Shown here piece after piece: positions 1 through 64,000 of a DNA stretch of 64,000 bases. The DNA lies in contig CANQID010000004.1 of the NCBI GenBank assembly GCA_947623925.1, positions 8,405-72,404 of the forward strand. Direction: 5' to 3'. This DNA is from an uncultured Bacilli bacterium (GTDB lineage: Bacteria > Bacillota_I > Bacilli_A > RF39 > UBA660). Numbering within the stretch: the first letter of the stretch is position 1; each line of letters starts with the position of its first letter. The position numbers and the translations under genes are program-made. The notes beneath the pieces were generated by a model. It was given only the letters and a program-made list of their open reading frames with translations, made no database searches and was not told the origin of the DNA.

Positions 1-673
1 TAGCAAGACCTCTTAATTTTATTTTTAATGGGCTTTCAGGTTGTTTCTCCTGCAATTCTTTAGCAAGCACTCCATAATATGTATTATCTCCTACTTTTTC
101 TACTTTCATTAATGCATGGTGTGAATAAACAACAGTACCTCTATATACAAAACTTTCATCTTTTTGATCTAAATTTAAAGATGGTATTTTATGTATTTCC
201 TTTGTTTCCCCATTAAGTGAAGATTCATCAACATATATGTCCCCATCTATTATTATTCCATCAGCCGGTATCTTATCTCCTGCATCTAATAGTACTATAT
301 CTCCAACTACTACATCTTCTATAAATATTTCTTCTATTTTGTTGTTTCTTTTTACTCTGCATTTTATTTTCGATGATTCTTCTTGTAATTTTATAAATGC
401 TTTTTCACTTCCATATTCTGATATCGAAGAAATAAATGAAGCTATAAAAATAGCAATCACTATTCCTATTGTTTCATACCAATCAAAATCTTTTATTAAA
501 AATACTATTTTTATTCCTAATGCAATTATAAGTATTTTAATTATTGGATCTCCTAAACTTTCTATTAATAATTTTAAAAAGCCATCTGGTTTTTTTGAAG
601 CTATTGTATTATTGCCATATTTTTTTTTACTTTCTATTACTTCTTTTGTAGTAAGTCCACTAGTATTATCCAT
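1..673 (-). CDS. P-type cation-transporting ATPase, N-terminal part; the gene continues beyond the window start
   Basis: I translated the minus strand from the ATG at 673, which has a GGAGG RBS at 681-685. The product begins MDNTSGLTTKEVIESKKKYGNNTIASKKPDGFLKLL..., a typical Cation_ATPase_N / Ca2+-ATPase N-terminus followed by TM helices. The plus-strand ORF 237..716 is a low-complexity antisense artefact. Confidence 0.6.
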   Translation of the reverse strand, partial: MDNTSGLTTKEVIESKKKYGNNTIASKKPDGFLKLLIESLGDPIIKILIIALGIKIVFLIKDFDWYETIGIVIAIFIASFISSISEYGSEKAFIKLQEESSKIKCRVKRNNKIEEIFIEDVVVGDIVLLDAGDKIPADGIIIDGDIYVDESSLNGETKEIHKIPSLNLDQKDESFVYRGTVVYSHHALMKVEKVGDNTYYGVLAKELQEKQPESPLKIKLRGLA

Positions 674-764
674 AATATGCCTCCTAATAAATATTATTAA
701 GAGGTTCTATTTTTAGTTATTTTTTTAATCGACATAATTATCAAAAAAAAGCACATAAAGTGCT

Positions 765-1106
765 TTAATTTTTATTATTTAAACTTTTTTCATAATTCTT
801 TAAAGTATTATATATACATGAGTAACTTCTTCTATTATAAAATTTACAAAATCTTCTTATACTTACTGTTGATTTTTTATATAAATTTATTATTTTATTT
901 TTTTCTTCTTCTGACAAAGCATTTGCTGGCTTCCTATTTTTATTTCCATGTACTAAACTTATATTATTATTTAATATATCTTTTTTCAATTTTAATATAT
1001 ATTTTGGATGATAGCCTGTTATTTGCGCTATCTCTTTATATGTTAAAAAAGTATCACCTTTTAACTTTTTATTTATTAATTCTATTGCTTCTTGTTTTTT
1101 GCTCAT
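765..1106 (-). CDS. small HTH-domain protein; possibly a transposase OrfA-like N-terminal remnant
   Basis: The 113-aa ORF has a basic HTH-like segment (LVHGNKNRKPANALSEEEKNKIINLYKK) that resembles N-terminal DNA-binding domains of IS transposases. No catalytic domain follows it. Confidence 0.3.
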   Translation of the reverse strand: MSKKQEAIELINKKLKGDTFLTYKEIAQITGYHPKYILKLKKDILNNNISLVHGNKNRKPANALSEEEKNKIINLYKKSTVSIRRFCKFYNRRSYSCIYNTLKNYEKSLNNKN

Positions 1107-1184
1107 CTCAAAGTCACCTTATTAAGTTTATCACATGAGTAATTTTTTTACAAGATAATTTTTTAATTACCATAAATTGTAAAA

Positions 1185-1925
1185 TTATTTATAATATACA
1201 TTTTTTAAGTACAAACCTTCTGGACGTGCGGTAAAAGGAGCACATTTTCTATCTTGTTTTTTTAGCATTTCTTTTATTTCAACTGGCTTAATTTTTCCTT
1301 CTCCTACGCATATTAAAGTACCAATCATATTTCTTACCATATATCTTAAAAATCCTGTCCCTTTAAATGATATTGTAAGTATATTGTTTTTTAATTTAAC
1401 TTCTGTTTTAATTATAGTTCTTATATAATTTTTTTGTTCATTTGTAGTTTTTGTAAATGTTTTAAAGTTATGAGTCCCTTCTAAATATTTAATAGCTTCT
1501 TTGATTAAATTAATATTTAATTTATCATTATATTGGTATACATAGTTTCTTTCTAATGGATTATATTTTCCCATATTTATTTTATATTCATATTCTTTTG
1601 CAACAACATCAAATCTAGCATGAAAATCTTTTTTAACTTTTTGTATCCTTTTTATATATATATCATCTGGTAATAAACTATTCATTGCATTTTTTAGTTT
1701 TTCTAATTGTATTTTTTTATCAAAATCAAAATGTGCTTTTTGATTTATCGCATGAACTTTACTATCAGTTCTACCTGATGCAGTTATTAACACTTTATAA
1801 TTATTTATTTTAGTTAAAACTTTTTCTATTTCTTCTTGAATTGTTCTCTTATTTAGTTGTTTTTGATAACCATTAAAATTAGTTCCATCATAAGAAAATG
1901 TTATTAAATATCTCATAATTATCAA
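1185..1925 (-). CDS. truA: tRNA pseudouridine(38-40) synthase TruA
   Basis: 246 aa. The N-terminus is YLITFSYDGTNFNGYQKQ and the catalytic motif is TASGRTDSKVHA. Confidence 0.85.
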   Translation of the reverse strand: MIIMRYLITFSYDGTNFNGYQKQLNKRTIQEEIEKVLTKINNYKVLITASGRTDSKVHAINQKAHFDFDKKIQLEKLKNAMNSLLPDDIYIKRIQKVKKDFHARFDVVAKEYEYKINMGKYNPLERNYVYQYNDKLNINLIKEAIKYLEGTHNFKTFTKTTNEQKNYIRTIIKTEVKLKNNILTISFKGTGFLRYMVRNMIGTLICVGEGKIKPVEIKEMLKKQDRKCAPFTARPEGLYLKNVYYK

Positions 1926-1971
1926 CTCCTTAAATATTTATTTACTACTTTAAAAAAATAGCTAATATTAG

Positions 1972-2652
1972 CTATTTAGCAAATCTATATATATCTTTCA
2001 TTAAATCTGTTATTTGATCTCTATACCCAATTTTAATTTCTTTTTTTTCTTTAACTTTTTTTGAAAACTGTATTACATTTGGAATAACGTTTAAATCATA
2101 ATTGACAAAAACATCATATTTGTCTCCTTGGCATATTACTTCATCTTTAACAACAATTATATTATCAGCTACTTTATGTATAAATTCTACATCATTTGTA
2201 ATAATTATTATTGTTTTATTTTGTTTTTTTAGTTCTTTTAAAATAATCATTAATTTCTTTATATTATCCTTATCTAAATTACTAGTAATATCATCTAAAA
2301 TAACTATATCTTTATTAAACAGTAAATTTAAAAACATATATGATAACCTAAGTTCACTAGAACTCATTGTTTTTATATTTTTTTTATAAAAGTTTTCGTC
2401 AAATTTAAATAGATCAATTGCATTTTGTATCAATTCTTTGTTTATATATTTTTTATAGTATTTTATTTCTTTTTCCAATGAACTTGTTTTGAAACATTTT
2501 GATATGTCTTTTAGCAAAATATATTTCCTATTATTTATAATTATATCTCTTATATTTCCATAATCTATAATACAATTAACACAATTATCTTTTATTTTTA
2601 AACAATTTTCATACTTTTTATCATTTATGTAACTATTACTTATTACTTCCAT
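1972..2652 (-). CDS. degenerate ABC-type ATPase subunit (EcfA-like) lacking a Walker A motif
   Basis: 226 aa. It keeps a signature-like segment MSSSELRLSYMFL and a Walker B-like NKDIVILDD, but has no GxxGxGK(S/T) P-loop. It overlaps the upstream ABC ATPase gene by 10 bp. Confidence 0.5.
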   Translation of the reverse strand: MEVISNSYINDKKYENCLKIKDNCVNCIIDYGNIRDIIINNRKYILLKDISKCFKTSSLEKEIKYYKKYINKELIQNAIDLFKFDENFYKKNIKTMSSSELRLSYMFLNLLFNKDIVILDDITSNLDKDNIKKLMIILKELKKQNKTIIIITNDVEFIHKVADNIIVVKDEVICQGDKYDVFVNYDLNVIPNVIQFSKKVKEKKEIKIGYRDQITDLMKDIYRFAK

Positions 2653-3356
2653 ATTGTATCCACCATCTTATCCATGTCTATTATTTGCTCATCTATTAAA
2701 TCATAAAATTTAAGTTTATTTGAAAGGTCTATCATAAAAGGTAGATCAATTTTATTCTGCTTTAAAAGTTTTTCTTTTTTTAATACACTCATTGTTTTTG
2801 AATTAGTTATTATTTTTCCTTCATTTAAAATAATTATATTATCCATATATATGCTATCTTCTATATTATTTGTTATATCTATTAAAGTTATTTTTTTCTT
2901 TTTTATAAGTTCTATTATTTCTTTTTTTATGTTAGAATCTATAACACTAAATACATCATCTAATATTAATATTTCTGGTTTTAAATTTATAGCAATAAGA
3001 ATGTTTAAAATATTTTGTTCTTTAATTGTCCTACATTTTTTTGGTACTATTGATTTTGCAAGTTCTTTTACTTTTGGAATTGTTAATTCAGAAATGCTTA
3101 ATCTAGTAAGTTTATCTATATATATTACTTGCTGTTTTAGAGTACCTCTATCAACTACTTTATCATCAAAATAAACATTGTTTGTTTTAATTTTTCCACA
3201 TATTATTTTAGCAAGTGTTGTTTTCCCAGAACAATTAGGTCCTATTAAAGAATTCAAACTTTTACTTTTTATTTCTAAATTTAAATTATTAAATATCATA
3301 TCATTTTTATAAGAAAAATCTAAATTAACAATTTTTAATTTCTTCATTAAAACCAC
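2643..3356 (-). CDS. ABC transporter ATP-binding protein (ECF-type EcfA-like)
   Basis: 237 aa. Walker A is LIGPNCSGKTTLAKI and Walker B is PEILILDD. The LSGGQ signature is degenerate (EQNILNILIA). The position upstream of truA resembles an ecfA1-ecfA2-(ecfT)-truA arrangement. Confidence 0.65.
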   Translation of the reverse strand: MVLMKKLKIVNLDFSYKNDMIFNNLNLEIKSKSLNSLIGPNCSGKTTLAKIICGKIKTNNVYFDDKVVDRGTLKQQVIYIDKLTRLSISELTIPKVKELAKSIVPKKCRTIKEQNILNILIAINLKPEILILDDVFSVIDSNIKKEIIELIKKKKITLIDITNNIEDSIYMDNIIILNEGKIITNSKTMSVLKKEKLLKQNKIDLPFMIDLSNKLKFYDLIDEQIIDMDKMVDTIWK

Positions 3357-3404
3357 CCTTAATTAATTATTTTATTATAAATCAAATTCTTTTACAAGGT
3401 TTTA

Positions 3405-3440
3405 CTAATAAAAAATAAAAATTTCATGTTTACACATGAA
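3405..3440 (-). terminator. rho-independent terminator downstream of pilin-like gene 1
   Basis: Perfect 10-bp stem AATTTCATGT-TTAC-ACATGAAATT at 3417-3440, followed on the minus strand by a T-rich run. Confidence 0.6.
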
Positions 3441-3441
3441 A

Positions 3442-5223
3442 TTATTCACAAGTTATATCTTCTTTAAGGATTATATGTGATGGATTATTTGATGAATCTT
3501 GTGTAGTACTATTTTCTAAGACAACATTTGAAGTATAATAAACATTGCCTGTATTATTTATTGATATATCATTTTCTGTACCATTTAATTTTGCTTTACA
3601 TATATAAATATCTGATTTTGAAAAATTATTCACCGCTACAAAATTTTCACTAAAAACAAAAACTCCATTTATATATATATTTCCCGTTGAAGTACTATCA
3701 TTTGTGATTCCTCTACCATTTTTATTATACACACATATACCACTTGTATTTTCTTCTTCTCCACACTTATCTGCAATAGAACCTTTTATTTTAATATTTC
3801 CAGAGTTAAAATTTACTATATCCCTAGCAAGCCACCAATCTTTAGCAGTAATGCCGTCAGTATAAATATAAACCTTACCACTAGTATCTACTATATTTAT
3901 ATCTTTAGAACTATAATTAGCTATTACATTTCCACTAGATGTATATTTTCCACCATCAATGTTTATAGTACCATTTTCATTATTTCTAATTAATGGTTCA
4001 TTCGTAGTAGAAATTGTAGAATTTTTAATATTTATAACACCACTTCCTGCATTATATACAGTATTTATACCATTGCTACTAACTTCCACATTTGAAATGT
4101 TAAATATTCCTCCTGCGTAATTATTAAAAACTGCTCTATCTTCTACTGAATTAACAATTTTTATATTTTTTATATTAAATGTTCCATTGGACATATTTAC
4201 AAATTTCTCTGCAGTAGGGCTCTCAAAAGTTCCACCATTTACATTAAAAATAGCATCAGGTGAATAATTATAAACTACATAAGCTTTTTCCGAATAAAAT
4301 TTACCCCCATTTACTGTCGTTGTTCCGCTATTACCAATTACACCTCCACCACTTTGATCAGATGTTTTTTTTATGAAATTTCCACCATTAATTACTAACT
4401 CAGCGGTTTGTAAATCATTACCTAAAAGCCACCTTGTTGTTCCCATTGTACCCGTTCCTATTTTATCATTTATTGTTAATTTACCTTTATTGCTTAAAAG
4501 TGTTTCTACTCCAGATGCAGCAGTAACTGTCTTTCCATTTAAATCTATTGCTACATCTTTTCCTTCAGGAATAGCCAAAGTATTTTCTAAATTAATATCA
4601 CTTAATAATAATATGTTATTTTTTGTACTATCTATATTGTTTATTGTTTCTTCTAGATTATTACTAAAATTACATTCTGAATTTCCTAATATGTTTTCTA
4701 CTTTTATTTTTCCATCTTCTTCTTTTATTGTTACTCCATTATTACATACTACATTTGTTCCTTCTTCTTTTTCTATACTTGTATTTGTACTAGCTCCTAT
4801 ATATACTTTTTTTACTTGTTCATTATTTTTCTTTATTATTAATGTTTTATTATTTGTATCTTTACAATAATCATTTTCTGATATACTTGACACTCCATCT
4901 ATATAATCTATTGAATATTTATTTATACATAGATTCGCACTTTCTATATCACCTTTTTTTATTGTTATACTTCCATTACTTGGTCCTGTTCCTGTATATT
5001 CTGCTTTTATGTTATTATCTAGTACACTATATAATCCATCACTTACTTCATTCATTATTAAATAATTTGATACTGCTCTTACATATCCTTCTGCACTATT
5101 TAATGCTGTACTTTTTCTTGATGATTCTATTACATTTAATAGTATTGGTGTTGTTATTAACGCTATTACTGCAAGTATTACTATTACCGCTAATAATTCA
5201 ACTAATGTAAATCCTTTTCTCAT
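3442..5223 (-). CDS. large type IV pilin-like protein with C-terminal parallel beta-helix domain (paralog 1)
   Basis: 593 aa. The N-terminus MRKGFTLVELLAVIVILAV is a class III (prepilin) signal: cleavage after G, F at +1, E at +5, then a hydrophobic helix. The C-terminal two thirds have G/N/T-rich beta-helix-like repeats (NGG.., GGT..). The first ~220 aa are near-identical to ORF 59933..61330. Confidence 0.75.
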   Translation of the reverse strand: MRKGFTLVELLAVIVILAVIALITTPILLNVIESSRKSTALNSAEGYVRAVSNYLIMNEVSDGLYSVLDNNIKAEYTGTGPSNGSITIKKGDIESANLCINKYSIDYIDGVSSISENDYCKDTNNKTLIIKKNNEQVKKVYIGASTNTSIEKEEGTNVVCNNGVTIKEEDGKIKVENILGNSECNFSNNLEETINNIDSTKNNILLLSDINLENTLAIPEGKDVAIDLNGKTVTAASGVETLLSNKGKLTINDKIGTGTMGTTRWLLGNDLQTAELVINGGNFIKKTSDQSGGGVIGNSGTTTVNGGKFYSEKAYVVYNYSPDAIFNVNGGTFESPTAEKFVNMSNGTFNIKNIKIVNSVEDRAVFNNYAGGIFNISNVEVSSNGINTVYNAGSGVINIKNSTISTTNEPLIRNNENGTINIDGGKYTSSGNVIANYSSKDINIVDTSGKVYIYTDGITAKDWWLARDIVNFNSGNIKIKGSIADKCGEEENTSGICVYNKNGRGITNDSTSTGNIYINGVFVFSENFVAVNNFSKSDIYICKAKLNGTENDISINNTGNVYYTSNVVLENSTTQDSSNNPSHIILKEDITCE

Positions 5224-5300
5224 TTACTTCCTTCTTTCTACTTTATATATATATTATGCCCCCCCCCCCATGACTTTTGTCAAGTGGGGCGTGGGCATAA
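4560..5300. repeat. ~0.74-kb duplicated segment (pilin N-terminal cassette plus promoter), copy 1
   Basis: Near-identical at the DNA level to 60670-61410. Both copies are in direct orientation. Confidence 0.7.
5253..5283 (-). promoter_or_regulatory. putative sigma-A-type promoter of pilin-like gene 1 with an 11-nt homopolymeric G tract in the spacer
   Basis: On the minus strand there is a -35 TTGACA (5278-5283), a 19-nt spacer containing G11 (plus-strand C11 at 5259-5269), and a -10 CATAAT (5253-5258). An AAGGAAG RBS follows. Confidence 0.5.
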
Positions 5301-5395
5301 TATAAAAAAAGTACAATTGTGCTGGTAAACTTAAAGTAGACAACTAGAGAGGGTATGTAGACAATTGATTATTTTATTTATAAATATACATGAAA

Positions 5396-6211
5396 TTATT
5401 TTAAATAATTATTGAAAATTGGTGGAATATCAGTTTTAAACAGATATTCTTTTTTATTCATTTTAAAACAAATATTATAAGCATGTAACATTAATCTAGG
5501 TGCATTTATTTTTGAATTATATTTTTTATCTCCTATTATTTTATGACCTATATCACTTAGATGAACTCTTATTTGATTTTTTTTACCTGTTTTTATATTT
5601 ACTTCCAATAAAGTATTTTTATTTTTCTTTAAAACTTTATATTCGGTTATTGCAAGATCTCCTTTATTAGACGAAAAAGACTTATGAAATGAGTTTTCCC
5701 TTATATATGATTTTATAACACCATTTTCTTTTTCTAACTTTCCTTCAACAACAGCATAGTATTTTCTTGTAACAATTTCATTCCAATTATTTTGTAAAAA
5801 ATTTTTTATTTTTTCACTTTTAGAAAATAATACTAAGCCAGATGTATCTTTATCTAATCTATGGACAATAAATATTTTATTATTTTTATTTACTGATTTA
5901 ACATAATTTGAAACATATCTATATAAAGTTTTCTCACTTTCTTTTGAAGTAGATATAGTAAGTAATCCACTAGGTTTATTAACAACAATTAAATCATTAT
6001 CTTCATATATTATTTCTATATCTTCATTAATTTTTTTTATAATTTCGACACAATCATTTACATTTAAAATAAAATCATATTTAGTAATTATTTTATTATT
6101 TACTTTAACCATTTTATTTATAAGCATATTTTTAACACTATTTTTTGATTTATTTATATTTTTATATAAAAACTCTAACAACTTTTCATTTTCTTTAACT
6201 ATAAATTTCAT
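5396..6211 (-). CDS. RluA-family pseudouridine synthase
   Basis: 271 aa. It carries the catalytic motif IVHRLDKDTSGLVLF. Confidence 0.8.
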   Translation of the reverse strand: MKFIVKENEKLLEFLYKNINKSKNSVKNMLINKMVKVNNKIITKYDFILNVNDCVEIIKKINEDIEIIYEDNDLIVVNKPSGLLTISTSKESEKTLYRYVSNYVKSVNKNNKIFIVHRLDKDTSGLVLFSKSEKIKNFLQNNWNEIVTRKYYAVVEGKLEKENGVIKSYIRENSFHKSFSSNKGDLAITEYKVLKKNKNTLLEVNIKTGKKNQIRVHLSDIGHKIIGDKKYNSKINAPRLMLHAYNICFKMNKKEYLFKTDIPPIFNNYLK

Positions 6212-6235
6212 AATTCCTCCTATAGTAAAAGAAGA

Positions 6236-7468
6236 CTATTTGTCTTCTAATAAATTAGTAATTGCCTTTACAACGCCAAGTTTACCATATTCATATGTTA
6301 AAGAACCTTGTTGATATGCAATATATGGGCTTCTTATAGGTCCATCACAAGAAAGTTCAATGGAAGAGCCTTGAGTAAATGAACCTGATGCCATTATTAC
6401 TTTATCATCATATCCAGGCATATCCCATGCACTTGGAATTGCAAAAGAATCTATTGGTGAACCTGCCTGTATACCTTGACAATATTTTATAAGTTTATTG
6501 GCATCATTAAATATTATATTTTGTACTATATCTGCTCTTACATCATTATATTTTGGTTCTACATCAAATCCTAATTTTTCCATTAAATAACTTGTTAATA
6601 TCGCTACTTTTAAACTAGCCTTTACTACACTTGGTGCCATGAAAAGTCCTTGATATAATGATTTATTTATTCCTAATGTAGGTCCTACTTCCTTTCCTTC
6701 ACCTGGAGCAGTTAATCTTTCACTTACAAGTTCTATTAAATCCTTTCTCCCACATACATATGCTCCATTAGATGCGATTCCACCACCTAAATTTTTTATA
6801 AGTGAACCTACAACTATATCTGCACCTAACTCAATAGGTTCTTTTTTAGATACAAATTCACAATAACAATTATCAATCATTATTATTACATTTTCATCTA
6901 TTTCTTTAATAAATTTAATTATTTTTTCTAATTTATATATATCAATACTTTTTCTAGTTGAATATCCTTTTGAACGTTGTATTTCTATAAGTTTAATATT
7001 ATTTTTTTGTAAACATTGCTTAATCTTATCATAATCAAAATCATTATCTATTAAATCAATTTGTTCATATTTTACCCCAAATGATTTTAATGAACTTTTA
7101 TTTTCTTTTATACCTATAACTTCTTCTAATGTATCATATGGTTTACCTGTAATACTAAGTAAAATATCATTTGGTCTTAAAAGTCCAAATAAAGTAACAG
7201 TTAAAGCATGTGTACCAGATATAAATTGAGTTCTAACAAGTGCATCTTCTGATTTAAATATATCACTATAAACGCTTTCTAATGTATCCCTTCCTATATC
7301 TGAATATCCATACCCTGTTGTCGATGAAAAATGTGCTTCTGAAACTTTGTTTTTTTGAAATGCATCTAAAACTTTTTTGCTATTATATTCACATATTTCA
7401 TCTATTTTTTTATACTCATTTATTAAATTATATTCTGCTTCTTGTACTAATTTATTAATATCTATCAT
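6236..7468 (-). CDS. methionine gamma-lyase family / aluminium-resistance-family PLP-dependent protein
   Basis: 410 aa. Similarity to the YnbB / aluminium resistance protein family, recognised from the sequence. Confidence 0.65.
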   Translation of the reverse strand: MIDINKLVQEAEYNLINEYKKIDEICEYNSKKVLDAFQKNKVSEAHFSSTTGYGYSDIGRDTLESVYSDIFKSEDALVRTQFISGTHALTVTLFGLLRPNDILLSITGKPYDTLEEVIGIKENKSSLKSFGVKYEQIDLIDNDFDYDKIKQCLQKNNIKLIEIQRSKGYSTRKSIDIYKLEKIIKFIKEIDENVIIMIDNCYCEFVSKKEPIELGADIVVGSLIKNLGGGIASNGAYVCGRKDLIELVSERLTAPGEGKEVGPTLGINKSLYQGLFMAPSVVKASLKVAILTSYLMEKLGFDVEPKYNDVRADIVQNIIFNDANKLIKYCQGIQAGSPIDSFAIPSAWDMPGYDDKVIMASGSFTQGSSIELSCDGPIRSPYIAYQQGSLTYEYGKLGVVKAITNLLEDK

Positions 7469-8171
7469 CTATATCACTCCATCTAATTATAGAACCTGTT
7501 TTAACACTATCGATTATTTCATATATTTTTTGTGCGACTATACTTGGTTCTATCAATTCTTTTTGATTTGTTCTTTTTAATTCTTTTTCTAAATATATAG
7601 GATTCATTTCTCTAACTGATTCTGTATTCACCCAAGGTAAAAGAAGTGCGAAAATTTTTACATTTGGAAGCGCTAAAGAAGTAGTTTTTGTAAGTGAATT
7701 AAGTGCAGCCTTAGATGCACAATAATCAATATTTATATCACTATATGTATCTTCCGAATCAGTAGATGAAATATTTATAATTGTATCTACATTGTCTTTA
7801 AAAATTTTTGTAATTAGAAATGGTCCAACAACATTTGTTTCTAAAACACGCATAAATTCTTCTTTTGATTTTTCTTCTATATAATTATCACATTCTAAAA
7901 CAGCATTATTTACTAAAACATTTATTTTTTTATATTTTTTAATAACATCATTAAACATATTTTTTATATCTTCCTCATTAGTTATATCTGCTTTAATAAT
8001 ATGTGCATTTATTTTATATTTTTTTTCAATTTCCTCTTTTAATTTTAAAGCAAGATTATAACTATTATTATAGTTAATAATTACATCATAACCCCTTTTA
8101 GAAAATTCAGTTATTATAGATTTACCAATACCTTTTGCTCCACCTGTTACTAGTATTACTTTTTTTTCCAT
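7455..8171 (-). CDS. SDR-family oxidoreductase
   Basis: The Rossmann motif is VTGGAKGIGKSI and the active site is YCASKAALNSL. Confidence 0.8.
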   Translation of the reverse strand: MEKKVILVTGGAKGIGKSIITEFSKRGYDVIINYNNSYNLALKLKEEIEKKYKINAHIIKADITNEEDIKNMFNDVIKKYKKINVLVNNAVLECDNYIEEKSKEEFMRVLETNVVGPFLITKIFKDNVDTIINISSTDSEDTYSDINIDYCASKAALNSLTKTTSLALPNVKIFALLLPWVNTESVREMNPIYLEKELKRTNQKELIEPSIVAQKIYEIIDSVKTGSIIRWSDIDDRY

Positions 8172-8300
8172 AAAACCACCAATTCGATTATACTATAAAG
8201 TTTAAAATTATAATATAAATTTTTATTTTTTTTTTTGATTATTTCTTAACTATATGATATTATAAAGAAACATAGAATGTAATATAGGAATGTGATTTTT

Positions 8301-9176
8301 ATGGGTATTGTTACAATTGTTATGATTAAAAGTTTTATAGTAAATTTATTATTGTCTATTTTAAAACTTATAACAGGATTTATTTCTAAATCATATGCTT
8401 TAATTGCTGATGGAGTGCATTCATTTAGTGATCTTATAACAGATATTATCGCAATTATTGGTAGTAAATTATCTAATATTCCTGCAGATGAAAAACACCC
8501 TTATGGACATGGTAAATTAGAATATGTTACGAGTTTAATAATTGGAGCAATTATATGTATTTTAGGTATAACACTTATAAATAATGCTTTTAATAATAAA
8601 TATGAAAGTATAGAATATATAGTAATAATTGTAAGTATTTTTACAATTATTATTAAATTTATATTATCTAGATATATACTTAAAAAAGGTATATCATTAA
8701 ACAATAATATTTTAATAGCAAGTGGTAAAGAAAGTAGTATGGATGTAATTAGTTCAATAGTTGTTGTTATATCGTCTTTTTTAATGTTGTTAGGTAAATA
8801 TAATAAAATATTTTTATTTTCAGATATGATTGCAGCTATAATAATTGGTTTATTTATAATTAGAACAGGTTTTAAAATTTTAATGGAAAACTTAAGTATT
8901 ATTTTAGAAGAACAAGAGACTAATAAAGAATATATAGATAACATTAAAAAAGTTATTTTAAAAAATAAATATATTAAAAATATAGATAAGTTAGTTTTAT
9001 TAAAGTTTGGTTCATATTATAAATTAATATGTGAAGTTTCTATGAATCCAAATATTTCTGTTCTTAAAGCACATAATCAATTAGATGAGATAGAAAATAG
9101 ACTTTCTGAATTTGATAATAAGATTAAATATAAAACTATACATGTTAATCCTTATAAAAAAGAAAAAAATTTGTAA
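8301..9176 (+). CDS. cation diffusion facilitator (CDF) family metal efflux transporter
   Basis: Six TM helices, the HSFSDLITD motif and a C-terminal cytoplasmic domain. An ATG at 8301 with an AGGAA RBS is preferred over the GTG at 8292. Confidence 0.75.
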   Translation: MGIVTIVMIKSFIVNLLLSILKLITGFISKSYALIADGVHSFSDLITDIIAIIGSKLSNIPADEKHPYGHGKLEYVTSLIIGAIICILGITLINNAFNNKYESIEYIVIIVSIFTIIIKFILSRYILKKGISLNNNILIASGKESSMDVISSIVVVISSFLMLLGKYNKIFLFSDMIAAIIIGLFIIRTGFKILMENLSIILEEQETNKEYIDNIKKVILKNKYIKNIDKLVLLKFGSYYKLICEVSMNPNISVLKAHNQLDEIENRLSEFDNKIKYKTIHVNPYKKEKNL

Positions 9177-9194
9177 TTATTACAAATTTTATTG
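9163..9194. repeat. 31-bp palindromic element / terminator, copy 1
   Basis: The sequence AAAAAAATTTGTAATTATTACAAATTTTATT overlaps the CDF stop codon. An identical copy lies at 11686-11717. Confidence 0.6.
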
Positions 9195-9203
9195 ACAAAT
9201 AAA

Positions 9204-9233
9204 TATTTTATTTGTTTTTTTATTTTCTAATTT
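9204..9233 (+). terminator. rho-independent terminator after the CDF gene
   Basis: Stem CAAATAAA...TTTATTTG followed by a T7 run. Confidence 0.5.
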
Positions 9234-9510
9234 AATCATACATTAATTCAATTAATGATGCATCTTCTCCTAATTTATTAACATAATCTTTTCCAAGTTT
9301 AATTTTTAATTTTTCAAATTGTTTTATAAATTTCTCTGATGGTAATAAAAATAAATCCAATGATGTAATAATTAAGTCTTTTGCATAATATATACCATTT
9401 TCTTTTAAATATAAATATATCTTACTTATATTATCTATATCCATGCTATTAATTGTTTCTTCATCAAAATTTTCTTTTAATAATTTTATATCTAAATCAT
9501 CTAGTAACAT
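9232..9510 (-). CDS. small protein, translationally coupled to the upstream repeat protein
   Basis: 92 aa. The ATG at 9510 is preceded by GGAGG inside the 3' end of the 693-aa gene. It overlaps that gene by 14 bp. Confidence 0.5.
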   Translation of the reverse strand: MLLDDLDIKLLKENFDEETINSMDIDNISKIYLYLKENGIYYAKDLIITSLDLFLLPSEKFIKQFEKLKIKLGKDYVNKLGEDASLIELMYD

Positions 9511-11578
9511 TTTTATTTATCTCCTCCATATTATCTTTATAAGGATATTTCTTAATTAGTTCTTTTACATCAATTCCATATCTTGATTTTAATGCACCTG
9601 GTTGATACGAAAATACAGGATTTAATTTACCTTCTATTACTAAAGGTAGATTACTCTCTATTAAATAATTTATTAAAGCATAATTTTTACTTGGAGAAAA
9701 CAGCAAAAATGAGACATTTATATATTCATTTATTCCATATTCTTCAGCCATTTTAAATAATATAGGTATTTTTGAAATCATGACTTTAGCATTAGCAACA
9801 ATTGATGAAGTTAATAATTTTTCATATCTTTCATCTTTCCAATATGGCATATCAAGCAATTTAGAAATACTTTCTATATTGGCATGCGCTAATGTTTGTG
9901 ATGTGAATAACTCTGGATGCTCTTTATATTCTTGACTGTGAAGCATTTTTTGAATATCTTCTATATTCGCGTGTGCTAATGTTGTTGATGTAAATAACTC
10001 TGGGTGTTCATGATATTCTTTACTTTGAAGTATTTTTTGAATATCTTCTATATTCGCATTTGCTAATGTTTGTGATGTAAATAACTCTGGATGCTCCCTA
10101 TATTCTTGGCTGTGAAGCATTTTTTGAATGTCTTCTATATTTGTATACGATAATGTTGTTGATGTGAATAACTCTGGGTGTTCTTTATATTCTTGACTGT
10201 GAAGCATTTTTTGAATGTCTTCTATCTTCGCACGCGCTAATGTTTGTGATGTAAATAATTCTGGGTGTTCATGATATTCTTTACTTTGAAGTATTTTTTG
10301 AATATCTTCTATCTTCGCATGCGCTAATGTTTCTGATGTAAATAACTCTGGATGCTCTTTATATTCTTGACTGTGAAGCATTTTTTGAATATCTTCTATC
10401 TTTGTACGTGCTAATGTTGTTGATGTGAATAACTCTGGGTGCTCTTTATATTCTTGGCTGTGAAGCATTTTTTGAATGTCTTCTATCTTCGCATACGCTA
10501 ATGTTGTTGATGTGAATAACTCAGGATGGTCCTTATATTCTTGACTTTGAAGCATTTTTTGAATATCTTCTATATTCGCATGCGCTAATGTTTCTGATGT
10601 AAATAATTCTGGGTGCTCTTTATATTCTTGACTTTGAAGTATTTTTTGGATATCTTCTATCTTCGCATGTGCTAATGTTTGTGATGTAAATAATTCTGGA
10701 TGATCTTTATATTCTTGACTTTGAAGTATTTTTTGGATATCTTCTATCTTCGCATGTGCTAATGTTTGTGATGTGAATAACTCTGGGTGTTCATGATATT
10801 CTTTACTTTGAAGTATTTTCTGAATATCTTCTATCTTTGCATGTGCTAATGTTTGTGATGTGAATAACTCTGGATGTTCATGATATTCTTTACTTTGAAG
10901 TATTTTTTGAATATCTTCTATATTCGCATTTGCTAATGTTTGTGATGTAAATAGCTCTGGATACTCCCTATATTCTTGACTGTGAAGCATTTTTTGAATA
11001 TCTTCTATCTTCGCATGTGCTAATGTTGTTGATGTAAATAATTCCGGGTGTTCATAATATTCTTGACTGTGAAGCATCTTTTGGATGTTTTCAATATTAG
11101 TATATCCAAAGTTAATTGAATGGGAAATAGTCAAATTACCAATTTTATCAATATTTAAATTTAATTTTTCCACGTCTTTTATTATATGTTTAGGGCAAGA
11201 TAATACTGAAGTAATCTTATTTATTGCTTCAACTCCATAATTTTCAACTACATATTTGTATGTACCTATTAAACTTTCATGCTCGGTATTTAAAACATGA
11301 AGACATGTTTCAATATTAGTAAAAGATATATGTTCTTTTTTCAAAAATTCAATATTTAAACTAATATTTTCAACATTCATATATAAAATACTAGGACACT
11401 TTTCAATATTACTTGGGCTTATATTTAAATCATTTATTAAATAATTAAGTGTTTTATCAATTTCAAAAAATTCTCCTTTATCTAATATATTATTATTTTT
11501 ATTAACTAATTTATCAACAGATATATTATATTTCTCACATAATATTTTAAGATTATATTCACTTATCATGTAACCCAC
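9497..11578 (-). CDS. tandem-repeat protein with about 14 x 29-aa near-identical helical repeats; mTERF-like flanks
   Basis: 693 aa. Residues ~150-583 are 29-aa units of consensus PELFTS[QTE]TLA[HNYR]A[KN]IEDIQK[IM]L[QH]S[QK]EY[KHR]EH. The N- and C-terminal flanks look like degenerate ~30-aa helical repeats (..ISPSNIEKCPSIL.., ..LLFSPSKNYALINYL..). Confidence 0.8.
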   Translation of the reverse strand: MGYMISEYNLKILCEKYNISVDKLVNKNNNILDKGEFFEIDKTLNYLINDLNISPSNIEKCPSILYMNVENISLNIEFLKKEHISFTNIETCLHVLNTEHESLIGTYKYVVENYGVEAINKITSVLSCPKHIIKDVEKLNLNIDKIGNLTISHSINFGYTNIENIQKMLHSQEYYEHPELFTSTTLAHAKIEDIQKMLHSQEYREYPELFTSQTLANANIEDIQKILQSKEYHEHPELFTSQTLAHAKIEDIQKILQSKEYHEHPELFTSQTLAHAKIEDIQKILQSQEYKDHPELFTSQTLAHAKIEDIQKILQSQEYKEHPELFTSETLAHANIEDIQKMLQSQEYKDHPELFTSTTLAYAKIEDIQKMLHSQEYKEHPELFTSTTLARTKIEDIQKMLHSQEYKEHPELFTSETLAHAKIEDIQKILQSKEYHEHPELFTSQTLARAKIEDIQKMLHSQEYKEHPELFTSTTLSYTNIEDIQKMLHSQEYREHPELFTSQTLANANIEDIQKILQSKEYHEHPELFTSTTLAHANIEDIQKMLHSQEYKEHPELFTSQTLAHANIESISKLLDMPYWKDERYEKLLTSSIVANAKVMISKIPILFKMAEEYGINEYINVSFLLFSPSKNYALINYLIESNLPLVIEGKLNPVFSYQPGALKSRYGIDVKELIKKYPYKDNMEEINKNVTR
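9830..11131 (-). repeat. in-frame tandem 87-bp repeat array, about 14-15 units
   Basis: The 87-bp period is visible by eye on the plus strand (..cattttttgaatatcttctat..gctaatgtt..gatgt(g/a)aataactctgg..). It encodes the 29-aa repeats. Confidence 0.8.
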
Positions 11579-11685
11579 CTCTACATAAATTATATCAATT
11601 TTCTAACTAAATGTCTTTATTAATTTATATATTTCAGTTTCTTTTACCTCAGTTCCTTTTTTTGATTGCATCACATTTTTATATT

Positions 11686-11717
11686 TAAAAAAAATTTGTA
11701 ATTATTACAAATTTTAT
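11686..11717. repeat. 31-bp palindromic element / terminator, copy 2
   Basis: Identical to 9163-9194. The perfect palindrome AAATTTGTAATTATTACAAATTT is followed on the minus strand by T8. It serves as terminator for gene 11714..12292. Confidence 0.6.
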
Positions 11718-12292
11718 TTTGATTTTATTTCATTAATATACTTATCAATACTTTTGTACCAATTTGGATTGGATGCGTATTTTTTATTTATTTGCTTTGT
11801 TGTTACTAAACCTTTTGAAATATAATTATTATATAAATTTGTTATATATCCTTTTATTCCTTCCTCTTGTGTTTCGTATGCTTTATATGAACCACCATTA
11901 CAACTAGGGCTTCCTTTTTGTCCTCCGTAATTATTACATTTAACAGCCAAATAGCTACAATTCCATTTACATCCAGTTTCATGTAACATGATTGCAACTG
12001 CAAGATATGGATCAACACCGACTTCTAATGAATATTCCGCAAAAAGATAACCTTTACCTTTTACTGCTGAATTAAGCGATTTATCCAATTTTTCTGCTAA
12101 CTGATTCATTGTCATACCATCATAAACAATTTGCTCTACTTCTTCATATTCTGCTTTGTTATCACATAAAACCTTTTTGTTTTCTATTGTCGTCATTGTA
12201 GAAGTACTAAGTTTTAAATATGTTATACTAACTGCTAATAAAGCTAATAATACAACTAAAACTATTGTCGCTTTCTTTTCCAATAAATTCAC
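11714..12292 (-). CDS. membrane-anchored glucosaminidase-domain protein (LytD/FlgJ-like)
   Basis: An N-terminal TM helix is followed by a domain with IMLHETGCKW...NNYGGQKG...YASNPNWY, which matches the glucosaminidase (PF01832) pattern. Confidence 0.6.
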   Translation of the reverse strand: MNLLEKKATIVLVVLLALLAVSITYLKLSTSTMTTIENKKVLCDNKAEYEEVEQIVYDGMTMNQLAEKLDKSLNSAVKGKGYLFAEYSLEVGVDPYLAVAIMLHETGCKWNCSYLAVKCNNYGGQKGSPSCNGGSYKAYETQEEGIKGYITNLYNNYISKGLVTTKQINKKYASNPNWYKSIDKYINEIKSK

Positions 12293-12360
12293 CTCATCTA
12301 ATGTGACAATATAAATTCTATCATTTAATTCTTAATATGTCAAATTAACTACCTTATTGG

Positions 12361-14062
12361 ATAGCGTTTCCAAAGTGGGGAGATTTATAAAACTAACCAT
12401 TATAAATAAATAAAAATGGTTAAAACCTTAAAAATGCTTTATAATTGAATTGAACATAAACAATAGAAAGCGTGGTTTTAACCTATGAAAATTATACCAT
12501 TAATAAATGAATTTACTAATACTTTTAATGAAATTTTTAAAGAAAATTTGAATCCTCTTAATTTAGAATCTAAAATTAGAACTGCTGGAGATACTTTTAC
12601 ATTATTACTATATGAAAAATTTTTAAATTATATTGATGATAAATTTAAAAATTCCAAAGAAAGAAAATCAATTTATAATATCAAAGAAACTAGAGAAAGA
12701 ACTTTAATTACTTCTGTAGGTTGTATTCATGTTAATTCTACTTCATATTATAACAAAACAACTAAAGAACGTTTTGTATTACTACGAGAAATACTTCATT
12801 TAAAACCCTATCAAAGATTAACTAATGAAGCAGAATATCAGTTAATTAAATATGCTATGGATGAAAATATGTCCCAATCTGCTCGTCTTGCTCTAAGAAA
12901 CACTCAAGTATCTCGTAGTACTGTTTCTAAAAAAATTGCTAAACTTGATGGCTCTATTATTGAAAATATTGCTAAATCTGTTAATCAACCTGATATTTTA
13001 TATATGGAGATGGATGAGATACATGCTAATCTTCAAAAAGGTGGTAATAAAATATGTCCATCTGCTATTGTTCATGAAGGTTATGAAGAAGATTTTGTTA
13101 AAAGAAAAAAACTAAAAAATATTCATTATTTTGCTTCAGCCAAATTGACTTACGAAGAATTATGGGAAGTAATGTTTGACTATGTTAATAAAAAATATAA
13201 TATTGATAAATTTAAAGTAATATTTGTTTCTGGTGATGGTGCTTCTGGTATTAAGAATTATACTAACTGTTTTCCTAATGCTAAATTTGTTCTTGATCCA
13301 TTTCATTATATTAGAAAACATTTAAGATATATTTTTAAAAGGAATACTGAATTAAAAAATAAAGCCGATGAATATATTAGAAATGATATGATAGATGACT
13401 TTAAAATATTGGTTGATAATCAAATAAAAGAATATCCTGATCAAGAAAAATATATGAAAGAACATAGAGATTACATAATAAATAATTTAGAAGGCATTAA
13501 AAATCAAAAGGATAAAGATTATAAAGTTCACTGTTCTATGGAAGGTCATGTTAATCAAGCCTTTGCTAGATATATTACTTCTTCCCCATACGGTTTTTCT
13601 GAAAGAGGATTAGAAAATAAACTTAAATTACTTGTTTATCATGCTAATAAAGTAAATTTAACTATCGAAGACTATTATAATTTAAAATATGGTACTAATT
13701 CATATGAAGATATAAATGTTAAAATTAAAAAATTGTGTAATATTAAATATGACCAGAAACTAACTTCTACCCATTCATTAGAATATAAAATAAACACAAG
13801 TTTACCAATATTTGATTCACCATCAGAAAATAACAAATTAAAAGAATTAACTTCTATTAGACAAGAAATTTATGTAATTTAAAAATAAGGTTAAGCACAA
13901 TTATGTCCTTAACCCTATACCATTATAAACATTGAATGTTGTCAAGGATCTAGATAAACTCGTTTCACTCGTCCTTGACAACGACACAAATATCTTTTAA
14001 AATGAGTTTAATTATAAAACTATTTTTTAGGAGAAAAATCTCCACACTTATTCTACACTAAC
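12361..14062 (+). mobile_element. ISLre2/UPF0236-type insertion sequence
   Basis: It carries one transposase ORF. The imperfect terminal inverted repeats have the core AAGTG(G/T)GGAGATTT (12373-12386 versus the reverse complement of 14039-14054). It is flanked by the 10-bp direct repeat ACCTTATTGG (12351-12360 and 14063-14072), a candidate target-site duplication. Confidence 0.55.
12485..13882 (+). CDS. ISLre2 (UPF0236) family transposase
   Basis: 465 aa. Family-level resemblance to clostridial UPF0236 transposases. It is the only ORF between the inverted repeats. Confidence 0.6.
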   Translation: MKIIPLINEFTNTFNEIFKENLNPLNLESKIRTAGDTFTLLLYEKFLNYIDDKFKNSKERKSIYNIKETRERTLITSVGCIHVNSTSYYNKTTKERFVLLREILHLKPYQRLTNEAEYQLIKYAMDENMSQSARLALRNTQVSRSTVSKKIAKLDGSIIENIAKSVNQPDILYMEMDEIHANLQKGGNKICPSAIVHEGYEEDFVKRKKLKNIHYFASAKLTYEELWEVMFDYVNKKYNIDKFKVIFVSGDGASGIKNYTNCFPNAKFVLDPFHYIRKHLRYIFKRNTELKNKADEYIRNDMIDDFKILVDNQIKEYPDQEKYMKEHRDYIINNLEGIKNQKDKDYKVHCSMEGHVNQAFARYITSSPYGFSERGLENKLKLLVYHANKVNLTIEDYYNLKYGTNSYEDINVKIKKLCNIKYDQKLTSTHSLEYKINTSLPIFDSPSENNKLKELTSIRQEIYVI

Positions 14063-15845
14063 ACCTTATTGGTGGTTTATCACTCTTACTGTGGCTTTTC
14101 ATGTTATTTCCAATATTAGTTATCACATTATCTATACTGACAGTTTGTAATAATGTGTAATTTTTATATATTCCATCATATATTCCATCTTCATTTTCGC
14201 CATCTATAATACCATTTATATTAACATTATATGTTTGCCCCATCTTTATATTTGAAGATGAATAAATAAATAAATTGTATTTTTTAGATGGTTTAAAAGT
14301 TATTACTTGGTTATTGTTGCTATCTGTTATATTAATTGGAGAATCACTAAAAGAATCTAATACTACTGCAATTGTATTTATTTTAGAATTTGAACTTGGT
14401 GTTTGCATCATTTCAGAAGAACCAGCACCTATTAATGTACCACCAGTTATTACAAATTCATTATCATAATCTAATACTCCATTTCCACTTGATTGAGGTC
14501 CATTTACTATAACCGTTCCACCTTTTATATAAATTGATCCATTAGAATCAAGACCATCACCTTCTGAATCTACATATATATATCCATCTTCTATTTCAAG
14601 TTTTCCAGAAGATGTGCTCATATGATTTTGACCTTTTCTACCGTTTATACTTGAAGAGTCATTACCACCTGCCACATTAATTCCATCATCAATAGAAATT
14701 ACATGAATTTTACCATTATAAATATTAATGTTTGAACTTTCCAAACCTTCATAACTTTTAGTTATATTAATATTTCCACCATATATACTTAAGTTAGTAT
14801 CAGAATGTATACCATCATCACCAGAAGTAATATCAAATTCACCATTTTTTATTTCAACTAAGTTATTGGAATGAATTGAATCATCAGAAGAATCTATATT
14901 TATGTTAGCATTTTCTATCAAAATATTAGAACCTGCTTTAATTCCCTTTGAACTAGTTGAATTAATGTTTGAATTTTCTTCGTTAAATCTTCCCCAATTA
15001 CCCCAATCACTTTTTGTACTTGAATTTATACTGCCTCCACCTGTTGTTATATTAAAATTCCCATTTTTTATCAAAACTAAATTTTCACTATCTATTCCAT
15101 CTTCTGTACTTACTATTTTAAATGTTCCATTTTCTATCGTTAAATTTCCTAAATTAGTATCTGTATTTGTAGTCTTAATTCCATCATTTTGTGATTTAAT
15201 ATCAAAATTTCCATTTTTAATATATATATAATCTTTTCCTCTTATACCATCACCAACAGAGTTTATTTTTAAATTACCATTTACTATTTTAAGTCCATCT
15301 TTTGAGGCTAATGCATCATTATAATATGATTCTATTTCTAAAGTACCATTACCATTAATTGTTAAATCTTCTTTACTAAATAGTGTTGCATTTGGTTCTT
15401 CTTCACTATCTAAAGTATAATTTGAAGTATCAGTAAGTTTATTTTTAGAATTATTAGCTAAAGTTATAACCGTTTTTTCTGAATTTTTTATAAATATTGC
15501 GCTATTATTTGAAGAAGAAACAGTAAGATTATCAAAAATTAACCTTACAGATTGTTTTGTATCAATTAAAATACTTCCATAAAAATTACCTGTTAAATAA
15601 TATGTACCACCTTCAGTAATATTAAATACTAAATTATTTAAATTCCCTTTAGTATAATTTGCAGTATTATCATTAAACTCTACTATATAAGAACTATTTT
15701 TATCAAATGTTTCTAATAAATCTTCTGTAGTTAAATCAATTTTTAAATTTTCACTATCTATTTGTTCTAATTCTTCATTCTTATTAGAACAACCTGTAAA
15801 TATTATAAGATTAATTAATAGAAAACTTACAATAAATTTTTTCAC
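14058..15845 (-). CDS. lipoprotein with Cthe_2159-type parallel beta-helix carbohydrate-binding domain
   Basis: Lipobox IIFTGC. Periodic ..NG.(F/L).I....DGI.. repeats are typical of the Cthe_2159 / carbohydrate-binding beta-helix family. The last 5 codons overlap the IS target duplication. Confidence 0.55.
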   Translation of the reverse strand: MKKFIVSFLLINLIIFTGCSNKNEELEQIDSENLKIDLTTEDLLETFDKNSSYIVEFNDNTANYTKGNLNNLVFNITEGGTYYLTGNFYGSILIDTKQSVRLIFDNLTVSSSNNSAIFIKNSEKTVITLANNSKNKLTDTSNYTLDSEEEPNATLFSKEDLTINGNGTLEIESYYNDALASKDGLKIVNGNLKINSVGDGIRGKDYIYIKNGNFDIKSQNDGIKTTNTDTNLGNLTIENGTFKIVSTEDGIDSENLVLIKNGNFNITTGGGSINSSTKSDWGNWGRFNEENSNINSTSSKGIKAGSNILIENANINIDSSDDSIHSNNLVEIKNGEFDITSGDDGIHSDTNLSIYGGNINITKSYEGLESSNINIYNGKIHVISIDDGINVAGGNDSSSINGRKGQNHMSTSSGKLEIEDGYIYVDSEGDGLDSNGSIYIKGGTVIVNGPQSSGNGVLDYDNEFVITGGTLIGAGSSEMMQTPSSNSKINTIAVVLDSFSDSPINITDSNNNQVITFKPSKKYNLFIYSSSNIKMGQTYNVNINGIIDGENEDGIYDGIYKNYTLLQTVSIDNVITNIGNNMKSHSKSDKPPIRC

Positions 15846-16504
15846 TATAACTCACCATTCTCTAAATCTCTTGATAACATTATTTTTAAATTACCATTTT
15901 TTATTCTCAATTCATCAATAAATTCTTTTTCATTAATATTTACTACTTCTACTTTATATGTAAGTTCATATAAACTACCCATGTTAGTTGTTTTTATTTT
16001 TTCTAAAGTATAACTTTTTGTATATTTTTTTAATGTATCATCAAATACATCTTCGTAGTCCAAATCTTCTGGTATTAAAATTTTTAAAATTCTATCACTC
16101 TTATTTGTATCCCCAAAATTAATTTTAAAAAGAATAAAAATAAGTAAACCAATAATTATAGTTGTAATAACTGCAAAAAAGATATAACCTGTTCCTAATA
16201 TTAATCCAATAGTCATTGCATAAAATATCATTACAATTTCTTTTGAATTACCAGGAATACTTCTAAATTTTACTAAACTAAATGCACCTACAATAGCAAT
16301 TGATGTCCCTAAATTACCATTTACAAGCATTATTATAACACATACTAATATTGGTAGTATAGTAAGTGTTATGGAAAAATTTTTATTATGTTTACTAGTA
16401 TTTATATATATTAAAGCTATTATAATACCTAGAACTATACTTGATATAAAACATATTAACATTCCTTCTAAATCTAATGTTCCATTTAAAACTGATTCAA
16501 ACAT
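15845..16504 (-). CDS. DUF4956-family membrane protein
   Basis: 219 aa. Four TM helices followed by an acidic C-terminal tail. Conserved partner of VTC-domain proteins. Confidence 0.55.
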   Translation of the reverse strand: MFESVLNGTLDLEGMLICFISSIVLGIIIALIYINTSKHNKNFSITLTILPILVCVIIMLVNGNLGTSIAIVGAFSLVKFRSIPGNSKEIVMIFYAMTIGLILGTGYIFFAVITTIIIGLLIFILFKINFGDTNKSDRILKILIPEDLDYEDVFDDTLKKYTKSYTLEKIKTTNMGSLYELTYKVEVVNINEKEFIDELRIKNGNLKIMLSRDLENGEL

Positions 16505-17196
16505 AATTTATTACCTCCTAATTTATTTTTATAAACTTCACCATATTTTGAAAATGAAGTTGGATATATCTTTAATTCATTTAAAATTTTCGTAAACCAA
16601 ACTGGAAGTGAATTTATTGTTTTTACTTCCATTATATATTTGTTAGTAATAATATTACCTCCATCTCCTTTTTCTAAATATAAATTATCAAATCTACTTC
16701 GTAAATTTGTATCAAAGGTTATTCTAAAATTATTATCTTTTTTATAAAAATATGCACATCTGTCATAAGCTATAAAGACTTGTGATTTTAAATTATTAAA
16801 TCTAAATGTATAATCTATTTCTTTCATAATTTGTGTTTTAAATGGTAATTTTTTCGTATAGTAATAAGAATAGAAATCCTTAAGTTTTATTTTTGTTCTT
16901 CTTTTATATACTGTTCCTTTATATTTCTTTTTAAGTTCTAAAAATACTACTGATTCTAAATTAGGTATATTATAACTTCTCAATCTTACTTTTTCTTTAT
17001 ATATTGGATGTTCTAATGATTTTCTTATTAAATCAAAATTATCAGTATCAAAATATATATTATAAATTGTATAAAACCCATGTTCATCTATAACCATTTT
17101 ATTTTTTATTTTTTCTATTAATAATTTATATTGACTTTCATCTATAATATATTTTTTTTCTAATCTTTCAAATATATTTATATCCATTTTTAACAC
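16486..17196 (-). CDS. VTC-domain (polyphosphate polymerase domain / CYTH-like) protein
   Basis: 236 aa. The N-terminus is ..FERLEKKYIIDESQYKLL.. and the overall family resemblance is to VTC domains. It overlaps the DUF4956 gene. Confidence 0.6.
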   Translation of the reverse strand: MLKMDINIFERLEKKYIIDESQYKLLIEKIKNKMVIDEHGFYTIYNIYFDTDNFDLIRKSLEHPIYKEKVRLRSYNIPNLESVVFLELKKKYKGTVYKRRTKIKLKDFYSYYYTKKLPFKTQIMKEIDYTFRFNNLKSQVFIAYDRCAYFYKKDNNFRITFDTNLRSRFDNLYLEKGDGGNIITNKYIMEVKTINSLPVWFTKILNELKIYPTSFSKYGEVYKNKLGGNKLCLNQF

Positions 17197-17447
17197 CCAT
17201 AATAAATATATTTAAAAATAAAGAAAATATAGTGTTAAGAATGTGGAAAAAAAGTGAAAAATAAATTCTAATTTTAAATTTAATTATACATGACTTAATT
17301 ATTAAAATTTTTTAAATTTCAAATAATAAAAAAGACACTTAATTTATATTAAATAAAATGTCTAACTTAAATCAATCATTGTAAATATTCAACATCACAA
17401 AACTGAATATTCTCTTTCTATTTTATTCAATTTTCTTAATGAAATTT

Positions 17448-18638
17448 TTAATTATTTTCTAAATTCCATGTCAATCCATTATTATTACTTATAAATATTA
17501 ATTTTTTATTTTCATAACCGTCCCTATTAGAATTTATTTGATATACTGAACATTCTAATTTTAGAACATTTTTATCATAATATGGTAAACCTTCAATACT
17601 TATATATTCAACATTATCATTTTTATATTCAAACTTTGCTTCATTAAAAGTCTTTCCGCTGTCATTTGTAACATATATACCCGGCTGCCCATCATCTAAA
17701 TATATCTTCCCATTTGAAATAGCAAAACCTTGTTTTTCGTTAAGAAAAATAAATTTTGCTTCTAAACTAACTTGAATTGGATCTTTTGTCATTAAATTAA
17801 AACTTTTACCATTATCTTTACTTTCCAAAACATTGACTAACATATTTCTAGCAAGGCAATTGTCTAACTTGCTAAATCGTAATATTGTATCTTGGAATTC
17901 CTTTTCATATAAAACTTCTTCATCTTCAGGTAATATATAATCATCATTTATATTAAAATTTTCTTCATTAAAATCTTCCTCATAAACATCATCATGTGAT
18001 GTATTATCTTTGTCTTCACTATTAATAATTTCTTTTTTAGTTGTTACTTTACCATTATTATCATAATAAGTATACTCAACATTATAATTTTTATTAGAAT
18101 TTTCATATGGATCAAATCCACCTTTGCCAAAGTACCCATGAATTTTTATTTCTGTTCCCATTAGAAATGGTCCATAGTAATTATAATAATCAACATTTAC
18201 ATAAAGAAAAGATTTAACGACAGCAACATATTTCCTATTATCAATAGTTACAACATGTTCAGGTTTATAACTAAATATTAAAAACAAACTAATAATTGGC
18301 ATAAATAATATAACTAGTATAATTGCTGGTGAAAAATATAATATTCCTAGAAAAAAACTTTTTATCTTATTATTAGTAACTTTATATAAAGATTGAATAA
18401 TTCCAATAAAAAATCCAATCACACATATTAATATTATAAGTAAAAGAAACCATAATCTAAATTTAATATTACATAAATAAAGTATAAAACTCAAAGAAAC
18501 ATTAAAAATAATAAAGATAACATCACATATAAGAATATTATTTTTCATCCACTTTAAAGTTTTTTTCATATTCATCACCCATTTAAAAATAATATAATTT
18601 TTATAATCTTTTAAATGCTTATTATAATAAGTAATCAA
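17448..18638 (-). CDS. membrane-anchored BNR/Asp-box repeat protein
   Basis: N-terminal TM helices. The C-terminal domain has SxDxGxT(W/F) boxes (SKDNGKSF, TNDSGKTF, SNNNGLTW). Confidence 0.5.
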   Translation of the reverse strand: MITYYNKHLKDYKNYIIFKWVMNMKKTLKWMKNNILICDVIFIIFNVSLSFILYLCNIKFRLWFLLLIILICVIGFFIGIIQSLYKVTNNKIKSFFLGILYFSPAIILVILFMPIISLFLIFSYKPEHVVTIDNRKYVAVVKSFLYVNVDYYNYYGPFLMGTEIKIHGYFGKGGFDPYENSNKNYNVEYTYYDNNGKVTTKKEIINSEDKDNTSHDDVYEEDFNEENFNINDDYILPEDEEVLYEKEFQDTILRFSKLDNCLARNMLVNVLESKDNGKSFNLMTKDPIQVSLEAKFIFLNEKQGFAISNGKIYLDDGQPGIYVTNDSGKTFNEAKFEYKNDNVEYISIEGLPYYDKNVLKLECSVYQINSNRDGYENKKLIFISNNNGLTWNLENN

Positions 18639-18734
18639 CCATATCTAATTTAAAAATATTTCAATAGATTTATGCTACATAAAAATATATTATTGTGTAG
18701 TTCCTTATGACTTATGATTTTTCTATATAAATTT

Positions 18735-21700
18735 CTAATCTAACTTCTTTAAATCATCTTTAATAATAGAATATAAATATATATTTACCTTTTTATTAGT
18801 TTTTAAAGTTATATAATTTTTATATCCAATCAACTGATTATTATATTTTTCATCATCAATATTTGATAATTTATAATCGATTATATCTATATAATCGTCA
18901 TATTCTATCATGAGATCAATTACACCTTTATATAATAAATCATCAATCATATATTCAAATTCATATTCTTTATATATTTTAGAATTTTTAATATTTTTAA
19001 ATATATCATTATTTAAAAATTTTTGTATTCTATTTCTATCTTTAGTTTCCAATAAAGAATAATCAGGATTTTTTAAATCAATCATTTCAAATAATTTATG
19101 TACTTTTTTACCATAAGACATATTATCATATTCTTCATTTGTAATTAAATCTTTAACTTGTTTAGAAAAATTATTTTTTTCTAATTTATATGAATCAATT
19201 TTAATTGACTTAGTATTTATAACATTATCAAATTCACTTTTCAATGAAATATTTTTTGATTTATAAAATTTATAATCTTTAGTAATTACAATATTATTAA
19301 AATCTATTTTTTTAATATATTTATCAAGTTGTATTGAATTAAGCATATCATAAAATGACCTATATTTTAATTTTACATTATCATTTACTTCTAACGAATT
19401 ATCTAAATCAGGAGAAATTATAATTATCTTTTCTCTTGCTCTTGTAAGCGCAACATAAAATAGTCTAATTTGTTCTGAAATTTCTTCTTTTATATATTCA
19501 TGTTTAACCATATATTTATATATAGTTTCTCCAATACCATCTTTGTAATAAGGAACAATTATACCATATTTATTATCAAACAAAAATTTTTCGTTTAAAT
19601 CACTTATATTAAATTTTTTATATATCATAGAATAATAACATATAGGAAATTCTAGTCCTTTAGATTTATGAATAGTCATTATTTTTACACTATTTGTATC
19701 ATCTATATTAGTTTTATATTTTATATCAAATTTATAATCTTTCAAATTGTTTAAAAAATCTATAAAGTCATATACATTCATTCCTATATTTGATGTAGAT
19801 TCTGCTAAATCATATATATAGTTTATAATTGCTAAAAAGGAATTAATGTTACCTATTTTTTCCATTTTTTCATAAAATTCGAAATATGTTACAATTTTAT
19901 CTATTAAAATAGTAGGAGTTATATCATCTATGTCTAATAAATTATTTATTTTATTTAATAAAACACTATCATTAAAATTATTATTTATTTGTTTAAATAT
20001 ATTTTCATCGGTTTCTTCAATTAAAAAACTTCTTGATACACTCATAAATAAATATTTAAATTCATTATCAAATTCTTTATTTTTAACTTTCAATATTAAA
20101 TTTAATATATTTCTAATAATAGTTATAAGTACATTTTTAGTAACAACCTCATCTTTTATTAATGTAAGTGGTATTCCCATATATTCAAATATTTTTTTAT
20201 ATAGTTCAAAATTAGTTGCTCTATCAATTAAAATTACAAAATCATTATACTGGGCATCTCTTAGTTTAAAATCTGATTTATCTGTTACTTTATAATGATT
20301 TTTTATTTTATTTTTTATATCATTCGCTATAAAAAATATTTCTTTTTCTTCTTGTGTGAATTGTTTATCATCTTTATCGTATGTAAATATATCTAAATTA
20401 GTATCAACATCTAAACTTAAATATGATTCGTTTCCAAAAGAAAGAGCATGTCCATTATTATAATCTGCGCCACCTATATTATCATTCATTATTTGTTCGA
20501 ATATTTCATTTATATTATCGAGTACTTGTTTTCTTGAACGAAAGTTTTTGTTAAGATCTATTTTTACCCCATTTATATTTTGTTTATATGAATCATATTT
20601 TGATTTAAACAAATAAGGATTTGCATTTCTAAACTTATATATTGATTGTTTAATATCACCTACCATGTACACATTATTATTTGAAATTAAACTAATAAAA
20701 TTTTCTTGTAAATCATTAGTATCTTGGTATTCATCTATTAATATTTCTTTAAATGAAGATTTTATTTCTTCTCTTACATCATCAAATTCATTTACTATAT
20801 TACAAGCCATTATTGCGATATCATTAAATTCATATGAAGAAATACTTTTCTTATATTCTTTTATTTGTTCATCTAATAAGGTAATTATTTTTATAATTAT
20901 TTCTATATTTTCTTTTGTTAAATTTATACTTTCTTTTATACAATTTATATTTTCATATATACATATATCTTTTAATTCTTTTAGTATATTTGAAATATTT
21001 TCTTTGCATGTTTTTAAATCTTCACTACTATTTTTTGGTAAACTAGGTAACTTTACATTAATCATTGACACAAGCATATCATAATCTTTACAATTTATTA
21101 TTGGATTTAACAAATTATATAATTCTTCATAATATTTATTGTAATCCATAAATGAAATATTGTTTAATTCTTCTGATATTAAGGTAAGTTTTTCGTAAAT
21201 TATATTTAAAAAATTATTTATATCTTCTTCTATTACTTTTTCATTAAATTTATTTAAAATATAATCATTTAAATAACTAATTTTATTTATTTTTAAATTA
21301 AGTTTACTATTTATATCAAGTATTGCATCTTTTATTTCTTTATCATCTTTTAAACAAAAATTATTTATTAAATTTATAAAGTTTTTATCTTTTTGTTTAT
21401 ATAAATCATCAAATATTTTATCTATTATTTCATATTCTTTAATTCTTATTATATTAGAATCAACAATTGAAATTTTTTTATCTATATTAAGTAGATAGTG
21501 ATATTTCTTTACTATTGATAGTGCATAACTATCAAATGTTGTTATGTAACAAGAATCTATTTTTTCTAAATTTTTTTTATCATTTATTTTTATTAATGCT
21601 TCTTTTATTTTATCTTTCATTTGTCTTGCTGCCATATTAGTAAAAGTTAAAATAAGTAATTCATCAATACTAGTTTTTTCACTTAACTTTTTTATTACCC

Positions 21701-21806
21701 TTTGTGTAAGTACAGCAGTTTTCCCACTTCCTGCTCCTGCACTTACAATTATATTTGTTCCACTTGTGTTTATCGCACTCAATTGTTCCTTAGTCCAATT
21801 AGGCAT
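18735..21806 (-). CDS. addA: helicase-nuclease AddA (compact)
   Basis: 1023 aa. UvrD-type Walker A VSAGAGSGKT, DEYQD-like motif IDEYQDTN, and a C-terminal RecB nuclease motif GVIDLMIEYDD..IIDYK. Confidence 0.8.
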   Translation of the reverse strand: MPNWTKEQLSAINTSGTNIIVSAGAGSGKTAVLTQRVIKKLSEKTSIDELLILTFTNMAARQMKDKIKEALIKINDKKNLEKIDSCYITTFDSYALSIVKKYHYLLNIDKKISIVDSNIIRIKEYEIIDKIFDDLYKQKDKNFINLINNFCLKDDKEIKDAILDINSKLNLKINKISYLNDYILNKFNEKVIEEDINNFLNIIYEKLTLISEELNNISFMDYNKYYEELYNLLNPIINCKDYDMLVSMINVKLPSLPKNSSEDLKTCKENISNILKELKDICIYENINCIKESINLTKENIEIIIKIITLLDEQIKEYKKSISSYEFNDIAIMACNIVNEFDDVREEIKSSFKEILIDEYQDTNDLQENFISLISNNNVYMVGDIKQSIYKFRNANPYLFKSKYDSYKQNINGVKIDLNKNFRSRKQVLDNINEIFEQIMNDNIGGADYNNGHALSFGNESYLSLDVDTNLDIFTYDKDDKQFTQEEKEIFFIANDIKNKIKNHYKVTDKSDFKLRDAQYNDFVILIDRATNFELYKKIFEYMGIPLTLIKDEVVTKNVLITIIRNILNLILKVKNKEFDNEFKYLFMSVSRSFLIEETDENIFKQINNNFNDSVLLNKINNLLDIDDITPTILIDKIVTYFEFYEKMEKIGNINSFLAIINYIYDLAESTSNIGMNVYDFIDFLNNLKDYKFDIKYKTNIDDTNSVKIMTIHKSKGLEFPICYYSMIYKKFNISDLNEKFLFDNKYGIIVPYYKDGIGETIYKYMVKHEYIKEEISEQIRLFYVALTRAREKIIIISPDLDNSLEVNDNVKLKYRSFYDMLNSIQLDKYIKKIDFNNIVITKDYKFYKSKNISLKSEFDNVINTKSIKIDSYKLEKNNFSKQVKDLITNEEYDNMSYGKKVHKLFEMIDLKNPDYSLLETKDRNRIQKFLNNDIFKNIKNSKIYKEYEFEYMIDDLLYKGVIDLMIEYDDYIDIIDYKLSNIDDEKYNNQLIGYKNYITLKTNKKVNIYLYSIIKDDLKKLD

Positions 21807-21818
21807 AATATCACCTCC

Positions 21819-24104
21819 TTAATCTTCTTTTAAATAAATATAATCTTCTTCTTTTTTATAACATATATCACTATATATACAATTATCACAAGAACAATAT
21901 TTATCTATTCTTTTAGGATTTATTTTAAAATTTCCATCTAATATATTATCTATTGCATTATTTATTTTATCATCTACTAAATCAAACATATTTTTTATAT
22001 TTTCTTCATTTAAAAGTTTAGTATATGCATAAAATCCATTTCTTCCTTTTTTCATTCCTTTTATTAATAAACTATCTTCATAAGTTGAATCTATTTTTTT
22101 TATTAAGTCTTCTTTATCTATGGAATAACCTATTAGTTTATAATTACTATTTATATCTTCTTTATCTTTTATGTTTGGCAATTTATGAAGTAATTTTTGA
22201 TAATATAACCCTATAACTTCTACATTGTTATACTCTTTTTGTATTAAGTATAAATATATAGGTAATTGCATATCAATTCCATATTTAATGTTATTTAAAC
22301 TTGTATTAGGATTACCTGTTTTATAATCGATTACTACAGCATACATTTTTTCATTTTCTTTTTTATATAATATTTTATCTACAATACCCATAAATGTAAT
22401 TTTAACTTGTTTTGATTTGTCAATGTATATTTTCTTTTCATATAATTCATCATTTAATGAAGTATATTTTTTTTGATTTTTTATAATTTCTATTATTTCT
22501 TTTAAATTAATTGTTAGTTTTTTTAAGAAAAACTTTTCTTTAGGCGAAAATTGTTTATTTAAACTATTTATATATAGATCTACACTTTTTTCAAAATTAA
22601 AATTTGGTTTAAACGATACTGAAAGTATATAATGATATAAATTTCCTATTGTTAAATGAAATAAGTCATCGTTTATATTTAATTTTAATAAGTCATTTAA
22701 ATAATATTTAAAATTACAATTATAGTAATTATTTAAACTTGTATATGATAAAGTTAGATTATTATTTAAAGAGTTTAATAAATCATTTTTATTTATACCT
22801 TTAAACTGATTATTATAAGATAAGTATTTTACTTTATATTTATTATTAAGACTTAATAAATTTTTATTTACATGGCCATATTTTGTATATAAATCTAAGT
22901 ATTTTAATAAATTTAGTTTATTTATTTTATCTGAATATAAAGATATAAAATCATCTATTTTTTTTATTTCTATATTTAGTTCATCTACTATAGATGATTT
23001 AAAGTATTCATCTGTAATTGAAGTTAAAGAATAACTTAGCGTTAGATGCTCAGTTGTTTTTAATTCATAAATTGTTTGTATTTTATTTATTTCATTTAGT
23101 TCGTATGAAGTATCAAAACCAAGTTGTTTTTTTAAATTATCACTTAAGTAATCATCATCTTTAAGTACTAAAGGGAAATTATTATTAAAACCAATTAAAA
23201 AATTATATTCTTTTTTTTCGTTTATTGAAATAGCATTCATATATTTTTCTATGGTTATTTTAGTATTTTTTAATTCATTTTCTATTAATTCATATAAATA
23301 TTCATCAACACACCATACATATTTATTACAAATATCTACAAATTGATTATATAAACTACTATCATTAATACTAGATAAAGATTCTTTAATATTATTTGTT
23401 TCTTTTAATTTGTTTAAAAAGTTTGAACATGTTTTTGTTCCAAATAAATAATTATTACTATATAAATTAATTGGTATATTATACATTTCTGAAACAAATC
23501 TTATTGTATTTATATACTCATCATTTACATTTAAAATAGATATTTTGTTTATGTCTATTTCTTTATCAATTAAAAATGATATTTGTTCAAAAACATATAT
23601 TATTTCATTCAACATACTATCAAATTCGTAACACTTTTTTATATCATAAAAGTCTTGTTTTTTTATTTCTATATTTGTTATTTTTTTTATATCGTTTATA
23701 ATTTTTGTTTGAAATGAATTAAATTTATCATATCCTAAAATTATAACTTTTTTAGATTTTAAAAATGATTTATATAAATTGTTTTTAATAAGTAATTGTT
23801 CTTCTTCTAATTTTCTTTTTATTTCAACAAGTTTATTTAATTTTTCACTATTATATGTTTCATCATTAATAAGATATAAATTATCTAAATATGTTTTTGA
23901 AAGATTATAATTTACTTTATAATTTTTCATAATGTAATGTATTGTTTTTTCATCATATGCAAAGTATAGATTATTTTTTACTTCTTCAAATGTTGTTACT
24001 TTTGTATTATTTAAACTTTTTTTATTTATTTCTTTAATAGTTTTATTTTTTATATTTTGAGGTACTATTAACAAAACATCTAACAATGAATCCATATTAG
24101 TCAC
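21819..24104 (-). CDS. addB: helicase-nuclease AddB (compact, no N-terminal Walker A)
   Basis: 761 aa. C-terminal PD-(D/E)xK motif VIDYKTG and an Fe-S Cys cluster CSCDNC...C. It lies immediately upstream of addA. Confidence 0.7.
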   Translation of the reverse strand: MTNMDSLLDVLLIVPQNIKNKTIKEINKKSLNNTKVTTFEEVKNNLYFAYDEKTIHYIMKNYKVNYNLSKTYLDNLYLINDETYNSEKLNKLVEIKRKLEEEQLLIKNNLYKSFLKSKKVIILGYDKFNSFQTKIINDIKKITNIEIKKQDFYDIKKCYEFDSMLNEIIYVFEQISFLIDKEIDINKISILNVNDEYINTIRFVSEMYNIPINLYSNNYLFGTKTCSNFLNKLKETNNIKESLSSINDSSLYNQFVDICNKYVWCVDEYLYELIENELKNTKITIEKYMNAISINEKKEYNFLIGFNNNFPLVLKDDDYLSDNLKKQLGFDTSYELNEINKIQTIYELKTTEHLTLSYSLTSITDEYFKSSIVDELNIEIKKIDDFISLYSDKINKLNLLKYLDLYTKYGHVNKNLLSLNNKYKVKYLSYNNQFKGINKNDLLNSLNNNLTLSYTSLNNYYNCNFKYYLNDLLKLNINDDLFHLTIGNLYHYILSVSFKPNFNFEKSVDLYINSLNKQFSPKEKFFLKKLTINLKEIIEIIKNQKKYTSLNDELYEKKIYIDKSKQVKITFMGIVDKILYKKENEKMYAVVIDYKTGNPNTSLNNIKYGIDMQLPIYLYLIQKEYNNVEVIGLYYQKLLHKLPNIKDKEDINSNYKLIGYSIDKEDLIKKIDSTYEDSLLIKGMKKGRNGFYAYTKLLNEENIKNMFDLVDDKINNAIDNILDGNFKINPKRIDKYCSCDNCIYSDICYKKEEDYIYLKED

Positions 24105-24257
24105 TTCCTACATTAATTATATCATCTATTAATACATTAAATAAAATTAAAAATAAATAATTTTTAAAAAAAGAGCAAAAATTATATTTGCATAATAAAA
24201 TGCACAATATTTTTAGATTATTGTACATTTCTATTTTTTAATATTCTCTTTACATAA

Positions 24258-25244
24258 TTAATCTATTTTGCTTAAAGCATCTTCTACTATATCCATTCTT
24301 CCTCTATCACTTAATACTTGTATTAAATCAAATCCGGGTCTTCTATTTCCTTCTATTATAACAGGTCCTTCTTCTGATATTGCAACATCCCAACCTACCA
24401 ATTTTATTTTATCATTTTCTAAACAAGCCTTTTTAACTAATTCTTTTGCTTCTTCAAAATAAGGTATTTTAAAACCAATAAATTTAAGTCCTGATTTAGG
24501 ATGTTTTTCAAATTCATTTAAATCTTTATCTATTGCATTACTGTATATTTTTCCTGTTTTTAAATCTATTGAGCATCCCATTCCTCCTGCATGAAAATTA
24601 TCAACAGGATTTATACCATTTCCTACTCTAAGACCAGCCCATATTATAAGTGGAGTTCCATGGTCATTAAATGTCATTATTCTTATTGTATTTATACTTT
24701 CCTTACATAATTTAGACATTGCTTTATGTTGAATAACTAATTGTTCTACAAAGCAATTATTTTGTTTTAGATAATTATAATATTCTTCTATATCTTTAAT
24801 TGTATTTTTATATACTTTTTTTACTCCGCCTCCACCTAGTCCATTTGCAGGTTTTTCTATAAAGCATTCATTCGAAGATAAAAACTTTTCTAATTTTTTT
24901 AAACTATCTTCTTTTGGATAAACAAAATCTCTTTTAGTATATTTTTTAAATTCTTTTAAAAATATAGGTTTTATAGCGTAAGTATTTTTATAAGCGGAAG
25001 GGCTTACTTTTTCATAAAATTTATCTTGTAATTTTATACCTACATATCGTTTTCTTTCTTCTTTATTTCTTATATAAAATTTATAATTTAAATAATCACT
25101 TAAACCAACACCGTATTTAATTACACTTCTAACTGTATCAAATTTTAAATATGTATAACTTATATTTTCTTCTTGTGAAATTTTTTTTAAATTATTAAAA
25201 TATCTTTTATAATTTCCATGTAAAGCATAACTTATAAAACTCAT
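24258..25244 (-). CDS. ATP-grasp domain protein (sugar-transfer-associated / TupA-like)
   Basis: 328 aa. A glycine-rich loop NGLGGGGV and family-level resemblance to TupA-like ATP-grasp proteins. Confidence 0.45.
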   Translation of the reverse strand: MSFISYALHGNYKRYFNNLKKISQEENISYTYLKFDTVRSVIKYGVGLSDYLNYKFYIRNKEERKRYVGIKLQDKFYEKVSPSAYKNTYAIKPIFLKEFKKYTKRDFVYPKEDSLKKLEKFLSSNECFIEKPANGLGGGGVKKVYKNTIKDIEEYYNYLKQNNCFVEQLVIQHKAMSKLCKESINTIRIMTFNDHGTPLIIWAGLRVGNGINPVDNFHAGGMGCSIDLKTGKIYSNAIDKDLNEFEKHPKSGLKFIGFKIPYFEEAKELVKKACLENDKIKLVGWDVAISEEGPVIIEGNRRPGFDLIQVLSDRGRMDIVEDALSKID

Positions 25245-25408
25245 AATACCACCAATTTAATTATAGCAAATCGATAATTCCTTTTCAATAAAAGAAGTAA
25301 ATAATTATTAAATTACTTGTAGTGTTACAATTGATGTGAAACATTTCTATATAAAAAAGTAATTCAAGTTGTATAATTGAATTAAGGAAAACAATAATAC
25401 GAAAGGAC

Positions 25409-25678
25409 TTGAATTACATGAATAGTATATCACAAAATGTAATATATTTACCACATGATTTAAACACAAAATTTTTTGCTGTTAAAGCATATATAAATGG
25501 TAACCTCATATCTTTTGTTTGTAGAAGATATAAATGCTTTAAAGCCTCTCTTATGAGATGGAATAAAAAATTTGATGGAACCAGAGAGTATTTAATTGAC
25601 AAATCCCATAAACCTTTTTCTCCTCACCTTTTATTTCTTTTATATCTTTATGTAATAAATCATCTATATTTAAATTAA
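25409..25678 (+). pseudogene. truncated transposase N-terminal fragment (IS481/IS3-like HTH)
   Basis: The segment ..ASLMRWNKKFDGTREYLIDKSHKPFSPH matches the rW..Y...G...L.D.SrrPh.SP motif of IS481/IS3-type transposase N-termini. No catalytic domain follows. Confidence 0.35.
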
Positions 25679-25844
25679 ATTTATCACATAAAAGAATAAT
25701 TTTATCCATCTCTGGATGAGATGCAGATGATTCCCATTTAGAAATTGCTTGTATTGATACACCTAGTTCTTCTGCTAACTATTCTTGTGAAAAATTATTT
25801 TCCTTTCTTATTTTTTTTAAATTTTCTGAAAAATTATTATCCAT
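25551..25844 (-). pseudogene. XRE-family HTH regulator interrupted by an in-frame TAG
   Basis: ATG at 25844 with an AGGAGA RBS. The translation is MDNNFSENLKKIRKENNFSQE-TAG-LAEELGVSIQAISKWESSASHP... The TAG at 25779-25781 sits where the conserved Glu of SQEELAE is expected. TAG is used as a normal stop elsewhere in the window. Confidence 0.5.
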
Positions 25845-26070
25845 ACATTTTCTCCTTTCTAATATCATTTTAAATTTTCTAGTGGTTGCATACTACCACT
25901 TTTAAGTTATTTTATGTAAAAAGTTAGTTGCTTTTTATTATAACATAAAAAGTAAACCTTTTTTTAATTTACTTTAAATTACAATTATAAAATAAACTCC
26001 ACTTAATGTGGAGTTTATCAAGCGTGAATAATTTATATTCACATTATTATGTTTTACAAATTAATTTTTT

Positions 26071-28449
26071 TTATTCATTAATTTTATTAATTTCTTCTTC
26101 CCATTTCCAATTTCTTATTTCTTCCATATCTATTCCATATTCTCTTATATATTCTTTATGTTCAATAAGTTTATTTTTACACCATTCATTTAATACTGCA
26201 CTTCTATTACCTAAATTTAAGTATTTTAATGCATCCATTACTAAATTATATCTATCAAGTTTATTTAATACTCTCATATCAAAAGGAGTTGTAATTGTTC
26301 CTTCTTCTTGATATCCATGAACGTGCAAATTCTGATTCGTTCTTTTATAAGTTAATTGATGTATAAGAGGTGCATAACCATGGAAAGCAAAAATTATAGG
26401 TTTATTTTTTGTAAATATTGAGTCATATTCTTCTTCTGATAATCCATGTGGGTGATTTGAATTAGATTCTAGTTTCATTAAATCTACCACATTTACAAAT
26501 CTTATTTTTAATTCTTTAAAATTTTGTCTTAAAATAGCTGTTGCTGCTAAAGCCTCTAAAGTTGGTGTATCTCCACATGAAGCCATAATTAAATCTGGTT
26601 CACTTCCTGCATCATTACTTGCAAAATCCCAAATTCCAATGCCTTTTGTACAATGTTTAATTGCCTCATCCATACTTAACCATTGAGGTCTTGGATGTTT
26701 TGAGGCTATAATAACATTTATATAATTTTTAGTTTTAATGCAATGGTCAAAACAAGATAATAAACAGTTTGCATCTGGTGGCAGATACATCCTAACTATG
26801 TCTGCTTTTTTAGTAACTAAATGATTTAAAAATCCTGGGTCTTGATGTGTATATCCATTATGGTCTTGTTGCCAAATATGTGAAGATAAAACATAATTTA
26901 AAGATGATATTTCTTCTCTCCAAGGTATTTCTTTAGACACTTTTAACCATTTTGCATGTTGATTTACCATGCTATCTACTACTCTTATAAAAGCTTCATA
27001 ACTATGGAAAAAGCCATGTCTTCCTGTTAATAAATATCCTTCTAGCCAACCTTGACATAAGTTTTCGGATAACATCGAATCCATTACTCTACCATCATTT
27101 GACAAAAATTCATCTGTTTTTAATTTTCTATCCATCCATACTCTATTGGTTTTTTCAAACATAGCATTTAATCTATTGGATAATGCTTCGTCTGGTCCAA
27201 AAACTCTGAAGTTATTTTTATCTTTGTTAAAATCAATTAAATCCCTTACATATTTACCAAGTTCTATCATATCTTGTGCTTCTACTCTTCCTGGATATGG
27301 AACATCTACTTTATAATCTCTAAAGTCTGGATATCTTAATTCTTTTAATAATTTTCCTCCATTTGCATTAGGATTAGAGCCCATTCTTTTATCACCTTTA
27401 GGCGCTAAAGAAAGCAAATCTTTAACCAATTTACCACTAGAATCAAATAATTCTTCTGGTTTATAACTTTTCAACCAATTTTCTAATAGTTTAACATCGC
27501 CATCGTCTTTTATCATTATAGGTACTTGATGTGATCTAAAACTATTTTCTATCATTTTTCCATCTACAGTTTTAGGGCCTGTCCAACCTTTTGGTGTTTT
27601 TAAAACTATCATTGGCCAAATAGGTCTTATTTTACCTTTACTTCTTTGTGCAGTTGCTTTTATTTTATTAATATCATTTATTACTTTATCTAAAGCATTT
27701 ATCATATTTGCGTGCACTTCATAATTAGTTTTTCCTTCTACAATATATGCTTTCCAACCACAGCCTTTGAAAAAACTATTTATTTCTTCATCTGACATAC
27801 GAGCAAAAACTGTTGGATTGGCTATTTTATATCCATTTAAGTGTAATATTGGTAATACAACACCATCTGTAAGTGGATTTAAAAACTTATTTGAATGCCA
27901 AGAAGTCGCTAAACAAGCGGTTTCTGCTTCTCCATCTCCAACTACACAGGCAGCAATTAATGTTGGATTATCAAAAACTGCTCCAAAGGCATGCGCTAAA
28001 CTATAACCAAGTTCTCCTCCCTCACTTATAGAGCCTGGTGTTTCAGGCGCTACATGACTAGGTATTCCTCCTGGAAAACTAAATTGTTTAAATAGTTTTT
28101 TCATTCCCTCTTCATCTTGTGTTATGTTAGGATATATTTCACTATATGTTCCTTCCAAATATGTATTTGCAACTAAGGCATTTCCTCCATGACCTGGTCC
28201 AGCTATGTATATCATGTTTAAATCATATTGTTTAATTATTCTATTTAGATGTGTATAAATAAAATTTTGGCCTGGTACAGTTCCCCAATGTCCAACTACT
28301 ACCTTTTTTATATCATCTCTTGTTAAAGGTCGTTTTAAAAGTGGATTATCTAAAAGATATAGTTGTCCAACTGATAAATAATTAGCAGCTCTAAAGTATG
28401 CATCTAACTTTTCTATCATATTTTTATCATAAGATTTTTTAGTTTTCAT
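26071..28449 (-). CDS. xfp: xylulose-5-phosphate/fructose-6-phosphate phosphoketolase
   Basis: 792 aa. Hallmark N-terminus ..[19 protein letters not shown].. and the motif GHWGTVPG. Confidence 0.9.
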
Positions 28450-28536
28450 ATTTCACCTCTTTTCTTATTATATAATAAATTATTTATTTCTTACACAAAA
28501 AGAAAAAAAGTATTTTAAAATTGTACACTTTTTTAC

Positions 28537-30879
28537 TTATAACCTATAAAACTTTTCTGTTACATTTTTATTTTGTTTTATTTCTAGTATAAATTCAGAC
28601 TGCTTTTCATTTGGACATACTATATAAACTTTATTTTTCGTTCTAGTAAGTGCGACATAAAATAGTCTTCTTTCTTCCGGATAAAGTATTTTTTCATCAT
28701 ATGTTTTATCATTAAATACTTTTAATAATGGTTCTGTTTCTTTTTTACTTGGAAATCCATATATTCCATCTAAAGCATTTATAATTATTACTTCATCAAA
28801 TCCTAATCCTTTAGAAGAATGCGCAGTTAAAAATGTTATATCTGCATTTTTCTGTTCTAAACATACTATTTTACCATGTGATTTAATATCAAAATATTTA
28901 CTTTCAATTAGTTGTTCTATATCACTATTATATCTACCTATTAATAAAATTTTTGATTTTGGATTTGAATTATATATATTTATAATTATTTCATTTATTA
29001 CTTCTATTTTTTCAAGTTTATTTTCTTGATTATAATATGCAATTTCTATTGGTTTATCTAAATGTTTATTAGAAAATAATCTTTTTTCAAATTGTGTTTT
29101 ATTTTTTGTAATAAATTCTCCTGCTATATCTATTAATTCTTGACTATTTCTATATGTATTTGTTATTTTTACAATTTCACCATATCCCATCATATCTGAA
29201 AATCTTGTAAATAATGATATATCTGACCCTGAAAAGCCGAATATTGCCTGCCAATCATCTCCAACTGCAACTATTTTTGCATTGAAAACATCAGATAATT
29301 TTTTGATAAAATTATATTTTTGTGTTGAAACATCTTGATATTCATCTACTATTATATAATCGTAATCAACTTGTTTACTTATATTTTTATATTCGAACAT
29401 ATCTCTATATGCATAATTTATCATATCTTCAAAATCTATCATATATCTATCATGTATATATTTATCATAGTATTTTATAACTTGTCCCATAAATTTTACT
29501 TGTTTTTTTGTATTGTCATCAAGTGCATTTTCACATAACTTTTCTATATCTTTTAAAGTATAATTTTTTTCTTTAAATCTAGTTATAAAATCTATCATTA
29601 AATTTATTAAATCATTTAACAAGGCAGTTTTACTTGTTTCCATTAGTCTTAAAAATATTTCTTTATCTGTTCTATCATTAAATATGAAACTTCTTTTTTG
29701 TAATTCATTTTTTAATTTGTATAATAATTTTTCATCACTATATATTTCTATTAAATCAGTATTATACATTTTATGAATATTTTTCTTTTTTTCTATTAAG
29801 TCATTATAGTAGGCTATATCATCAACTGAAAAGAATCCATCTTTTTTATACTTAGAAAGACCATAATATTCAATATAATATGGTTTAAAATTATTTTGGA
29901 GTGTAAAATCAGGGGAATATGATACATTATTTTCTAATTTATGTGGATAAGTTTGTTCATATAAATATGGAATATTCGATTCATATAAAAAATTAGCTAT
30001 TTTAACTTCTTCCTTTGACTTTAATTTTTCACCATTTATGGAAATTAAATTTTTTAATCTATCATTTATTTTTTGATTATTAAATTCTTTTAAATTATGT
30101 TTTACTTCTTTATATTTTTTTCTTGTATAATAATCATAATATTCATCAAATGTTTTATATTTTAAACATTTATTATCAAACGACAAATAATTACAAAATA
30201 TTTTATTTACTTGTTTTAATAATGGTTTATTTATAAACAAGTTTTCCACAATAAATTGTCTTAATATTTCATATTTTCCACTTTCAGTTACTATTTTTAG
30301 TGGATGTTTGAACTTTTTTCTTAAAATATCCATTCCTAATTTATGAAATGTTGTTACATTTGCATTTAATTTAAATTGATTATTTATTCTATCTTGTAAT
30401 TCTTCTGTTGCCCTTTTTGTAAATGACATTACAACTATTCTTTTTGGGTCAGTATTTAATTTTTCAACTAAATATTTTACTTTAGCAGACATTGTAGTAG
30501 TTTTCCCACTTCCTGCTCCTGCTATAACAAGTGAATAATCTTCATCTATAAGAATTGCCCTTCTTTGTTCTTCATCTAATTTTATATTTGAATCAATATC
30601 ATCAAAAATATGGTCAAAATAATCTTTATATTCAACTAATTTTTTTTCAATAAATTTTTCGTTATGTCTACTTATTATTTCATCAATTTTATTTGTTATA
30701 TTTTTAACTAAATTAAAAGTATTGTTATTATATTTCATATTTTTAAATAAGTATTCGTATTTATCTAGTATTTCGTCATATTTCCTTTTTGATATATAAA
30801 TATCTTTGTTAATTAAGTCTTTTATTTCTTTTAAATATGAAAGTCCTAATTGCTCTAAATCTATACATTCTTTAATCAA
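28537..30879 (-). CDS. UvrD/Rep-family helicase (HelD / helicase IV-like) with a ~250-aa insertion in domain 1A carrying a restriction-endonuclease-like motif
   Basis: Walker A AGAGSGKT (aa ~120), DEYQD (aa ~520), and VALTRTKNK near the C-terminus. The insertion at aa ~285-345 reads SKEEVKIANFLYESNIPYLYEQ..SYSPDFTL..YYIEYYG, which resembles the DUF559/Vsr-like PD-(D/E)xK fold. Confidence 0.65.
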   Translation of the reverse strand: MIKECIDLEQLGLSYLKEIKDLINKDIYISKRKYDEILDKYEYLFKNMKYNNNTFNLVKNITNKIDEIISRHNEKFIEKKLVEYKDYFDHIFDDIDSNIKLDEEQRRAILIDEDYSLVIAGAGSGKTTTMSAKVKYLVEKLNTDPKRIVVMSFTKRATEELQDRINNQFKLNANVTTFHKLGMDILRKKFKHPLKIVTESGKYEILRQFIVENLFINKPLLKQVNKIFCNYLSFDNKCLKYKTFDEYYDYYTRKKYKEVKHNLKEFNNQKINDRLKNLISINGEKLKSKEEVKIANFLYESNIPYLYEQTYPHKLENNVSYSPDFTLQNNFKPYYIEYYGLSKYKKDGFFSVDDIAYYNDLIEKKKNIHKMYNTDLIEIYSDEKLLYKLKNELQKRSFIFNDRTDKEIFLRLMETSKTALLNDLINLMIDFITRFKEKNYTLKDIEKLCENALDDNTKKQVKFMGQVIKYYDKYIHDRYMIDFEDMINYAYRDMFEYKNISKQVDYDYIIVDEYQDVSTQKYNFIKKLSDVFNAKIVAVGDDWQAIFGFSGSDISLFTRFSDMMGYGEIVKITNTYRNSQELIDIAGEFITKNKTQFEKRLFSNKHLDKPIEIAYYNQENKLEKIEVINEIIINIYNSNPKSKILLIGRYNSDIEQLIESKYFDIKSHGKIVCLEQKNADITFLTAHSSKGLGFDEVIIINALDGIYGFPSKKETEPLLKVFNDKTYDEKILYPEERRLFYVALTRTKNKVYIVCPNEKQSEFILEIKQNKNVTEKFYRL

Positions 30880-30936
30880 ATAACTTCCTCCTTTAAAAAA
30901 CTAGCACAAACTTTAAAGTCTGTACTAGCACTTTTT

Positions 30937-31947
30937 TTAAAAATATATTTTTTTTAATGTTTTTGAAATTTCATTACTTTTATTTATTTTTTCTTTTAAA
31001 ATTTCTATTCTTTTTTCTCTTATTCCTTCATAATTGTTACAATCAAAATCTGTAAAATAGTCTGAATCTAATTGCGAATATATACCTGATAAAATTTGAT
31101 CATTTTTATCTATTACAAATATCAATGTATCTTCTAATTTTTTATTATATAAATTAACTTCAGATTCCATATTTTCTAAAATTATTTTATCATATACAAG
31201 ATATTTAAAATCATCATTATTTTTTTGTTTCAATGGTAAAATATTTGAATATTTTCTAGTTGTAAATTTTGCATTTTCAATATCATATAATCTATTTTCA
31301 ATAATAGCTATTTTATTATCATATGTAGCCTTAGGTACTATAGTATCACATATATTATCTAAATCTAAATCAGAAAATTGCATAATTGGTATACCTTTTA
31401 AAATTTTAATATCTGAATCTTTTTTTGTTGGAAATTGCATAACATTATTAACTTTATCTACATACTTACCATTATGTACATCATACAAATCTCCATTAAT
31501 TATTGCATTATCATTTGAAGTATGTATAATTAATGGGAAATCTTTATTATTACTTAATAAATTATTATTAATCATTACAGGTGTTTTATTAATTAATCTA
31601 ACATGATGACAAATCTTATTAGCAGGATCATAATCATCTCTAACTGTTATTATAAAATCATTACTCCCAAATCTAGATATATTTAAATTTCTTGGTAAAC
31701 ACATTAAATCAAGTATTGCTTCAGATTTAGAATCTAACTTATTACTTGTATAAAAAACTTCTTCAAAATTTTCATTAATCAATCCATATGCAATTTCACT
31801 AGAGTTTTCATCATCTACAAGTAAAGAAATACAAATTTTTGCTACCGCAATACCATCTATAAACTTTAATTTTTCTGGATTAATAACTTCTATAGAATTT
31901 GCAGTATACCTAAATAAATTTTTCCCTTTTAATTTTATACTTCTCAT
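30937..31947 (-). CDS. hypothetical protein (336 aa), first gene of a pair with the helicase
   Basis: No recognisable motif. It lies 57 bp upstream of the helicase on the same strand. Confidence 0.45.
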   Translation of the reverse strand: MRSIKLKGKNLFRYTANSIEVINPEKLKFIDGIAVAKICISLLVDDENSSEIAYGLINENFEEVFYTSNKLDSKSEAILDLMCLPRNLNISRFGSNDFIITVRDDYDPANKICHHVRLINKTPVMINNNLLSNNKDFPLIIHTSNDNAIINGDLYDVHNGKYVDKVNNVMQFPTKKDSDIKILKGIPIMQFSDLDLDNICDTIVPKATYDNKIAIIENRLYDIENAKFTTRKYSNILPLKQKNNDDFKYLVYDKIILENMESEVNLYNKKLEDTLIFVIDKNDQILSGIYSQLDSDYFTDFDCNNYEGIREKRIEILKEKINKSNEISKTLKKIYF

Positions 31948-32007
31948 AAAAATTTCCCCTTAAATATTTAGGCATATTTTAACAAGGAAATATATAAATG
32001 TCAAGTT

Positions 32008-32928
32008 TTAACCCATTACTTCTCCGCCATTTACATGCACTACTTGACCTGTCATGTAGGAAGAATCGTCTGATGCAAGAAAAACATAAGTTGGCGCAAG
32101 TTGGTAAGGCATTGCACCACTGCACATAGCAGCATCTGAACCAAGTGTCGGTATTTTATTTGCTACCCAACAGTTTGGTTGTAAAGGCGTCCAAAAAAAT
32201 CCTGGAGCAATAGCATTTACTCTTATATTTCTAGTCGCTAAATTGCGTGCTAAAGAACGTGTAAATCCTACAATAGCGCCTTTTGTTGTAACATAATCTA
32301 TTAATTGTGGTTCACCTTTAAAGGTAGTAATAGAACTCAAATTTATTATTGAACTTCCTGATTTTAAGTAAGGCAGACATGCTTTTGTTAAATAAAACAT
32401 TCCATAAATATTAACTTTCATAGTCCAGTCAAATTGTTCATCGGATATTTCTTCTAAAGTATTGCTCTGATACTGAACTCCAGCATTATTAACTAATATA
32501 TCTATTTTCCCAAAATTTCTTAATGTTTCATCAACTATATACTTACAAAAATCTTTATTACTTATATCTCCCGCTAAAAGAAGACATCTTTGGTTATAAC
32601 TTTCAATTACTCTTTTTGTTTCATTTGCATCTATATGTTCATTAAAATAAGGAATTACAATATTTGCACCTTCTTTTGCAAAAGCAACAGCAGCGGCCCT
32701 ACCTAATCCAGAATCTCCACCTGTTATTATAGCAACTTTTCCTTTTAATTTTCCACTTCCTAAATAATTTGGATCATCATATATTGGTCTTGGTTGCATT
32801 ATATATTCAAGCCCAACTATATTATTTTGTTGTTGTGGTGGTGCAAGTGGAATATAATTAGTCATCTTAACACCACAATTATTATCATATACATATGTAT
32901 CTCTTCCAAAAGTATATCTATTTTCCAT
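32008..32928 (-). CDS. SDR-family oxidoreductase (YdaD / general-stress-protein-39-like)
   Basis: ITGGDSGLGRAAA and YVTTKGAIVGFTRSL, with an N-terminal extension typical of the YdaD/YhdF group. Confidence 0.7.
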   Translation of the reverse strand: MENRYTFGRDTYVYDNNCGVKMTNYIPLAPPQQQNNIVGLEYIMQPRPIYDDPNYLGSGKLKGKVAIITGGDSGLGRAAAVAFAKEGANIVIPYFNEHIDANETKRVIESYNQRCLLLAGDISNKDFCKYIVDETLRNFGKIDILVNNAGVQYQSNTLEEISDEQFDWTMKVNIYGMFYLTKACLPYLKSGSSIINLSSITTFKGEPQLIDYVTTKGAIVGFTRSLARNLATRNIRVNAIAPGFFWTPLQPNCWVANKIPTLGSDAAMCSGAMPYQLAPTYVFLASDDSSYMTGQVVHVNGGEVMG

Positions 32929-33012
32929 AAAAACCTCCTTATTTATTTTATGAAAAAATAGGCATATAGTGTAAAAAATAAAAGACTTAAAATAAGTCCT
33001 TTAAATAAAATT

Positions 33013-33996
33013 TTAAGCATTATCTATAAGTGAAGTTATTAAATCTGTATAAGAAAAGTTTTTATTTGTAAGTAACATTGGGTACATACTAATTGAAGTA
33101 AATCCAGGTATTGTGTTTATTTCATTTAAATAAATTTTATCATTATAGAAAAAATCAATTCTCGCTATTCCTTTACATCCTAAATATTTAAATACTTTTC
33201 TTGCTAAAAATTGTATTTGTTTTTTTACATCATCTGGTATATTTGCAGATATTATTGTTTTAGAAGTCTCATCATTATATTTTGCATCATAATCATAAAA
33301 CTCACAATTAGTTACTATTTCACCTATATCGGATACAACTAATTTTTTATCTTCCCTTATTGCACATTCTAATTCTCTTGCTTCGATAAATTGCTCTATC
33401 AATATTTTGTTATCATATTTCAAAGCCTCATTTATTGCATTTTTTAATTGTTTTATATTATTTGCTTTATTTATTCCTATAGATGACCCACATTTTGAAG
33501 GTTTTACAATTACAGGAAATTTTAATTTATCTTTTATTTCTTTTATATTATAATCTTTATTTATTGTTATTGAATCAACTTGTGGAATATTATAATGGTT
33601 CAATATTATTTTAGTTAAATCTTTATCATAAGATAACAAACTACTAGATTGATTACATCCTACATATTTTATATTAAATAAGTCAAGCATTCCTTGTATC
33701 TTGCCATCTTCACAAGTATTTCCATGTATTATTGGAAATACAACATCAAATTTTTTTAAAAATTCAATTATATTATCTATTTTTTCTACTTTTGAATCTA
33801 ACCATGTAGCATTTTCTAAATAACTGTAATCATCATCAAATATATACCAATCTTTTTTTATTCCAACGCTTGTAACATCAAATCTTTTTCTATCAATATT
33901 TTCTAATATATTTTTGGCTGATTTACATGATATATTATGCTCACTTGAATCTCCACCAAATAATATTAACACCTTTTTCACAAAAAAACACCTCAA
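33013..33996 (-). CDS. ddl: D-alanine--D-alanine ligase
   Basis: 327 aa. The N-terminus is ..LILFGGDSSEHNISCKSA.. and the protein carries an ATP-grasp domain. Confidence 0.85.
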   Translation of the reverse strand: MRCFFVKKVLILFGGDSSEHNISCKSAKNILENIDRKRFDVTSVGIKKDWYIFDDDYSYLENATWLDSKVEKIDNIIEFLKKFDVVFPIIHGNTCEDGKIQGMLDLFNIKYVGCNQSSSLLSYDKDLTKIILNHYNIPQVDSITINKDYNIKEIKDKLKFPVIVKPSKCGSSIGINKANNIKQLKNAINEALKYDNKILIEQFIEARELECAIREDKKLVVSDIGEIVTNCEFYDYDAKYNDETSKTIISANIPDDVKKQIQFLARKVFKYLGCKGIARIDFFYNDKIYLNEINTIPGFTSISMYPMLLTNKNFSYTDLITSLIDNA

Positions 33997-34014
33997 TATA
34001 TAATATGAGACGCT

Positions 34015-34704
34015 TTATTTTTTCTGCATAAATTCTTGTTTAAATTTAAGTTCATCATTTTCTACATATGGAATTATATTTATCATGTAATTATATTTGT
34101 TTAAAAATGATATTTTAATATCTGTAAAATCATCTTTCCTTATTACTATATTACCAGAATTAACAAAATCTTTTTTATAAATTAAATCTATTTCTTCATA
34201 ACCATTTTCATTTGGTTTTATTTTATTAATTGAAAAATTATATAAATCATAAATTGTATTTATTATAATATAATTATTATTTTTATCAATTTTTATTATT
34301 TCATCTAATTCGTTTTCATTATATTTATCAGTATATGTAATATTATAAAAGTTTTTATCATTATATTTAGATACTAATGTGTTTAAATTTTTATAAATTT
34401 CTTTAACTTTAACATCTTTAGTTGAACAATACTTATCATTTTTTTTTAACTCCATATAATAATTATCGGATATATATATTTCATATAAATCATTATTTGT
34501 AACTATTTTGAGTAAATTACCTTCAATATCTAATTTATTTGAACAATCAAATTTTATATTCTGAAGTTCTTGTTTTATTTTCTCATAATCTTCTTCTATT
34601 AAAGATGTTTCTTTGTATTCTACTGATTTTATATGTTCTAAATTTAGATTAGTATTGCTACAGCCTGTAATTAAAAAAAGTAATACAATTAATAAATATT
34701 TCAT
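34015..34704 (-). CDS. lipoprotein of unknown function
   Basis: The preferred start is MKYLLIVLLFLITGC (lipobox) with a GAGGTG RBS. The longer ORF that runs to 34764 is probably an over-extension. Confidence 0.45.
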   Translation of the reverse strand: MKYLLIVLLFLITGCSNTNLNLEHIKSVEYKETSLIEEDYEKIKQELQNIKFDCSNKLDIEGNLLKIVTNNDLYEIYISDNYYMELKKNDKYCSTKDVKVKEIYKNLNTLVSKYNDKNFYNITYTDKYNENELDEIIKIDKNNNYIIINTIYDLYNFSINKIKPNENGYEEIDLIYKKDFVNSGNIVIRKDDFTDIKISFLNKYNYMINIIPYVENDELKFKQEFMQKK

Positions 34705-34764
34705 ATTACACCTCATATATATTATGAAAAAAAAAGTAAAAAAAATACTTGGAAAACCAAGCAT

Positions 34765-35322
34765 TTACATTTTCTTTTCTAAATAATAATCTCTTAATTC
34801 TTTAAATCTTTGATAGTGAACAATCTCTCTTTCTCTTAAAAATGAAAGTGGCGCAAGAACATCTGGATCATTTGTTAAATCCATTAAATGTTCATAAGTT
34901 GCACGTGCTCTTTGTTCTGCTCCCATGTTACTTTCTATATTAGCAATGGGATCACCTGCTAATTTTATATGTGTCATTGTAAATGGATTACCAAATGCAT
35001 CAGATGGATATAAATCCATTCCAAATTGTGCATAATGTTCACCTAATCCTGCTTCTTTTAATTCTTCTACGCTTGCACCTTCCATTAATTGATATAACAT
35101 TGATGATATAATTTCTACATGGGCAAGTTCTTCAGTTCCTATATCTGTAAGTAATGATTTTCCTCTATCATCTGGCATAGTATATCTTTGGTCTAAATAT
35201 TGCCAAGCAGCCGCTAGTTCTCCAGCAGGTCCTCCATACTGTGTAATAATATATTTAGCAAGTTTTAAGTCCTTATTTCTGATGTTTACAGGATATTGAA
35301 GTTTTTTTTCATATTTCCACAT
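34765..35322 (-). CDS. cotJC: spore coat protein CotJC (Mn-catalase-like)
   Basis: 185 aa. The ferritin-like / Mn-catalase motif is ELAHVEIISSMLYQL. Confidence 0.8.
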   Translation of the reverse strand: MWKYEKKLQYPVNIRNKDLKLAKYIITQYGGPAGELAAAWQYLDQRYTMPDDRGKSLLTDIGTEELAHVEIISSMLYQLMEGASVEELKEAGLGEHYAQFGMDLYPSDAFGNPFTMTHIKLAGDPIANIESNMGAEQRARATYEHLMDLTNDPDVLAPLSFLREREIVHYQRFKELRDYYLEKKM

Positions 35323-35334
35323 TTTATTTTCCTC

Positions 35335-35877
35335 CTATCTATTTTCCCATGGCCATGGTGAGTTATTCCAAGTCCAAGGATATGATGATGTAGCCTCACT
35401 ACTTACAAAAAGTGGTCCAAATTTACTTTCATATTGTTTAATAGCATTTTCACTTTCTACGCGATATTGATTATATAAATCTATCATTGCTTTATCATCT
35501 GGATGTGTATCTAAGTATAAGTTAATGTCATGTGCTCCAAAAGAATATACATCTACATAAGTAAGTAATTGTGCTTGTTCATTCATAGGTTCTACATCAA
35601 AAGGTTTTGATATCTTATATTGATTATATAAATCAGGATACATATTACCTCTTATAAAACCATCGTAAGCATTATATAAATCTGTTGGTTTAACTTCCTG
35701 TACATAATTACATTTGTTAAAATTATTGTTATTATTAACTCCTTTTGTAGTATTTTTGATATTATTCATGTCATTCATATTTGACATATTATTATACATA
35801 TTAGTTATAGTATTCAAGTTATTCATATCTTCCATATACATATTAGAGTAATAATTTTGATTATTATATGTATTCAT
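35335..35877 (-). CDS. CotJB-domain spore coat protein with CotJA-like and Asn-rich N-terminal extension (apparent CotJA-CotJB fusion)
   Basis: The C-terminal part reads LYLDTHPDDKAMIDLYNQY..KFGPL, the CotJB signature. The upstream segment FIRGNMYPDLYNQY resembles CotJA. The N-terminal 60 aa are N/M/Y low-complexity. Confidence 0.55.
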   Translation of the reverse strand: MNTYNNQNYYSNMYMEDMNNLNTITNMYNNMSNMNDMNNIKNTTKGVNNNNNFNKCNYVQEVKPTDLYNAYDGFIRGNMYPDLYNQYKISKPFDVEPMNEQAQLLTYVDVYSFGAHDINLYLDTHPDDKAMIDLYNQYRVESENAIKQYESKFGPLFVSSEATSSYPWTWNNSPWPWENR

Positions 35878-36031
35878 TATTTCACCTCTCGCCCATATTG
35901 TATGAAAAATATTAAATCAATTATGGGGAAATGTCTAATTTTTACTATTTTATAATAAAAAAATCTAAAGTACTTGTCAAAATCAAAAATAATTGATACA
36001 ATATTAATCGTAAATCTTATATGATTTACAT

Positions 36032-36108
36032 GGCGAAATTGGTGAAGTGGTTAACACGGCGGATTGTGGTTCCGTTATGCAAGAGTTCGATCCTCTTATT
36101 TCGCCCCA
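36032..36108 (+). tRNA. tRNA-His (anticodon GTG) with encoded G-1
   Basis: Manually folded. G-1 is paired with C73. The acceptor stem is GCGAAAT/ATTTCGC, the D-arm has GG, the anticodon loop is TTGTGGT, the T-loop is TTCGATC, and CCA is encoded. A hairpin (AAACCTT-TA-AGGTTT) plus T-run follows at 36121-36140. Confidence 0.85.
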
Positions 36109-36159
36109 TATTTGGGAAATCAAACCTTTAAGGTTTTAAAAAAAGTTTTAATACTTCAA

Positions 36160-36663
36160 CTATTTAATAGTTTTTGAAATATTAAAACTTTTATTTTTTT
36201 CTAAATTGTTCATGAATCCATTTTGAAATATATCATAAACATAACCAAATACTTCGATACAATCATCTGAAGAAGAAGTATAAAGTTTATCCCATAATCC
36301 ATTTTCAGATATTATTTGTGGTGTATCAATAATACTACTATTTTCTTCTTCAATCCATAATATAATATGCCCTTGAATTGTACTTGCAAGTGATAAAATA
36401 TAATGTATAAAATTATAAATAACTGAATTATAATTGCTTTTTTCTATATAATTACCTAACAATTTTAAAAGTTCAACTGTAGATAATTCATTTAATTTTA
36501 CTATATCACTATAATCTTTGTTTAATATTTTATACCTAGATATAATATATTTCCTAATTTCAGTATCAATTAAGTTTTTTTGTTCTTCAATATCTTTACC
36601 CCAATATCCATTTTTCACAAGATTAGAATTGATGACAGAGTATATATCATTAGTATTAATCAT
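36160..36663 (-). CDS. hypothetical protein
   Basis: 167-aa ORF with no recognisable motif. Confidence 0.4.
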   Translation of the reverse strand: MINTNDIYSVINSNLVKNGYWGKDIEEQKNLIDTEIRKYIISRYKILNKDYSDIVKLNELSTVELLKLLGNYIEKSNYNSVIYNFIHYILSLASTIQGHIILWIEEENSSIIDTPQIISENGLWDKLYTSSSDDCIEVFGYVYDIFQNGFMNNLEKNKSFNISKTIK

Positions 36664-36713
36664 ATTATCCCCCTTTTTAATGTTATTTATTACACATCAT
36701 TTTTATTAAAAAA

Positions 36714-38525
36714 TTATTTTCTTGCATCTAACTTTTTTCTTTGTTCAGTATTAAGTATTTTTTTTCTTAAACGTATATTATTAGGTGTAACCTCAACTAA
36801 TTCATCTGAATTTATATAATCTAATGCATATTCAAGTGTTATTATCCTTGGTCTTTTCAAAACAACTGTATGATCTTTTCCTGCACTTCTTGTATTAGTT
36901 AGATTTTTACCTTTAACTACATTTACAGCTAAGTCATTATCTCTTGTATGTTCGCCAACAATCATTCCTTCATAAACATCAACACCAGGTTCTATAAACA
37001 TTATGCCTCTATCTTCTAATTGGCCTAAAGCATAAGCAGTAGATTTTCCATTTTCCATTGACACTAAAACGCCAAGTTTTCTTTCACCAACATCTACATT
37101 CTGATATGGTCTAAATTCTTTAAATGAGTGGTTTATAATTCCATACCCTTTTGTAAGCGTCATAAAGTCCGTTGTAAAACCTATTAAACCTCTTGATGGA
37201 ATTGTATAGATTAATCTAACTTGATTACTAATATTTTGCATATCTTCCATATTAGCGCCCCTCATTCCAAGTTGCTCAATAACATTGCCTACACAGTCTT
37301 CTGGAACTTCTAGTTGTAATTCTTCATATGGTTCCATTTTAACTCCATCTATTTCTTTAATAATGACAGCAGGTTTTGATACTTCTAGTTCAAATCCCTC
37401 ACGTCTCATATTTTCAATTAAAATTCCTAAATGTAATTCGCCTCTACCTGAAACTATAAATGTTTCAGAATCTCCTACTTCAACTTTTAAACTTACATCT
37501 CTTTCTGTTTCTTTAAACAGTCTTTCTTCTATTTTTCTCGCAGTTAATAATTTTCCATCTTTACCACAGAAAGGACTTGTATTTACTCCAAATGTCATTT
37601 GTAAAGTTGGTTCATCTATTTTAAGTATTGGTAATGCTTCTTCTTTTCCAACTTCACAAACAGTTTCTCCAACCGATATATCAGGAAGTCCTGATATTGC
37701 AATAATATCGCCTGCTTCTGCTTCTTCTATTTCTACCTTATTTAAACCAAAAAAACCAAATAATTTTGCTATTCTAAACTGTTTAATTGATCCATCTAAT
37801 CTTACACAAGATACCATTTGATTTACTTTAATTTTTCCTCTTTTAACTAGTCCTATTCCTATTCTACCAACATAGTCATTATAATCTAATAAAGCAGGTT
37901 GAAATTGTAAAGACCCTTCTATATCAACTTTTGGATCTGGTATATTTTCAATAACCGTATCTAAAATATAATCCATAGTATGTTCTTGTGTTTCTATTTC
38001 AGGTGATAAACTTGATGTTCCATTTAAAGCAGATGCATAAACTATTGGAAAATCTAATTGATCTATATCTGCCCCTAATTCTATAAATAAATCAATTATT
38101 TCATCAACTACTTCTTTTGGTCTAGCAGTTGGCTTGTCTATTTTATTTATTACAACTATAGGTGTTACTTTTGAGGCTAACGCTTTTTTTAAAACAAATT
38201 TTGTTTGTGGCATTGGTCCTTCATAAGCATCAACTACTAAAAGAACACCATCTACCATGTTCATTATTCTTTCTACTTCACCGCCAAAATCTGCATGTCC
38301 TGGTGTATCAAGTATATTTATTCTATAGTCTTTATAATTTATTGCTGTTGTTTTAGCAAGTATTGTTATTCCTCTTTCTCTTTCGATAGCATTTGAATCC
38401 ATTGAAAGTTCACTTATATTTTCATTTTCTCTAAATGTATGAGACATTTCTAGTAATTTATCTACTAATTTTGTTTTACCATGGTCTACATGGGCAATAA
38501 TAGCAATATTTTTTATTTTCTTCAT
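36714..38525 (-). CDS. typA: translational GTPase TypA/BipA
   Basis: G1 motif [15 protein letters not shown], followed by DTPGHADF, and an EF-G-like domain architecture. Confidence 0.9.
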
Positions 38526-38601
38526 AAAATACACTTCTCTTTCGACTGAAACATTATACCATAACTATTAAAAAAATCAAAACATTTATATACTTACATA
38601 A

Positions 38602-39105
38602 TTAATTTTTATTAATTAATAATTTCTGTTTAACTTTTGACAATTCTTCTATTTTTTCATATATTAGTTTTTTTATACATTCATATTCTTCATCCATCAA
38701 ATAGTTTTCTTGAAAATAACAAAATTTTTGAAGTAATTTTAGTAAATCTTCATCTGATATGCTCTCTATTTCATCTCTATAACAAACAGGCCTTTTATAT
38801 ATTGAATCTAAAGATATATATCCTTTTATATAGTGTTTTTCATTAGGATTAAAAACAGGATACTGTGCATATTTAATTATACCTTTTTTTATATTTCTGC
38901 TTATTATTTTTAAAAAATAGGTATAATTTTCATCTTCAGCTATTATGATAGCAGGTCTTTTATGTGCATGATCAATTTCATATCTTTTAACTAATTTATT
39001 TCTTATTATTTTATTTTTAAAAATAACATTACTAATTAAAATTATACTACCTATTTCGTACATATATATTTCCTTTCTAAAAATATCTGATGATATATTA
39101 TACAT
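38602..39105 (-). CDS. hypothetical protein
   Basis: 167-aa ORF with no recognisable motif. Confidence 0.35.
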   Translation of the reverse strand: MYNISSDIFRKEIYMYEIGSIILISNVIFKNKIIRNKLVKRYEIDHAHKRPAIIIAEDENYTYFLKIISRNIKKGIIKYAQYPVFNPNEKHYIKGYISLDSIYKRPVCYRDEIESISDEDLLKLLQKFCYFQENYLMDEEYECIKKLIYEKIEELSKVKQKLLINKN

Positions 39106-39125
39106 TAAAATATATAAATTTCAAA

Positions 39126-40541
39126 TTAAAATCTAAAATATATAAATGGATTATATTTATTTGCAACTAAATAACTAATAGAAATTAAAAAAATTATTAT
39201 TAATATAATATTACTAATCATATTATAAATTCTACTATCAATAAATTTTTTGTTTAATTTTTCTATTATATTAGTACTTAAAATAACTGCCAAAATTATA
39301 TGAGGAAGCGCAAATATTAAATCTGGATTTTCACTAATAAAACTTATAAGTCCAATATTACCTTTATTGATAATTATGTTTTGAACAATTATTAATAAAT
39401 CCTGTAAACTATTTGCTCTAAATATTAACCAACCTATATTTATTAATATAAAAGTTAATATAAGTTTAATTATATTTGGTATTTTATTTAAAACTTTTTT
39501 AAATAAAGTTTTTTCTAATATTAAAATAATACAATAATATAATCCCCATATTATATAATTCCATGCTGAACCATGCCATAATCCTGTCAAAAACCAAACG
39601 ATAAACATATTTCTAATCCATTTTAATTTAGATACTCTATTTCCTCCTAATGGAATATATAAATACTCTTTAAAAAATTTTGACAAACTTATATGCCATC
39701 TTTTCCAAAACTCTGTAATACTTTTAGAAATGTATGGATAATTAAAATTCTCTTCGAATTCAAATCCAAAAACACGTGCAAGGCCTATTGCCATATCACT
39801 ATATCCTGAAAAGTCAAAATATATTTGGAATGTATATGATAAAATACCAATAATTAATACTAGTGAAGAATAATTACTTAAAGTTTGACTATTAAACACA
39901 CTGTCTGCTATAATTGCAATATGATTTGAAATAATTACTTTTTTTCCAAGACCAATTATAAATTTTTTCATACCTGACAATATTTTTGATATTGTTTGTT
40001 TTCTATTCAACAACTGATTTTCTATTGTTTCATATCTTACTATTGGGCCTGCTATTAATTGTGGAAAAAAGGAAATATAGAGTGCTAAAAGAAAATAATT
40101 TTTCTGAACTTTTATCTTACTTTTATATAAATCTATCAAATAAGATAATATTTGAAATGTATAAAAACTTATTCCTATAGGTAGCAAAATTGTCTTCATA
40201 TTTATTTGAGTAAATTTAAATAAATTAAAAATATCAATTAAAAAGTTAAAATATTTGAAATATATTAATATTCCTAATATGCACGCAATCGAAACTACAA
40301 AGGTAATTTTTTTTAATTTATACTTCTTATTCTTATCAAAAAAATCTATTAATAATCCAAATATATAACATAATGTTATTGAAAGCAACATTAGTATTAT
40401 ATATTTAGGTTCTCCCCACATATAAAATATTAATGAAAATATGAGTAAAATTATATTTTTAAATTTATTAGGTAAAATATAATAGAAAAATAAACTTATA
40501 GGAAGGAAAAAAAACAAAAATGATAAACTGCTAAATAACAT
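39126..40541 (-). CDS. MBOAT-family membrane O-acyltransferase (AlgI/DltB-like)
   Basis: 471 aa, polytopic. Conserved His in FWKRWHISLSKFF. Confidence 0.8.
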   Translation of the reverse strand: MLFSSLSFLFFFLPISLFFYYILPNKFKNIILLIFSLIFYMWGEPKYIILMLLSITLCYIFGLLIDFFDKNKKYKLKKITFVVSIACILGILIYFKYFNFLIDIFNLFKFTQINMKTILLPIGISFYTFQILSYLIDLYKSKIKVQKNYFLLALYISFFPQLIAGPIVRYETIENQLLNRKQTISKILSGMKKFIIGLGKKVIISNHIAIIADSVFNSQTLSNYSSLVLIIGILSYTFQIYFDFSGYSDMAIGLARVFGFEFEENFNYPYISKSITEFWKRWHISLSKFFKEYLYIPLGGNRVSKLKWIRNMFIVWFLTGLWHGSAWNYIIWGLYYCIILILEKTLFKKVLNKIPNIIKLILTFILINIGWLIFRANSLQDLLIIVQNIIINKGNIGLISFISENPDLIFALPHIILAVILSTNIIEKLNKKFIDSRIYNMISNIILIIIFLISISYLVANKYNPFIYFRF

Positions 40542-41725
40542 TATATTTCCTCCTCTATATTAAATTCATCTCCATGGTAAAATCCTAAATCTCCAATAAA
40601 TAATATTTCATCAATTTTCTTTTCATTTATAAACTTTTTAATATTAAACTTTTCTCCAATGTCATTTTCAAAGTTTCTTAAATCAATTACATAAGTTCTG
40701 TTATAATTACTTGCTATTAGTTCACTAATATGATTATCATATGAATTACCTATAATTAATAAATTTTTATTTTCAGGTTTATTATAATCAAATTGAACTA
40801 AACCATATTGAGATCCATAAAGTTCATCATATGTTATTTGCAAATTTAAATTATTTATAAATTTTTCAGGATTATAATAAGTTTCAATAATTTTATTATT
40901 TATCATTGTAGTATGTTTTTCTAAATTAAATGAATATGCACATATTTTTTCATTAACATTAAATATAGTACCTAATAAATATGATTTTGAACCTTTAAAC
41001 TGGTTTTGAAAACATATTTCTTTAGTAGGTTTTATAATACTTTTTATTTTCATTAAATCAGAAATTTGTAAATAACCTTCATAGGAGCCTTTATAATTCC
41101 AATGATGATCTGTTTTATAAAAATAGTTTTTATATTCATCAAAATTTTTTATTTCTAGTTTATTGCTTTTTATTTTAGAATTAATATTATCTTTTATATA
41201 TTCATAAATGCCTACTTTTTCATTTGTTTCAAAATTTATATCATAATCCCTTTCAATGTAATATAAATACATATCTATTTCTGGAAATTCTTCCTTTATT
41301 TTATTAATATTATTAATTCTATTATCTAGTAAAGGTTTTTCATAATCTAAATTTGTATTTTTAAAAACTAAATATTTTTTATATAAATTAACTTCATCAT
41401 TCAAAGGATTATATTTATTAGTATCATATAATGACACCATTTTATAATAGCCAATATTAAATATTATTTGAAGTGAATTAATATATGATTTCATCGTATT
41501 AGATAATGGTATTTGATCTGATAAAGCATTCTCAATGTTATTTTGGTAAGTTTTATTTAAAAAGTCAGAAAATTGAAATTGTGGAATTTGATTAGCTTTT
41601 CGATTTTCAAAATAATTGACATCATGTGGTAAAATCAAGGGTTTTAAAGTTCCACCTAACATAATTAAAATTATTATAAAAATAAATATTTTATCTTCAA
41701 TTTTTACTTTTTTCATAAATAACAC
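40541..41725 (-). CDS. DHHW-family protein (AlgX/AlgJ-like SGNH partner of MBOAT)
   Basis: The motif YKTDHHWN is present. It has an N-terminal signal/TM helix and overlaps the MBOAT gene start. Confidence 0.7.
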   Translation of the reverse strand: MLFMKKVKIEDKIFIFIIILIMLGGTLKPLILPHDVNYFENRKANQIPQFQFSDFLNKTYQNNIENALSDQIPLSNTMKSYINSLQIIFNIGYYKMVSLYDTNKYNPLNDEVNLYKKYLVFKNTNLDYEKPLLDNRINNINKIKEEFPEIDMYLYYIERDYDINFETNEKVGIYEYIKDNINSKIKSNKLEIKNFDEYKNYFYKTDHHWNYKGSYEGYLQISDLMKIKSIIKPTKEICFQNQFKGSKSYLLGTIFNVNEKICAYSFNLEKHTTMINNKIIETYYNPEKFINNLNLQITYDELYGSQYGLVQFDYNKPENKNLLIIGNSYDNHISELIASNYNRTYVIDLRNFENDIGEKFNIKKFINEKKIDEILFIGDLGFYHGDEFNIEEEI

Positions 41726-41832
41726 CTAATTTCAAAATACTACAAATATTATACAAAAAAGTGTGTAAATATAAAAGTCAAATGATTTATTTTTTTTAAT
41801 ATTTAAATTATAATATATGAAGAGGTAGTATA

Positions 41833-42507
41833 ATGAGAAAAATTTTATTTGGAATTTTCATTTTCATGAGTTTTATTTTAATAGCGAATGCAGAAGAGAA
41901 AACAACTGTTTCTTTTTCAGATTGTGTTGATGGGGATACTGCAAAGTTTTTAATGAATAATGAAATAATTAAAGTTAGGTTTCTAGCAATAGATACACCT
42001 GAAAGCGTACACCCAACAAAAGAAGTTGAAGCATATGGAAAAGAGGCAAGTGATTATACTTGCAATATAATTAAAAACGCGGAAAAAATACAGTTAGAAT
42101 TTGATGTTAATAGTGATAAAACCGATAAATATGGAAGATATTTAGCATGGATATGGGTAGATGACAATTTATTACAAGATTTAATAATTTCCGAAGGTTT
42201 AGGGGAAGTTGCATATTTATATGATGATTATAAATATACTGATTTACTTAAAGATCATGAAGAAATAGCTAAATCTAAAAAAATAGGCATTTGGAACGAA
42301 GAAACGAAAGATTACGAAGAAAAAAGTAGTGAAGAAAAAAATAGTGAAGAAAAAAATAATAATGAAGAAAAAAATAATAATCATGTGTTGTATTTTATAG
42401 GATTTATCATATTAGTAATATTATGTATAACTTGTAGTAAAGTTAGGAAAAAAACAGTAAATAAAATTAAAAGAAAAATAAAAAAAGAAATTAAAAAAAA
42501 TTTATAG
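41833..42507 (+). CDS. thermonuclease (SNase-like) with C-terminal membrane anchor
   Basis: Signal peptide, DGDT, and RFLAIDTPE. An EEKN-rich linker is followed by a C-terminal TM helix. Confidence 0.8.
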   Translation: MRKILFGIFIFMSFILIANAEEKTTVSFSDCVDGDTAKFLMNNEIIKVRFLAIDTPESVHPTKEVEAYGKEASDYTCNIIKNAEKIQLEFDVNSDKTDKYGRYLAWIWVDDNLLQDLIISEGLGEVAYLYDDYKYTDLLKDHEEIAKSKKIGIWNEETKDYEEKSSEEKNSEEKNNNEEKNNNHVLYFIGFIILVILCITCSKVRKKTVNKIKRKIKKEIKKNL

Positions 42508-42604
42508 TTATGAAACTTTATAAAAAAATATATTTATTTATTGACAATAATACTATTTAAAATATATACTATAAGTAGAAAAAAAGTAGTGGGGAGGAAT
42601 TGTA

Positions 42605-42892
42605 GTGGAAAATCAACAAAGTAATTCTAATGCAAATGGGTTAGCTATTGCTGGACTTATATTAGGTATTGTATCTGTAGTGTTTTCTTTCTTGTTTGTA
42701 TGGATAGGACTTATTACAGGAATAATTGGTATTGTTTTATCTGTTAAAGGACGCTCTTCTATTGAAAAGAAAAATTTTGCTACTGCTGGATTAGTTTTAT
42801 CAATAGTTGGTACCGCTTTAAGTGGAGTGTTCATAGCTTGTGCTTTATGCATAATAGGTACTGCTTCAAGCATCGTGAATAATTTATATTAA
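42605..42892 (+). CDS. DUF4190-type small membrane protein
   Basis: 95 aa with two hydrophobic helices and a glycine-zipper-like IAGLILGIVS segment. Confidence 0.5.
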   Translation: MENQQSNSNANGLAIAGLILGIVSVVFSFLFVWIGLITGIIGIVLSVKGRSSIEKKNFATAGLVLSIVGTALSGVFIACALCIIGTASSIVNNLY

Positions 42893-42928
42893 GCATCTAT
42901 GATGCTTTTTATATTGAAAGAGGTTTTT

Positions 42929-43723
42929 ATGTTTCCATATATTAAAGTTTTTAATAAAATAATTACTAGTTACACAATATTAGTAATAATTGGTATATTA
43001 GTTGTAGGTTTTTTATGTATAAAAAGATGTAAAAAATATAATATAGACGATAATAATATGATTGTATTTCTTCTAATTACTTCAATAGGAATGATTATTG
43101 GTGGTCATTTATTATATGGTATTGTAAATTACAAATTAATTATAGATTTAATATCCAATATTAATAAAATAACATCATTTAGTATGCTATTAAATGATTT
43201 ACATATAATTTTTGGAGGTTCAGTATTTTATGGTGGTCTTATTGGTGGATTAATAGCCGGATTTATATATGCAAAAATAAAAAAAATAGATATTAAACTC
43301 TATTCATTTGTAATAACACCTTTTATTCCATTATTTCATTTTTTTGGTAGGATTGGATGCTTTTTATATGGTTGTTGCTATGGAATTGAAAGTAAAATAG
43401 GATTTACATACACGCATTCTCCAATTGAAATAGCAAACGGTGTAAAAAGATTTCCTGTACAGTTATTAGAAGCGGGATTAAATTTAGGAATATTTATATT
43501 TCTTCTAATACTTCAAAAGAAAAACAAGTGTAAAAATAATATACTAATTATATACTTAATGATGTATTCATTTATAAGATTTTTTTTAGAATTTTTTAGA
43601 GGTGATTTCTATAGAGGATTCTTGTTTGGACTTTCAACTTCACAAATAATAAGCATAATAATTTTTATAATTAGTATTATATATTTAATATTTAGCAAAA
43701 AACAAAGCAATTTAAAAGACTAA
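42929..43723 (+). CDS. lgt: prolipoprotein diacylglyceryl transferase
   Basis: Lgt signature GRIGCFLYGCCYG. The ATG at 42929 has an AAAGAGG RBS. Confidence 0.8.
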   Translation: MFPYIKVFNKIITSYTILVIIGILVVGFLCIKRCKKYNIDDNNMIVFLLITSIGMIIGGHLLYGIVNYKLIIDLISNINKITSFSMLLNDLHIIFGGSVFYGGLIGGLIAGFIYAKIKKIDIKLYSFVITPFIPLFHFFGRIGCFLYGCCYGIESKIGFTYTHSPIEIANGVKRFPVQLLEAGLNLGIFIFLLILQKKNKCKNNILIIYLMMYSFIRFFLEFFRGDFYRGFLFGLSTSQIISIIIFIISIIYLIFSKKQSNLKD

Positions 43724-43725
43724 AG

Positions 43726-44952
43726 TTATTTTTTAAATATTTTAGTCTTTTTATATACCCATAACATAATTTTATACAAATTATATTTTGATTTTGATAT
43801 TATTAAATCAAATTCTCCAATTAATTCAACAACTCGTCCACCAAATCCACGTTTAAATTCATATATACCATACATATCATTGTTTTCTTTTTCAAAATTA
43901 CCAGTTATTCCATAAAAATTATATAAATAACATCCTCTTTTTATTGCATCTTTTATTGTAGACCATTTAATTAAATATTGTGCATCAAAATGCATAAATT
44001 TTTCGTAAGCCCCTCCAAATAAATTCAAGTATTCTTTTCCGCATACAATTGACATAGTTCCAGCAAGTGGTATTTTACTTCCATATTCTTTTTTATACTG
44101 TTCATATTCTTTTATCTTATTTTTATATTCTTCTATTTCTTTTAAATGATGTTCTTTTATATCTTGATAATTTTGTATTGTATTTATTTCATTATTAAAT
44201 TTTTCAATCCCTAAATCTATATCAAGATAACAAATATTAATAATTAAATCTTTTCCTATTTTATCATACATATTTTGATAATATGAATATGGTCTATCTA
44301 TAAATCCTCTTCTTGAACTAGTATGCTCCATAATATCTTTGTATTCATTCAGTTTATCTTTATTTATTTGTTCAACAATCAAACCTAATTTTTCTGTTTT
44401 TCTAATATATTTTCTATAGTGACGAGTAAATTGTGAAAAAATTTCATCTTCTGTTTTATCTTTTAAATCTAAAACAAACATCCATCTTGGTTGTAATTCT
44501 TTTGATATATCTTTACTAAATCCATAATGTTTAAATCCATAATCTTTTAATAATTGTACTAGATTTGAATTATCTGTACCTTCTTTCACGATATTTCCAT
44601 CAATATCTCTTTGTTTATACTCAACATATGGATCAATTTTTAACATAAATCCTTTCTGTTGTCTAACATACTCCTTTATAGCATCAAGAAAACTTTTAAC
44701 CAATGTTGTGTTTTCAAAATCTATTAAAAAACCTCTAGGTGCATAAAATAATTTTAATCCAAGTGGAAATTTTTTATATAATAAAAGTGTTGCTGCAACT
44801 ATTTCACCATTTTGTTTAGTTCCTACTAGTTTATAGTTCCAACCATTTGTTTGCTTTAACTTACCCCAATATTCCTTTTGATGAAAAGTAATATATTTAT
44901 TATTGCTTGCAAATTTATCATATTCCTTGCTATCTATTTCTTCTATATGCAT
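43726..44952 (-). CDS. FemAB-family peptidoglycan branch aminoacyltransferase (paralog 1)
   Basis: 408 aa. FemAB-like N- and C-lobes with a central coiled coil (..EIEEYKNKIKEYEQYKKEYG..). Confidence 0.65.
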   Translation of the reverse strand: MHIEEIDSKEYDKFASNNKYITFHQKEYWGKLKQTNGWNYKLVGTKQNGEIVAATLLLYKKFPLGLKLFYAPRGFLIDFENTTLVKSFLDAIKEYVRQQKGFMLKIDPYVEYKQRDIDGNIVKEGTDNSNLVQLLKDYGFKHYGFSKDISKELQPRWMFVLDLKDKTEDEIFSQFTRHYRKYIRKTEKLGLIVEQINKDKLNEYKDIMEHTSSRRGFIDRPYSYYQNMYDKIGKDLIINICYLDIDLGIEKFNNEINTIQNYQDIKEHHLKEIEEYKNKIKEYEQYKKEYGSKIPLAGTMSIVCGKEYLNLFGGAYEKFMHFDAQYLIKWSTIKDAIKRGCYLYNFYGITGNFEKENNDMYGIYEFKRGFGGRVVELIGEFDLIISKSKYNLYKIMLWVYKKTKIFKK

Positions 44953-45028
44953 GTTTATCTCCTTTACTTTAAATTAATTATATCATTTGCTATAAAATAT
45001 GTAAATTAATATTTTTAAAAAGACAATA

Positions 45029-45475
45029 TCAATTGTCTTTCTGATTAAAATAGTATTTTAATATATATTCCATAGTTATTTTAATATCTTGAAATACACT
45101 TATATTATTTAATTCATTTAAACTAAACCATCCTACACCTATACTTTCACTACTTACAACTGGTTCACAATCAACAGGATTAATTGGAACTGCAGGATAT
45201 ATAATATCTATATGTATTTCTCCTTCTTTGTTTCTATTTTTTTGTATTCCAAGTGGTCTTATACAATCATCTTCTCTTGGAAATCTTATACCTAGTAATT
45301 TTATTTTTATTCCTGTTTCCTCATACACTTCTCTTACTGCTGTTTCTTCTGGTAATTCATCAAATTCTATGTGACCACCGGGTTGTACCCATTTGTTAAA
45401 TTTTTTATGTTTAACAAGCAATATTTTTTTATCTATAGGATTTATTACAAAAGCTGATGCACAAAATTGTTTCAT
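45029..45475 (-). CDS. NUDIX hydrolase
   Basis: Nudix box GGHIEFDELPEETAVREVYEETGI. Confidence 0.75.
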   Translation of the reverse strand: MKQFCASAFVINPIDKKILLVKHKKFNKWVQPGGHIEFDELPEETAVREVYEETGIKIKLLGIRFPREDDCIRPLGIQKNRNKEGEIHIDIIYPAVPINPVDCEPVVSSESIGVGWFSLNELNNISVFQDIKITMEYILKYYFNQKDN

Positions 45476-45516
45476 ACTATCACCAGTTTTATTTTAACAT
45501 ATTTTATAACTTAAAA

Positions 45517-46257
45517 TTATTCTAATATATTTTTTGTTTGTTCCTTTACATTTTTTTCGTAAACCATTAACTTTTCATCTAAATCTACAGTAGCAAGTAA
45601 AATATTAGATGTATCTTTATATCCTTTTATTTTTAATTCTTTTTTCAACCATTGTTCTGTTTTGTTTATATTTTTCAAATTACCGCTCATTATTCTTGTA
45701 TCTATTATAACATTTGCGCATAAACCTTGTTTTTGACTAGGTAAATTCATATCTTTTATTGTTATATTCTTATTTTCACCTTTTGGAAGTACACTAACAT
45801 TTCCATTTACTTCTAATATTGCATATTCTATTTCGTCTATATTAAAATAATTATTCATTCTACATTGTTCTAATAATGTATTTATATCTAATTTGACTTT
45901 TAAAAGATTTTTTTCTATTATTTTACCTTTATCTATTAATATGGTAGGTGTACCCATAAAAAATCTTCTTAAACTTACACTTTTTATTGAAAGATATGAA
46001 ACTAAATATGCAGCTAATCCAAATATTAACATTGCAATAATACCATTTATAAGTTGTGTATCTAAATCTGTTATTATTTCTGCAGCAAAGTTTCCAATTG
46101 AAATTCCTATGGTATAATCAAATATTGATAATTGTGAAACTTGTTTTTTACCAAGTAATTTTGTAATTAAAAATAATACTACAAGAGAGGCTATAGAACG
46201 AATTATAACATCATCAAATTGTTTTATGTCCATATTATCACCAATATTAGTATTCAT
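45517..46257 (-). CDS. DUF421 (YetF-like) membrane protein
   Basis: 246 aa with TM helices followed by a YetF-type C-terminal domain. Confidence 0.55.
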   Translation of the reverse strand: MNTNIGDNMDIKQFDDVIIRSIASLVVLFLITKLLGKKQVSQLSIFDYTIGISIGNFAAEIITDLDTQLINGIIAMLIFGLAAYLVSYLSIKSVSLRRFFMGTPTILIDKGKIIEKNLLKVKLDINTLLEQCRMNNYFNIDEIEYAILEVNGNVSVLPKGENKNITIKDMNLPSQKQGLCANVIIDTRIMSGNLKNINKTEQWLKKELKIKGYKDTSNILLATVDLDEKLMVYEKNVKEQTKNILE

Positions 46258-46360
46258 TATATTTATAAATTTATACTATTTATCTTAATAGTTTATATTA
46301 TGTTTACTAATTAAAAAATAAATTACAATAAAAATCCATTGTAATAATTTACATTGGATT

Positions 46361-47350
46361 TCATTTTTCTATTAAATACAAATTATTTAATAATATTCCA
46401 GCACCTTCTGCAACACAAGTAAGTGGGCTTTCTGCTATATAAACCGGCACTTCTAACTCTTTTTGTAGTAATTCATCTAATCCATCTATTAAAGCCCCTC
46501 CTCCTGTTAATATTATTCCTTTATCTATTATGTCAGCTGATAATTCTGGAGGTGTTTCTTCTAAAACTTTTTTTGTTGTTTCTACTATTACATTTACACT
46601 ATCTTTTAATGCTTCTTCAATTTCAGAAGAATTAATTGTTATTGTACTTGGAAGTCCAGTAGTTAAATTTCTTCCTCTTACTTCCATCTTTTTATTCTTA
46701 TCACCTTTATATACAGTGCCAATAGATAATTTTATATCTTCTGCAGTTCTATCACCTATTAATAATTTGTATTTTTCTTTAATATATTTAATTATATCAC
46801 TGTCAAAAGTATTACCTGCTATTTTTATTGATGAACTTGTTACAATACTTCCAAGTGAAAGCACTGCTATATCAGTAGTTCCACCACCTATATCAACTAC
46901 CATACTACCACTTGGTGCGGATATATTTAAACCCGCTCCGGTTGCTGCAACTTTTGGTTCTTCTTCTATATATACTTTTTTTGCGCCTGTTCTTTCTGCC
47001 GCCTCTTTTATTGCATTTTTTTCAACTTGAGTTATGTTTGATGGACAACATATAAGTATTCTTGGTTTTGAAAATAAGGATTTACCATTTATTTTTTTTA
47101 GAAAATAATCAAGCATTACTTCAGTTATTTCAAAATCGGCTATTACTCCATCTTTCATAGGTCTTATAGCTTGTACACTTCCTGGAGTCCTTCCTAACAT
47201 TTCTCTTGCTTCTACTCCTACTGCTAATGGTTTTTTAGTTTCTGAATCTATTGCAACTACACTTGGTTCATTCAATACTATACCTTGTCCTTTTACAAAT
47301 ATTAATACATTTGCTGTTCCTAAGTCTATACCTATATCTTTTGCAAACAT
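46361..47350 (-). CDS. mreB: rod-shape-determining actin homolog MreB/Mbl
   Basis: The N-terminus is IGIDLGTANVLIF.. and the protein has an actin fold. Confidence 0.9.
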   Translation of the reverse strand: MFAKDIGIDLGTANVLIFVKGQGIVLNEPSVVAIDSETKKPLAVGVEAREMLGRTPGSVQAIRPMKDGVIADFEITEVMLDYFLKKINGKSLFSKPRILICCPSNITQVEKNAIKEAAERTGAKKVYIEEEPKVAATGAGLNISAPSGSMVVDIGGGTTDIAVLSLGSIVTSSSIKIAGNTFDSDIIKYIKEKYKLLIGDRTAEDIKLSIGTVYKGDKNKKMEVRGRNLTTGLPSTITINSSEIEEALKDSVNVIVETTKKVLEETPPELSADIIDKGIILTGGGALIDGLDELLQKELEVPVYIAESPLTCVAEGAGILLNNLYLIEK

Positions 47351-47363
47351 AAATTCCTCCTTT

Positions 47364-47615
47364 CTAGTTATATTTCAAATATTTTCTTTTAGTAGATTCT
47401 CCACCTCTTATATGTCTTATGTCAGTATGGAATTTTAATATATTTTCTACTTGTTTATACATATTTTTGTCAATTTTTAAAAGTCTTTCATGTAAATCTT
47501 TATGTACAGTACTTTTTGAAACTTTAAATATATCTGCAAGTTCTCTTACTGTTTTTCCAGTTGCAACTATATATTCAGCTTCTTCTACTACTCTTTTGTT
47601 AATATAATTCACCAT
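47364..47615 (-). CDS. spoIIID: sporulation transcriptional regulator SpoIIID
   Basis: 83 aa with the HTH KSTVHKDL and the conserved C-terminal basic region. Confidence 0.85.
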   Translation of the reverse strand: MVNYINKRVVEEAEYIVATGKTVRELADIFKVSKSTVHKDLHERLLKIDKNMYKQVENILKFHTDIRHIRGGESTKRKYLKYN

Positions 47616-47679
47616 AACACCTCTTTAGTAAATTATATTTTTATGTATGTTAATTATTCAAAAAAGAGCATAAGCCCTT

Positions 47680-48312
47680 TTATATTTCGTTTATTTTTTT
47701 GCCAATGTAATTTAATGGGTTTACTGTTTTATTATTAACACTTAACTCAAAATAAAGATGATTTCCTGATTCTTTATCTATATTTGAAGTTCCGCTTTTT
47801 GCAATTGTTTGACCTTGAGATACTGCATCATTTTCTTTTACAGTTACATCACTTAAGCTTTGATAAGTACTTACTATATTGTTATCGTGTTTTATTTCGA
47901 CAACTTTTCCTAAAATTTCATCATCTTTAACAGAAGTAACAGTTCCACTTAATATAGCAACTACATCAAAATTGTCTGGTCCTTTAAATGTTAAGCCTGT
48001 ACTTGGAATATAAGTATTTTCATAATATATTAATGAATCTTGTTGATCTTTTTCATCAGAGTTATAGTCATAATATTTTTTAGCTACTTGTACATTACCA
48101 TCTATATATGGATTTATTATTTGTTCTACTACTTGTGTTGCATCACCTACAACTGGTTCTACATTATCAAATATTGTTTTATTTACATATTCAGTGTTAT
48201 CTGGTTCTTTATATAATGATTTTTGAACTAAAAATATACTTGATATTATTAATATAAATCCTACTGCATAAAGAGCATAAATTACAGGTCTTTTTAATTT
48301 TCTATATGTCAT
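47680..48312 (-). CDS. M23/LytM-domain protein, SpoIIQ-like
   Basis: N-terminal TM helix. The LytM domain keeps the C-terminal HLYFEL motif but lacks the first HxxxD His. It sits between spoIID and spoIIID, as spoIIQ does in C. difficile. Confidence 0.5.
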   Translation of the reverse strand: MTYRKLKRPVIYALYAVGFILIISSIFLVQKSLYKEPDNTEYVNKTIFDNVEPVVGDATQVVEQIINPYIDGNVQVAKKYYDYNSDEKDQQDSLIYYENTYIPSTGLTFKGPDNFDVVAILSGTVTSVKDDEILGKVVEIKHDNNIVSTYQSLSDVTVKENDAVSQGQTIAKSGTSNIDKESGNHLYFELSVNNKTVNPLNYIGKKINEI

Positions 48313-48365
48313 TTTCTCACCTCATTTAAGAGTTTGAACACATATATTTTTTTTATACACTTTTT

Positions 48366-49286
48366 TTATATTTTTTTTATTTCAGTTCCTTGATAATAAT
48401 GATATAAAATTTGATCATATGTATATCCTGCTTGAGCCATTCCTTCTGCTCCATATTGACTCATTCCAACACCATGTCCATATCCTCTAGCAACTACTTT
48501 TACAGTTTTTCCTTCTTGTGTAATTTTATAATAATTTGATTTTAATCCTAATTTGTTGCATACTTGCCAACCTGTAAATTTTGTTCCATTTATTTTTAAA
48601 TATACTATTCTTCCTGTATTTGTCTTTGATGTTATTTCTACATTCACTTTATCTTGGTATTTTAAACCTAAAAGTGAATAAAATTTTTCTAATGTGTACA
48701 CATATTCTTTATCATATAATGGTGAAACTGAATCCCATGTTGAACTAACACTTCTAAGGTATGGAACCTCATTTGCAAAAACATCTTCACTATCTTCAGT
48801 AACACCTATACTTGTTGAAAAAAATAATGCATCTATTATTTTCCCATCATATACTAAATATTCATCTTTAGTTTCTAAAACTGCTTGTTTTATTTTATTT
48901 GAAAGTTCAGTATATTTATCTTTCCAATTACTTTTTTGTTGATTTTCATCTAAATAGACTTGATTTTGTACTGTATCTACAACATCATAACTGTTTTTTT
49001 TATTTGTCGATAATCTTTTCATTACATATGTCCTTGCAGCTACTGCTTGTGCTTTTAAAGCTTCTAATGAAAAACTAGCCGGCATTTCTCCTGCAAGTAC
49101 TCCCATGACATATTGTTCTAAAGGGACTTCATCTATTTTGCTTGTTGCATTTCTTTTGACTCTAACTGTCATATTAGTTGCATAAGTAAATTTAATTTCA
49201 TCATCATATATAAATATAGTTACTATTATATATGGTATTATAATTATTAATAGCATTACATACATTATTTTTTTCATATTCATCAC
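48366..49286 (-). CDS. spoIID: stage II sporulation protein D (SpoIID lytic transglycosylase family)
   Basis: 306 aa with a signal/TM helix and a SpoIID-like domain. Confidence 0.75.
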   Translation of the reverse strand: MMNMKKIMYVMLLIIIIPYIIVTIFIYDDEIKFTYATNMTVRVKRNATSKIDEVPLEQYVMGVLAGEMPASFSLEALKAQAVAARTYVMKRLSTNKKNSYDVVDTVQNQVYLDENQQKSNWKDKYTELSNKIKQAVLETKDEYLVYDGKIIDALFFSTSIGVTEDSEDVFANEVPYLRSVSSTWDSVSPLYDKEYVYTLEKFYSLLGLKYQDKVNVEITSKTNTGRIVYLKINGTKFTGWQVCNKLGLKSNYYKITQEGKTVKVVARGYGHGVGMSQYGAEGMAQAGYTYDQILYHYYQGTEIKKI

Positions 49287-49537
49287 TATTATTCATTATA
49301 TTTTAAAAATATAATCTTTTTTGTCAAAAAAAATCACATAAATGTGATTTTAAATAAATTTTGTATTAATAAAGAAATCATAGAAAAAGTTTACTACTAA
49401 ATATGATATTCCAATTGAAATTAAAAGGTAAAGCACTCTTGATTGATAATACTTATTTTTTTTAAATATTCCATTTATATTTATGCAATCAAGTGCCCAT
49501 ATAGAAATTGGAACCATTACTAAATAAAGTATTCCTT

Positions 49538-49981
49538 TTAACATTTTTCCTCATATTCTTTTATTAAATTAACTCTTCTTAAATGTCTTTCTTCATTTGT
49601 GAATTCAGTTTCAATAAAAGTATCTATTATTTTTTTTAATTCATCAAATGTTTTTTCATAACTTACTGACATTACATTACAATTATTATCTATTTTGCAT
49701 AATCTTGCATCTTCTACAGAGTCTACTTTTCCACATCTTACACCTTTTACTTTATTACAGGCTATACTCATACCTATTCCTGTTCTACATATAAGTATTC
49801 CTAAATCAATTTCTTTATTAATTACTGCTTCTCCAACTTTAAAAGCATATATTGGATAATCTGTAGACTCTGTTGTTTTACTTCCTAAATCTTTAACATT
49901 ATAATTTTTTTCTTGTAAATATTCAATCAATTTGTTTTTTAATTCATAACCTCTATGATCATTTCCTATTCCTATTGTCAT
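49538..49981 (-). CDS. rpiB: ribose-5-phosphate isomerase B (RpiB/LacAB family)
   Basis: Motifs IGIGNDHRGY and CRTGIGMSIACNK. Confidence 0.8.
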   Translation of the reverse strand: MTIGIGNDHRGYELKNKLIEYLQEKNYNVKDLGSKTTESTDYPIYAFKVGEAVINKEIDLGILICRTGIGMSIACNKVKGVRCGKVDSVEDARLCKIDNNCNVMSVSYEKTFDELKKIIDTFIETEFTNEERHLRRVNLIKEYEEKC

Positions 49982-49990
49982 AAATATCTC

Positions 49991-51451
49991 CTATCTATAT
50001 AAAGTCCATGGATTTATTCTTGTTGCGCCTCTACTATATGGAGCACCTCCATACCAAGCAGCAAAATGTAAGTGAGGCCCCGTTGCAGCTCCAGTCATTC
50101 CTACATATCCAATTACTTGTCCTCTTTCGACTGTTTGTCCAGCATGTAATCCACTAACATATGAACTCATATGGTTATACTGTGTAAAATATCCATTATT
50201 ATGATTTATTACAACATGTATACCATTAACACTATCACGTGCAACTTTATATATTGTTCCATTATTTGCAGAATATATTTTTGAACCATATGCAGCAGCA
50301 ATATCAAGTGCACCATGCAATTCACGTTTACCTGTAAATGGATCTATTCTATAAGCGTAATTAGATGTTATAGAATAACTATCAACAGGCCAAGTCCAGT
50401 TTTTAAGACCACCTACAGATGGAACAATCTTAGATCCTTTTACAATTATTTTATCTGTAGCAGGAGTTATAATATCTTTTGAAATTGGCTGAACGTATAC
50501 TATCGTACCATTTACTATTTTTTCATTTTGTTTAACACGTGAAATACCATTTTTACCTTGTTGTGTTACAGTTTCATATCCAGCTATCATAGTTGAATCA
50601 ACTTTTTCAACTGTTTTATATATTTCTTCTACATCTTTTGTCATTTCTTGTGATACTGTAACATCTATTTGTGGATCTGTGACACCAATTGTTACTTCAT
50701 CTCCAACAGCAAGTATACTTGTCTGTGTCTTATACTTTGGATTTGACATTAAAAATTCTTCAACACTAATTTCATATTTGTACGCTACATCTTCAATTGT
50801 ATCTCCGGCCTCTACAATATGTGTATCTTGTTTAACATTTTCACCAAATAATAAATACCTACTTAAATCAGAACTATCTGTATATATTTTTTCATTTGAT
50901 GGAATATTCATTTCTTTTATAGTTATGTCATTATCTATATATATATCTGTTATATATGAACCTGTTTCTTTAACTTCTTCTTGTGAATTATTTACATATG
51001 CTTCATATTTTTCAGTTCCAATATATGCTTTTATTACGCTTTCTACAGCATCTTTAAAAACTTCTTTATCTAAAACATATATTTTTTGTGATTTTTCTCC
51101 TTTATTTATTGTTATTTGATATCCTTCTATTGTAAAATCACTTTTTTGTTTTATTTTTTCATATATTACTTTGATATCGTCAATATCTTTATTGTAACTA
51201 AGTTCTTTTTTTATTTCTAATCCATTTGGTATATATACTTCATCTATAGAATAAGTATCTTTAATTTCTTTTTGTTCTTTATTTATATAATCTTCTAATT
51301 CTTTTCTTGAAGTAATTTTACCAATTAATTCGCCATCTAAATATACTTTATAATAAGTATTTGGTTCTATATTTTTTGTATATGATAAATTAAGAATTGC
51401 AGTAGAAACAATTACCAATATAATTAAAATTGTCATAGAGATTTTTTTCAT
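49991..51451 (-). CDS. LysM-domain M23 metallopeptidase
   Basis: LysM segment GDTIEDVAYKYEISVEEF. M23 motifs HGALDIA and GPHLHF. Confidence 0.7.
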   Translation of the reverse strand: MKKISMTILIILVIVSTAILNLSYTKNIEPNTYYKVYLDGELIGKITSRKELEDYINKEQKEIKDTYSIDEVYIPNGLEIKKELSYNKDIDDIKVIYEKIKQKSDFTIEGYQITINKGEKSQKIYVLDKEVFKDAVESVIKAYIGTEKYEAYVNNSQEEVKETGSYITDIYIDNDITIKEMNIPSNEKIYTDSSDLSRYLLFGENVKQDTHIVEAGDTIEDVAYKYEISVEEFLMSNPKYKTQTSILAVGDEVTIGVTDPQIDVTVSQEMTKDVEEIYKTVEKVDSTMIAGYETVTQQGKNGISRVKQNEKIVNGTIVYVQPISKDIITPATDKIIVKGSKIVPSVGGLKNWTWPVDSYSITSNYAYRIDPFTGKRELHGALDIAAAYGSKIYSANNGTIYKVARDSVNGIHVVINHNNGYFTQYNHMSSYVSGLHAGQTVERGQVIGYVGMTGAATGPHLHFAAWYGGAPYSRGATRINPWTLYR

Positions 51452-51540
51452 TTTAATTCCTCCATAGTACTATTTTACCAGTTATTTTTAATATAATCAA
51501 ACTTTTATAATAAACGAGTAATTTAATTACTCGTTTAATT

Positions 51541-52773
51541 TTAATATTTAATTGTTCTACTTGTAAATCTACTACCCCTTGGTGGGAAATTTACTAGTGT
51601 TCTTGGATTAACCATTTTTGAAACAAATGTATTCCAAGATGTATAATCACTTAAATAAAGTCCATAGGCAATTGAGAAATGTAAATGCCTTCCTGTTGAA
51701 CATTTATCAAAAGTTTCTACCCTAGGATCTCCACCCATTACAGCTATTTTAGTATCTTTTGTAACTACATCACCCACATTGACTAAAATAGATCTTAGAT
51801 GTGCATATCCACTTGTATATGTTACACCATTTATTTTATGATGAATATATATTCTATTACCACCACAACTTGTTTGTCTCATAATACTAGCAACTACTCC
51901 ATTAGCGGTTGCATAAACATCTGTCGTACCCGGTGTTAAATCTAGTCCACTATGAAAATCTGATGTAAGTTTTCCATTTAAGTAATAAGTTCTATAACCA
52001 AATTCACTACTAAATCCACCCGCAACTAATGGTCTCCAAAATCTAGTATCAGGAGGTAAACTTCCTTTTGTACATTCATTTATGTCATCATCATCTTTAC
52101 ATCCATATTGCTTTTCATACATTTCAATTGCTTCTCTTCTTGATTTTATTTCATCTTCTATATCAACTGTTAAGTCCATTATTTCATCTAGTTTATTTCC
52201 TAAACTATCTAAGTTTGCAGATAATTCTTGTTGTTTTTTTTCTAACTGTTCTATTTTGTTTGAAAGTTCAACTTGTTTTTCTTTATTTGAAACTATCATA
52301 TTACTATATTCATCAACTAAATTATCATTATAAGCAACTAATTGTTCGTTTATTGCCATTCTATATATAAAATCAGTAAATGTTTTTGCTCCCATAGCAT
52401 AATCTAAATATGCAGTTGAACTACCAGACAATTGATAAAATACCATTATATCTTTTATTTGTTGTTTTTTTTCTTCTATATCTTTATTAAGCTGTTCTAT
52501 TTCCTGTGTAAGACTTGCAATTTCATTTTGACTACTTTCGATTTCTTTTGTAGCATTACTTATACTAGCTTTGGTAGAATCTATTTGACTTTGAGTTAAA
52601 TTTTTATCATTTTGTGCTTGATTGTATTCGTTTATATTATTTTCTAATTCCCTTTTTAAATCTCCTAATGTTTTGGCATAACTAACATCTGGAATTATTA
52701 AATTAGCCATGATAAGTATAAATATCAAATTAATATTAAAAATTTTTTTAAACAAACTTTTTATTTTCCTCAT
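51541..52773 (-). CDS. coiled-coil M23 metallopeptidase (EnvC-like)
   Basis: An N-terminal ~200-aa coiled coil is followed by an M23 domain with HSGLDL and RHLHFS. Confidence 0.7.
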   Translation of the reverse strand: MRKIKSLFKKIFNINLIFILIMANLIIPDVSYAKTLGDLKRELENNINEYNQAQNDKNLTQSQIDSTKASISNATKEIESSQNEIASLTQEIEQLNKDIEEKKQQIKDIMVFYQLSGSSTAYLDYAMGAKTFTDFIYRMAINEQLVAYNDNLVDEYSNMIVSNKEKQVELSNKIEQLEKKQQELSANLDSLGNKLDEIMDLTVDIEDEIKSRREAIEMYEKQYGCKDDDDINECTKGSLPPDTRFWRPLVAGGFSSEFGYRTYYLNGKLTSDFHSGLDLTPGTTDVYATANGVVASIMRQTSCGGNRIYIHHKINGVTYTSGYAHLRSILVNVGDVVTKDTKIAVMGGDPRVETFDKCSTGRHLHFSIAYGLYLSDYTSWNTFVSKMVNPRTLVNFPPRGSRFTSRTIKY

Positions 52774-52876
52774 AAATACCTCTACCTTTACTAATAGATT
52801 ATATCATAATGTTATTATTTTTTGCAACTAATAGAATATTCATATTTAAAGTTTCACATATATTACACAAAAAAAC

Positions 52877-53854
52877 TCAATAATGAGTTTTTATTTTAGA
52901 TATAATACTTTTCGCAAAGTAATCAAATAATTTATCCATATTTTTTTTATTTGGAATGAATGTTAAAAATAAAGTTGGATCTACTAATTCTATTTCCATG
53001 ACTTCATAATTTTCATTTCTTTTTACAACATCTATTCTAATATATAGTGAATCTTTATATTCATGTATAGAAACAATTTTTTTTGCAAGTAAAACTAATT
53101 TAGAATCTATATTTTTAAGTTCAATGTTTTTTGCTGAATTATTATTAGAAAAAATATTACAGTACCTTACAACTGCATTAGTAAGTTCTCCATTTATATA
53201 AGTTAATGACAATTCTCCATTATTAATCTCTTCTATGAATGGTTGAATCATCAATTTATTTTTTATATTTTTAAATTTATCTTGAATTTCATCTATATTA
53301 ATATTATTTTTAATTGATAAATCATTTATTATATAAGTGTTTTTTCCACTTTCAGATATCGATGGTTTTATAACTATTTTGTTATATTTTTTCAACATTT
53401 TTTCTATTTCAGTTGTATCATCTTTATTTATAAATATAGTTTCAATATGGTTAATATTATATTTATCTAAAATAGAAAATTGTTTTTCTTTATCAAAATT
53501 ATTTCTTATAATTTCTATACTATTAAATATTTTTATATTATTTTTTTCTATATAATTTAACCATTTATTAAATTCATCTAAATTATTATCATATCCCCAT
53601 ATGGATTTAATAATCAAAGCATCATATTTTTTAAAATCAATACTTTTATCCTCCCATGAAACTATTTCTGCATTGACATTCATTTTGTTTAAACTGTGCT
53701 TTAAATATAAATCTTCTTTCACTTTATTTTTAAACTTATTACAAGATATTATCGCAATATTATTTGTAAAATTTCTTTTATTAAGTAAAACTGTAACTTT
53801 ATTTTTTATTTTAAATAATCTAAATTTTGTTGATTTAATCTTATTTGATATCAT
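52877..53854 (-). CDS. ATP-grasp ligase (RimK / D-aspartate-ligase-like)
   Basis: 325 aa. The ATP-grasp pattern is (..KIVIKPSISESGKNTYII.., ..MEIELVDP..). Confidence 0.5.
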   Translation of the reverse strand: MISNKIKSTKFRLFKIKNKVTVLLNKRNFTNNIAIISCNKFKNKVKEDLYLKHSLNKMNVNAEIVSWEDKSIDFKKYDALIIKSIWGYDNNLDEFNKWLNYIEKNNIKIFNSIEIIRNNFDKEKQFSILDKYNINHIETIFINKDDTTEIEKMLKKYNKIVIKPSISESGKNTYIINDLSIKNNINIDEIQDKFKNIKNKLMIQPFIEEINNGELSLTYINGELTNAVVRYCNIFSNNNSAKNIELKNIDSKLVLLAKKIVSIHEYKDSLYIRIDVVKRNENYEVMEIELVDPTLFLTFIPNKKNMDKLFDYFAKSIISKIKTHY

Positions 53855-55446
53855 TTTAACTCCTTAATTGCTTTGTTTATTAAGAAAAGACAATGAATTA
53901 AATTTTTTTTATCAATAGCAAAGTTAAATCTTGTAACAATTTCATCTTTTATAGGCCATGAAAAATTTAATCCAATTAAACAATTAATTTTAGTTGTTTT
54001 GTATAGAAATTTTACAAAATCAACATCATTTTTTATTACTATTTCATCATCTTTTTTACCTATTAAACTTGTAAAATCAACTAAAGCAAAGAAACCTGAT
54101 ACAGGATATGTTTTATCGCTTATTTTTACACCCGGTATGCCTTCAAATATTAGTTTTAATTTATCTTCATCTTTTGTATATTTTTTTATATCCCTTATTA
54201 TTTTATTTTTATTCTTTTTACAATTATCATATTCTATCCCATATATTAATGCTTCTAATAAATTTAATCTATATTTATATTCTTTTATAGATTTTCCAAA
54301 GTATTTTTTAGCTACTCTATATCTTTTATTTGTTGAATTAAATGCACCTGCAAGTGCGCTTGATTGTAATACTGAAACTGAATCTAAATTGCTAACTATT
54401 TTTTCAGTTATACCTCTACATACAGGAATTGGAGATATTATAGCACCTGCTCTTATTCCCGCTAAACCATAACCTTTAGAAAGACCAATTAATGTAATTG
54501 TATTATTAAAATATTTTGGTATGCTGGCAATTGGAAAAGCTAAATTATTTTGATCATATGTCAAATCACGATATATTAAGTCATCTATTATAAAGACACC
54601 TTTTTCTAGACAAACATCACCTAATTTAGTTATAATATCCATATTTTTTTTAGATAATACTGTACCAAGTGGATTATGTGGATTTAAATTTAAAAATGCA
54701 ACTACTCTTGGAATATAATCTAATTTATTTTCAAATTTATTTTTCAATTTTTCATTTATTTCATCTATTTTTTTTGATAACAATTCAGGATTTATTAACC
54801 AATCATCTTCTTTTCTAAGATCTATAATTTCAACATGTGCATTACAAATTTCTGTATTTACTGTAAATATTCCATAATTTGGCCCCGTTATTATTACAAC
54901 ATCTTCTGGTCTTGCAATTGTACTTATAACTAAATTATATGCATGAGTTGTAGAATATGAAAACGCAATATTATCTATACCTAACCCATCGTAATTTTTA
55001 GCTTTTTCAATTTTAAATCCTTCTCTTCCTAAGTAATTAACTACCATTTGTCTACATTTTCTTTCACCTATATTTGTTGGGTATATATATAGAAATCTAC
55101 TAAATAAACTTCTAATTATATATTTTTTACAAAGTGGGAAAGGTTTAGTTTGTAATGGATTGCCGTTACGTATTGAAAAATATTCATCTATTTTAGGAAC
55201 ACCATTATCATCATAAATAGATAAATCTTTATATAACAAATTATATCCATATTCTATTTTTTTTACTTCATCGTAAAAATCTTTATTATCATTTCTTCTA
55301 CCTATTTTTCTAAATGAACTTAATGTATCAGGATTGTTTTCAACAAAGTGTTTAAGTGCATTTGAAAAATTAGATTCATCTATATCACTATGTATAATAG
55401 TTGTATCACATTTTAATATTTTTTTTAACTTACTTTTGATACTCAC
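53851..55446 (-). CDS. PLP-dependent aminotransferase (class I/II) with N-terminal extension
   Basis: PLP lysine motif LSKGYGLAGIRAG. An aminotransferase fold follows a ~150-aa N-terminal extension. Confidence 0.65.
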   Translation of the reverse strand: MSIKSKLKKILKCDTTIIHSDIDESNFSNALKHFVENNPDTLSSFRKIGRRNDNKDFYDEVKKIEYGYNLLYKDLSIYDDNGVPKIDEYFSIRNGNPLQTKPFPLCKKYIIRSLFSRFLYIYPTNIGERKCRQMVVNYLGREGFKIEKAKNYDGLGIDNIAFSYSTTHAYNLVISTIARPEDVVIITGPNYGIFTVNTEICNAHVEIIDLRKEDDWLINPELLSKKIDEINEKLKNKFENKLDYIPRVVAFLNLNPHNPLGTVLSKKNMDIITKLGDVCLEKGVFIIDDLIYRDLTYDQNNLAFPIASIPKYFNNTITLIGLSKGYGLAGIRAGAIISPIPVCRGITEKIVSNLDSVSVLQSSALAGAFNSTNKRYRVAKKYFGKSIKEYKYRLNLLEALIYGIEYDNCKKNKNKIIRDIKKYTKDEDKLKLIFEGIPGVKISDKTYPVSGFFALVDFTSLIGKKDDEIVIKNDVDFVKFLYKTTKINCLIGLNFSWPIKDEIVTRFNFAIDKKNLIHCLFLINKAIKELK

Positions 55447-55567
55447 TATAACACCTCCTAAATAGGTAATTAATTATAACTTATATGTCTTGTACATTAT
55501 ATCATAAAAATAAATATTTTTATATAATTCATTTTATTATTACAAAAAAGTAGATTTAATTATCTAC

Positions 55568-57217
55568 TTATTCTTTTATTTTTTTCATCTTTAAATTTGA
55601 TATTTTTCTTTTTAATTGTTTCATATAATCTTTACCGAATATATCTGAAATTAAATTTATTCTTTTTGCCACTAACATATAAACTAAAGCTCCTACTAAT
55701 GAATATGGAATAATAATTAATATTGAACTTAATCTAGTAGTAGTATTTAGTGGTAATACAAATGTCATAGCAATTAATACTAATAACATTATTACTAAGC
55801 ATAATATAGTTTTTAATAAAGATTTAACACTTTCACGATAATTAAATTTAAATTCTTTTTTAAGTTTTATCATTATATATAATGTTGCAGATCCTTGTAT
55901 CAATACATTTGTAACAATTGTTCCATAATATGCATTTATTCCAATATATTCTAGTAAATACATCATTGGAACATTTAAGAGTACCTTAAAAACAAGATTT
56001 GAAAAAATCACACTTAAAGATATTTTAGATTTATTGAGAGTCTGCGCTAAATTAAGTGCTATTGTATGGACACAGAAAAGAATTGCTTGTAAAATATAAA
56101 ATCTAAATATATTTATACTTAATTCGTCATATCCATAAAATGATACCCATACAGGTTGTGCTAAAAAACTTAATCCAAATGACATTGGTATAGCGATAAA
56201 TAATATTGACTTATATGATTGATTTATTTTTTCATTTACATCTTTCATATCTTTTTTTGCAAAACTTCCTGAAACATTAGGTATTAAACTAGTTACAAGT
56301 CCCAATGCTACTGATGCAACTATCATATTTAATTTAGACGCCCATGTTGCTACTACACCAAGTGTTGTTTCTGCAACATTAACATCATATCCTATATTTA
56401 CCATTGTCTTTACAACTGTAAATGAATCTACCATTCCAAATAATGATCTTATCAAATCGATAATTACAAATGGCAATGCATAGAAAAATATTTTTTTTAA
56501 TAAATCTCTTCTTCTTACATTAACTTTTTCTTTTGTATCTTCTACTAAAAATTGTGATCTATTTTTGTGAATTTTAATTTTTAAATATATATATGAACTA
56601 AGCGCTGCAATGGTTGCTGAAAATACTGCTATATATACAGCAAAATTAATTGGTAAATTTAAAACTTTAACTGAAATATAACTTCCTGCTACAATAACAA
56701 CTACTCTTACTGCTTGTTCTAACAAATTTGATATACTAGTAGTAGTAATCATTTTATGTCCTTGCAAATAACCTCTTAAAATACTTTGTTGTGGTACTAC
56801 TAAAAGTGCTACTGAAACAACTCTTATTGCAATTGTTACATCTTCAATTGTATTCCCACCCTGTATATTTCCAATAAACATATATGCAATATTCTCTGCA
56901 AAAATAAATAATAATATAAATGCAGTTAATCCTATTATCATTATTATATTTGATGCCATTTTGTATATTTTTTCTTTTAAACTATACTGTCCTAAAGCAT
57001 TATATTCACTTACTAATTTTGAAACTGCAACTGGTATTCCAGATGTAGATAAACTTAAAAATATTGCATATATAGAATATGCATAACTATATAATGCTCC
57101 TCCCTTATTACCAATCATCCCATAAAAAGGTATAACGTATAATAAGCCAAGTATTTTACATAATAAAATTGAAAAAGTCGCTACAAAAGCACCTTCAAGA
57201 AAGGAATTTTTTTTCAT
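55568..57217 (-). CDS. MOP-superfamily flippase (SpoVB/MurJ-like polysaccharide biosynthesis protein)
   Basis: 549 aa with about 14 TM helices. The N-terminus LLCKILGLLYVIPFYGMIGNKGGALY..LSTSGIPVAVSKLVSE parallels the SpoVB/MurJ family. Confidence 0.7.
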   Translation of the reverse strand: MKKNSFLEGAFVATFSILLCKILGLLYVIPFYGMIGNKGGALYSYAYSIYAIFLSLSTSGIPVAVSKLVSEYNALGQYSLKEKIYKMASNIIMIIGLTAFILLFIFAENIAYMFIGNIQGGNTIEDVTIAIRVVSVALLVVPQQSILRGYLQGHKMITTTSISNLLEQAVRVVVIVAGSYISVKVLNLPINFAVYIAVFSATIAALSSYIYLKIKIHKNRSQFLVEDTKEKVNVRRRDLLKKIFFYALPFVIIDLIRSLFGMVDSFTVVKTMVNIGYDVNVAETTLGVVATWASKLNMIVASVALGLVTSLIPNVSGSFAKKDMKDVNEKINQSYKSILFIAIPMSFGLSFLAQPVWVSFYGYDELSINIFRFYILQAILFCVHTIALNLAQTLNKSKISLSVIFSNLVFKVLLNVPMMYLLEYIGINAYYGTIVTNVLIQGSATLYIMIKLKKEFKFNYRESVKSLLKTILCLVIMLLVLIAMTFVLPLNTTTRLSSILIIIPYSLVGALVYMLVAKRINLISDIFGKDYMKQLKRKISNLKMKKIKE

Positions 57218-57402
57218 ATTTCACTTCCAATTCTATAGAAATTATTATAACATAAAAAATAATAATATACAATTTTTAAAATCTTTTATTTTTTAACTTA
57301 AAACAAAATATATTTAACATAATTGCTTTTAATATTTATTAAAAACTTTTATAAAATTTATTTTTGTAGTATTATATTATTGACATATAAAGGAATGATA
57401 GT

Positions 57403-58599
57403 ATGGTTTTTGCGCAATTAAATGAAGAAGAATACAAATCTTTTCTTGATGACCATAAACTTAAAACATTTTTACACACACCGAATATTTCAAAAATAAG
57501 AAAAAGAGATGGTTGGGATAGTGTTTATCTTGGTATTAAAGAAAACAATAAAGTAATAGCTGCAACAATGTTGCTTTCTAGAAAAGAATTTCTAGGTAAA
57601 AAAGAATTTTTTGCTATAAGAGGTTTTTTAATTGACTATGAAAATGAAAAATTATTAGATTATTTTACTAAAAAAGTAAGTGAATATGTAAAAAATAAAG
57701 ATGGCTTTATTCTAAGGATGGATCCATATATTATTAAACAGCAAAGAGACATAGATGGAAATATTGTAAAAAATGGATACAATAACTTTAAAATAATAGA
57801 ACACCTTAAAAAATTAGGTTTCAAAGAAAGAAATCCAGAACAAGCAAAATGGATGTTTGTTCTAGATATAAAAGATAAAACAATGGAAGAACTTTTAAAA
57901 GAAATGAAACCTAACACTAGAAATTGTATAAACAAAACCTTTAAAGAAGGATTAATTGTAAGAGAATTAAAATATGAAGAATTAGATAAATTTTTAAAAA
58001 TTACAGATGATACAAGCGAAAGAAAAAATTTTGAAAATAAATCTATAAATTATTATAATGATATGTATAAATTATTTGATAAAGATATCAAATTTATAGT
58101 TGCTGAAATAAATACAAAAGAATATTTGGAAAATTGTAAAAAGAAACTTGAAAACGAAAATAAAATATTAGATTCATTAAATAAATCTAGTGAAGGAAAA
58201 ATCAAGGAACAAAAAATAAAAATTAAAGGTATTGAAGAAAGATTAGAAGAGGCAAAACAATTAACAAAAATAGATGAATTTATCATATTATCTGCTGGTA
58301 TGTTTATAACATATGGAGACGAAATAATCTATTTATCAAGTGGAAATTACAAAGAATATATGCATTTTTATGCACAATATAGAATCCAATATGAAATGAT
58401 AAAATATGGTGTGGAAAATGGTTATAAATTATATAATTTCTATGGAATAAGTGGAAATTTTGATAAAAATGATTCTAGATATGGAGTTTATAAATTTAAA
58501 AAAGGATTTAATGGACATGTTGTAGAATTAATTGGTGAATACGAATTAGTAATAAATAAATTCAATTACTATATATATAAAATAATTAATAAAATTTAA
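57403..58599 (+). CDS. FemAB-family aminoacyltransferase (paralog 2)
   Basis: 398 aa with FemAB architecture and a central coiled coil. Confidence 0.65.
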   Translation: MVFAQLNEEEYKSFLDDHKLKTFLHTPNISKIRKRDGWDSVYLGIKENNKVIAATMLLSRKEFLGKKEFFAIRGFLIDYENEKLLDYFTKKVSEYVKNKDGFILRMDPYIIKQQRDIDGNIVKNGYNNFKIIEHLKKLGFKERNPEQAKWMFVLDIKDKTMEELLKEMKPNTRNCINKTFKEGLIVRELKYEELDKFLKITDDTSERKNFENKSINYYNDMYKLFDKDIKFIVAEINTKEYLENCKKKLENENKILDSLNKSSEGKIKEQKIKIKGIEERLEEAKQLTKIDEFIILSAGMFITYGDEIIYLSSGNYKEYMHFYAQYRIQYEMIKYGVENGYKLYNFYGISGNFDKNDSRYGVYKFKKGFNGHVVELIGEYELVINKFNYYIYKIINKI

Positions 58600-58633
58600 A
58601 AAACAATAAAAATAATTAGAAAGATGTGATTAA

Positions 58634-59896
58634 ATGTATACTTTCATTGAAAATATAAAAAAAGACGAATATGAAAACTTTGTATTAAATCATAAAATTA
58701 AATCTCATTTTATGCAATCTTATTATTTTGGGGAAATTTCTAAAAGTAAAGGTTTTATACCACATTATGTTGGAATGAAAAAAGATGATAAATTAGTTGC
58801 ATGTGCTTTATTACTTCAAAAAAAATTATTCAAAAAAACAAGTTATTTTTATTCACCAAGAGGTTTTGTTTTAGATTTTAATGATGAGGAATTACTAACT
58901 GAATTTACAAAATATGTAAAAAACTATACTAAAAAATTTAACTCTTTTTTTACTGCTATTGACCCTGATATAAAACTACAAAATTTAGATATAGATGGTA
59001 ATATTATTGAAGGTGAAAATAATTTCAAATTAGTTGAAACTTTAAAGAAAATTGGTTATAAACATTTAGGATTTAACAAAAACTTTGAAAACCGTGAACC
59101 TAGATATACTTTTAGACTTAGTTTAGAGCCAGATATAGATAAAATACATAAAAACATGCATGCTACAACTAGAAAAATTTTAAATAAAGGTAATCAATAT
59201 AATTTAAATGCTTATATAGGCGATGAAAAAGATTTAAAAGATTTTTATTTTACTATGAAAGAAACTGCTATTAGAGAAGAAATAACTCCTTTCCCTTTTG
59301 AATATTATAAAAAATTTTATAATGTTTTCAATAAAAATAATATGAGTGATTTATATGTTGTTAAAGTTAATATAGATAATTTAATAAATATTTATAATAA
59401 AAAAATTGATGATATAAATAATGATATTAAAAATGCTCACAATTTAATAAATAAAAATAAATCTAAAAATTTATTAAATGATTATAATAATCAATTAGAA
59501 AAATTAAAAAAAGAGTTAGATATTATCAAAAAAATAGAGGAAAAAGAACTTGTTTTATCTTCTATAATAACAGTTAAATATGGTGATAAAGTATGGACTG
59601 TTCACGGAGGAAATTCAAATAAATTAAGAGAATTAAATGCTAACTATCTATTATATGATTTAATAATATGTGACGCAAAAAAAGAAGGATTTAAATTAAT
59701 AGATTTTTTTGGAACAACAGGTAATGATAGTGATAATAATAAAATTCATGGAATTCACTTGTTTAAAAAAAGATTAGGTGGAGAGTATACGGAATTTATC
59801 GGTGAATTTCATTTAATTACTAATAAGTTTATGTATTTTATATATACAAAAATTGTTCCTTTATATAGAAAATTAATGAAAAAAATTAAAAATTAA
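58634..59896 (+). CDS. FemAB-family aminoacyltransferase (paralog 3)
   Basis: 420 aa with FemAB architecture. Confidence 0.65.
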   Translation: MYTFIENIKKDEYENFVLNHKIKSHFMQSYYFGEISKSKGFIPHYVGMKKDDKLVACALLLQKKLFKKTSYFYSPRGFVLDFNDEELLTEFTKYVKNYTKKFNSFFTAIDPDIKLQNLDIDGNIIEGENNFKLVETLKKIGYKHLGFNKNFENREPRYTFRLSLEPDIDKIHKNMHATTRKILNKGNQYNLNAYIGDEKDLKDFYFTMKETAIREEITPFPFEYYKKFYNVFNKNNMSDLYVVKVNIDNLINIYNKKIDDINNDIKNAHNLINKNKSKNLLNDYNNQLEKLKKELDIIKKIEEKELVLSSIITVKYGDKVWTVHGGNSNKLRELNANYLLYDLIICDAKKEGFKLIDFFGTTGNDSDNNKIHGIHLFKKRLGGEYTEFIGEFHLITNKFMYFIYTKIVPLYRKLMKKIKN

Positions 59897-59908
59897 TTCA
59901 ATATAAAA

Positions 59909-59930
59909 TCATGCTTTTAAGCATGATTTA
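59909..59930. terminator. bidirectional rho-independent terminator
   Basis: Hairpin AATCATGCTT-TT-AAGCATGATT lies between the convergent femAB paralog 3 and pilin-like gene 2. T-rich tracts sit on both sides. Confidence 0.6.
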
Positions 59931-59932
59931 TT

Positions 59933-61330
59933 TTATTCACATGTAAGATTGTCATTTAAAATTATATGTGTTGGATTATTTACATCAGATTTTGTACCAT
60001 TTTTTAATATATTTTCTGAATTATAGTATATATATCCCTCACCTGCTGTTATACCAAAGTCTTTTTCATACCCAGTAATACTTCCATCACATATATTAAA
60101 AGATCCTATTCCACGCATTTCAATTCCAATATATGCAGAGCTTAATATAGTGTTGTCTTTTATTTTTATTATAGATATCCCATCATTCTTTATTCCATAA
60201 CCATATGCATCTATTGTTGTATTATAAATTTGTAATGTACCAGCACTATTATCCCAAACACAATTATCAGATATACAGTTAAAATTAGAATTTTTAATTG
60301 TTGCTTGGCCATTACCATAAATTCCAAATGCTTTTCCAGATGAAGTAACACTAACTTTTTCCAAAGTAGCAATTGAATTTCCTGACACCATTATAGGATA
60401 ACAATCTTTAACGTCGTTTCTACACTTAAGAACGGAATCATTTATAATTATATTTGAATTATCTTCAGTTATTATTCCATTATAAGTTCCACCATTTAAA
60501 ATTACATTTGCATTTTTTTGTAAATGAAAGCTTGCCCCTCGTGAAGATACTTCATCATGATTATCAAATGTAACATTAGAATTCTTTCCATTTACTTTTA
60601 AATTTCCAATTACTTCCAAAAAATACCCACTTAAATTTTTCTGATTTAAATCTATTACTACATCTTTTCCTTCTTTTATAGTCAAAGTATTTTCTAACTC
60701 TATATCACTTAATAATAATATATTATTTTTTGTATTATCTATATTATTTATTGTATCTTCCAAATTACTATTAAAATTACATTCTGAATTTCCTAATATG
60801 TTTTCTATTTTTATTTTTCCATCTTCTTCTTTTATTGTTACTCCATTATTACATACTATATTTGTTCCTTCTTCTTTTTCTATACTTGTATTTGTACTAT
60901 TTCCTATGTATACTTTCTTTACTTGTTCATTATTTTTCTTTATTATTAATGTTTTATTATTTGTATCTTTACAATAATCATTTTCTGATATACTTGACAC
61001 TCCATCTATATAATCTATTGAATATTTATTTATACATAGATTCGCACTTTCTATATCACCTTTTTTTATTGTTATACTTCCATTACTTGGTCCTGTTCCT
61101 GTATATTCTGCTTTTATGTTATTATCTAGTACACTATATAATCCATCACTTAATTCATTCATTATTAAATAGTTTGATACTGCTCTTACATATCCTTCTG
61201 CACTATTTAATGCTGTACTTTTTATTGATGATTCTATTACATTTAATAATATTGGTGTTGTTATTAACGCTAGTACTGCAAGTATTACTATTACCGCTAA
61301 TAATTCAACTAATGTAAATCCTTTTCTCAT
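59933..61330 (-). CDS. large type IV pilin-like protein with C-terminal parallel beta-helix domain (paralog 2)
   Basis: 465 aa. It has the same class III signal (MRKGFTLVELLAVIVILAV) and an N-terminal ~220 aa near-identical to ORF 3442..5223. The C-terminal domain is divergent, apart from the last ~15 aa (..NPTHIILNDNLTCE). Confidence 0.75.
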   Translation of the reverse strand: MRKGFTLVELLAVIVILAVLALITTPILLNVIESSIKSTALNSAEGYVRAVSNYLIMNELSDGLYSVLDNNIKAEYTGTGPSNGSITIKKGDIESANLCINKYSIDYIDGVSSISENDYCKDTNNKTLIIKKNNEQVKKVYIGNSTNTSIEKEEGTNIVCNNGVTIKEEDGKIKIENILGNSECNFNSNLEDTINNIDNTKNNILLLSDIELENTLTIKEGKDVVIDLNQKNLSGYFLEVIGNLKVNGKNSNVTFDNHDEVSSRGASFHLQKNANVILNGGTYNGIITEDNSNIIINDSVLKCRNDVKDCYPIMVSGNSIATLEKVSVTSSGKAFGIYGNGQATIKNSNFNCISDNCVWDNSAGTLQIYNTTIDAYGYGIKNDGISIIKIKDNTILSSAYIGIEMRGIGSFNICDGSITGYEKDFGITAGEGYIYYNSENILKNGTKSDVNNPTHIILNDNLTCE

Positions 61331-61410
61331 TTACTTCCTTCTTTCTACCTTACTTATATAATATCACACTTGACTTAACTTTTGTCAAGTAGGCGTTGAA
61401 ATAATATAAA
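60670..61410. repeat. ~0.74-kb duplicated segment (pilin N-terminal cassette plus promoter), copy 2
   Basis: Near-identical at the DNA level to 4560-5300. Confidence 0.7.
61351..61388 (-). promoter_or_regulatory. putative promoter of pilin-like gene 2 (no homopolymer tract)
   Basis: The -35 TTGACA at 61383-61388 (complement) is followed by TATTAT/GATATT -10 candidates and an AAGGAAG RBS. It is homologous to the paralog-1 promoter except that the G-tract region is replaced. Confidence 0.4.
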
Positions 61411-61416
61411 AATATA

Positions 61417-61436
61417 TAAAAAACAGCTTTAAGCTG
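61417..61436 (-). terminator. rho-independent terminator of rpmE, overlapping its stop codon
   Basis: On the minus strand the sequence is AACAGCTTAAAGCTGTT followed by TTTTTATATATTTTT. Confidence 0.6.
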
Positions 61437-61635
61437 TTCTTCCAAATTTACGATTAAATTTCTCTACTGCACCTGTTTTTTTAGTTGTTGTACTTTGTCC
61501 ACCATTAAAAGCAGGATGACATTTATTACAAACTTCTAAATGTAGTTCTTTTTTATTTGATTTTACTGTAAATGTATTCCCACATGCACAAGTAACTTTA
61601 GTATCTACATATTCAGGATGTATACCTTTTTTCAT
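61429..61635 (-). CDS. rpmE: 50S ribosomal protein L31
   Basis: 68 aa, MKKGIHPEY.., with a CxxC...C..CHP zinc ribbon. Confidence 0.9.
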   Translation of the reverse strand: MKKGIHPEYVDTKVTCACGNTFTVKSNKKELHLEVCNKCHPAFNGGQSTTTKKTGAVEKFNRKFGRTA

Positions 61636-61723
61636 ATTTTATCTCCTTCCGCCATGACAAACTTATGTCATAGAAATTTACTTACATAGTATAACAATAT
61701 TTTAATTAAAAATCAACTGTTTT

Positions 61724-62368
61724 TTAATCATCTGATTTACCAAATAGAGAAATAAGTCTATAAAATAAGTTTATAAAATCCAAATATAATTGAAATGCTG
61801 TAAAAATTGCTAAATTATCTTCATTCGGAACAAAATTAGCTAAATATTTAACTCTTTGAATGTCATAAGCAATATAACCTAAAAATATTATTATTCCTAC
61901 ATAGCATAAAATTAAATCTAATGTTTCTGAACCAATAAATAAATTAACTATAGTTATAATAACTAATGCAAGTAATCCAATTAATAATATAGTACTTATT
62001 TTAGACAAGTCAAGTTTAGTTACAGTTCCTATAAAAGCAAATATACCAAATAATACTGCTGTTACCGCAAATACAAGTATTATAGAACTTATTTCATATG
62101 CTACAAATATAAGTGACAAACTTAACCCTGTTGTAAAAGAATATACAAAATATAATATTTTGGCTGTTGTAGGATTCATTTTAGTTAATCTTACAGATAA
62201 AAATATCGCTATAAATATTTCAATTATAAATATTATTATTGTATAACTTGGTTTTAATATATTAAATACCATATTTGAATTAGTTGATACATAAAAACCT
62301 GTTAAAAATGAAACTGCTAAACCTAAAAACAACCATAAATATACCTTTGAATATAATTTATTTTCCAT
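61724..62368 (-). CDS. Bax-inhibitor-1 / YccA-family membrane protein
   Basis: 214 aa with 7 TM helices. BI-1-like C-terminus. Confidence 0.65.
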   Translation of the reverse strand: MENKLYSKVYLWLFLGLAVSFLTGFYVSTNSNMVFNILKPSYTIIIFIIEIFIAIFLSVRLTKMNPTTAKILYFVYSFTTGLSLSLIFVAYEISSIILVFAVTAVLFGIFAFIGTVTKLDLSKISTILLIGLLALVIITIVNLFIGSETLDLILCYVGIIIFLGYIAYDIQRVKYLANFVPNEDNLAIFTAFQLYLDFINLFYRLISLFGKSDD

Positions 62369-62402
62369 TTTAATACCTCCTTATGTTATTATATCACATA
62401 TT

Positions 62403-62918
62403 TTAACTAATATATTCAATATTATGTTTATTACATAATTTTTTTATTTGTGATTCTATATAACTATCTACTTTAGGATCAATTTGTACTTTCAAAAATT
62501 GTATATCTTCTTTACTATATTGACGAATAAGAGTAAATAATTCATCTAAATCTAATATTGTTTTATCTATATTTTCATATAAATTTTCATCATCTAATAT
62601 TGATTTAAAATCATTATAACCTATATTTAAAGTAATATAATCTGCTTTAATTATATAATTAAGTATTGTTTTATTATCTATTTCTTTTTTAAATTTTATG
62701 TCATTAACTATATCTGTTATTCTATAATTTTTATCTAAAAAACTTGTGTTGTAACTCATTAAATTATTACTATTTTCTAAATTTTGTTTTTTTTCTATAA
62801 TATAATCTGAATTATCAGAAATTCCTAAAATTAAATATGATTTTTTATTTACTTTTGTAACTGAATATATAGCTATTATCAAAATAACAATAAAAGATAA
62901 AAAAAGGTATTTTTTCAT
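62403..62918 (-). CDS. secreted/membrane-anchored hypothetical protein
   Basis: 171 aa with an N-terminal signal/TM helix. No clear motif. Confidence 0.4.
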   Translation of the reverse strand: MKKYLFLSFIVILIIAIYSVTKVNKKSYLILGISDNSDYIIEKKQNLENSNNLMSYNTSFLDKNYRITDIVNDIKFKKEIDNKTILNYIIKADYITLNIGYNDFKSILDDENLYENIDKTILDLDELFTLIRQYSKEDIQFLKVQIDPKVDSYIESQIKKLCNKHNIEYIS

Positions 62919-62975
62919 ATTTCACCTCAAAAAAAGTAGATAAATCTACTTTAATTATATTTTTATTATATTTTT

Positions 62976-64000
62976 TTAGTACTCTTCTATAGTTAATTTA
63001 GCACCTACATTATTTAATTTACCAACTATATTTTCATATCCTCTCAATATATGTTCTACCTCTTTAACAGTTGTTTTTCCTTCTGCAACAAGACCAGCTA
63101 ATATTAAACAAGCCCCTGCTCTTAAATCTGTTGCAATTACTTCTTTTCCTACCAATTTTGTTGGACCTTTTATGTATAATTTATTAGAATCTATTTTTAT
63201 ATCTGCTCCCATTTTATTCAAATACTCAACATTTAAAAACCTGTTTTCATATATAGTTTCTTCCACAATAGAATTACCATTTGCTTGAGTAAACAAAGCA
63301 GTTATTGGTTGTTGTAAATCTGTTGGAAATCCTGGATAACCAAGTGTTTTTATTGATGAAGAACGTAAATTATTAGATGAAGAAACAATAATATAATCTA
63401 TGCCTATAGTCATTTTTACATTCATTTCTTTTAATTTTGAAGTTAATGATTCTAAATGACTTGGAATTATATTATCAATTTTAAGCTCTTCTCCAATTAA
63501 AGCCCCTGCTAAAATATAAGTACCTGCTTCGATTCTATCAGGAATTACTTCTGTAAATGCACTTCCTAGTACTTCTACTCCTTCAATTGTAATAGAACTA
63601 GTTCCTGCACCGCTTATTTTTGCACCCATATTATTTAAAAATGTTGCAATGTTTACAATTTCAGGCTCTTTTGCAGCATTTTCAATAACTGTTGTACCTT
63701 TTGCTTTGACAGCAGCAAACATTATATTTATTGTTGCACCAACTGAAGCAATATCTAGATAAATTCTAGTTCCTTTTAATTCTTCTGCTTCTAAAGTAAA
63801 TTTATTATCCTTTTCTATTATTTTTGCACCTAATGCTTCTAACCCTTTTAAATGTAAATTAATAGGTCTAGGTCCTATTGAACATCCACCGGGAAAATAA
63901 AGTTCTGCTTTTTTATATCTACCAAGTAAAGCTCCCATAAAGTAATATGAAGCCCTTAATTTTTTTGCTTTACTTTCTGGTATTTCTTTATTAATTATTG
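62976..64000 (-). CDS. murA: UDP-N-acetylglucosamine 1-carboxyvinyltransferase MurA (5' end beyond window)
   Basis: Motifs PGGCSIGPRPINLHLKGL and GYPGFPTDLQQP. The reading frame stays open to the window edge, so the true N-terminus lies beyond position 64000. Confidence 0.85.
   Translation of the reverse strand, partial: IINKEIPESKAKKLRASYYFMGALLGRYKKAELYFPGGCSIGPRPINLHLKGLEALGAKIIEKDNKFTLEAEELKGTRIYLDIASVGATINIMFAAVKAKGTTVIENAAKEPEIVNIATFLNNMGAKISGAGTSSITIEGVEVLGSAFTEVIPDRIEAGTYILAGALIGEELKIDNIIPSHLESLTSKLKEMNVKMTIGIDYIIVSSSNNLRSSSIKTLGYPGFPTDLQQPITALFTQANGNSIVEETIYENRFLNVEYLNKMGADIKIDSNKLYIKGPTKLVGKEVIATDLRAGACLILAGLVAEGKTTVKEVEHILRGYENIVGKLNNVGAKLTIEEY

Follow-up and report, generated by a model that had tools for sequence, protein, structure and literature searches.

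The locus analysed here raises the question of why two large pilin-like genes should share nearly the same 5' end while their products carry unrelated C-terminal domains, and how such genes may be expressed. The window, a stretch of 64,000 nucleotides from an uncultured gut Firmicute of 23.5% GC, contains both genes on the minus strand. ORF A (3442..5223) encodes a modular prepilin of 593 residues, as assigned from the open reading frame, profile matches and an AF2 model. ORF B (59933..61330) encodes a modular prepilin of 465 residues with the same stem and neck as ORF A and a shorter, unrelated tip. The two genes are in direct orientation and separated by 56,107 bp, matching the distance of about 56 kb given by the first-pass annotation. 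A terminator-like hairpin (59906..59929) lies between the ORF B stop codon and a convergent gene of the femAB family.

Both proteins open with MRKGFTLVELLAVIVILAV, a class III signal (MRKG/FTLVE) in which a short charged leader ending in Gly precedes a hydrophobic stretch (MRKG/FTLVELLAVIVILAV). Profile searches report the Pfam N_methyl motif PF07963 (26 bits in ORF A and 27.3 bits in ORF B, for a cut-off of 21.2 bits) and TIGR02532 (29.3 and 30.5, respectively, for a cut-off of 16.3), which bears out the two ORFs and the prepilin signal initially ascribed to them. Residues K3, F5, T6, L7 and E9, including F1 and E5 of the mature protein, are unchanged in all 56 of 56 homologs. AF2 modelling (pLDDT 87.4) yields a helix at residues 7-57 plus a sheet, with strands 63-66, 83-89, 92-100, 103-108 and 111-114 beside the extended alpha1 helix. 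A phmmer search against PDB sequences returns matches solely to the alpha1 helices of the true pilins MshA, PilE1 and PilE, and neither Pfam nor NCBIfam recognises anything past the N-terminal motif in the two proteins. Both ORFs hence possess what characterises a type IV prepilin, a class III signal and an alpha1 helix on an antiparallel sheet.

Beyond the pilin module and a neck, the models reveal a beta-helix of ~390 residues in ORF A and ~265 residues in ORF B. ORF A thus comprises the leader (MRKG/F), the alpha1 helix (residues 7-57), the pilin beta-sheet (residues 63-114), the neck (residues 127-187), the beta-helix (residues ~200-590) and a C-terminal cap, NPSHIILKEDITCE. The same five parts recur in the family proteins: the MRKG/FTLVE signal, alpha1 with a small beta-sheet, a disulfide-containing neck, a tip that is a right-handed parallel beta-helix of variable length and sequence, and a conserved cap, NP[ST]HI.L..D..CE. 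As had been proposed, ORF A and ORF B therefore encode pilin-like proteins in which one constant pilin stem is combined with beta-helix tips that differ; the pilin helix and beta-helix that structure prediction had been expected to reveal are both present in the AF2 models. A pilin module joined to an extra structured module is also what defines a modular pilin (PMC8179133). The beta-helix tips are probably adhesive. The C-terminal parts of the two proteins align weakly (32% over 131 residues), and 11 of their last 17 residues are identical. The ~15 terminal residues first annotated as shared are thus recognisable at the protein level, but the 3' DNA similarity amounts to one block of about 23 nt.

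The genome holds at least four such genes, not two as first counted: ORF A, ORF B, P0002 and P0006 occur in one MAG, which answers the suggestion to look for further paralogs. P0002 lies beyond the window on the same contig, whereas P0006 is on a different one; P0002, P0005 and P0006 all come from one assembly, MAG GCA_947629815.1. Each family gene is monocistronic and stands alone amid housekeeping genes, which account for ~40 of 59 window ORFs in a Pfam scan. Motif and Pfam scans confirm that pilB, pilC, pilD and pilM are missing from the window; no type IV pilus machinery was found in these 64 kb, nor any T2SSE Walker A motif or further prepilin motif. Likewise, no assembly ATPase, platform protein or prepilin peptidase was found in any of the ±10-kb low-GC loci examined, and no pilus machinery or prepilin peptidase along 18 kb read from a second contig.

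The conserved 5' cassette runs from ~88 nt upstream of the start through codon 228, ending in ORF A (4540..5311, minus strand) at the motif DLNGK, in the first beta-helix rung; its counterpart in ORF B occupies 60647..61418 on the same strand. These ~0.78 kb comprise the promoter core, the RBS, the stem, the neck and the first helix rung, and are almost identical among the paralogs. The coding block common to ORF A and ORF B (codons 1-228, 684 nt) contains 28 differences, that is 95.9% identity, in keeping with the ~220 residues initially described as shared at near DNA identity. Several 60-nt windows of this block are 100% identical, and the 228 codons display only 9 synonymous differences. 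Among ORF A, ORF B, P0003 and P0004, the cassette DNA is 96-100% identical and identity then drops sharply; past DLNGK, the ORF A and ORF B DNA can no longer be aligned. Such differences as remain in the cassette are patchy and coincide with alleles of the paralogs, a pattern indicative of gene conversion. Indeed, P0241, the ORF A ortholog from another sample, differs at three residues, all three located in the cassette and each equal to a paralog allele, which implies ongoing conversion as opposed to one old duplication. The stems consequently bear signs of having been homogenised within a genome by gene conversion.

The tips have another history. No similarity is detectable between the ORF A and ORF B tips, yet that of ORF A shares 52-56% identity with 502-residue proteins of another species, the stem of which is just 39-41% identical to the ORF A stem. 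Judged from these identities, the tips look like old divergent modules common to several species and older than the stems. In a related species, strains hold either a 573- or a 502-residue allele at a mraY-pilin-pilin-murL locus. The DNA of these alleles is ~99% identical to roughly codon 190, diverges over the next ~40 codons, is unalignable just past DLNGK and becomes near-identical again after the stop codon. The junction motif DLNGK is the same as between ORF A and ORF B. Comparison of these strains thus shows directly that tips are exchanged at a fixed junction in that species, which substantiates the swappable tips of the first-pass annotation. Its further proposal, that the direct repeats mediate gene conversion or cassette exchange, stands in part: conversion has left signs in the cassette and tips are replaced in the related species, but no 3' DNA homology arm was found between ORF A and ORF B.

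Regarding the promoters, the ~80 bp of upstream sequence had been described as near-identical, a description that does not hold. Identity between ORF A and ORF B is about 75% from -60 to -1 and about 53% farther out; the -35 box and the RBS are common to both, while the spacers differ, and a homopolymer in one of them had been overlooked. This G11 tract (C11 on the plus strand; 5259..5269, minus strand) is the sole G/C run of at least 6 in the 64-kb window. The ORF A promoter comprises a -35 hexamer TTGACA (5278..5283, minus strand), a 19-nt spacer (AAAGTCAT followed by G11) and a putative -10 hexamer CATAAT (5253..5258, minus strand). It can be compared with TTGACA-17-CATAAT in P0006 and TTGACA-17-GATATT in ORF B. 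The ORF B promoter (61360..61388, minus strand) has an upstream TG, as in an extended -10, matches the consensus at 10 of 12 positions, is devoid of homopolymer and carries the element ACTTGAC-N9-GTCAAGT. The ORF A tract falls within the class of candidate switches considered here, tracts of at least about 8 nt in or next to the core promoter. No homopolymer was found in the other promoters read in this species group, those of ORF B, P0006 and P0003 and the partial one of P0004; phase variation would therefore concern one copy and not the whole repertoire. The ORF A tract looks like a random on/off switch, its length having been read in one assembly. Two chance matches were what a metagenome search yielded when the ORF A promoter was allowed a gap of variable length.

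An imperfect palindrome (TATATTATGCCCACGCCCC ... GGGGGGGGGGGCATAATATA, 5250..5304) surrounds the ORF A -35 box, with arms of ~19 nt and a gap of ~16 nt; folded as single-stranded DNA it reaches -20.5 kcal/mol (z -6.8). Its C-rich left arm pairs with the G run, a feature that simple slippage does not account for. The poly-G run is unlikely to stem from a sequencing artefact, an explanation that was rejected: the tract lies in the interior of an 80-kb contig and replaces GGTGGAGGT of a paralogous promoter, and similar tracts occupy homologous promoter positions in independent assemblies.

Comparable runs were sought in about 747 kb of low-GC loci, a set that includes the window and draws on the matches listed by a contig search with generic N-terminal pilin patterns. 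Each of the six G/C runs of at least 8 in this set is situated no more than 200 nt upstream of a pilin-like gene; such upstream zones make up 1.9% of the sequence (binomial P 4e-11); counting two paralogous promoters once and omitting the window gives P about 1e-7, as calculated by hand. In several MAGs, unrelated modular pilin genes are likewise preceded by runs of G9-G11; the G tract of locus L010 does not fall clearly within a -35/-10 spacer. In a second lineage, a near-invariant promoter cassette of 140 nt varies in length almost only at its G/T tract. The tract segment measures 15, 16, 17, 17 and 19 nt in five copies with almost invariant flanks; the G run itself is only 9 or 10, much of the length change being in neighbouring bases. 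At loci L017 and L003, the contigs end at the tract or cassette.

Taken together, we lean towards a repertoire of pilus tip adhesins in which at least one copy is under slipped-strand phase variation. The leader would be cleaved by a prepilin peptidase encoded elsewhere, and the proteins would be assembled at low abundance into a type IV filament, probably at its tip, where they would display the beta-helix as an adhesin. Every copy would be expressed independently. In ORF A, the G11 tract would fix the -35/-10 spacing at 19 nt, versus 17 nt in two paralogs, and slipped-strand gain or loss of Gs at replication would switch its tip on or off at random. A population would then hold a mixed repertoire of pilus tips, heritable yet reversible.

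A rival account is that these are ordinary paralogs that do not switch, products of recent duplication and occasional domain shuffling, whose cassette identity, due to recent duplication or concerted evolution, is not adaptive. G11 would then be a fixed element of the promoter and not a hypermutable switch, for instance as one arm of a palindrome bound by a regulator. The normal promoters of ORF B, P0006 and P0003, which are free of homopolymers, would fit this account, as would the strength of the ORF A palindrome, the ACTTGAC-N9-GTCAAGT element of ORF B, which suggests an operator, and the lack of length polymorphism at the ORF A locus, for which one assembly was read. However, an 11-nt G run is far from chance at 23.5% GC, unrelated modular pilin genes of several MAGs have G9-G11 runs upstream, and the length variation of the conserved promoter cassette in the second lineage is concentrated at the tract. 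Moreover, the strain differences of the ORF A ortholog equal paralog alleles, as expected from ongoing conversion, and we regard the absence of switching as unlikely, albeit the most serious of the alternatives. Somewhat less probable still is that the proteins never join a filament, the signal and helix acting only in secretion or anchoring, with optional peptidase processing, of a surface beta-helix that might be a polysaccharide lyase or depolymerase and not an adhesin. The orphan genes, the lack of assembly genes in the window and the ±10-kb loci, and the poor fit of bulky C-terminal modules in a filament body are compatible with it. Yet a full alpha1 and sheet module with F1 and E5 invariant in 56 homologs exceeds what an anchor needs, S. 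sanguinis PilB and PilC and T. thermophilus ComZ, which also carry additional modules, are reported to be pilus-associated (PMC8179133, PMC6561018), and a 115-residue pilin, a candidate major subunit, is encoded near family genes in the related species.

By far the least credible reading is borrowed from Neisseria pilE/pilS, in which one expressed locus is rewritten from silent, promoterless partial cassettes. The 5' conservation between paralogs, the evidence of gene conversion and the G-rich element upstream of one copy recall that system. But ORF A, ORF B, P0006 and P0003 (and P0004 in part) are full-length genes with their own promoter, RBS and start codon, conservation concerns the 5' stem and variation the entire tip, a 3' homology arm is absent, and G11 sits inside a promoter spacer, unlike a separate G4 motif built from several runs. 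A silent-cassette system was thus rejected on gene anatomy, given complete promoter-bearing copies and no 3' arm. An inverton, with inverted repeats flanking a promoter segment of ~100-400 bp and usually a recombinase nearby, was rejected as well: the sole inverted repeat has ~19-nt arms and a ~16-nt gap, and no long-range inverted repeat was found around ORF A or ORF B.

Modular pilins are a recent account of how simple type IV filaments acquire many functions; the diversification and regulation of their tips are poorly documented, particularly for gut commensals that have not been cultured. If the phase-variable repertoire proposed here is correct, one lineage would join three layers of variation, namely interchangeable tips, stem gene conversion and a promoter homopolymer switch, and conversion would keep the stems compatible with a single machinery. 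Phase variation through simple sequence repeats is mainly a trait of Gram-negative mucosal pathogens and mycoplasmas; it would be extended to gut Firmicute pilins. The proposal also suggests a search rule for metagenomes: G runs of at least 8 upstream of prepilin genes in AT-rich genomes. More tentatively, and with rather more doubt than confidence, uncultured low-GC gut Firmicutes may possess a type IV pilus contingency system of dispersed modular pilins, with stems and promoters kept uniform by conversion, tips (beta-helix and others) exchanged between loci, strains and species, and random on/off switching of individual members by poly-G in promoter spacers. Such a system would offer gut commensals a general route to vary adhesion specificity.

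Large pilins with beta-helix domains had been considered unusual, a view that is overstated in the light of known systems. Modular pilins are widespread, with over 1,200 proteins distributed among 264 architectures (Raynaud et al. 2021, PMC8179133); examples are S. sanguinis PilB, with a vWA module, and PilC, with a lectin module (PMC8179133), and the structure of ComZ from T. thermophilus, a beta-solenoid pilin, has been solved (PMC6561018). Like these three proteins, ORF A and ORF B join a bulky module, which the filament would display, to a small pilin module with a class III signal, and ComZ provides a precedent for a pilin bearing a beta-solenoid. Unlike them, the module is a long C-terminal right-handed beta-helix devoid of Pfam signature, the genes are dispersed orphans outside any pil or com operon, and at least four copies per genome combine homogenised stems, interchangeable tips and one promoter homopolymer. 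The pilus of TANB77 (PMC11680825) was set aside as a different system, made of small pilins of 143-236 residues encoded in an operon. Among beta-helix adhesins, the autotransporter passengers Vag8, pertactin, UpaB and Hap and the Gram-positive PfbA share only 11-13% sequence identity with the tips, and are exported or anchored by a type V barrel or sortase, whereas a pilin stem would play this role here.

As for switching, PMC1891110, citing Willems et al. 1990, describes poly-C promoter tracts in B. pertussis fim2, fim3 and fimX, the length of which alters transcription so that the subunits phase-vary independently. Both systems have paralogous pilus-subunit genes with a promoter G/C homopolymer, here in one copy read. 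The B. pertussis fim subunit genes are also located away from the assembly operon. They encode chaperone-usher major subunits of a Gram-negative pathogen, whereas the present genes encode modular type IV pilins in a gut Firmicute; their tract lies between the BvgA activator site and the -10 box, versus between -35 and -10, and the ORF A case is read from sequence. Another comparable case is the Vlp surface-protein family of M. hyorhinis, which has highly conserved 5' regions (promoter and signal peptide), divergent external domains and a homopolymer in each -35/-10 spacer that gives combinatorial on/off expression. The Vlp genes resemble the present ones in their conserved 5' regions, divergent outer domains and spacer homopolymer, but Vlps are clustered lipoproteins with poly-A, as opposed to dispersed prepilins with poly-G in one copy read. 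The contingency system tentatively suggested above for gut Firmicutes would do with type IV pili what Bordetella fim does with fimbriae and Mycoplasma Vlp with lipoproteins.

The two pilin-like genes lie in direct orientation 56,107 bp apart, as the first-pass annotation had placed them, in a window with a GC content of 23.5%. ORF A occupies 3442-5223 and ORF B 59933-61330, both on the minus strand, with products of 593 and 465 aa, respectively. Their products begin with the common N-terminal start MRKGFTLVELLAVIVILAV, and the prepilin signal read there is recovered by Pfam N_methyl and TIGR02532 above curated cut-offs, no further family exceeding its cut-off in either protein. The confident AlphaFold2 model of ORF A (56-sequence alignment; pLDDT 87.4, pTM 0.79) exhibits the architecture that had been anticipated, with an N-terminal α-helix (residues 7-57) followed by a β-rich remainder comprising a small antiparallel sheet (63-114), a β neck (127-187), and a long series of short strands from residue ~200 to the C-terminus. 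The neck-plus-helix module is rare: a search of 1.84 billion cluster representatives returned only 264 matches with E ≤ 1e-3, and for 15 of them E was ≤ 1e-30. A second β-helix surface protein of the window, unrelated to the pilins, is a 595-aa predicted lipoprotein (within 14058-17196, minus strand) that carries a Cthe_2159 carbohydrate-binding domain of the β-helix type (E 1.6e-87) and is adjoined by DUF4956 and VTC-domain genes. ORF A is flanked by genes for a pseudouridine synthase and for ABC-type ATPases, ORF B by rpmE and femAB-family genes. Up to three FemAB-family paralogs occur in the window (43726-44952, minus; 57403-58599, plus; 58634-59896, plus), two confirmed by Pfam and the third suggested by sequence only, and two of them directly adjoin ORF B. 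Elsewhere, in a 693-aa ORF (9497-11578, minus strand), a unit of 87 nt (29 aa) is repeated head to tail ~14-16 times at 9747-11177; the copies are 68-87% identical to the reference copy, and the ORF has only weak, repeated partial Pfam matches such as TP6A_N. A 465-aa ORF of the transposase-like UPF0236 family (12485-13882, plus strand) lies on the strand opposite to most of its neighbours.

The N-terminal block shared by ORF A and ORF B spans codons 1-228, in which 28 of 684 nucleotides differ (95.9% identity) and several 60-nt windows are 100% identical; identity drops sharply just past the DLNGK motif, and in the C-terminal parts it amounts to 32% at the protein level across 131 aa. The shared protein end that had been proposed stands for the last 17 residues, which agree at 11 positions, but 3' DNA similarity amounts to a block of ~23 nt only. 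Near-identity of the upstream DNA did not hold, since identity is ~75% at -60 to -1 and ~53% farther upstream. A search for more paralogs identified two further family members in the same assembly (MAG GCA_947629815.1), namely P0002 (510 aa), on the 79,955-bp contig from which the window comes but outside the window, and P0006 (521 aa), on a different contig and flanked by rnhB and hrcA. Near-identical stems, as the pilin modules are called here, occur in other samples in other housekeeping contexts, P0003 adjoining ligA and P0004 adjoining ireB/ruvX, and all family copies examined are monocistronic and embedded amid housekeeping genes. In L002, a locus from another sample, the P0003 pilin gene is directly preceded by an ISL3-family transposase gene (8485-9756), which may have helped to disperse the family. 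A Hadza gut 'Bacilli' MAG (L035, CAKPHH010000006.1, 1288-12000) holds five consecutive head-to-tail prepilin genes of ~674-683 aa with very similar N-termini, a tandem version of the multi-tip arrangement.

In the cassette, the conserved 5' part reaching from ~88 nt upstream through codon 228, the DNA of ORF A, ORF B, P0003, and P0004 agrees at 96-100% of positions, and that of P0006 at ~85%. Between ORF A and ORF B, its codons exhibit 9 synonymous and 14 non-synonymous differences while the rest of the genes is unalignable, which indicates recent duplication or gene conversion; protein-level selection alone is ruled out by so few synonymous differences next to an unalignable remainder. Relative to ORF A, its ortholog from another sample, P0241, has three changed residues (20, 87, and 147), all within the cassette and each an allele of a paralog, and none in the ~360-aa tip, which is what patchy conversion among paralogs is expected to leave. 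No similarity could be detected between the ORF A tip (aa 231-455) and those of ORF B, P0003, P0004, or P0006. The same tip is 52-56% identical to 502-aa proteins of another species, in which the stems reach only 39-41% identity to the ORF A stem. Part of a 643-aa protein of that species is ~40% identical to the ORF B tip; an 887-aa protein from elsewhere is 56% identical to the C-terminal part of ORF A. The stems are homogenised, and the tips appear to be old, exchangeable modules.

The 502-aa proteins belong to a related, widely sampled gut species that directly shows a tip replaced at the ORF A/ORF B junction. Its locus runs mraY, a 643-aa pilin, a second pilin, and murL, and the second of these pilins occurs as a 572/573-aa or a 502-aa allele. 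Two aligned strains are ~99% identical in DNA from the upstream gene across the promoter to about codon 190 of the second pilin; identity then falls over ~40 codons, the sequences are unalignable from just past DLNGK until the stop codon, and downstream they are again near-identical. In this species (L084-L087), the large pilin genes lie inside a cell-wall synthesis cluster with the order Mur-ligase gene, mraY, two pilin genes, murL, murD. The gene of a 115-aa prepilin there has a Clp-type AAA+ ATPase gene on one side and the Mur-ligase gene on the other, and the second pilin begins with ATGAAAAAAAAAGGG, in which the start codon falls at an A9 run.

ORF A and ORF B have the -35 box and the RBS in common, but their spacers differ. 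The ORF A promoter reads TTGACA-AAAGTCAT-G11-CATAAT, with a 19-nt spacer, and a consensus scan found no partner for its TTGACA at 16-18 nt, whereas the scan recovers the ORF B promoter (TTGACA-17 nt-GATATT, with TG before GATATT). P0006 has TTGACA-17 nt-CATAAT, with GGTGGAGGT in place of G11. The G11 tract of ORF A, absent from the first-pass annotation, is the sole G or C run of ≥6 in the 64-kb window. A sequencing artefact is unlikely, as the tract is internal to a long contig and replaces G-rich paralogous sequence, and is further disfavoured by the recurrence of such tracts in independent projects at homologous positions. In ORF A, a strong palindrome (-20.5 kcal/mol, z -6.8) surrounds the -35 box, formed by pairing of the G run with a left arm rich in C, and ORF B carries ACTTGAC-N9-GTCAAGT at the same place, a site that a dimeric regulator may bind. 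Across all low-GC loci gathered (~747 kb, window included), six G/C runs of ≥8 were found, the same six at a threshold of 7, and each consists of G on the coding strand and is located no more than 200 nt upstream of a pilin-like gene, where such zones cover 1.9% of the sequence (binomial P 4e-11; 2e-9 without the window; ~1e-7 by hand with two paralogous promoters counted once and the window left out). Where the promoter is readable, the tract lies between the -35 and -10 boxes: L045 has TTGACA-TGTA-G11-CGTGG-TAGAAT, L017, whose contig begins at the tract, G9-TGTATGC-TAAAAT, and L008 and L016 plausibly TTGCTA ... TATTTT, L010 being ambiguous. The downstream genes encode modular pilins with other kinds of tip, including those of L008 (338 aa, N/Q/S/L-rich in a central segment), L045 (367 aa, its C-terminal domain containing WWLR), and L010 (514 aa); with tips so different, the tract goes with modular pilins generally and not with the β-helix tip. 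Two metagenomic contigs start in the promoter cassette (L003, position 1) or at the G9 tract (L017, positions 1-9), which suggests that assemblers break at repeated or length-variable pilin promoter elements.

We favour, with moderate confidence, a repertoire of modular minor or tip pilins that, by predicted folds and analogy, would be processed, assemble into filaments, and present β-helix adhesins. Gene conversion would keep the stems uniform, tips would be exchanged at the fixed junction, and at least ORF A, a locus known from one MAG assembly, would undergo slipped-strand phase variation of promoter spacing. The sequences and the model demonstrate the domain architecture, the family of paralogs, homogenisation of the cassette, replacement of a tip in a relative, and both the position of the poly-G tract and its recurrence beyond chance; processing, filament assembly, the adhesin role, and actual switching are inferences. 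Static paralogs that do not switch are a rather unlikely, though not negligible, alternative. In the L008 lineage, where >400 proteins keep their N-terminal two-thirds conserved and vary at the C-terminus, three loci and four assemblies preserve a promoter cassette of ~140 nt; nearly all its length variation resides in the G tract and in the T tract next to it, the CAAAC-to-AAATACC distance being 15, 16, 17, 17, and 19 nt. Somewhat less probable still are membrane-anchored surface enzymes or adhesins that never enter a filament. As had been noted, the window holds no type IV pilus machinery: the T2SSE Walker A motif is absent, no further prepilin occurs, and none of ~40 window proteins scanned with Pfam is a pilus component. 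Neither an assembly ATPase nor an A24-peptidase motif lies within ±10 kb of the pilin genes in the low-GC loci examined, so orphan pilin genes seem typical of these lineages. Sporulation and peptidoglycan genes are present on the contig of the MAG. The machinery is indirectly favoured by the strict conservation of the cleavage motif and E5 across the family and by the 115-aa candidate major pilin near the family's genes in the related species. Silent cassettes of the pilE/pilS type, contradicted by the gene anatomy, are highly improbable.

Conserved 5' regions together with a homopolymer in the promoter spacer characterise the vlp family of Mycoplasma hyorhinis. In Bordetella, the paralogous pilus-subunit genes fim2, fim3, and fimX are known to have homopolymer tracts in their promoters (PMC1891110). 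Modular pilins are established and widespread (PMC8179133), and ComZ is a pilin carrying a β-solenoid (PMC6561018), so the bare architecture is not new. In our literature searches, no account of a poly-G tract in the promoter of a type IV pilin gene was found for Firmicutes or for gut commensals. What distinguishes the present case is the combination of dispersed orphan modular type IV pilins, a promoter with a poly-G tract, tip modules that cross species, and stems and promoters that evolve in concert.

Follow-up and report, generated by a model that had tools for sequence, protein, structure and literature searches.

Phase variation by homopolymer slippage is best documented in pathogens, among them Neisseria, Campylobacter, Helicobacter, Treponema and Mycoplasma. 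In Mycoplasma hyorhinis, the vlp genes encode a variable surface protein family whose members are each driven by a separate promoter, with a poly-A tract in the promoter spacer. The vlp genes belong to a low-GC, small-genome, Bacillota-related lineage and combine a conserved 5' module with a variable 3' part. In porA of Neisseria meningitidis and tp0126 of Treponema pallidum, the tract between the -35 and -10 boxes is poly-G, an arrangement that has been established experimentally; the tract is about 8-11 nt long, its length sets the spacer and thereby the level of transcription, and the optimal spacer is 17 nt (PMC7864442, drawn on here and below in excerpt). The paralogous surface-protein genes tprE, tprG, tprJ and tprL of T. 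pallidum carry promoter poly-G tracts of 7-11 nt whose length differs both among and inside isolates, with an effect on transcription; tprL transcripts start 4 nt downstream of the tract, which is permissive only at 8 or fewer G (same excerpts of PMC7864442).

Here, we describe a run of 11 G (G11) upstream of a pilin-like gene, gene 1, in a 64-kb window, by which we mean the whole stretch of DNA that was analysed. We consider it likely that this run is a slippage-prone promoter-spacer switch of gene 1, of the porA/tp0126/vlp type. The likeness to porA and tp0126, as these are described in the excerpts of PMC7864442, is that of a G homopolymer situated between the -35 and -10 boxes of a surface-protein promoter. 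Although such a mechanism is familiar, it is new in this lineage and for this class of gene, as is its apparent use across a clade, and a literature search returned nothing linking RF39 to phase variation.

The tract and the predicted promoter of gene 1

The window is composed of 34% A, 43% T, 14% C and 9% G (23% G+C). The run at 5259-5269, which reads C11 on the plus strand and G11 on the minus (coding) strand of gene 1, stands alone in the window as a G/C run of more than 5, the next longest being C5 (twice) and G4. Under a first-order Markov model, the number of C runs of 11 or more expected by chance in the window is 1.6e-4. A sequence-only reading of this DNA had pointed to an 11-C run in a low-GC genome and had placed it between TTGACA and CATAAT; both observations hold, and the sigma-70-type promoter boxes are kept in the paralogues of gene 1.

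Read along the minus strand, the promoter of gene 1 has the layout TTTTTTTATATTATGCCCACGCCCCAC-TTGACA-AAAGTCATGGGGGGGGGGG-CATAAT-ATATATATAAAGTAGAAAGAAGGAAGTAA-ATG (Table 1). The spacer, at 5277-5259, consists of AAAGTCAT followed by G11, the tract contributing 11 of its 19 nt. From CATAAT to the ATG of gene 1 (5223) there are 29 nt, within which the ribosome-binding site (RBS) lies. The G11 tract is non-coding, because an in-frame TAA immediately precedes this ATG. At 11 nt, it exceeds the approximately 8 nt from which homopolymers are hypermutable, and by computational assignment it stands between the two boxes of TTGACA-N19-CATAAT. Our promoter consensus scan missed this promoter because it allowed spacers of 16-18 nt and the gene 1 spacer has 19 nt. 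An Rfam scan of 5224-5395 returned no match, and hence no riboswitch or leader in that interval. We rejected reiterative transcription from a start site in the G run, as a -10 box is absent upstream of the tract.

The assignment of the predicted boxes follows from their conservation across paralogous promoters, beyond the consensus match alone. Gene 2, the second of the two pilin-like genes of this family in the window, has a promoter with 10 of 12 consensus matches in the scan with 16-18 nt spacers. The promoters of gene 2 and of P0003, from another sample, have the form TTGACA-AAAGTTAAG(T/A)(C/T)AAGTGT-GATATT, with a spacer of 17 nt and the -10 context TGtGATATT. P0006, a paralogue on another contig of the same metagenome-assembled genome (MAG), has the upstream region CCACTTGACAAATATCATGGTGGAGGTCATAATATAAG, in which TTGACA-aatatcatGGTGGAGGt-CATAAT has a spacer of exactly 17 nt ending in the G-rich GGTGGAGGT. 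The position of the gene 1 G11 is thus occupied by GGTGGAGGT in P0006, the -10 box CATAAT being identical, and judging by these sequences the P0006 promoter looks like an unexpanded form of the gene 1 promoter.

In a five-way promoter alignment, the -35 box and the RBS are invariant. Between TTGACA and the end of the -10 region, gene 1 has 2 bases more than three paralogous promoters, and the aligner set these 2 bases just 3' of the -10 box. With a family spacing of 17 nt and 19 nt in gene 1, G9 in gene 1 would give 17 nt back. The sequence-only reading had called the 19-nt spacer off-optimum and had described the homologous promoter of gene 59933..61330 (gene 2) as lacking the tract. The comparison agrees on both points: all three paralogous promoters stand at 17 nt, and that of gene 2 is TTGACA-N17-GATATT preceded by TG. 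In a related species from the human gut, the pilin arrays (P0020, P0045) are preceded by tract-free promoters of the form TTGACG-N18-TAAAAT, so the tract is no general feature of the pilin-like family. The motif TTGACAAAAGT, which is the -35 context of gene 1 and gene 2, also occurs about 100 nt upstream of the ATG in loci L102-L111 of a human-gut relative; its presence upstream of the G-tract cassette of that relative may reflect chance or a shared upstream element.

Table 1. Positions of the tract, promoter elements and genes in the window, and of G tracts in related loci (L numbers; positions within those loci)
Feature	Position	Strand	Description
G11 homopolymer	5259..5269	minus	Proposed hypermutable element in the promoter spacer
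Predicted -35 box TTGACA	5278..5283	minus	Kept as (C)ACTTGACAAA in the gene 2, P0006 and P0003 promoters
Predicted -10 box CATAAT	5253..5258	minus	19 nt from the -35 box
RBS GAAGGAAG	5227..5234	minus	Ends 3 nt before the ATG at 5223; the gene 2 and P0003 RBSs are the same
Imperfect 19-nt inverted repeat	5250-5268 and 5286-5304		Encloses the -35 box; arms 89% complementary, 17 nt apart
Gene 1, 593-aa pilin-like protein	3442..5223	minus	Prepilin-type N-terminus MRKGFTLVELL, pilin-like helix and beta head, long C-terminal beta-solenoid
Gene 2, 465-aa paralogue	59933..61330	minus	First ~660 nt 90-100% identical to gene 1 in blocks of 60 columns, C-terminal part divergent
Gene 2 promoter TTGACA-N17-(TG)GATATT	61360..61388	minus	No tract; internal reference for family spacing
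L085, TTGACT-tttacgtct-G11-TATGAT	4533-4589		29 nt before the ATG of a 203-aa signal-peptide protein
L059, TTGACA-ttc-G8-tacat-TAAAAT	10236-10243		16-nt spacer; 503-aa protein with SipW-type signal peptide (TIGR04088)
L073, G10 abutting TATAAA	6634-6643		725-aa homologue of the L059 protein
L072, G9	8170-8270		Within the leader of a pilin-like ORF; frame broken

The pilin-like proteins and their surroundings

The gene 1 protein matches PF07963 (26 bits; cut-off 21.2) and TIGR02532 (29.3 bits; cut-off 16.3), and it has the G-F-T-L-x-E cleavage/methylation motif followed by a hydrophobic helix that characterizes type IV pilins and pseudopilins. An AlphaFold model built on 35 homologues (pLDDT 87.5, pTM 0.79) consists of a helix at residues 7-57, a pilin-like beta-sheet head and then a long all-beta solenoid. 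A Foldseek search of this model against the PDB gave no significant match (best E above 0.05); the best of these non-significant matches were right-handed beta-helix adhesins, lyases and tailspikes. Among the window ORFs scanned, we found no prepilin peptidase and no pilus/Com assembly ATPase or platform protein. The gene 1 product is putatively surface-exposed, and three computational features, namely the prepilin motif, the predicted fold and membership in a family with variable C-termini, mark it as a putative surface or host-interaction target.

A 5' module is common to gene 1 (4528-5236) and gene 2 (60634-61343). It comprises the RBS and about 660 nt of coding sequence, over which each 60-column block is 90-100% identical; beyond it, in the C-terminal domains, the two genes diverge. 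Their promoter cores are less alike, with 44 of 60 aligned columns matching. Two paralogues found in other samples, P0003 and P0004, agree with gene 1 at about 97% from 5257, just downstream of the tract. This pattern in the sequences suggests that the N-terminal module has been spread by gene conversion or cassette shuffling. A database search with the gene 1 protein returned an identical copy and three paralogues in one NCBI MAG, GCA_947629815.1, along with about 100 homologues at 30-60% identity, most of them from gut metagenomes; exact-protein look-ups of gene 1 and of the paralogue P0002 returned no record. The neighbours of gene 1 are an RluD-like pseudouridine synthase (5396-6211), an MGL-like enzyme, ECF-type ABC ATPases and TruA, and because these flanking genes are housekeeping genes, we take the locus to be chromosomal.

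Several other features of the window were observed. ORF 9497-11578 (minus, 693 aa) contains, at 9747-11177, at least 14 tandem 87-nt units encoding 29-aa repeats that are 68-87% identical, and one end of a 5128-nt contig from another sample (L001/L100) falls inside this array. An Rfam L31-Firmicutes ribosomal-protein leader (RF03156, 34.7 bits) at 61643-61673 (minus) lies upstream of a 68-aa rpmE-like ORF (61429-61635), whose terminator at 61442-61418 comes directly before the gene 2 promoter. The opposite strand carries a gene for a UPF0236-family protein where the local GC skew is near zero, the rest of the window having negative skew; this gene adjoins one whose 595-aa product has a Cthe_2159 carbohydrate-binding beta-helix domain (12485-13882 plus, 14058-15845 minus).

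Tract length at the locus and G tracts in related gut Bacilli

One other assembly of the window locus was found, a 5128-nt contig in ENA ERZ27249187 that extends 60 nt into gene 1 and also has G11. Over 4882 nt it matches the window at 100% identity and therefore represents the same clone and no independent strain. The length seen at the window locus is G11 in two of two assemblies, both of one clone. Exact-protein look-ups with the neighbouring RluD-like and MGL proteins, from which this contig came, returned a single clone, 100% identical to the window. A variable-gap pattern scan of JGI metagenomes for the gene 1 promoter gave 0 matches, and a scan of species-representative genome contigs with the gene 1 protein gave no relative. 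Among GTDB species-representative genomes, the best MGL match was 77% identical, and the window species was absent from the matches.

For comparison, we gathered 80 loci (885 kb, about 25% G+C) by means of the neighbouring MGL protein. Their sources are uncultured gut Bacilli related to the window's organism, variously labelled Bacilli, Tenericutes, Mollicutes or Erysipelotrichaceae, whose hosts include rabbit ('Lapin'), Hadza and ruminants and whose closed representatives measure 1.3-1.7 Mb. Only five G/C runs of 7 or more occur in the 885 kb. Of these, the four that reach 8 or more are all found either immediately 5' of a gene for a secreted or surface protein or within such a gene's leader, and in each the sense strand carries the G (Table 1). 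The likeness of the L073 protein to proteins with a SipW-type signal peptide was judged by eye, that of L059 by TIGR04088.

At L072, the tract is a candidate for translational phase variation of a pilin-like gene, as far as its reading frame can tell: either G8 or G11 would restore an ORF of more than 320 aa running into GFTLIELL. In P0212, a database protein 93% identical to L072, the equivalent position is read through as W-G-G-G-R, and the database protein P0214 is called only from downstream of the GFTLIELL-type motif.

Small proteins of about 130-340 aa make up the large family to which the L085 protein belongs. Its members, mostly found on short contigs, are conserved over some 60 aa at the N-terminus and variable at the C-terminus. 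The cassette design TTGAyT-N9-G(9-12)-TATrAT is common to L085, P0139 and P0136, and a 174-aa neighbour likewise has G10 directly upstream. The P0139 cassette, CTTGACT-tttacgtct-G(n)-TATGAT, was found on 10 contigs from different samples, with G10 in seven, G11 in two and G9 in one; together with L085 and 4 JGI contigs, the 15 instances comprise two with G9, 10 with G10 and three with G11. The P0136 cassette, cTTGATT-tttacgcct-G(n)-TATAAT, was also found on 10 contigs (four with G11, four with G10, one with G9 and one with G12). Counted over 25 metagenome contigs, the two cassettes together range from G9 to G12. Two alignments, one of 885 columns from 10 samples and one of 800 columns from 8 samples, have indel columns in the G tract and nowhere else; A/T runs of 7-8 are invariant in the same alignments, and substitutions occupy 13 columns and 1 column, respectively.

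The P0139 and P0136 instances have spacers of 18-21 nt, with modes of 19-20 nt, and 17 nt occurs in no relative instance. This could mean that the majority of copies are switched off in the majority of populations, or else that the optimum or the hexamers differ from those assumed. The modal spacers might mean that the geometry of the G tract shifts the optimum, or that the default in vivo is off. Several of the relatives' assemblies have Illumina coverage of only 2-6x, and because long G runs are prone to Illumina errors, some of the length variation of ±1 could be technical. Contigs often end at the tract, and L101 and L125 start inside it. In L102-L125, from the human-gut relative, copies of the family often adjoin transposase fragments (PDDEXK_2, rve, HTH_Tnp_1).

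A candidate promoter-spacer switch and its alternatives

If gene 1 is switched as we propose, gain or loss of G during replication would alter how far apart the -35 and -10 boxes stand, with G9 giving 17 nt, G10 giving 18 nt and the assembled G11 giving 19 nt. The change in spacer would move gene 1 transcription up or down in a heritable yet reversible manner, and the product switched would be a surface-exposed pilin-like beta-solenoid protein. The assembled 19-nt state would be low or off, a prediction made from general knowledge of sigma-70 promoters and by analogy with tp0126 and porA as described in the excerpts of PMC7864442. We infer both that slippage takes place at the window locus and that it affects transcription there. 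Because the paralogues share an N-terminal module of about 220 aa and have variable C-terminal domains, a switch would alter the surface variant that is displayed. The sequence-only reading had offered such a switch as a candidate; it now draws support from the G8-G12 tracts of relatives, which stand in the same promoter position before surface-protein genes and differ in length between samples within constant flanks.

Alternatively, a G-rich spacer may have drifted neutrally to a homopolymer, gaining 2 nt and leaving a permanently weak promoter that undergoes no adaptive switching; gene 1 may then be heading for silencing. Such decay would fit the observation of G11 alone at the window locus, the 19-nt spacer of gene 1 in a family with 17 nt and the lack of a 17-nt state in any relative. 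However, gene 1 keeps an intact ORF of 593 aa whose product models with high confidence, and a run of G11 is mutable regardless of its origin. The same design also recurs independently before unrelated surface-protein families in several species, held at G8 to G12, which is hard to account for without selection for the tract. We regard neutral drift as unlikely. An artefact of sequencing or assembly, for instance the poly-G produced by two-colour Illumina chemistry, is a scarcely credible source of the run. Artefacts of this kind exist, and the related contigs L101 and L125 break at or in such tracts, but the gene 1 tract lies inside a contig of about 80 kb between flanks homologous to paralogous promoters, it is reproduced in the second assembly, and different studies, with many independent assemblies made by SPAdes and MEGAHIT, show this architecture again.

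The inverted repeat around the -35 box invites other explanations. One of its arms holds the G tract and the -10 box (GGGGGGGGGGGCATAATATA), and the other, TATATTATGCCCACGCCCC, lies just upstream of the -35 box. The RNA fold of the repeat region has an energy of -41.6 kcal/mol (z = -6.2). The G run could accordingly be the 3' arm of a GC-rich hairpin (TATATTATGCCCACGCCCC...GGGGGGGGGGGCATAATATA) that terminates or insulates read-through from the pseudouridine synthase gene or stabilises the 3' end of its mRNA; no canonical terminator follows that gene, whereas one precedes gene 2. We think this improbable as the explanation of the tract, although a hairpin role could coexist with the switch. 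The stem lacks a U tract, which leaves the terminator scan empty, and the hairpin energy of about -33 kcal/mol is unchanged from G9 to G13, so slippage is neither needed nor excluded by it. The relatives' tracts have no complementary C-rich arm, and hairpin formation cannot therefore be the general function of the tracts. The dyad symmetry around the -35 box of gene 1 could also mark a palindrome, centred on TTGAC-AAAA-GTCA and including the G/C segments, that serves as the operator of a dimeric regulator, with control exerted by a protein and not by slippage. Gene 2 has a dyad too, but a different one (ACTTGAC-N9-GTCAAGT); neither half-sites nor spacing are kept between the paralogues, no regulator gene is adjacent, and an operator leaves both the pure homopolymer and its recurrence in relatives unaccounted for. 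We consider it very unlikely.

The repeat does not qualify as a mobile or REP-like element, an intrinsic terminator or an inverton. It occurs as a single copy in the window and is absent from the relatives' cassettes, and its uniqueness in the window speaks against a mobile-element or REP-like origin. For an intrinsic terminator, the stem is present, but the tail is UAUAUAUAUAAAG, with no U tract, and the loop is 16-17 nt. For an inverton, only 17 nt separate the arms, the enclosed sequence is near-palindromic and no recombinase gene is adjacent. The repeat may insulate the promoter from read-through of the upstream gene, and it is compatible with the proposed promoter-spacer switch.

Beyond gene 1, the tracts in relatives raise the prospect of a clade-wide poly-G 'phasome' in small-genome, low-GC gut Bacilli represented by rabbit, human (including Hadza) and ruminant MAGs, in which G8-G12 switches would control several unrelated families of surface proteins. 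We hold the case for and against this proposal to be evenly balanced. The families would comprise pilin-like beta-solenoid proteins, with gene 1 as one member, proteins with SipW-type signal peptides, and small proteins with conserved N-terminal and variable C-terminal parts. The tracts would lie in promoter spacers or, at least once, in a coding leader, in a cassette layout like that of the Mycoplasma variable surface proteins. If this is true, single consensus MAG sequences mask heterogeneity relevant to expression, assemblies break at such loci, and these organisms vary their own surface within the host. The pilin-like beta-solenoid proteins would then be flagged as probable host- or phage-exposed structures.

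Set beside the described systems, the gene 1 locus differs from porA and tp0126 in its host, an uncultured low-GC member of the gut Bacilli as opposed to proteobacterial and spirochaetal pathogens, and in its product, a pilin-like beta-solenoid protein as opposed to a porin and an OmpW homologue. Its assembled spacer is 19 nt, compared to the optimum of 17 nt given for porA and tp0126 in the excerpts of PMC7864442. The tract as an arm of a 19-nt inverted repeat is a feature of gene 1 that these excerpts do not mention for either gene. With tprE, tprG, tprJ and tprL, as described in the same source, the locus shares a poly-G tract upstream of paralogous surface-protein genes; in gene 1, however, the tract is upstream of a recognisable -10 box, whereas the start of tprL is downstream of the tract. 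The intragenic poly-G loci of Campylobacter, Neisseria and Helicobacter are alike in homopolymer class and in their association with surface structures, and the G9 in the pilin-like leader of L072 resembles them. The gene 1 tract lies outside the ORF, so frameshifting cannot be its mode, unlike at those loci. The likeness to vlp lies in the conserved 5' module and variable 3' part, which are found in gene 1 and gene 2 as well as in the small-protein family of the relatives. In contrast to vlp, the tract is poly-G in a 23%-GC genome and not poly-A, it is present in only one of the two window paralogues, and the proteins are not lipoproteins. Taken together, the evidence suggests that the same device controls surface proteins in abundant uncultured commensal gut Bacilli.

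Follow-up and report, generated by a model that had tools for sequence, protein, structure and literature searches.

The locus at positions 28,537 to 31,947 raises two linked questions: whether a UvrD-like helicase that carries a nuclease-type insertion forms a two-gene anti-phage system with the 336-aa protein encoded just upstream, or works as a single gene, and whether the inserted domain is a working nuclease. The window is the whole 64,000-nucleotide stretch of DNA that was analysed, from an uncultured Bacilli bacterium. A sequence-only reading had described two open reading frames and the helicase motifs, and our ORF and residue check confirmed both. The features of the locus are as follows:

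28537..30879, reverse strand: putative helicase-nuclease gene, 780 aa (ORF; Pfam UvrD-helicase, AAA_19 and UvrD_C)
30580..30879, reverse strand: N-terminal helical region, residues 1-100 (secondary structure of the model)
30499..30519, reverse strand: Walker A, GAGSGKT, residues 121-127 (invariant, n = 53 homologues)
29455..30306, reverse strand: expanded 1B region, residues 192-475 (helical scaffold plus inserted nuclease-type domain)
29680..30048, reverse strand: PD-(D/E)xK (restriction-endonuclease-like) domain, residues 278-400 (AF2, hhalign, Foldseek, conservation)
29332..29346, reverse strand: helicase motif II, DEYQD, residues 512-516 (D512-E513-Y514-Q515-D516 invariant, n = 53 homologues)
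30887..30894, reverse strand: Shine-Dalgarno sequence of the helicase gene
30895..30929, reverse strand: leader hairpin and U-run (terminator scan, fold energy, relatives)
30937..31947, reverse strand: upstream 336-aa ORF with no assigned function, co-oriented with the helicase gene
31976..32004, reverse strand: promoter-like site of the 336-aa gene, TTGACA, 17 nt, TG-n-TAAAAT

The helicase gene starts with TTG, preceded by AAAGGAGG, and its relative in L002, the nearest one found, has ATG at the equivalent position; 57 nt separate it from the 336-aa ORF. The promoter-like site of the latter, called by consensus match alone, agrees at 11 of 12 positions and has an extended -10 element. Within the helicase, the motifs of the insert are SKEEVK (from residue 288), SYSPDF (from 320) and YYIEYYG (from 334).

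The motor is a helicase IV-like SF1A helicase of the UvrD family, built from domains 1A and 2A without 2B. Searches of Pfam, NCBIfam and the PDB all identified the 780-aa protein as a UvrD/Rep-type SF1 helicase, with UvrD-helicase at 4.6e-42, UvrD_C at 1.3e-14 and also AAA_19 in Pfam, and with Rep reaching 7e-28 among PDB sequences. Motifs I, II, III, IV, V and VI occur together with the 1A and 2A RecA-like folds, the combination that marks UvrD/Rep/PcrA-type SF1A enzymes, and Walker A, DEYQD and motifs III-VI are all invariant in 53 homologues. The AF2 model of the whole protein (pLDDT 87.6) found its best fold matches in UvrD, Rep and PcrA (Foldseek E 1e-19). The top NCBIfam match was helicase IV, PRK11054, at 286.9 bits, which falls below the cut-off of 543 bits set for the helicase IV equivalog NF008276.

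E. coli helicase IV (HelD) thus represents the closest curated family; it shares the SF1A core and is about 30% identical, in a collinear alignment over query residues 71-191 and 459-773. Both proteins lack 2B: the alignment to Rep jumps from residue 339 to 551, with about 40 residues at that place. The two differ in two regions. The ~170-aa Helicase_IV_N region of the E. coli protein is missing from the 780-aa helicase, whose N-terminal residues 1-100 matched no Pfam family, Helicase_IV_N included; BLASTP against E. coli HelD begins at residue 71 (E. coli residue 172), and only the last ~30 residues of this N-terminal region align. Conversely, E. coli HelD has no counterpart of the ~170 extra 1B residues that include the nuclease-type domain. 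Between the blocks alignable to helicase IV there are 268 aa (residues 191-459) against ~100 aa in the E. coli enzyme, and ~120 of the extra residues (278-400) make up the nuclease-type fold. The insertion point is flanked by residues equivalent to Rep 97-107, and Rep 107-195, which belongs to 1B, aligns to residues 400-490; the domain is therefore placed inside 1B, between Walker A and DEYQD.

This insert had been proposed to be a restriction-endonuclease-like domain of the DUF559/Vsr type. The embedded nuclease fold stood up to structure prediction, while its nearest relative by sequence proved to be T7 endonuclease I and not DUF559 or Vsr. AlphaFold modelled the insert with a pLDDT of 90.8 and an alpha-beta-beta-beta-alpha-beta topology (H-E-E-E-H-E), and all top Foldseek matches in the PDB and BFVD were PD-(D/E)xK nucleases. 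Against solved structures the E-values were weak (1.7e-3 at best), with the Bax1 nuclease domain as top match, Hjc and Vsr also near, and a TM-score of 0.52 to Vsr (1vsr); against predicted viral structures, phage DUF2726/DUF559 proteins matched with TM-scores of 0.6-0.77 and E-values down to 3e-8. Comparison of the insert with T7 endonuclease I by hhalign gave 91.7% and E 8e-7, and a search of the PDB with the insert profile reached this enzyme at 0.012 and Bax1 at 0.17. Thirteen of 33 insert homologues had weak matches to Phage_endo_I (PF05367), the best at 1.1e-4. The query insert itself had none and, searched alone, matched no nuclease model in Pfam; PF04480, PF03852 and PF10881 were matched neither by the query nor by the 33 insert sequences. 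The likeness to the Vsr/DUF559/DUF2726 branch, including phage proteins annotated as homing or restriction endonucleases, is confined to the fold, and the DUF559 signature E-x-D-G...H is absent from the insert, which has E-Y-Y-G.

Conservation strengthens the assignment. The S-x-x-E, YE, PDF and E(x)x-G motifs of the insert align to those of the junction-resolving T7 endonuclease I (PF05367; PDB 1m0d/2pfj), so that E291, E308, D324 and E337 correspond to E20, E35, D55 and E65, whose mutation cripples the T7 enzyme, as cited in PMC11833611. D324, in the PD pair, and E337 provide the acidic residues that the fold has on beta2 and beta3. The insert is retained in more than 50 homologues of 45-74% identity, which shows that it is not a chance motif, and S288, E291, N296, Y307, E308, P323-D324-F325, E337, G340, K365 and H369 are invariant or nearly so. 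None of the four acidic residues, which make up the candidate active site, varies among Firmicutes, Proteobacteria, Bacteroidota, Actinomycetota, Myxococcota and archaea, and this argues for a functional metal site. Together with S288, K365 and H369 the four are also (near-)invariant in small stand-alone homologues of the insert, few of which were usable, the insert-profile protein search having returned mostly gene fragments. The PD-(D/E)xK fold of the insert is a confident assignment; in our assessment the insert is probably a remote homologue, not a member, of the T7 endonuclease I family.

The helicase gene is preceded by a conserved leader structure. Directly upstream of its Shine-Dalgarno sequence lies a hairpin of 13 bp, including three G-U pairs, followed by a U-run (-19.8 kcal/mol, z -4.2), which resembles an intrinsic terminator or an attenuator and had no match in Rfam. 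It is found in five species (the query, L002, L103, L092 and L104), whatever gene lies upstream. In the alignment 92% of cells are paired, with GU/GC and UG/UA exchanges, a covariation signal drawn from five sequences that 91 of 500 shuffles equalled.

The helicase-nuclease architecture is distributed patchily over many bacterial phyla and archaea. Members occur on 85 plasmids and, in contigs predicted to be viral or integrative, beside serine recombinases or integrases, and Firmicute relatives adjoin TIR, MrcB_N/NOV_C, DarTG, Eco57I-like and pP_pnuc_1 genes. No neighbour family recurred with the helicase, either in BLAST clustering of 32 loci or when 143 neighbour ORFs were compared with Pfam and PADLOC and annotated plasmid contexts were inspected. 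Matches in the phage collection were short unannotated faecal-virome contigs and were left out of the evidence. The literature searched held no description of a helicase with a nuclease in 1B and no experimentally characterised member of the family, which is large, widespread and apparently uncharacterised.

The best explanation, and one we hold with slightly better than even confidence, is that the gene stands alone and specifies a single-chain helicase-nuclease. We infer its nuclease activity, substrate, polarity, regulation and cellular role as follows. Homology with UvrD/Rep/PcrA and helicase IV predicts that the motor translocates 3'-5' on single-stranded DNA. The 1B domain of UvrD-type helicases sits at the junction of single strand and duplex; here it is enlarged and carries a putative metal-binding PD-(D/E)xK endonuclease module, whose relatives are T7 endonuclease I, Bax1 and Hjc, with Vsr, DUF559 and DUF2726 further off. 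In the most likely mechanism, ATP-driven unwinding would feed forks, flaps or branch points to this module for cutting. Transcripts of the gene would have to pass the terminator-like hairpin next to the ribosome-binding site, and such read-through of a conserved leader would fit expression that is tightly limited or conditional. Across the family, a role in mobile-DNA conflict or maintenance is suggested by the patchy spread, by the sites on plasmids and integrative elements and by the many neighbours of defence type, while the housekeeping block near addAB in this genome makes a role in repair or recombination about equally possible.

Machines that couple a helicase to a nuclease have a central part in DNA repair (AddAB, RecBCD, Dna2, XPB-Bax1) and in several anti-phage systems. 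The archaeal XPB-Bax1, AddAB/RecBCD/AdnAB, Dna2 and Nhi/Hhe resemble the proposed enzyme in joining a translocating helicase to a PD-(D/E)xK nuclease at forks, bubbles or ends; in them, however, the nuclease forms its own subunit or stands at one end of the chain, whereas here it lies inside 1B, and the 780-aa protein showed no sequence-level membership in any of them in PADLOC and NCBIfam. If the module is active, it would offer a compact model for the coupling of unwinding and cutting, and a candidate single-gene defence or mobile-element factor. A bolder version, which we advance only tentatively and regard as rather doubtful, is that the lysine-less endonuclease I/Vsr-type module in 1B defines an undescribed, widely transferred class of single-chain helicase-nucleases. 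Such enzymes would make their cuts in branched or foreign DNA at the unwinding junction and would each serve, from a single gene, in immunity or in competition between mobile elements; in this clade a dedicated leader attenuator would keep them silent.

The strongest competing explanation, which leaves the enzyme as proposed and differs on its role alone, is that in this genome the protein is an ordinary genome-maintenance helicase-nuclease, acting on stalled forks or recombination intermediates and having no part in mobile-DNA conflict. Helicase IV is a helicase of the E. coli recombination pathways, and homology to it favours this explanation. So does the setting of the gene: its neighbours within 10 kb encode phosphoketolase, SDR, Ddl, CotJB/C, TypA and AddAB, with addAB only 4.4 kb away; its G+C content is similar to that of its surroundings; and the helicase-phosphoketolase order is common to three species. 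Nevertheless, the upstream genes vary even among the five closest species, no LexA/SOS box (GAAC-N4-GTTC) occurs within the window, and the patchiness of the family, its plasmid copies and its recombinase, integrase and defence-type neighbours fit poorly with a purely housekeeping task. We give this explanation a substantial chance, short of even.

The second alternative keeps the helicase and denies the cut: the nuclease-type domain would be catalytically dead and serve in 1B for recognition of DNA structure or for protein interaction, making the protein a specialised helicase or translocase. The position of the canonical lysine of the (D/E)xK motif, two residues behind the acidic residue of beta3, is at issue here. 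T7 endonuclease I, a domain-swapped homodimer, has K67 at this place, while the insert, part of a single-chain helicase, has an aromatic residue: Y339 in the query and Tyr, Phe or Trp in all members seen (E-[YH]-[YFW]-[GA]). Nuclease activity is for this reason not assured. K365 and H369 lie on the next helix, and K365 as a relocated catalytic lysine is only a guess. Besides this family-wide loss and the failure of the query to reach any Pfam nuclease model, one sub-clade (P0021 and P0033, 377 member sequences) retains the helicase but neither the acidic residues nor two of the strands, which indicates that the helicase can function without the nuclease site. Against a dead domain, the (near-)invariance of the four acidic residues and of S288, K365 and H369 would be difficult to account for if there were no metal or catalytic site, and many active PD-(D/E)xK enzymes, Vsr and BamHI for example, do without the canonical lysine; the Vsr/DUF559/DUF2726 families resemble the insert in this respect. 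We consider a catalytically dead domain unlikely.

The idea that the helicase and the 336-aa protein act together as a Gabija-, Hachiman- or Nhi-like two-gene defence against phages fared poorly. Their shared strand, the narrow gap between the genes and the adjacency retained in L002 (helicase 73% identical, with a 253-aa homologue of the 336-aa protein beside it) speak for it, as do a PADLOC GajB score of 1.4e-48 and the presence of some distant family members among defence genes. Adjacency, however, was limited to the window species and this nearest relative. Helicases of 61%, 58% and 54% identity lack the partner family beside them and have instead an upstream gene for an HTH_3 protein, HSP20 or pP_pnuc_1; 32 wider helicase loci likewise lack it, and HMM searches of loci failed to find the family in L092, L104, L105, L091 and L093 and in more than 100 further loci. 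In the opposite direction, for which three loci of 336-aa homologues were available (one on a contig too short to inform), two homologues stood in unrelated housekeeping contexts, beside rpoC/NT5C and beside yqfD-ybeY-era-recO. In the loci covered, the two families adjoin each other only in the window species and L002, and the terminator-like hairpin lies between the two genes.

The defence-type grammar proposed for the pair was likewise not supported by PADLOC. The best 25 models matching the helicase were all GajB or RTasHel, and the GajB matches fall in three stretches, all of them generic UvrD core; the 336-aa protein matched no model. GajB does have a similar UvrD-type core (PDB GajB chains match at 1e-7 to 1e-8, in the Walker A region), but it lacks an embedded nuclease fold, and the 780-aa helicase has no GajA (OLD-family ATPase/TOPRIM), HamA or other defence gene within 10 kb. 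Hachiman and Nhi/Hhe, which consist of a HamA+HamB pair or of an SF1B/SF2 helicase with a terminal nuclease, were set aside, none of their models being among these best 25 and the helicase here being SF1A and UvrD-type. A two-gene system is accordingly very improbable. A functional partnership with the 336-aa protein is not supported, we judge the helicase to be a stand-alone gene, and on present evidence the neighbour should not be cloned with it as a "system".

The 336-aa protein, as the earlier reading had it, carries no recognisable domain: Pfam, NCBIfam, PADLOC, PHROGs and the PDB gave no significant match. It contains an internal duplication (approximately residues 110-169 and 179-235) and belongs to a small, Firmicute-only family, of which full HMMER recovered 41 remote relatives of ~250-280 aa and a word-indexed search only the protein itself. 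One family member resembled WG repeats at E 0.048, a resemblance that we do not claim.

Finally, an RNA-polymerase-recycling motor of the HelD/HelR type with an unusual arm, the other option of the earlier reading, is hardly credible: the length is about that of B. subtilis HelD, 2B is likewise lacking and the extra module lies at 1B, where HelD has its clamp-opening arm (PMC8655204), but NCBIfam HelR (NF041254) scored 11.3 bits against a cut-off of 750, HelD chains were not among the PDB sequence matches, where Rep reached 7e-28, 6wvk_H (B. subtilis HelD) ranked 30th by fold with a TM-score of 0.38, behind UvrD, Rep, PcrA, AddA and AdnB, the N-terminal region is short at 100 aa, and the 1B module is a compact nuclease fold and not a coiled-coil arm.

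The UvrD-type helicase does carry an embedded nuclease fold and forms part of a broad family. Both ORFs of the sequence-only reading were recovered with the same boundaries and the same 57-nt gap, which additionally holds a hairpin:

28537..30879, minus strand: helicase ORF, 780 aa
30937..31947, minus strand: 336-aa ORF, same strand, 57 nt upstream of the helicase
30929-30895, minus strand: leader hairpin, 13 bp followed by a U-run, within the gap

The helicase starts with TTG, seven bases past AAAGGAGG, and an ATG occupies the equivalent place in L002, the locus of a close relative. The motifs GAGSGKT and DEYQD fall at residues 121-127 and 512-516, respectively, and the three peptides quoted earlier from the insertion begin at residues 288, 320 and 334. 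Local G+C (0.20-0.26) is the same as in the surroundings.

Pfam assigned UvrD-helicase (4.6e-42), AAA_19 and UvrD_C domains to the protein, and the top NCBIfam model was E. coli DNA helicase IV; since the score of 286.9 bits lies below the cut-off of 543, the window protein is, judged by its sequence, a relative of helicase IV and not an equivalog. BLASTP against E. coli HelD aligned residues 71-191 and 459-773, with 268 residues between the two blocks in the window helicase versus about 100 in E. coli. The alternative of an RNAP-recycling HelD with an unusual insertion found no support, as UvrD, Rep and PcrA are closer both by sequence and by fold: they were the best matches in the PDB sequence search (7e-28 to 1e-19), among which there was no B. 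subtilis or mycobacterial HelD chain, and they were also the solved structures closest to the AlphaFold model of the whole helicase (53 homologues, pLDDT 87.6, pTM 0.80; E about 1e-19), for which B. subtilis HelD ranked 30 by fold (TM 0.38). In the alignment with Rep, only about 40 residues stand at the place of the Rep 2B domain. Larsen et al. (PMC8655204) distinguish helicase IV, with a putative 1B domain, from HelD, with a clamp arm at the same place, and the window helicase falls with helicase IV.

The insert, residues 278-400 within domain 1B, is kept in 50 of 52 homologues (45-74% identity), with the consensus KS-x-x-E-V-x-IAN-x-LY ... Y-x-YE ... SY-x-PDFT ... IYIEYYG ... KK-x-x-x-H ... 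TDLIE. Modelled separately (pLDDT 90.8), it displays a helix, three strands, a helix, a strand and a helix, which is the PD-(D/E)xK core. Foldseek against solved structures returned PD-(D/E)xK nucleases exclusively (Bax1, the R2 endonuclease domain, Hjc, RecU and Vsr) with modest statistics (best E 1.7e-3, TM 0.4-0.5), while matches to predicted viral structures, annotated as DUF2726, DUF559, restriction enzyme or homing endonuclease, were stronger (TM 0.6-0.77, E down to 3e-8). In profile comparison with PDB, T7 endonuclease I (E 0.012) preceded Bax1 (0.17), and hhalign of the cross-phylum insert alignment against the T7 gene 3 protein gave 91.7% probability (E 8e-7) over the catalytic core. 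Pfam Phage_endo_I was matched by 13 of 33 insert members (best 1.1e-4), the window insert itself giving no match. The earlier DUF559/Vsr label is thus acceptable for the modelled fold, and the nearest family, as far as sequence comparison goes, is T7 endonuclease I instead.

Residues E291, E308, D324 and E337 correspond to T7 E20, E35, D55 and E65, and the position of T7 K67 is Y339. Mutation at any of these five T7 positions cripples the enzyme, according to a passage of a review (PMC11833611). All members seen have an aromatic residue (Tyr, Phe or Trp) at the Y339 position, and this extends to distant phyla and to the stand-alone homologues. K365 and H369, on the helix that follows, are near-invariant and might substitute for the missing lysine. 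We propose that the protein would work like other helicase-nuclease machines, from which it differs in that the nuclease lies, unusually, within domain 1B and is devoid of the canonical lysine. What is new is an architectural variant of a known helicase-nuclease kind, with putative nuclease activity. Our literature search found no description of a helicase-plus-insert family, and a survey of PD-(D/E)xK proteins (PMC3424549) mentions neither UvrD nor helicase IV.

A word-indexed search with the helicase gave 1910 matches, the best 120 of which are nearly all of 720-820 aa and from Bacilli and Clostridia metagenomes. With the insert HMM, the architecture was found to be widespread across Clostridia, Bacilli, Flavobacteriaceae, Alpha-, Beta- and Gammaproteobacteria, Latescibacterota, Myxococcota, Vicinamibacterales, Actinomycetota and Anaerolineae, as well as in the archaeal Thermoplasmata, Haloglomus and Woesearchaeota. 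The insert also occurs on 85 plasmids (33 from Acinetobacter), always within a 'UvrD-helicase domain-containing protein', and on 16 IMG/VR contigs, predicted to be viral or integrative. Large serine recombinases adjoin the helicase in four of 12 distinct IMG/VR loci (L106, L109, L110 and L115), as a tandem pair in L109 and L110, and tyrosine integrases occur nearby; the placing of helicases beside serine recombinases suggests that they are carried as cargo at the integration end of a prophage or integrative element. A Firmicute sub-clade of 377 member sequences (proteins P0021 and P0033 in alignment A1 of helicase homologues; 727-740 aa; longest contig 699 kb) retains the helicase motifs and has lost from the insert both strands 2-3 and every acidic residue. 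Stand-alone proteins of 145-190 aa with the insert domain (P0236, P0249, P0277, P0279, P0282, P0286 and P0288), several of them archaeal, are lysine-less, endonuclease I-like and carry an E-Y-W-G motif and a hydrophobic N-terminal segment.

The sequence-only reading had proposed a two-gene system, and among its refuting conditions was that the 336-aa gene is not conserved next to the helicase in other genomes. The 336-aa protein had no match in Pfam, NCBIfam, PADLOC, PHROGs or PDB, and a word search found nothing beyond itself; exhaustive HMMER recovered 41 cluster representatives, mostly of 250-280 aa, compared with which the window protein has about 55-60 residues duplicated internally (about 110-169 and 179-235). 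Its nearest relative, a 253-aa protein aligning in two blocks (49% and 36% identity), is encoded in L002, where it lies 55 nt upstream of a helicase 73% identical to the window's. Beyond L002 the link breaks, as other genes precede the helicase:

Genes upstream of more distant helicases (locus, identity to the window helicase, upstream gene)
L092, 61%, 494-aa HTH_3 protein
L104, 58%, HSP20
L105, 54%, pP_pnuc_1 protein
L091, 51%, MrcB_N/NOV_C protein
L093, 47%, unrelated small genes

The profile of the 336-aa family had no match in these five or in more than 100 other helicase loci, and we therefore judge the pairing not conserved beyond the window and L002. Of three homologues of the 336-aa protein looked up in their own loci, two lie elsewhere, after rpoC and an NT5C gene (P0123) or before yqfD-ybeY-era-recO (P0126), and the third (P0124) is on a contig too short to show its context. 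When the 301 neighbour ORFs of 32 insert-positive loci were compared all-versus-all, no family was common beyond close relatives, generic ABC ATPases and SDRs excepted, and among 143 neighbours scanned with Pfam and PADLOC no family turned up in three or more loci. The 336-aa family is confined to low-G+C Firmicutes; one member faintly resembles WG repeats (E 0.048).

The hairpin (-19.8 kcal/mol, z -4.2) is followed immediately by the helicase ribosome-binding site, the two spanning 30887-30929. Four relatives (L002:7952-7990, L103:12-50, L092:2334-2372 and L104:~855-892) have this element too, with its core GCTAGTACAGAC unchanged, upstream of the helicase, so that in five species it directly precedes the Shine-Dalgarno irrespective of the upstream gene. 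In L092 it stands about 100 nt downstream of an unrelated gene, and in L104 it is preceded by HSP20, with a terminator of that gene's own, and by a promoter-like stretch; we therefore assign the hairpin to the helicase rather than to the 336-aa gene. Standard pairs make up 92% of the pair cells across the five sequences; four pairs alternate between G-U and G-C or U-G and U-A, and one is altered on both sides, a covariation that is only suggestive because of the five sequences and because 91 of 500 shuffles were equally good. No promoter fits between hairpin and start codon, and helicase transcripts must therefore read through the hairpin; the 336-aa gene has its own near-consensus promoter by sequence match. 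This terminator-like hairpin, at whose position Rfam has no match, may be a dedicated leader attenuator.

Membership in Gabija-, Hachiman- or Nhi-like systems found no support: no defence or mobility gene adjoins the window helicase, whose neighbours are phosphoketolase, SDR, D-Ala-D-Ala ligase, lipoprotein, CotJC, CotJB, TypA, ATP-grasp and AddB/AddA genes. The window has no LexA box. Firmicute relatives neighbour TIR and MrcB_N/NOV_C (one locus), DarT/NADAR, Eco57I-like, MazG-like and ASCH proteins (another) or pP_pnuc_1 (L105). Plasmid contexts comprise two DUF262 proteins with a GIY-YIG nuclease; a Lit-family protein with toxin-antitoxin genes; ThiF, a multiubiquitin protein and a second large UvrD protein; and, on further plasmids, transfer genes or IS elements. 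In the wider sample most neighbours are plain metabolic genes, and the others include a type I R-M system, McrBC, MADS components and NERD and Macro domains. We read the helicase as a stand-alone, horizontally mobile gene leaning to accessory, defence or mobile regions; the chromosomal window copy may act either in defence or mobile-element biology or in repair, the evidence deciding for neither.

Other features of the window are as follows:

18735-21806, minus strand: AddA, 1023 aa
21819-24104, minus strand: AddB, 761 aa
25245-26070: about 825 nt without a long ORF
25409-25678, plus strand: 89-aa ORF
36033-36105, plus strand: tRNA gene, opposite to the surrounding genes
61643-61673, minus strand: L31-Firmicutes ribosomal-protein leader

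AddA and AddB are much shorter than the usual ~1200 aa, and the Pfam PDDEXK_1 nuclease domain was found in AddB and not detected in AddA. The 89-aa ORF has no Pfam match and resembles the N-terminus of an IS transposase; at the position equivalent to 25245-26070, L002 carries a dCMP-deaminase gene. The tRNA and the L31-Firmicutes leader are the sole Rfam matches in the window.
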